Positions 1 to 64,000 of a stretch of 64,000 bases of DNA are shown here, piece by piece. This DNA is from Eledone cirrhosa. Lineage: Eukaryota. Under the pieces are notes generated by a model. The model had not been told where the DNA came from. It saw only the letters and a list, made by a program, of their open reading frames with translations, and did no database searches. Position numbers and translations under genes: made by a program. The first letter of the stretch is position 1. Each line of letters begins with the position of its first letter. The stretch covers positions 25,606,001-25,670,000 of the forward strand of contig OZ024760.1 in NCBI GenBank assembly GCA_964016885.1. Reading direction: 5' to 3'.

Positions 1-13014: not shown

Positions 13015-15050
13015 GTCATCGTGCTTGGTGACTTTAATGCTAGAGTGGGTAGGGATTTTAACACATGGAATGTAATCGGAAGGCATGGGGTGGGAAAGTG
13101 TAACAACAATGGTATGCTCCTGCTCCAGATGTGTGAGGAGCTGGATTTGTGTGTTACCAACACCATGTTCCAACAAAAGATCAAATTCAAGACCACATGG
13201 ATGCATCCAACATCTAAGGAATGGCATATTTTGGACTACGTCCTAGTCAGGATGCATGACAGACAGGATGTGCAGTGTGTTCGTGCTCTTCGTGGAGATG
13301 CGTCCTGGACGGACCACCGCCTGGTACGCGTAAAAGTGAAACTAATCACTAAACGTAAAATCCGGGCTCCTGGTGTTGCCCTGCCCAAAAGATTGAATGC
13401 TGCTCGTCTTAAGGATAAAAATGTGAAGAGGACATTGGAAGAAGAGATGCAGGTTGCAGATCTTGGTGAGGATTGGCCGACCCTTAAAAAGTCGGTTTAT
13501 GATGTAGGCAGGCGTGTTCTGGGATTGGTGCAGAGAAAACATCAGGACTGGTTCAATGAGAATAATGTACATATAGAAGACTTGTTGGCTAATAAGAGGC
13601 GTGCTCTGTCACGCTACTTGACGGCAACACTACAGGAGAGGAATGCGTTGCATGAGGAACTCAAGGATGTAAAATCACGTGTTAGGCGGAGTCTTTCTCA
13701 GATGAAGGATCAGTGGTGGAGTGAGAAGGCTGGTGAGATACAAACTGTGTCAGATTCCAATAACACAAAGCTGTTGTACAGTCTCTTGCGTGAGGTTTAT
13801 GGACCGTCTTCTTCTCTGGTGACACCGCTTCGCAGCAAGGATGGCAAAGAACTTCTTCGTGACTCACAAGGAATTCTACGAAGGTGGCGACAGCACTTTG
13901 ATGATCTTTTGAATCAGCCGTCTGTCGTCAATGAAGATTTCCTCAATCTCATTCCAGAAAGTCCTGTGAAAGTAGCTCTCGCAGAACCTCCGACGCTTGT
14001 GGAGGTTGCAGTGGCTATCTCGAAGCTGAACAGTAGAAGGTCTCCAGGTATGGATGGCATACTTGCTGAGCTCCTACAATATGGTGGTGAGAGAGTCTTG
14101 CAACATCTTCACTCTTTGTTTGGCAGGATATGGGCTAATGAATCCGTACCTGAGGACTGGAGAGATGCAGTAATGGTGGTCTTGTACAAGGGAAAGGGTA
14201 ACGGGAATGATTGTGGGAACTACAGAGGTATATCATTGCTTTCTGTCGTAGGGAAAGATGTATGTAGGGTGCTTCTGGACCGTCTGCTGACACACATTGC
14301 AGATTGTGTTCTTCCTGAAAGTCAATCTGGTTTTCGTGCTGGACGCGGCACTAGTGATATGATCTTCTCAGCTAGACAGCTCCAGGAGAAGTGCATGGAA
14401 CAAGGTTTGGATCTGTATCAGGTTTTTGTCGATCTGACAAAAGCTTTCGATACTGTTAACAGAAATGCATTATGGAAGGTTCTCCAGAAACTTGGTTGCC
14501 CTGATAAGTTCCTTGCTTTAGTTAGGTCTTTCCATGACGACATGAAGGCTTGGGTTAATGTCGGAGGTAACTTGTCGGAGCCTATCTCAGTAAAAAAAAT
14601 GGAGTGAAACAGGAGGATATTCCAGCACCGACCCTGTTTGCCATATACTTTGCAATGGTTTTCTGTATTTCAGGAATTGCGAGCATGGTGTTTACATCCG
14701 ATATCGAACCTCAGACAGCATATTTAACATCAGGCGCTTTGCTGCAAAGTATTTACATCAATCATAAGAGACCTCTTGTATGCAGATGATTGCGATCTTG
14801 TAGCGCACACAGAGAGTGATATGCAGCACATTTTGAATGCATTTTCTGACGCTTGCACTGCCCTAGGATTGACTGTCAGTCTCAAGAAAACCGTCGTCAT
14901 GTACCAACCTGGCCCCTGGTAGGCAGTACAGTGAACCAAATATCTATGTGTATGGTAAACAACTTGGAGTGGTTGATCAGTTTGTCTACCTGGGAAGCAC
15001 TGTCAATCGATACAGCAACCTTGATAGTGAAATCTCACTTGGGATTAGGA
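13015..15050 (+). mobile_element. 5'-truncated, frameshifted RTE/BovB-like non-LTR retrotransposon (APE endonuclease end plus reverse transcriptase)
   Basis: APE motifs VIVLGDFNARVG, TTWMHP, LDYVLV, TDHRLV; RT motifs SPGMDGI, NYRGISLLS, QSGFRAGR, FVDLTKAFDTV; after an A-run frameshift (14592-14599) GVKQ..APTLF, LLYADD (14773-14790), YLGS. Confidence 0.95.
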
Positions 15051-16520
15051 AATATATACACATACACACATAGGTATATACACATGTAAATATGTAAGTA
15101 TATATACACACATACACGCATGTAAATATGGAAGTATATATACACATACACACATAGGTATACACACATGTAAATATGTAAGTATATACATAGACAGGCA
15201 TACATATAAACATCTTTACACATATACACACATATTGAACTCACGCATACATATATACATGTAGATATAAACAGATACACATCGATACATATGTACATGT
15301 AGACATATATACATATACACATAGGCACATATAAATATATATTGTGACTCACGCATAGACACATACATATATATATACATATATACATGTAGATATAGAT
15401 ACATATTCACATACATACACATAGATACATATGTACATGTAGACATATATACATATACATATATGCACATATAAATATATATTGTGACTCACGCATACAC
15501 ACATACATTATAAATACACAGGTGCATGTAAACATAAACACATAAACATGTTTACACATATACACACATATTGGGGCTTGCATATACACATACATACACA
15601 TATCTACATGTACATAAACACATATATCATTTTATACGCATATACACATATATTGGGAATGGCACATTGATACATACATATATAAACATAGCTAGGTACA
15701 TATAAATATACTTAAATATATATATATATAAACATACATATATAAATATAAACATACATATATACATACATATATAAACATACATATATATATAAACATA
15801 CAAATAGTCATACATTGAATAACACAAAAACAAACATCCATACAATTAGGCAGATATATATTTATATATACAAACATTGTCATACACACACACATACACA
15901 AACATACATACACACAAACATACATACACACACACATACATACACACACACATACATACACATACACATAAACAACATACACGCACAAAAGCATACATAC
16001 GCACAAAAACACATAAATATACATAAACATACACAAACATAAACACACATTCACACATATAAACGCGCACACACTAATAATCACATGCACACACACGCCC
16101 ACACATAAACACACACAAACACCCATACGCATACATACACACATGCACACACATGCATACACACATGCACACACTCACACACATGAACACATCTGAGCAC
16201 TAACAAAAACACATACACACACATGCACACACTTAAACACACATGCACACAAATAAACACTAATAAACACACATAAACTCGCATACACACACACATAAAC
16301 ACACATATACACACAAAACACATACAAATACACACATTAACACACATACTTAAAAACACATTGCTCACACATTGCTCACACATAAACACACAAAAAACAC
16401 ACACACATACACACATACACACACACACATACACACACATACATACGCACAAATACATACATACACACACATACACACACATACATACACTCACATACAC
16501 GCACTCACACACACAAACAG
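15051..16520. repeat. Degenerate (CA/TA/CATA)n tract
   Basis: Alternating purine-pyrimidine low complexity. Confidence 0.9.
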
Positions 16521-16637
16521 TAAAACATGTATGCCTGGAGGCAATTCATCAAGACAGCACAAGTAATGGCAGCTGAGTTAAGTCGATAGTGATAGCCATT
16601 TTGTGTAAACATGTTTTAGTCTATATTCATTTATATA

Positions 16638-19073
<2,436 letters not shown>

Positions 19074-19369
19074 CACTCTTCACTAATCAGTGATGCATAA
19101 GCTATGTAATACCTATAGCTGTTGTTGTTGTTGTTGTTGTTGTTGTATTTCATGTTAAGGCTATCGTTACTATATTTGGTTAGAATGTTCTTCCGTACAA
19201 TTACGTTGTTTACACACGCTGTGTACGAAAATGACGTCATAGGTACGTACTTTATCGCGTGAACTTGTAACATCTTGGTTGCGTGGGTGAATCTTAAGCA
19301 TGCTTATCTTTAGATGCATTAATGTACATAGCTGTAACTATGTATAATTGTGCGTGTATATACACACAT

Positions 19370-19407
<38 letters not shown>

Positions 19408-19415
<8 letters not shown>

Positions 19416-19770
19416 ACTTTTGGAGGGTCATGTTGCCAATAAGAAACACACGCACCAGTTGCTTTCACTTCAATTTATTATAATAAATTTATAAATTTAG
19501 GAATTTATAAATTTCCGGTTAGTTGGTTGGTTCCACAACCAGATGGTTGTTTATATATTGTCAAAGTTCTTTCGTCACACATTCGTCAACCAACCAATCG
19601 TAAATTTATTAATTCCTAAATTTATATATTTATTATAATAAATTGAAGTGAAGGCAACTGGTGCGTGTGTTTCCAATTGGCAACATGACCCTCCCAAGTA
19701 TAACAATATCGGTTTCAACACACGTTTTCAGATAAAGAATCTTGCTAAACAAATTCAAAAACGAAATTTA
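19408..19770. mobile_element. (TA)n-flanked inverted-repeat island (arms ~19408-19530 and ~19587-19709); related copies at 21731-21775, 27194-27352, 61000-61120
   Basis: 'gagggtcatgttgccaat..gcaccagttgctttcacttcaattt' and its reverse complement. Confidence 0.7.
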
Positions 19771-19781
19771 TATTTATATAT

Positions 19782-20122
19782 ATTAGAAAGTGAGGTTTTT
19801 TTTACAAAATGAAAAATAACCGAGGTGTCCTACACGAGTGAAAGTATAAAGAAAAAAAGATGAAATCGAAAATGCAACTGGAGTCTTATTTTTTTTTAAA
19901 TATATATATTTATTTGGTTCCTTTACCGGTTTCGCAGTTCTTCTGCTTTTAAAAAGTAGAGTTGAGATGGAGGGTCTGTGAGAAAAACTACAGACCCTCC
20001 ATCTCAACTCTACTTTTTAAAAGCAAAAGAACTGCGAAACCGGTAAAGGAACCAAATAAATATATATATATTTTTTTAAATAAGACTCCAGTTGCATTTT
20101 CGATTTCATCTTTTTTTCTTTA
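19782..20122. mobile_element. Fold-back island of the 'gaaaccggta' family with mutated HHR core in both arms
   Basis: Palindrome centred ~19985; core reads TTTAAAA in both arms. Confidence 0.75.
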
Positions 20123-20237
20123 TATATATATATAGCTGTCGTAACGGCCGGAACTCATCTGCCGGGGTCTTGAATCTTTTCATATATATATACGTATGTG
20201 GGGCAGGTAAAATTCCCGATATATATATATATGTATA

Positions 20238-20281
<44 letters not shown>

Positions 20282-20359
20282 AAATAAGTGACATAGTCAC
20301 TACTTTAAAACTCATAGCGAATGGTCTTCTAAAGGTTTTTAATTAAACATACAGTATAT

Positions 20360-20394
<35 letters not shown>

Positions 20395-20652
20395 ATATTA
20401 ATAAATGGAAACTATATTTATAAAACCATAATTATATTATTACATATATATCAAGGACAACCAAGGCAAATTATGGTGCGCTTTCATCAGATAAAATACA
20501 GATTTGTTTTATAAATAAATAAATATTGACATACCCGGAGAAAAAAACAACCTTAACGGTTGGAGCTTCCTCAACTAAACTGTTGAGTGCTTTATATCAG
20601 TTATAAAAATGTTTAAGCTTGTTGAATCCCAACAAATTAAATATAACCTTTG
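20395..20652. mobile_element. Inverted HHR-region fragment joined to direct 3' end (relative of 11688-12140)
   Basis: tcatcagataaaata at 20484-20498; ttgagtgcttt at ~20583. Confidence 0.6.
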
Positions 20653-20669
20653 TATATATATATATATAT

Positions 20670-21011
20670 ATATAAAGAAAAAGAGATGAAATCGAAAATG
20701 CAACTGGGGTCTTATTTAAAAAAAAAATATATATATATATATTTATTTGGTTCCTTTACCGGTTTCGCAGTTCTTCTGCTTTTCAAAAGGTGAGTTGAGA
20801 TGGAGGGTCTAAAAACCACAGACCCTCCATCTCAATTCACCTTTTGAAAAGCAGAAGAACTGCGAAACCGGTAAAGGAACCAAATAAATATATATATATA
20901 TTTTTTTTAAATAAAACCCCAGTTGCATTTTCGATTTCATCTCTTTTTCTTTATACTTTCACTCGTGTAGGACACCTCGGTTATTTTTCATTTTGTAAAA
21001 AAAAACCTCAC

Positions 21012-21020
<9 letters not shown>
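20670..21020. mobile_element. Fold-back island with minimal U3-A8 variant HHR on both strands
   Basis: Plus 20840-20877: cctt-TTGAAAA-gcag/ctgc-GAAA-ccgg-TA-aagg; mirror copy 20753-20790. Confidence 0.75.
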
Positions 21021-21065
<45 letters not shown>

Positions 21066-21069
<4 letters not shown>

Positions 21070-21322
21070 AAACGAAAATTTGTTCCGAGAGTAATGCATG
21101 TGTCCGAAGAACCTGCAGTTGTAGAATCAGACAGATCCATACAATGATCCTGTATCGAGCTGTCTGCCGGCGAAACAATTGTAACACACAATAAACTGAG
21201 TCCAGATGCATCACTGATTTTTCGTTTTATATTATATCATACTATGCTCTGTAAGAACATAGAGTGCTCAACTGGCATACCGCCTATGGAAGCATTATAG
21301 CTACCGTTAAACACACGCATAT
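21066..21322 (+). mobile_element. PLE-like island with HHR variant (CCGAAGA core) and 3' gagtgct hairpin; related fragment 21805-22000
   Basis: tgtgt-CCGAAGA(21104-21110)...GAAA-caattg-TA-acaca(21188); tagagtgct at 21260-21268. Confidence 0.65.
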
Positions 21323-21451
21323 TTATATATATATATATAAAACGAAGGAGGTGTGGTAACCAGATGGACCATAACGCACCAGAGTACTCAATACTTAGTC
21401 CAGAAATACCCGTCGAAACGGCTTGGACTCTGCCATCGCGGTCAAACATTT

Positions 21452-21509
<58 letters not shown>

Positions 21510-21512
<3 letters not shown>

Positions 21513-21705
21513 ATTTAGTACAGCATCAACGAAGCTCTGGTTGCAGCCAAGCTAACGAATGCAATCTCGGTGTGCAGCTAAGCACTCGATAGGGTATATT
21601 ACCCTAGAGTTATAACATTACGTTTAGACAGCATGCAAATTGAAGACCGCGACCGATAGACGGGCCGCAGTGACCATAGCGACGAAAAAGACTGAACTCA
21701 GGAAA
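21510..21705 (-). mobile_element. (TA)n-flanked 3'-end island; plus-strand relative at 25517-25693
   Basis: Shared 'taactcYag..taccctatcgagtgcttagctgcacaccgagattgcattcg'. Confidence 0.65.
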
Positions 21706-22027
21706 AAAAAACTATATATATATATATATATATTGTTATACTTTGGGAGGGTCATGTTGCCAATAAGAAACACGCAAATTCAGAAAAGAAATATATATAT
21801 ATAATATGGAAAACGAAGAAACAGTGATCCATCGGAACAATTTATTACGTATTACAATTGTTTCCCTGCACCTCTTCGCCGGAGAAACAATTGTAATACG
21901 TATTCTTCGTTTTCCATATTATTCTACTCTGCTCCGAAGGAGCATAGAGTGCTCAACCGGCATACCGCCTATGGACGCATCCAAACAACCTTACTACAAA
22001 TATATACACATATATATATATATACGA

Positions 22028-22305
22028 TATTAACAAATGGAAACTCTATTTATAAAACCATATTTATGTCATTATACATATTTCAAGGATATCAAGTTAA
22101 ATTATGGTATGCCTTCATCAGACAAAATACAATATATATTAGTTTTACAAATAAGCATTGACGTACCCTTTCAAAATGCGACCGTTACTTTTGGAGGACA
22201 TCAGGATAGTTAATATCGTATATCTACTCCAAATACTTGTCGAGTGCTTTATATCAGTTATAAAAATATTTACTTGTTGGATCCCAACATTTTAAATAGA
22301 ACTTT

Positions 22306-22308
<3 letters not shown>
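22028..22308. mobile_element. Inverted HHR (minus 22065-22129) joined to direct 3' end
   Basis: Reverse complement: tattttgt-CTGATGA-agg...cctt-GAAA-tatgta-TA-atgacata; tcgagtgcttt at ~22240. Confidence 0.7.
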
Positions 22309-22380
<72 letters not shown>

Positions 22381-22392
22381 ATATATATATAT

Positions 22393-22437
<45 letters not shown>

Positions 22438-22602
22438 GGTAAACAGAAATAACACCAAAACCGCCCTATGTTACTACGCCGCTCCTACGACTCAAAGGTT
22501 ACATTAAGATTTGAAGCCATTTTTCATGTTTCATTTAAATGGATATGAAACAACATCTTATGTTTTAAGGGGTGCGTATATATGTATCACTAGAAAATAT
22601 AT

Positions 22603-23070
22603 GGAGGAGGCTCGTGGCCTTGTGGAAAGGGTGTGGGACTTACGACCATAATGTCGTGGGTTCGATTGCTGGACTGCATTGTGTTGCATTGTGTTGCGTT
22701 GAGCATAACACTTCATTTCACATTTCTCTAGTATACTCAGCTGGAAATGAGTACCAGCAATAGCTGTGAGTTTAACCCTTCAATCGACTGGCCAGGTACA
22801 GGATGGAGTCTTGCAGTCTTAGTCACTTAACACCACAGAAACCAGGCTAAGAACTGGCCTGATGAACCTCGGGACTCGAGACAGACTGGAGGATATTCCT
22901 GTGCTTTGCGATATAGATGATTTATATAGTTTATTTGAAGTTGTGAAGCCGCGTGGGTTAAAGGTTATAGCAATCGGTTCACGTTCGTAAGGTCGTGACT
23001 TCGATTCCTGGCGGCCCGTTGCGCCCTTGGCCAAGACACTTTATTTCATGTCGCCCCAGTCCACTCTTCG
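22603..23070 (+). mobile_element. SINE family 2 tail C copy (22603-22890) and a degenerate SINE head (22945-23070)
   Basis: tRNA-like A/B boxes, 'tactcagctggaaatgagtaccagcaatagctg'; homologous to 42238-42510. Confidence 0.7.
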
Positions 23071-23179
23071 TCGTAACCGATGGAGTGCTAGTAAATTTGA
23101 TGTAATAATAGTTTTGGACTTTTATCAGGGGATTAACAGGGTCGGTTAAGAGCCGGACATATGCTTAACAGCTTTTGTT

Positions 23180-23340
23180 CTGGGTTTTAACGTTCTGAAT
23201 TCAATTTCCGCCGAGGTTACCTTTGCCTTTCGTCCTTACGGGATCGATAACATAAAGTACCAGTGAAATACTGGGGTCGATTCCATGGACTTTGTCCCCT
23301 TTCCCCTAAATTGCTGGCCTTGTTTCCCAAATAGAAAACA
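23180..23340 (+). mobile_element. SINE family 1 fragment
   Basis: 'ccgccgaggttacctttgcctttcgtccttacgggatcgataac..gtaccagt..ttgctggccttgt'. Confidence 0.75.
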
Positions 23341-23419
23341 TTATGCTTCTGGTCTTTGCTTTTCACAAAATAAAAACAGATAAGACCATACGATATAGTA
23401 AACAAATCTATCATAGTTT

Positions 23420-24740
23420 CTTTCTCACCCTCTCCTTCTTTCTCACCTACTCTCTCACCCTCTCTCTCACCCCCTCTCTCTTCCCCTCTCTCTCACCCCC
23501 TCTCTCTCACACCCTCTCTCTCACACCCTCTCTCTCACCCTCTCTCTCACCCCCTCTCTCTCACACCCTCTCTCTCACACCCTCTCTCTCACCCCCTCTC
23601 TCTCACACGCCCTCTCTCACACCCTCTCTCACACTCTCTCTCTCACCCTCTCTCTCACCCCCTCTCTCTTCCCCTCTCTCTCACCCCCTCTCTCTCACAC
23701 CCTCTCTCTCACACCCTCTCTCTCACCCTCTCTCTCACCCCCTCTCTCTCACACCCTCTCTCTCACACCCTCTCTCTCACCCCCTCTCTCTCACACGCCC
23801 TCTCTCACACCCTCTCTCACACTCTCTCTCTCACCCTCTCTCTCACCCTCTCTCTCTCTCACCCTCTCACCCTCTCTCTATGTCATACGTCAGTCTTTCA
23901 ACACGTTTACCATGCATCACACATGTTATTCCCCACAACACTGTCTCTTGTTTAAGTTTGGTCGTTTTCGCCTGCTTTCTTCTCCCTCTTTCTCTCTCTG
24001 TCTCTCTCTCTCTGCCTCTATCTGTCTCTCCCTCTCTCTATCTCCCCCTCTCTCTCTCTATCTCCCTCTCTCTCTGTCTCTCCCTCTCTCTCTCTCGCTC
24101 TCTCGCTCTCTCTCGCTCTCTCGCTCTCTCTCTCTCTCTGTCACTCTGTCTCTCTGTCTCTCTCTGTCTCTCTCTGTCTCTCTGTCTCTCTGTCTCTCTC
24201 TCTCTCGCTCTCTGTCTCTGACTCTTCTCTCTCTGTCTTCTCTCTCTATGTCTATGTCTTCTCTCTCTATGTCTCTGTCTTCTCATTCTGTCTCTCTCTC
24301 TGTCTCTCTTTGTCTCTCTCTCTCACTCCTCTCTCTCTTTGTCTCTCTCTCTCACTCCTCTCTCTCTCTGTCTCTCTCACTCCTCTCTCTCTCTCTCCCC
24401 TCTCTCTCACTCCTCTCTCTCTCTCACTCCTCTCTCTCTCTCTCCTCACTCTCTCTCCTCTCTCTCCTCTCTCTCTCTATCAGCTCTCTCTCTATCAGCT
24501 CTCTCTATCATCTCTCTCTCTATCCTCTCTCTCTATCCTCTCTCCTCTCTCCCCTCTCTCCTCTCCTCTCTTCTCTCTTCTCTCTCTCCTCTCCCTTCTC
24601 TTTTCTCTCTTCTCTGTGTCTCTCTCTCTCTCTCTCTGTCTCTCTCTTCTCTCTCTCTCTCTCTGTCTCTCTCTTCTCCCTCTCTTCTCTCTCTCTCTTC
24701 TCCCTCGCTCTCTCTCTCTCCTCTCTCCTTCTCTCTCTTC
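23420..24740. repeat. (CT)n-derived polypyrimidine tracts
   Basis: CT/CTCAC/CTGT units. Confidence 0.92.
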
Positions 24741-24751
24741 ATTACAACACC

Positions 24752-24823
24752 TGACGTACATGCATGCACTGCTCGGACTGTTTCATTTCTGACGTCATCC
24801 GCTACGAATGACGTCATATAAAA
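24752..24823 (+). promoter_or_regulatory. Two perfect CRE palindromes followed directly by TATAAAA
   Basis: TGACGTCA at 24790-24797 and 24809-24816, TATAAAA 24817-24823, half-site TGACGT at ~24752. Confidence 0.35.
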
Positions 24824-24852
24824 TGTCGTATTACATTACGTCGACCTCTGTC

Positions 24853-24886
<34 letters not shown>

Positions 24887-25058
24887 GTGTGTGTGTATAT
24901 ATATTGTGTGTGTGTGTATATATAATATTTGTGTCTATATATATAATATTTGTGTCTATATATATAATATTTTTGTCTATATATATAATATTTGTGTCTG
25001 TGTATGATGGTAAATGTTGGTAACACATGGCATATATATGTATATATATATTTATTCG

Positions 25059-25092
<34 letters not shown>

Positions 25093-25302
25093 TGCTTGCC
25101 TTTCATCCATACGGGGTCGATAAAATAAAGTACCAGCAATACACTGGGTAATTGCTGGCCTTGTGCCAAAAGTAGAAACAATTATTGTATATAACAAATA
25201 TAACCGCAGAGAAAACATTAATTATTTGAAGTAATTAATTGTTTAAGCTGAGAATATTTGTTACACCCGTTTCTAGATATTAAGTAACTAATATATATAT
25301 AT

Positions 25303-25473
25303 TGGGAGCCCCTACATGGACACACTAGAAGTGGAAGACCAAGGTTAACGTATGTTGATGCCCTAAGGACAGACACTGGTCTGTTGGAGACGCAGGACAT
25401 GGCAGCGATAATGAGGGACAGAGACCGCTGGAGAGAACTCGTCCATGGATCTCGGGAATTTTACCCGCCTTAG
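25303..25473 (+). mobile_element. 3'-terminal ORF fragment of an RTE-clade LINE
   Basis: Translates WEPLHGHTRSGRPRLTYVDALRTDTGL...MRDRDRWRELV...*, the typical RTE C-terminal GRP...W signature. Confidence 0.75.
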
Positions 25474-26266
25474 TATAGAATATATATATGTATATATATG
25501 TATATATATGTATATTTCCTGAGTTCAGTCTTTTTAGTGGCTATGGTAGCTGTCTTCAATTTGCAAAGCTGTCTAAACGTAATGTTATAACTCCAGAGTT
25601 ATATACCCTATCGAGTGCTTAGCTGCACACCGAGATTGCATTCGTTAGCTTGGCTGCAACCATGGTTTCGTTGATGCTGTACTAAATTTTGTGTATATAT
25701 ATAAATATATATATACAGATATTCAAATCAGCAAACAGCGAGAGACGCCTTCCGGACTTGTCCGACAGACAACCTTTTCCCCCACCCCGGAAAAAAACCC
25801 CAGTTGATGGATGTGAATCCGAAATATATAGGGACTATTAAATCTCTCCCAAGGTAACTCTCTCTTGTGTTGTTATTTTTATTTTTATCCTTTTACTCTT
25901 CCCTCCATTCTACACATCTCACACATCTTATACACACCACGCATCTCAACGTACACCCACTTACATCTCTCTCTCCACCACCGGACCTTGTTACCCGGAG
26001 ATTTATCCATTTGCATTGTCGAGGCTTCCAAACGACTTATAGATATTTACTTATTGTTCCACAATGCTTCAAGCAAACTTCAATACTCTCTTATATATAT
26101 ATATGTTTATATATATATAAGGGAAAAGAATGACTTCACTTGTAGTTCTAAACAATTTAATTTTATAATATAAAATTAAATTTAGAATACAAGTGAAGTC
26201 ATTCTGTTGTTTTTAAAAATATACCTATCTGTACGAAGAATTTCATACATTTTTCAATATATATAC

Positions 26267-26320
<54 letters not shown>

Positions 26321-26464
26321 CAAACAAAGTTGGTGTGGTAAGATACCCGATGGACCATAACGCACCTGAGTACTCGATACTTAGGGTTGTAGAGTGGGTA
26401 ATAGGAAAAGATTCAGGACTTCGACGTCAGGGTCCTGAATCTTTTCCTATTTATATATATATAT

Positions 26465-26898
26465 ATAATATATAAGATCAAAAGATGGTTAAAAGAGTTC
26501 CATGTATTTTATTATGCGCATTTCAAAAACAAATATCATCATGCAATAACATTTGCGTTTTCGTCAGATAAAATAGGGAGACATGATATGAAGGTTAAAA
26601 TACACTTGTGAATAGTGCAGTTTTAAATCAACATATCAATATGTTGATTTAAAACTGCACTATTCACAAGTGTATTTTAACCTTCATATCATGTCTCCCT
26701 ATTTTATCTGACGAAAACGCAAATGTTATTGCATGATGATATTTGTTTTTGAAATGCGCATAATAAAATACATGGAACTCTTTTAACCATCTTTTGATCT
26801 TATATATTATTTATACTCCAGTCCTACAAACTGTAGAGTGCTTCTTATCCGATATCTGCATTGCTTTATTGTACTACAATAAAACTCACCTCCTACAT
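26465..26898. mobile_element. Near-perfect fold-back palindrome (~170-bp arms) with canonical type I HHR on both strands, plus 3' end
   Basis: Plus 26700-26770: tattttat-CTGACGA-aaacgcaaat/atttgttttt-GAAA-tgcgca-TA-ataaaata; mirror 26505-26575; tagagtgct at 26833-26841. Confidence 0.85.
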
Positions 26899-27389
26899 TA
26901 TATATATATATATATTAGTAGGAGTAGTGGATTTAGAGTGGCGGTTTTGGCTAGTTACCTTTTATTCTTCCACTAATAAACTGACCATCTATTGAGTACT
27001 TTTATGTTCTATGGTCTTCTCGGTCCCAGTATCGCAGACTACCAATATATATATATATAATAAACCAAATTATTATAATACTCTGGATAAATATATATCG
27101 TCGAGTGCTTGACATGTTATATAAAAAATCAGCTGATTATAAATCAACTGACACTTTTTCATTGAACAATATATGTATATATATATATATATATATTGTT
27201 ATACTTTGGGAGGGTCATGTTGCCAATAAGAAACACACGCACCAGTTGCTTTCACTTCAATTTATTATATATTTATAAATTTATAAATTTACAAATCTAC
27301 AAACTTATAAATTTCTGGTTGGTTGGTTGGTTCCACAACCAGATGGTTGTTTATATATATATATATATATATAGATATAGATATATAGT

Positions 27390-27498
<109 letters not shown>

Positions 27499-28574
27499 TA
27501 GCTGCAACCCGATTTCGATTAATGCCATTGTTTGATACTTAAGCATGAGTTTGACAGACGTGGCTCTTTAGTCCTGCTAGGGACTTTCCTATGGCCAGTA
27601 ATACAATGCACCACAAAATATGTCACATATCAAGTGATCCCTGTGCTTGAAAGTTTTTAAAGTGAAGAAATGCTTTGCACATGGCCAATTTCACTCTCAT
27701 TGTTGGCCTTGAGCCAAAGATAGAAATAATTATTATTCCTTTATGTTCAGTTCAGAAATGTCAAGTTCATTAGCGTTTTAAGTTCTTCTTATCACAGTCC
27801 CATCTTCTGTACGAAGTGTGAATTGTAGTGTTAGATTTACTTTTTGTGACCTTCATCATCGCCGGATTTATGATTTTTTTTTTTTCGTTATTTATCGTAT
27901 ATAGATGCACCTTTAAATAAATAGTAGGTGTTCTAGATTTATTAGAAAAGAGTTGCATTTGTGTGTTTCTCTTAAGAGACAACAGGGGGACTATTAGAAC
28001 GACAGAATGGTCACCACGGCAGTGGAGAAGGACTAGATGACAGCCAAATGTACGAAGGTGGGACGATCTAATTCAATACTTCGGTCCCACAATACCTAAT
28101 ATGACCAGAGATAGTAAATGGTACAGATTGGGTTCCTCCAACAGAAGTGAGAAGACCCTGGGTTTAGGTTTGGATCACGGTATATTCATCACCGATCAGT
28201 GTTTTCCCCAACAGAAATCCCTTGGAAAGTAAGGGCCTTCTTTATGAGTGACTTTAACTAACTTCTCTCTGCTGCAAGTATTCAGACCTTGTCTTTTGTT
28301 TGACGCTTCATTCTTTCCTCTCAAATATCTCTGAGGCAGTGAAAAAGGTCGCAGGGCTTTTCAAACTCTCAATCATTTACGCCCTTATTTATTTATTCAT
28401 TTATTTAATCAATAAATATAAACGTCTGTATCGAGCTAGTAAGCCATGGTAGAGTAGAGGAAGTATCTGTTACTTCTTACAGTTGAGAAACACCGACAAA
28501 AACAAGATACACAGAGATAAATGAATATAAAAATGAAAATTAAACAGATATAAATAAAATAAAATAAAAATTTA

Positions 28575-48089: not shown

Positions 48090-48646
48090 TCATGGTCGGG
48101 TCGTTGGCGACTAAACTGGCAACCCCACCAAGGTTTCCTGGTGAGGAGGGTGACTATGGACATTCTGCAGGAATAAAAACAAAACCTGTCAAAGGGCAAA
48201 GGAGCTCTTAAGAGTCAATGGCCATCCAAAATCACCGGGAGAGATGACCCCTTAGCCTTTGTCAAGGCAGAATTCTAGGAGAAGGAAAACTCTGATATAA
48301 CACCTGCAACCCTGATGGTATCCAATGATGTTGACTTGTTCTTCTTTTTGGTAAATATCATTTTGGTTAAGAGAGTGGGACTGGCTTTGTGCAGTGCCTT
48401 TGCTCACTATAAAAGCTTCACGGCACAGGCATTGCTTTATATCTGGAGATCTCTCTGCACTTGTCGTCACATGGTACCATGGGTCCAGCACTATGTGTCA
48501 ATAATTGTCACAGGTGTAGTGTTTGTACCAGAGTTTTCAAGTCGCTGGCTGGACTAAAAAGTCACACTCGTTCAGTGCATCGGTAGGGGTTCTCCTATAT
48601 GGATATAAAGTAGTGGCCGTACTCGAAAACGAGTTGGCAGCCATCA
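48090..48646 (+). mobile_element. Second, 5'-shorter copy of the bipartite RTE derivative
   Basis: Highly similar to 46928-47484. Confidence 0.8.
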
Positions 48647-48840
48647 TATATATATCTATGTATGAATATGTATATATATATATATATGTATGTATGTATG
48701 AATATGTATATATATATATATGTATGTATGTATGAATATGTATATATATATATGTATGTATGTATGTATGAATATGTATATATATATATGTATGTATGTA
48801 TGAATGTGTATATATGTATGAATGTGTATATATATATATG

Positions 48841-48895
<55 letters not shown>

Positions 48896-48898
<3 letters not shown>

Positions 48899-49625
48899 GG
48901 AGGTGAATTTTATTGTAGTACAATAAAGCAATGCAGATATCGGATAAGTAGCACTCTACAGTTTGTAGGACTGGAGTATAAATAATATATAAGATTAAAA
49001 GATGGTTAAAAGAGTTCCAAGTATTTTATTATGCGCATTTCAAAAACAAATATCATCATGCGAAGACATTTGCGTTTTCGTCAGATAAAATAGGGAGACA
49101 TGATATGAAGGTTAAAAAACACTTGTGAATAGTGCAGTTTTAAATCAACATATGAAAAGTAGTTTTAGATTTATGTGTGATATTGGGAAAATATCACATA
49201 TTATTAAACCCTTCAATATACAAACCTTAATTTAACATTATTCTAAAATTGTTCTCTTCGTTAATTTTCAAATTCTTTTAATTCATATATTTATCTTCCA
49301 ACGGTTTTTTAACCTCTCTATGTAAAACAATATACTTTTCTCAGTTATAAAAGCTATCTGTCTCTCTCTCTCTATCACCCATCTCTCCTCCTATCTCATC
49401 CTTCCTTATTATACCCCTCCCCATCCATTCTTTACTCTCATCTCCTCCTCTTTTTCATCCTTTCCACCCCCCACCCCTCAATTTTTTCCCAATATCACAC
49501 ATCAATCTAAAACTACTTTTCATATGTTGATTTAAAACTGAACTATTCGCAAGTGTTTTTTAACCTTCATATCATGTCTCCCTATTTTATCTGACGAAAA
49601 CGCAAATGTCTTCGCATGATGATAT
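48896..49625. mobile_element. 'tgcgca'-HHR family: inverted full pLTR-like arm, ~290-bp spacer, direct partial arm
   Basis: Minus HHR 49022-49092; 49486-49625 is the reverse complement of ~49050-49190. Confidence 0.8.
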
Positions 49626-49686
49626 ATATATATATATAATGTGTGTGTGTGTATATAAATATATATGTATAAAAATGTGTGTGTGT

Positions 49687-49755
<69 letters not shown>

Positions 49756-49781
49756 TGTATGTATATATATATATATGTATG

Positions 49782-49816
<35 letters not shown>

Positions 49817-50079
49817 GTGTATGTATGCATATATATGTGTATGTGTGTCTACCTAATTCATTCTCTACGAAACATGTAAACTTTGCCTTTCATCCTTACA
49901 AAGTCAATAAAATAAACTACCAGTAATGTACTGGTGTAATTGCTGGCCTTGTGCCAAAAGTAGAAACAAATAATATTAAATGTTTTGGTAGATGTTGTAT
50001 GTCTGGTGGGGTGGTGTAGAGGTGGGGGTGCTTTTGTCTTGTATTTGGTTTGGTAGCACGAACCAGTAACACGACGATA

Positions 50080-52310
50080 CGCATACACGCACATGCATAC
50101 ACACGCACGTACACATACAGACAGACATAAACACACACGTACACACATATACATGCATACACATATACACGCACACACGCGCGCGCACATACATGCATAC
50201 GTACACACGCACATACACAGACAGACATACAGACATACACACAAACACGCACGTACACACACATACATGCATACACATATACACGCACACACGCGCGCGC
50301 ACATACATGCATACGTACACACAAACACATACATGCATACGTACACCCGCACATACACATACGGACAGACAGACATACACGCAAACACGCACGTACACAC
50401 ACATACATACATACACATATACACGCACGCACGCGCGCGCACATACATGCATACGTACACACACACACATATATGCATACGTACACACATAAATGTACAC
50501 ATACACGCATATACACACACACATACACACACATACAGACATACACACACACACGCACACACGCATATGCATACACACGCACACACACACACACACGCAC
50601 ACACGCATATGCATACACACGCACATACACATACAGACACACAAACACGCACATACACAAACATACATGCATACACGCAAACACGCACACACATATACGT
50701 GCATACATACACACACATACATGCATACACAAATAAATGTACACATACACGCTTATACACACACACACACATACACACACATACACACACACACATACAG
50801 ACATACACTCACAGAACACACACGCGCGCGCACATGCATACACACGCACATACACATACATACGGACAGACATACACACGCACATACACACTCATACATA
50901 CACACATATACACATACACACACATAAACATACTCACACACACATAAACATACTCACACATAAACATACTCACACACACACACACACATACACACATAAA
51001 CACTCACACATAAACATACTCACACACACACATACAGATACTCACATGCATCTGAATATATATATATTTATACTCACGGATGAGCGCATCTTCCTCTCTT
51101 CCTCTCTTTCTCTCTTTCTCTCTTCCTCTCTTCTCTCTTCCTCTCTTCTCTCTTCCTCTCTTCCTCTCTTTTCTCTTCCTCTCTTTCTCTCTTCTCTCTT
51201 CTCCTTCCCTCTTTCTCTCTTTTTCTCTTTCTCTCTTTCTCGCTTTTCTCTCATCTCGCTTTTCTCTCTTCTCTCTTTTCTCTCTTTCTCTCTGCTCGCT
51301 TTTCTCTCTTCTCTCTTTCTCTCTTTCTCTTTTTCTCTCTTTCTCTCTTCCTCTCTTCTCTCTTCTCTCTTTCGCTATTCCTCTCTTCTCTCTTTCTCTC
51401 TTTCTCTCTTTCTCTCTTCTCTCTTCTCTCTTTCTCTACTCCTCTCTTTCTCTCTTCCTCTCTTTCTCTTTTCTCTTTCTCTATTCTCTCTTCCTCTCTT
51501 CCTCTCTTCCTCTCTTCCTCTCTTCTCTCTTCCTCTCTTCTCTCTTCTCTCTTCCTCTCTTCTCTCTTCCTCTCTTTCTCTCTTCTCTCTTCTCCTTCCC
51601 TCTTTCTCTCTTTTTCTCTTTCTCTCATTCTCGCTTTTCTCTCTTCTCTCTTTTCTCTCTTTCTCTCTGCTCGCTTTTCTCTCTTCTCTCTTTCTCTCTC
51701 TCTCTTTGTCTCTTCTCTCTTTCTCTATTCTCTCTCTTCTCGCTTCTCTTTCTCTCGCTTCTCTCTTTTTCTCTTTCTCTCGCTTCTCGCTTTCTCTCTT
51801 TCTCTCTTTCTCTCTTTCTCTCTTTCTCTCTTTCTCTCTTTCTCTCTTTCTCTTTTTCTCTCTTTCTCTCATCTCTCTCTCTTCTCTCTTCTCTCTTTCT
51901 CTTTTTCTCTCTCTTCTCACTTTTCTCTCTTCTCTCTTTTTCTCTTACTTTTCTCTCTTCTCTCTTTCTCTCTTTCTCTCTTTTCTCTCTTTTCTCTCTT
52001 CTCACTCTTCTCTCTTCTCTCTCTTCTCTCTTATCTCTTTCTCTCTCTTCTCTCTTCTCTCTTTCTTTCTCTCTCTCTTCTCTCTTTCTTTCTCTCTCTC
52101 TCTCTTTCTCTGTTCCTCTTCCTCTTTTCCCCTATTCCCTCCTTCCTCTCTTCTCTCTCCCTCCTCTCTTTCTCTCTTCTCTCCCTCCCCTCTCTCTCCC
52201 TCCCCTCTTTCTCTCTTTCTCTCTTCTCTGTTTCTCTGTTTCTCTCTTCTCTGTTTCTCTCTTTTCTCTTTCTCTCTTCCTCTATCTTTCTCTAACACTC
52301 ACTCTCTCTG
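50080..52310. repeat. Degenerate (CA)n tract, then (CT/CTT)n tract
   Basis: Low complexity. Confidence 0.92.
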
Positions 52311-53485
52311 TGAAGTATTTTTTTGGAATTTAATGCCTCTTCTGCAATCAATAAAAACACATGCACACTCCATTTGTGTGTATGTGTGTGTATGAGTGTG
52401 TATGATATGCTATTAACAGCGACGATAACAACAATCACAACAGTAACAACAACAACAAGCTGTGGGACTAAGAATCTTAGAGACCTTTTTTTGGTTAATA
52501 TATATATATTTTTTTTTTATTGAAAATACCGAAAATAAGAAAAAAAAAGGAAATAACGAAAATTCTTTGTACTTTTCTACTGGTAACTTTTCGCTAAAGT
52601 AAGATGGTATAGAATGGTATAGGATGGTGGGTGGTGGTAGGGGGTGATGAGGTGGATGTGTGAGGGTGTGGGGGGATGTGAGGTGGTAGGGTGGGTATGT
52701 GGTGGTGGTGGTGGTAGGGTGTGAGGTGAGGTGGGTGTGTGGGGGTGGGGTGTGCTATAAGGTGTCTTCTGTCGAAGATGTTCAGCTAATGCTGCTTTGT
52801 GATTTATTGGGAGTAGAAAAAAAAAGCTGTGCATGTTATTACATAAGTAGACTGGAATAACACAACTATATACACTACATACAAACACACACACACACCC
52901 AAACGTGTGTGTATATATATATATGTGTATATATATGTGTATATGTGTGTGTGTATGTGTGTGTGCATATATATATATATATATATCTGTCTGTATACAT
53001 ATGTGTATATATACATATGTATGTATATATTCTGACAAAGGGCAGAAGAACTCATAAGTCAACGACCATCCAAAAATGTACATGTGTGTGTGTATATATA
53101 TATGTGTATGTATATATGTGTATGTATATGCGCGGGGACATAGAAATAATTGGGCTGGATACCCGATCGCGTGGTTAAACCACTGGGAGTGAAGGACCCC
53201 TAGCTTTTGTCAGGGCATACATCTAGGACACACACCTACATCTGATGTAAGAGTCTACTAAGAAATGTTTTATAAGTAAGATGGGTCCTCCGTCTGTTTC
53301 GACGATGAATATTCAGTCATTCGATTAGATGAAAACCCAACATACATTTGGGGCTACTTTGATTTGTTCCCTTTATCTTTCTGTTATATGACAACAGCAG
53401 CTTCTAAAAGGTTGTCACCCTTCCAGGCCCCATATTGGTATTTAGAGAGAGTTGAGGGTTTGGTTTTACGGTGTGTGTGTGTGAG

Positions 53486-53681
53486 ACAGCTCACACCTAT
53501 GCAGGTTTAGCTGGCCTCCTCCAATGTATATCTCGTTGGAGGTGTCTTGGGTGATTTAATGATAGGGACCACAATCCTATCCTCTCATTTCTACAGCTGA
53601 GTAAACTGGAGCAACGTGAAATAAAGTGTTTTGCTCAAGGAAACAATACATCATCGGGTCCGAGAATTGAACTCACAACCA
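53486..53681 (-). mobile_element. 5'-truncated SINE family 2, tail B
   Basis: Matches 29700-29896. Confidence 0.85.
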
Positions 53682-53737
53682 TGCCCCTAAGGAGTATGAG
53701 AATACAACACATAACTATTGATATAGCAGGAAGAGGG

Positions 53738-53773
53738 TATTAACGTTTCGGACGCTACTCCTTCATCAGAAGA
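53738..53773 (-). ncRNA. Minimal type I HHR motif of Penelope type; degenerate sister copy 63002-63036
   Basis: Reverse complement: tctt-CTGATGA-aggagtagcgtcc-GAAACGTT-aata. Confidence 0.65.
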
Positions 53774-54189
53774 AAGAATGAGAAATAAAATAGATTGAAG
53801 GGACGGGCGGGTTGGAATTGGAAAAAATGTCTGTATATGTATATATATATATGTATACATATATATATGTATACACAGACATATATATATATATATGAGA
53901 GAGCAAGAGAGACAGGAAAAGATAGACCATGTATGTATGTGTGTGTATATATATATATATATGGGGCAGTAAGGAGGATTGTGTGTTGTTTGTGTATATA
54001 TATAGAAAAAAGTATGACCCCAAGGGCAGAGCTCAAGCCGTTTCTGGACTCCAGAAATAGCCGTCGAAAAGGCTTGAGCTCTGCCGTCGGGGTCATACTT
54101 TTTCCTATTACCCACTCTACCACCCTAAGTATTGAGTACTCTGGTGCGTTATGGTCCATCTGGTTCCTTACCACAACTCCTTCGTTTTC

Positions 54190-54270
54190 TTTTATATATA
54201 CACACATGTATATGTATATATATATATATATATATACATTTGTGTATATATATATATATATATATACATT

Positions 54271-54307
<37 letters not shown>

Positions 54308-54511
54308 TTGTGTATATATATATATATACATTTGTGTATATATATATATATATATATACATTTGTGTATATATATATATATATATACATTTGTGTATATA
54401 TATATACATACATGTGTGTGTATATATATATATATATATAAATATGTGTAATATACATATATATAAATATGCAAGTTTTAAAATATCTGAATATATCTGT
54501 TGTATGTTTGA

Positions 54512-54544
<33 letters not shown>

Positions 54545-54953
54545 ACAATGTGCATGTGGGTGTGTAGAGAGAGGAGAGGAGAGGGGAAGAGTGTGGGTGA
54601 GGTGTTTAAGAGTGAATCAATGAAATGTGTGCCTGTGTAATGTGTGGGAGCGTGAAATCTGTGCAGTGTTTTGAGCAATATCATATCCAACGAATGACAT
54701 GAAATGCAGCTAGGAAGCCGTCTGACGCCAAACATTACGCCTTGTACTTCTTTGTTGGTTTCGTTGGTGGCGCACACACATACACACATGGACACACACA
54801 CACACACACCAACACACACACACACAGCCACACAGACACACACATACACACACACGCACACACAGACACACACAGCCACACATACACACACACACATACA
54901 CACACACGCACACACAGCCACACAGACACACACAAACACACACAGCCACACAG

Positions 54954-54995
<42 letters not shown>

Positions 54996-55115
54996 CCACA
55001 CACATACACACACACGCACACACAGACACACACAGCCACACATACACACACACACACATACACACACACGCACACACAGCCACACAGACACACACAAACA
55101 CACACAGCCACACAG

Positions 55116-55171
<56 letters not shown>

Positions 55172-56336
55172 CCACACACATACAAACACATATATAAATA
55201 CACACACTTGGAAACATACACACGCACATACACACGGAAACACATATAAATACACATAGAAACAGATATAAATACACACACATAGAAACATACACACACA
55301 CACATACACACAGAAACACATATAAATACACATAGAAACAGATATAAATACACACACATAGAAACATACACACACACATACACACACAGACACATACATA
55401 CATACACACACACACATACACACACAGACACATACAGACACATACACATAAATACACACATACATACATATATAGATAAACACACACACATATACACGCA
55501 CACATATACAAACATACAAACACACACACACACAAATACACACACACAGCCTTATTAAAATGAATAATACATACATACATACACACATACATACAAACAC
55601 ATACATACAAACACATACATACAAACACATACATACACGCACAAACATACAAACACATACACACATATACACATACACACACATACATACACACACCCAT
55701 ACACACATACACCCACACACATACACTCCCACACACACACATACCCCCCTCCCCCGCATACACACACACACTCCCATACACACCCATATACACACACACT
55801 CCCACATAGACACATATCCCCCCCATCCTATACTATTCCATATATTGCTTTATTTATGTTTTTCTATTGTGTTTCTCTCAAGTTTTTCTCATTTTTGCTG
55901 TTTTATTTTTTTGTATTTTGGTTTTTATTTTTATTTTTATTAATTTGTTCTTCTTTCTTCCTTTCTTTCTCTTCTTTTCTTCTTCTTTTTCTTTCTCCCT
56001 CCCAACCTTTCTTCTTTCCTTCCGCTCTCCCTCCCTTCCTTCGTTTCTTTCGTCGTTCCTTCCTTTCTTTCTTTCTTCCTTTCTTCCTTCCATTCTTCCT
56101 TCCTTTCTCCATCCCATCACGCCCCCTTCCCCTCCCTCCCTATACCCATCCTTTCTTCTTTCCTTCCACTCTCTCTCCCTTCCTTCCTTTATTCCTCCAC
56201 CCACTCCCCCACCCCCTCTCCTATTTTACAGTTGTTTTCTTTAAAACAATTGCTGGTAATTATTACAGATTTGAAAGAAAAAATAACAATTACCCATAAT
56301 ACTTATTAATGTTTTCTTTGCTATTTATCATTGATG

Positions 56337-56375
<39 letters not shown>

Positions 56376-56472
56376 TTGTGCGGGTGTGTGTGTGTGTGCA
56401 TGTGTGTGTGTTTATGTGGTCAGGGGTAGGTTGATGTTAGGTTATTTTATGGACATGCTTACGTACATTTGA

Positions 56473-56526
<54 letters not shown>

Positions 56527-56872
56527 TATCTATTTCAATCTGTCGATTTATTGATCTCAAACAAATATATATATATATATATATTTCTATACTTTCATTT
56601 ATATATATATATAAAGAGAGAGAAAGATAGATAGATAGATAGATAAGTACATATTTACAGATAACATTGTGTTCACATATTATATATTTCTTTGTTATGC
56701 ATAGCATATATATATATATATATATATTCTGATTCCGATAAATATATATTTATATCTGGAAAAGAAAGAAATGAAATCTCATTTCTCACTCTTAGTACGG
56801 CTGATACATACATATATTTATATCTATTTTCGAACAATTATTGATATACATACATATATATATATTTATTCA

Positions 56873-56910
<38 letters not shown>

Positions 56911-57101
56911 TTCATATATATATATATATATTCATTCATATATATATATATATATAAATATATATATATTTATTCATTTTTTATATATATTCATTCATAT
57001 ATATATATATTCATTCATATATATATATATATTCATTAATATATATATATATATTCATTAATATATATATATATATATTCATTAATATATATATATATTC
57101 A

Positions 57102-57135
<34 letters not shown>

Positions 57136-57301
57136 TTCATATATATATATATTCATTCATATATATATATTCATTCATATATATATATATATGAATGAAT
57201 ATATATATATATTCATTAATATATATATATATATATTCATTCATATATATATATATATGAATGAATATATATATATATTCATTAATATATATATATATTC
57301 A

Positions 57302-57335
<34 letters not shown>

Positions 57336-58040
57336 TTAATATATATATATATATTCATTAATATATATATATATATTCATTCATATATATATATATATTC
57401 ATTCATATATATATATATATTCATTCATATATATATATATTCATTCATATATATATATATATATTCATTCATATATATATATATATATTCATTCATATAT
57501 ATATATATTCCTTAATATATATTCATTCATATATATATATATATATTCATTAATATATGTATATATTCATTAATATATGTATATATTCATTCATATATAT
57601 ATGTATATATTCATTCATATATATATATATATATTCTTTCATATATATATATATATTCTTTCATATATATATATTTATTCATTCATATATATATTTATTC
57701 ATTCATATATATTTATTCATTCATATATATATTTATTCATTCATATATATATATTCATTCATATATATATATATAAATTCATTCATATATATATATCTAT
57801 CCATTCATATATATATATATATCTATTCATTCATATATATATATATTTATTCATTCATATATATATATTTGTTCATTCATGTATATATATTTATTCATTC
57901 ATGTATATATATTTATTCATTCATATATATATATATATATATATTTATTCATTCATATATACATATATATATATAAATAGAAGTTTATTAAAATCGAAGA
58001 CATATATATATATATAAATGGAAGTTTAGTAAAATCGAAG

Positions 58041-58102
<62 letters not shown>

Positions 58103-58110
58103 GTGTGTGT
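54190..58110. repeat. Series of (TA), (CA), pyrimidine-rich and (ATTC/TA) low-complexity tracts
   Basis: Simple repeats with short unique spacers. Confidence 0.85.
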
Positions 58111-58742
58111 GTGTGGAAGAGGAGAATGGTTATAAGTACAGCCTGTGTGTACTGTGTTAACATTTTGAACACCATACTAACTATCGCTGAAGAATATACA
58201 TAGATATCTTGAGCAATTACAGATTGCAAATTGCAAATCTCAATTGTCATGCATAAGTAAACAGTATTTGTAATATTCTCCAAATTGCATAAATTGCAAA
58301 ATAAGAGGCCCGATTTTATCTTATGTATAAATTTTAAAAATATAAGCACCGGACAATTTTCTTTTCTTAATTCCCTCATTCCTCAGTTTTGTTCCTAGCT
58401 TCTCTTATATATATATATTGTTCCGTGATGTTAGCGTACAACGAACCTCTTTCTTGTACTCCAATTGCATTAGTATTACATAAAAGAATAAATAGTTTTC
58501 TTTTTTCAACAATGAATGAAATGGGGCCACTTAGTTCTTCCTGAAATTTGTGATCCACGGAAGGAAGTATTTATTTTCTTCCTGCTTAAAAGAATGTGAC
58601 ATATTATAACTGCTCCTCTACTGCTAAATGTGATTAAATTTAGCTCAAGGAAACCAAATACTTCTTTGGGACTTGATACGAGGTTTATTTTTACTATCGT
58701 CAACTCGTTTAGTTGCTGAACCCTGTGTGTGTGTGTGTGTGA

Positions 58743-58776
<34 letters not shown>

Positions 58777-58784
<8 letters not shown>

Positions 58785-58922
58785 AAGGCTTCTACTGGAT
58801 TAGAACTGTTTGATTCGGAAGAAATGAAACAGTTCTAGTCCTGTAAAAGCCTTTCTATATTAAATATTTATACTCTGCTTTGTATTGAGTACCTTACTTA
58901 CCGATTCACCCCGGGATAAACT
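58777..58922. mobile_element. Short fold-back island with 3' actc..ttgagtacct motif
   Basis: taatatagaaaggctt..ctgtttg / gaaacag..aagcctttctatatta palindrome; (TA)n on both sides. Confidence 0.6.
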
Positions 58923-58930
58923 TATATATG

Positions 58931-59009
<79 letters not shown>

Positions 59010-59221
59010 TTGTGTGTGTATTTGAGTGTATATGTGTGTGTGGGAGGTTGAATATCCAGAAAGTGTCTAAGTTAAATAGTTTTCTCTCGAGATAATGTAA
59101 TTGAAATCTATATGCATAAATCTCCTTTCTATTTGCTTAGAGAGTGATCAAGGGAGATAATTTTGTAAACTTCAACTCATATTTTTTTAAGCATGGCAAA
59201 TTTTAAATGATTTCAACTCAC

Positions 59222-59393
59222 CACCATAGGCGCTTAGCTAACCAGCCGCAGATGTGAGCCTCGCGAACTGGAATGGCTTTTCCAGCACGTCTTCCTTGCC
59301 GTCCACCGGGGAGACGCCTTCTCCATTCTGCCCGTCGGGGCTGTGGGGAGGCCATCAATATGATTGACTGACTTGTCATTTTATAGCCCCTAC
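59222..59393 (-). CDS. Probable host-gene exon (MTSQSIILMASPQPRRAEWRRRLPGGRQGRRAGKAIPVREAHICGWLAKRLW)
   Basis: GC-rich unique island; acceptor ttttgctctag|G; consensus donor GTG|gtgagt; only one frame open throughout. Confidence 0.5.
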
Positions 59394-59972
59394 CTAGAGC
59401 AAAATTAATTTTCAACTGTCAGATTGGTCTCACGTTTGGCTAATTTTAATTTTCTCTAGACGGAAACATGTCTGAAAGTTTTGCAGGAAACTACCAAAGT
59501 CCCTGTGCGTTTATAATAGTGTCATAACCTCAATCTTTAGATTCTTCCAATATCCACTCCCATTGACCCAACTACCAGTTTTCTATAATGCCCTCTCGTT
59601 GTCCTAAATTTTCAGGGTTTCTATATTGTCTTATCCCAGTCTGGATTATATACCATTGTGTATGTATGTATGTGTGTCTATGTGTATATATATATATATG
59701 TGTATGTTTTTATATGCATGTATGTACGTGTATATGTGTGTATATGCGTGTATATGTATGTATATATGTGTGTGTATGTGTATATATATATATATATATA
59801 TGTGTGTTTTTATATGCATGTATGTACGTGTATATGTGTGTATATGCGTGTATATGTATGTATATATGTGTGTGTATGTGTATATATATATATATATATA
59901 TATGTGTTTTTATATGTACGTGCATATGTGTGTATATGCGTGTATATGTATGTATATATGTGTGTGTATGTG

Positions 59973-60023
<51 letters not shown>

Positions 60024-60559
60024 ATGCATGTATGTACGTGTATATGTGTGTGTATTATGTATGTGTGTATATGCGTGTATATGTATGTGTGTGTATGTGT
60101 ATATATATGTGTGTTTTTATATGCATGTATGTACGTGTATATGTGTGTGTATTATGTATGTGTGTATATGCGTGTATATGTATGTATGTATGTGTGCGTA
60201 TGTGTATATATATGTATGTTTATATATACATGTGTGTATGTACGTGTATATGTATGTGTATTATATATGCATGTATATGTATGTGTGTGTATGTCTGTAT
60301 GTATGTATATGTGTGTGTGTGTCTTTTTTTCTGTTTGCTGCGCCGTTCTTATTTTAAACCAATTTAAATTAATTAGACCACAACTCTTGACTTACTCAGC
60401 AATGGCAGAGAAAACGAAAAACATTAAAATATAGTTTAAAATAAAATACAAATAAAATATAATAAAAATACAATAAAATAAAAATACATAAATAAAATTA
60501 TATAAATAAATTAAATATACAATATAAACTATTGAAATGAAAATATATATGAAAAATAA

Positions 60560-60790
60560 TCGGTTCTACTTTTGGCACAAGTCCAGCAATTATTCCAGTT
60601 TATAACTGGTACTTAGTTTTATCGACCCCGTAAATATGAAATGCCAAACTAACCTCGGCGGGATTTGAACTCAGAACACAAATGGCCATATCTATATACT
60701 ACAAAACATGTTGGTTAACGCTTGAATGATGAAAGGTAAAGTTAACCTGGGCGGGATTTGAACTCATACCGACTTTTTACCGATTCTGCC
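60560..60790 (-). mobile_element. SINE family 1, rearranged
   Basis: Tail and central domain, with B-box region duplicated. Confidence 0.75.
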
Positions 60791-61582
60791 ATTCCAAATG
60801 ATAAATAAATATATAAATAGGCACACACACATGCACGCATGCACGCACGCACGCGCGCACATAAGGCATGCGCAAACCAAATACACACCACATAACACAA
60901 AAACAATATGGTGTAGGACAGGACTAAGGGGGTGGGGGGTCACAAATTAACATTCATTCACTGAGGAGGTCACAGAATGTATGACGAAAGATCTTGGACA
61001 ATAAATAAACAGCCATCCGGTTATTGAACCAGCCAACCGGAAATTTATAATAATTTGAAGTAAAACCAACAGGTGCGCGTGTTTTTATTGGCAGCATGAC
61101 CCTCCCAAAGTATAACTACACATATATCTCACGTCGAACTTTCTTACCCTTTTTCCCATATAAAGCATGAAACTAATAAGACTTTTTGTGCCTTTATTTT
61201 GCACAGATACACACACTTACACATACACATACACACAGACACACACATATGTATTTTGATAATTTGGCTGGTGATAACAGTATTTAAAATTGAATGACAA
61301 TGCAGCACCGCAGATAGCGATCTTTAGACACGTCGAGCCAATGAAACATGTGTTAATACTTGGAATAAACCCTATTGTACAGCTGATCCCTGTTATTCTT
61401 TAGCCCTTTATTAATACTTCAGGAACAGCTTACCTAGGAACTGTCTGGAATCGGCCACTCCAACACCAAAACTAGGTAAACATATTGTTGAGTCAAACAA
61501 CAGTTAATGTTAGACTCAACCACTGTACAGATTACTCAGAAGCTCTAATTGGATTGCCTTAAACGATACCTCGTTAACTTAA

Positions 61583-61614
61583 ATATATATATATATATAT
61601 ATATATATTATGTA

Positions 61615-61665
<51 letters not shown>

Positions 61666-62003
61666 ATTATATATTTATGTATATATATTATATATATATA
61701 TTATATATTTATATTATATATAAATATTATATATATATTATATATAAATATTATATATATATTATATATATATTATATATAAATATTATATATATATATT
61801 ATATATAAATATTATATATAAATATTATATATATATATTATATATAAATATTATATATATATATTATATATAAATATTATATATATATATTATATATATA
61901 TTATATTATAATATATATATTATATATATATATTATATTTATAATATATATATTATATATATATATTATATATATAATATATATATATTATATATATATT
62001 ATA
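61583..62003. repeat. Almost pure A/T (TA/TTA) tract
   Basis: Virtually no G/C over ~420 bp. Confidence 0.92.
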
Positions 62004-62104
62004 TTACCTTTGGTAAATGGAATAACTGTCTTATGTTGTTTATTACATAACTAAATAGCTCTCTAGCCTACTTAGAACATTCTTTACTTTACCTTTCCGA
62101 CGGA

Positions 62105-62158
<54 letters not shown>

Positions 62159-62307
62159 TATACTAAAGAACACAATATAATTATTCCATTACCCACGGTT
62201 TCACGAAGTCAGACGATTCTAACAGGAGCGTCTCAAGTCGTTCCTCAGATAGAAATCTTTATTTTGGATACCTCTATCTGCTGAACAACTTCAGACTCCT
62301 CTCTCTC

Positions 62308-62378
<71 letters not shown>

Positions 62379-63157
62379 CTCTTTCTCTCTATCTTTCTCT
62401 CTATCTTTCTCTCTATATATATATACATACATATACACGTGTGTAAATGAACGGAAAATATGAAAATCATGACATACGAACACAACATAATAAACTTTAA
62501 AAAAAACAATAAAACATCACCAACGGCAACAACAAAGACAGCAACATTAATAGTAACAACAACAACAACAACTGACAGCAGAAGGAGAATTAAACAACAT
62601 GGGAGGAAAACAAAAAACTGAAATTAAAAAAAATATACTTAAATCAATAGAAAAATATATTAAAATAAAATCAGAAATAAATCTAAAAAGAAAATATGAA
62701 ATACTAAAAAAAATTAAACAAATAATTAAAAAAAGAAATTAGTGTAATTGTAAATAAACAAATAATATTGGATTGGTTGGATTTAATATGAAATGATGTG
62801 AATGAAACAACACTATGGCTTAATAAGTGTTATGGAGTATAAAGTGATCTAGAAATATATCAAGCGTTTATGTTCTGTTATATAATGTGTGTGTTTGTGT
62901 GTGTGTGCGTGTATGTAAAAGGTAAACAGAAATAACAACACAATCGGTACAGTATATGGAAGAGATATATTAGGTTAACGCTTGAAATAGCAGGAAGAGG
63001 GTCTTAACGGTTTGGACACTAGTCCTTCATCAGAAGAAAGAAAGAGAAATTAGGAAGATTGAAAGGGCGTGCGAGTCCATTCATGTTGCCATCGTTTGGA
63101 AAACTTTTGATGTTGCCATTTTGTGTATGATATATATATATATATATATATATATAC

Positions 63158-63450
63158 TCTTTTATCTGTTCCAGTCATCCGACTGAGGCCACGCTGGGGC
63201 ACCGCCCTTGTTGCTACATATTCTTTCTCCAGCCTGTGTTGGTTGGCCATTGGTCCAAGACGGAGTTCGTTGCTGCTGCCCTTGGGTTTCCTTCGTACCG
63301 TGCTGTGGGCTCATCCGGGATCCTGGATAGCAGAGTGACGAGATGTTTCTTGAAAACCTCCACGTCTACAGCATGCAGATCTCTCAGATACCTCGGCAGC
63401 TTGTTGAAGAGTTGAGGGCCTTTGAAACCCAGGCTATCGGAATATCTGCT

Positions 63451-63452
<2 letters not shown>
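63158..63452 (-). mobile_element. 3' end of a CR1/L2-group LINE (ORF2 C-terminus and 3' UTR)
   Basis: SLGFKGPQLFNKLPRYLRDL...FKKHLVTLLSRIPDEP...AATNS; tail ggcggtgccccagcgtggcc..gactggaacagataaaag. Confidence 0.75.
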
Positions 63453-63497
<45 letters not shown>

Positions 63498-63506
<9 letters not shown>

Positions 63507-63918
63507 AGATCAAAAGATGGTTAAAGGAGTTCAATATATTTTATTATGCGCATTTCAAAAACAAACATCATCAAACAATAATATTTGTGTTTTCATCAGA
63601 TAAAACAGGAGAACATGATATGAAGGCTAAAAAAACACTTGTTGATAGTGCAGTTTTAAATCAACATATGTTGATTTAAAACTGCACTATCAACAAGTGT
63701 TTTTTAGCCTTCATATCATGTTCTCCTGTTTTATCTGATGAAAACACAAATATTATTGTTTGATGATGTTTGTTTTTGAAATGCGCATAATAAAATATAT
63801 TGAACTCCTTTAACCATCTTTTGATCTTATATTATGCATACTCCAGTCCCACATACTGTAGAGTGCTTCTTATCCGATATCTGCATTGCTTTATTGTACT
63901 ACAATAAAACTCACCTCC

Positions 63919-63922
<4 letters not shown>
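63498..63922. mobile_element. Near-perfect fold-back palindrome (centre caacat|atgttg, 63667/63668) with canonical HHR on both strands, plus 3' end
   Basis: Plus 63727-63797 CTGATGA...GAAA-tgcgca-TA; mirror 63537-63607; same family as 26465-26898. Confidence 0.85.
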
Positions 63923-63949
<27 letters not shown>

Positions 63950-64000
63950 CAAAAAAAAGAAATAGGACGAAGGTAAACAGTTACAAAAGGATTTAATCCA

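Follow-up and report, generated by a model that had tools for sequence, protein, structure and literature searches.

How does a retroelement insertion come to consist of two copies of one of its ends, joined head to head at a fixed base? This question is raised by an insertion at 63.5 kb of the window, the 64,000-nucleotide stretch of Eledone cirrhosa DNA analysed here, which belongs to a microsatellite-rich host genome of 3.0 Gb. The insertion is a perfect palindrome centred on CATATG, whose arms overlap at 63666-63669 and differ only by one T in a homopolymer. It turns around at the A of ATATGTTG, hereafter termed S, and only one of its arms carries a tail. The features of this insertion and of two others of the same family in the window are listed in Table 1.

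Table 1. Coordinates, strand and character of the family A insertions in the window.
Feature	Position	Strand	Remark
Inverted tail-less pLTR arm, 63.5-kb copy	63498..63669	-	Runs from S to ~81-86 nt before the element 3' end; outer edge merges indistinctly with (TA)n
Tailed pLTR arm, 63.5-kb copy	63666..63923	+	From S (A of ATATGTTG, 63666) to the element 3' end (63921, then AT)
Junction palindrome CATATG	63665..63670	.	S site; parent context initiator-like TTTTC|A; putative RNA 5' end
Type I hammerhead motif, tailed arm	63729..63795	+	Core 63735-63789; predicted cut after TA
Second hammerhead motif, inverted arm	63539..63605	-	Core 63545-63599
One-sided tail, ~86 nt	63836..63923	+	Lies between two putative RT start sites; opens with a bulged hairpin
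(TA)n target, left flank of 63.5-kb copy	63456..63500	.	
(TA)n target, right flank of 63.5-kb copy	63922..63949	.	
26.5-kb insertion, tail-less inverted arm ending at S	26462..26636	-	Older subfamily
26.5-kb insertion, tailed arm from S	26639..26899	+	Two extra letters (26637-26638) separate the arms
49-kb insertion, tailed arm	48896..49194	-	Passes through S into the 3' UTR
49-kb insertion, tail-less arm	49195..49625	+	Longer 5' side (49195-49480 unpaired 3' UTR)

A first-pass annotation had proposed that the 63.5-kb and 26.5-kb copies are independent insertions that fold back at the same base and whose left arms stop internally. All of these points were borne out. The turn lies at the same base in both copies, with two letters extra at 26.5 kb, and the left arms end 81-86 nt short of the end of the right arm, where they abut (TA)n. 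The two copies are ~89% identical, and a blastn comparison of the 63.5-kb flanks (2 kb on the left, 50 nt on the right) with the 2-kb flanks of the 26.5-kb copy gave no match. A segmental duplication of the two loci was thus rejected. The 49-kb copy had been presented as the parent that reads on; it does pass S, but it is itself two-armed, a point that had been overlooked, and its unpaired middle belongs to the tail-less arm. That arm terminates early, at (TA)n, within hammerhead stem II.

The target of the 63.5-kb insertion is the TA tail of the sequence at 63160-63455, which we take, from its resemblance, to be a LINE-like 3' fragment. Another repeat fragment that ends in a TA run occurs both at 48200-48645 of the window and in the upstream flank of locus L025, beside family A insertions at two loci. 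TA-tailed repeats may therefore be suppliers of insertion targets.

On sequence grounds, the repeat represents the pLTR, the end with the hammerhead, of a Hydra-clade Penelope-like retroelement (PLE), here called family A, inserted in (TA)n. A tandem locus (L103) yielded a 3,673-bp unit composed of leader, ORF, 3' UTR and pLTR. The single ORF comprises a reverse transcriptase (RT) together with a GIY-YIG endonuclease (EN) at the C terminus, as judged from motifs read by eye: FDIxxYY, YRDDG and a C-terminal IYxC..YFG region are found in intact 3' frames of 650 aa (L031) and 634 aa (L118). The L103 unit further contains the N-terminal RW motif and the DKG motif in its DKT form (RRLRWT, HSDKT), and the linker and EN motifs read CNCRIKNKC, CNLC..E and N..CLH. 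A Pfam search of the ORF matched no family, and its 328 homologues have as their best named member a hypothetical protein of Argonauta hians (35% identity), which hints at a mollusc-like context. Since the RW, DKT, CxCx5C, CxxC and CxH motifs (the latter two around the EN), together with the pLTR hammerhead and the (TA)n target, match those listed for the EN+ PLEs of the Hydra clade (Craig et al. 2021, PMC8557442), we assigned the element to that clade, a placement made by motifs. The TA flanks, the partial tandems and the inverted 5'-truncated copy with a one-sided tail likewise correspond to the insertion architecture reported for EN+ PLEs. In PLEs, an inverted pLTR with a tail on one side is a standard arrangement (PMC8557442, PMC3846280) and in itself already known. 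On the other hand, the unit of 3.7 kb exceeds the size general in the Hydra clade (<3 kb), the tail of ~86 nt exceeds the 30-40 bp given there, and neither a family of thousands of copies nor a fixed 5' turn-around is described in the available passages of PMC8557442.

The hammerhead motif at 63.5 kb consists of stem I (TTTTAT/ATAAAA), the core CTGATGA..GAAA and a palindromic stem III (TGCGCA). A descriptor of this motif matched 65 of 90 sampled arms, 63 of them with the full 6-bp stem I. An Rfam search of 63300-64000 gave no hammerhead match, probably because stem II is long, and its hairpin-shaped miRNA matches fell below threshold and were rejected. Folding of the pLTR monomer did not predict an unaided hammerhead shape. 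A repeat search over the whole window was swamped by microsatellites; genome-wide, a 46-mer taken from the tail finds 8,738 exact matches. The 3' ends were uninformative: ATT is present there in 12 of 53 short copies and in 11 of 32 long ones.

Several further observations concern the family itself. In L118 (2048-3949), an Asn-rich insert of ~60 aa, which family B described below does not have, lies between the RT thumb and the linker and resembles the N-rich inserts of rotifer Penelopes (PMC3846280). L031 and L032 are very young multi-kilobase palindromes; the arms of L032 are 99.9% identical across a 4.1-kb span, and L031 is flanked by a TA-rich array of ~2.9 kb. Contigs from four sequencing runs of one study span the pLTR, though such contigs do not reveal where transcripts start. 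At position 1274 of L103, many of these contigs depart from the pLTR just after the hammerhead with another continuation, which suggests from the sequences a related non-autonomous family with the same 5' part as the pLTR.

The turn at S recurs throughout the genome. At 2,025 loci, two arms meet at S no more than 30 nt apart, and the reversed control pattern has no occurrence; the excess is far above chance. The stronger TGCGCA palindrome serves as the turn at 78 loci, 26-fold fewer, though nearly every arm passes it; the pattern used for TGCGCA overlooks the youngest subfamily. Moreover, the A of ATATGTTG is the exact end of 5,457 arms, whose next base is not that of the parent, and 5,602 arms (up to 1 mismatch) read through S. 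Thus, about half of the arms that reach S stop there, before the perfect palindromes are added. Among 58 inverted loci, 10 have an arm that stops at S and a partner joined at an unrelated position, revealing that the stop is independent of the palindrome. Short palindromes do act as joining microhomology, and 19 of 49 sampled junctions are perfect palindromes. None of five sampled matches reading from the pLTR into the ORF begins at S, which counts against the reading proposed below.

The high copy number, the uniform size of ~425-435 nt and the TA target could also suit a MITE-like or fold-back unit that is mobile as one piece, or an artefactual fold-back in the assembly. A mobile unit of this kind would have symmetric terminal inverted repeats and an inherited junction. 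Instead, the tail is one-sided, 21 different junction inserts occur among the 49 loci, the flanks are not mirrored, and the same alleles are present in long copies bearing the ORF. This explanation is therefore disfavoured and appears highly improbable.

The junctions listed for contig C1 show an additional feature at the stop: in ~14 of 100, the last 8 nt of the cDNA are repeated head to tail one to three times, in full or only begun, and in 1 of the 100 the repeat is followed by read-through. These repeats could represent a telomerase-like realignment of the RT or templated insertion of the polymerase-theta type.

The relationship between the two arms was examined through their variants. The variants described as private to each locus in the first-pass annotation proved to be subfamily alleles: apart from a homopolymer gap, 14 other loci are 100% identical to the 63.5-kb arm, and a 56-mer with the 26.5-kb variants occurs 35 times at 28 loci. 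The CTGATGA/CTGACGA difference is a variable position of the hammerhead core. At subfamily-diagnostic positions, 880 of 895 arm pairs agree, where ~357 discordant pairs would be expected at random. Truly private variants were scored in 57 loci (the 49 junction loci minus 4 with a broken arm, plus 10 loci matching the 63.5-kb arm and the 2 window copies); 8 are shared by both arms and 49 are unshared. Given this agreement at diagnostic sites and the mostly unshared private variants, the arms were similar at birth and diverged later. Both arms derive from one source sequence, and the concordance fits a single RNA or two RNAs of the same source alike. Gene conversion, formerly offered as an alternative cause of the likeness, is dispensable and was rejected as the main cause on the same 49 to 8 count.

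The geometry of the arms follows a simple rule. Among the 49 loci, chosen by their junction alone, 45 pair a tailed with a tail-less arm, none has two tailed or two tail-less arms, and 4 have one arm cut elsewhere. A second sample was anchored on the tail and comprised the first 90 of 100 listed tail matches on contig C1; the samples were drawn from a single contig, within its first 100 Mb, and one compound insertion contributed a few of the matches. Of these 90 matches, 58 are accompanied by an inverted tail-less arm, 14 have no inversion, 5 read into the leader, 9 extend beyond the fetched DNA, 3 are tailed at both ends and 1 is unclassified. Within the 58 inverted loci, the tail-less arm exceeds its partner in length in 23, falls short of it in 7 and differs from it by no more than 25 nt in 28 (p = 0.005), a count in which L066 was kept among the 7 although it is symmetric on inspection. 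In 8 of the 58, the tailed arm measures only 48-97 nt and is nearly devoid of the sequence of the inverted arm.

These proportions bear directly on snap-back self-priming, in which the first cDNA folds at a short palindrome and copies itself into the inverted arm. This route had been favoured for the window copies, and self-priming at palindromes was also proposed for PLEs on the basis of head-to-head inverted pLTRs, junction palindromes and an optional tail (Arkhipova et al. 2013, PMC3846280), all of which are seen here. The 19 perfect palindromes among 49 junctions and the concordant arms agree with it; about half of the listed TGCGCA turns are likewise perfect palindromes, and symmetric ATAT-CATG-ATAT junctions fit a brief fold-back onto CATATCATG. 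However, a copied arm should never extend beyond its template, yet the tail-less arm does so in 23 of 30 asymmetric loci in family A and in 12 of 15 in family B, so that it is not a snap-back copy of the tailed arm. The eight tailed arms of at most 97 nt cannot template their partners, a perfect palindrome would demand a loop of 0-4 nt, and the stop is kept both when joined to unrelated positions and in family B, where no palindrome is present. The arm-length bias thus speaks against self-priming in general, and as a general route it is largely refuted and improbable. What stands of the earlier claim is that the junction formed at insertion and that the arms come from one source sequence; the snap-back of the tailed arm fails.

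Palindromes are prone to deletion. Symmetric palindromes could hence have formed first, by any route, and become asymmetric through later central deletion, with one tail trimmed by the endonuclease; the tail has indeed been suggested to result from EN-mediated resolution (PMC8557442). A later central deletion should favour neither arm, and the biases of 23:7 and 12:3 are left unexplained by it. In addition, very young copies with identical arm alleles already have many different geometries. Later deletion therefore seems a poor candidate. Meanwhile, the letters at the junction vary even among copies with identical arms.

The pairing of a tailed and a tail-less arm agrees with two cDNAs, one primed from each target strand, that start at two fixed sites. 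The lengths of the tailed arms in the 58 loci show no pile-up at exactly -86 that would betray a collision of the two, just the 8 arms of 48-97 nt.

A second Hydra family (family B), found by using a database homologue as query, has an RT 64% identical in DNA to that of family A, carries the motifs RRIRWR and KSDKT, and is represented by 4,052 tail matches. A first candidate for its stop was rejected, as it gave 21 scattered fold-backs. The stop was identified afterwards, from the sample itself: the 5' ends cluster within ~15 nt of TTTTC|ACTG, ~280 nt from the 3' end. Starts near this site account for 17 of the 34 inverted arms found among 70 tail-anchored matches, and for 14 of the 70 tailed arms. 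The A of TTTTC|ACTG is the exact stop of 23 of the first 100 arms in one subfamily, by a hand count in which some rows stem repeatedly from one locus and the read-through class includes 7 rows whose upstream sequence is variant. The tail-less arm is longer in 12 and shorter in 3 of the completely seen pairs among the 70 matches (p = 0.035), a comparison that omits 8 matches whose longer inverted arm runs beyond the fetched DNA, with 21 of the 70 too long to classify. The stop site of family B is not palindromic, while nearby quasi-palindromes serve in joining. The proposal that a short palindrome sets the turn is accordingly right in that the turn site is fixed and wrong about its determinant, as the TGCGCA counts also indicate.

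Family B also contains three intact ORFs in direct tandem on contig C7 (L213-L215), at a spacing of 4,011 bp, which is a candidate source type for long copies. Within the window, 22017-22310 holds a family-B-like two-armed insertion in (TA)n, with a hammerhead in its tail-less inverted arm and a tailed arm of ~100 nt, and shows the asymmetry of family A.

A 5' boundary at a single base is therefore present in both families. Both stops lie in an initiator-like TTTTC|A, resembling the general initiator consensus, after a pyrimidine-rich tract, upstream of the hammerhead and ~260-280 nt from the 3' end. An internal TATA-less promoter places the start of the Penelope transcript within the upstream pLTR (PMC2377424), and a TCACT in a rotifer pLTR has been called Inr-like (PMC3846280). 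Given this context in both families and the position of the Penelope start, S is likely to be the 5' end, that is the transcription start, of the element RNA.

An alternative is that two-site priming is correct but that S marks a site of strong RT pausing or of RNA processing instead of a capped start. In its favour, about half of the arms pass S seamlessly, and the excess of a cap-like base seen in family A is absent in family B. On the other hand, both families stop in the same initiator-like context at a similar distance from the 3' end, longer T runs elsewhere in the pLTR cause no comparable stop, and the predicted minimum free energy fold of the pLTR-leader RNA is no better than that of shuffled sequences, with no stable fold at S (z = -0.11). 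A 7-bp hairpin near the end of the cDNA was also rejected as the cause: it is limited to the youngest subfamily and cannot account for a stop common to all subfamilies. We consider a pause or processing site unlikely.

The cap-like signal itself is equivocal. Among the first 100 arms of family A (hand count), the cDNA strand continues after the stop with C in 41, A in 44 and T in 15, and in the 90-match sample the sense strand at the stop reads G 15 times and A and T 5 times each. Untemplated G derived from the cap is found at the 5' ends of full-length L1 and SVA copies (PMC3287187), whereas the extra G here is confined to family A; family B has C at 3 of 23 stops. By hand count, 74 of 100 such C's in family A are followed by A, a pattern equally explained by local templated slippage or by a brief snap-back to CATATCATG, 36 nt downstream. 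Because of this and of the family B count, we treat the cap-like G as a lead.

Taken together, we propose that the palindromes are made at insertion from two reverse transcripts, primed on the two strands of one cut (TA)n at two fixed RNA sites ~86 nt apart, which run off at the likely transcription start and are joined head to head. We place the probability of this reading at roughly 0.6 and rank it above self-priming. It is supported by the identity of the element, the rule of one tailed and one tail-less arm, the length bias, the single-base stop in two families and the varied junction letters. The RNA would start at TTTTC|A within the upstream pLTR, and the endonuclease would nick both target strands. 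One DNA end would prime at the end of the tail and the other ~86 nt upstream, probably on the same RNA. The downstream cDNA would often stall near the second primer, giving the short tailed arms, and would otherwise displace that primer. The cDNAs begun at the pLTR-leader junction would reach the RNA 5' end after ~259 and ~175 nt; their ends may then anneal via ATAT or other microhomology, with small insertions added. Longer arms could be copied from templates that extend farther upstream, for example tandem units.

The biochemistry of the Poseidon protein PAc permits two-site priming and thereby makes the two-cDNA reading compatible with a known activity (Frangieh et al. 2024, PMC11167929). 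For that protein, RNA from the start of the ORF is required; it nicks both strands of an AT-rich target and extends both, and in vitro it initiates at two internal RNA sites that delimit the tail. However, it belongs to another clade, the start site in vitro is the same for both strands, so that one arm of each kind is not predicted by that alone, and in the available passages the two sites are not linked to the two arms of one insertion and run-off palindromes are not described. In LINE-1 twin priming (PMC2837659), two target-primed cDNAs are also joined in an inversion, but the second site is variable and the inversion is accompanied by deletion, whereas here the site is fixed and the arms mostly duplicate each other. 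Inversion is, unlike in LINE-1, the majority outcome (58 of 90).

The formation of the inverted repeats and tails of PLEs is stated as open in the parts available of PMC8557442 and PMC11167929. A fixed 5' stop read as a transcription start was not found in the papers available on PLE twin priming, strong-stop DNA and promoters, and it is absent from the available passages of a 2026 retrozyme preprint. PLEs are the sister group of telomerase, and the thousands of young insertions in this genome allow geometry to discriminate between the models, against self-priming and for two-site priming, and point to one base per family as the RNA start. If the reading is true, PLE promoters could be mapped with DNA alone from pile-ups of junctions, and hairpin-forming loci of ~430 bp, numbering in the thousands, would be run-off products and not MITEs.

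The start sites may also bear on how long copies arise. In family A, a hairpin of -8.4 kcal/mol is predicted after the inner site, and the leader contains a weak one of -3.8 kcal/mol after the outer site. If this weaker hairpin is required, initiation would take place at pLTR-leader junctions, and a transcript from the upstream pLTR would yield mainly short run-off cDNAs. Long copies would then need tandem templates or a jump to the 3' pLTR, which is speculation.

LTR retroelements make minus-strand strong-stop DNA, a short cDNA of fixed length that runs off at the RNA 5' end within the terminal repeat. A tentative and rather unlikely extension of our reading is that Hydra-clade PLEs make DNA of a similar kind, with two starts at the pLTR-leader junction, close to the 5' end of the RNA, and run-off at the cap, the cap being sometimes copied and 8-nt repeats added in the manner of telomerase, after which the short cDNAs are either joined as palindromes or jump to the 3' pLTR to give long copies. 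The cDNA here, unlike that of LTR elements, would be target-primed, made twice and integrated, with neither tRNA primer nor integrase, and strand transfer is hypothetical. If true, PLEs would possess a strand-transfer step like that of LTR elements, and the regeneration of the pLTR would be explained.

Two-armed insertions with hammerheads are not confined to these two families in the window. Single copies of related families lie at 20390-20655 and 11690-12040, and the 11.7-kb insertion turns where the sense arm starts with ACTG, as at the family B stop. A loose pattern scan also revealed hammerhead-like cores (CTGANGA..GAAA) at 9356, 39288, 53769 and 62248 on the minus strand and at 60961 on the plus strand, some of which may be due to chance.
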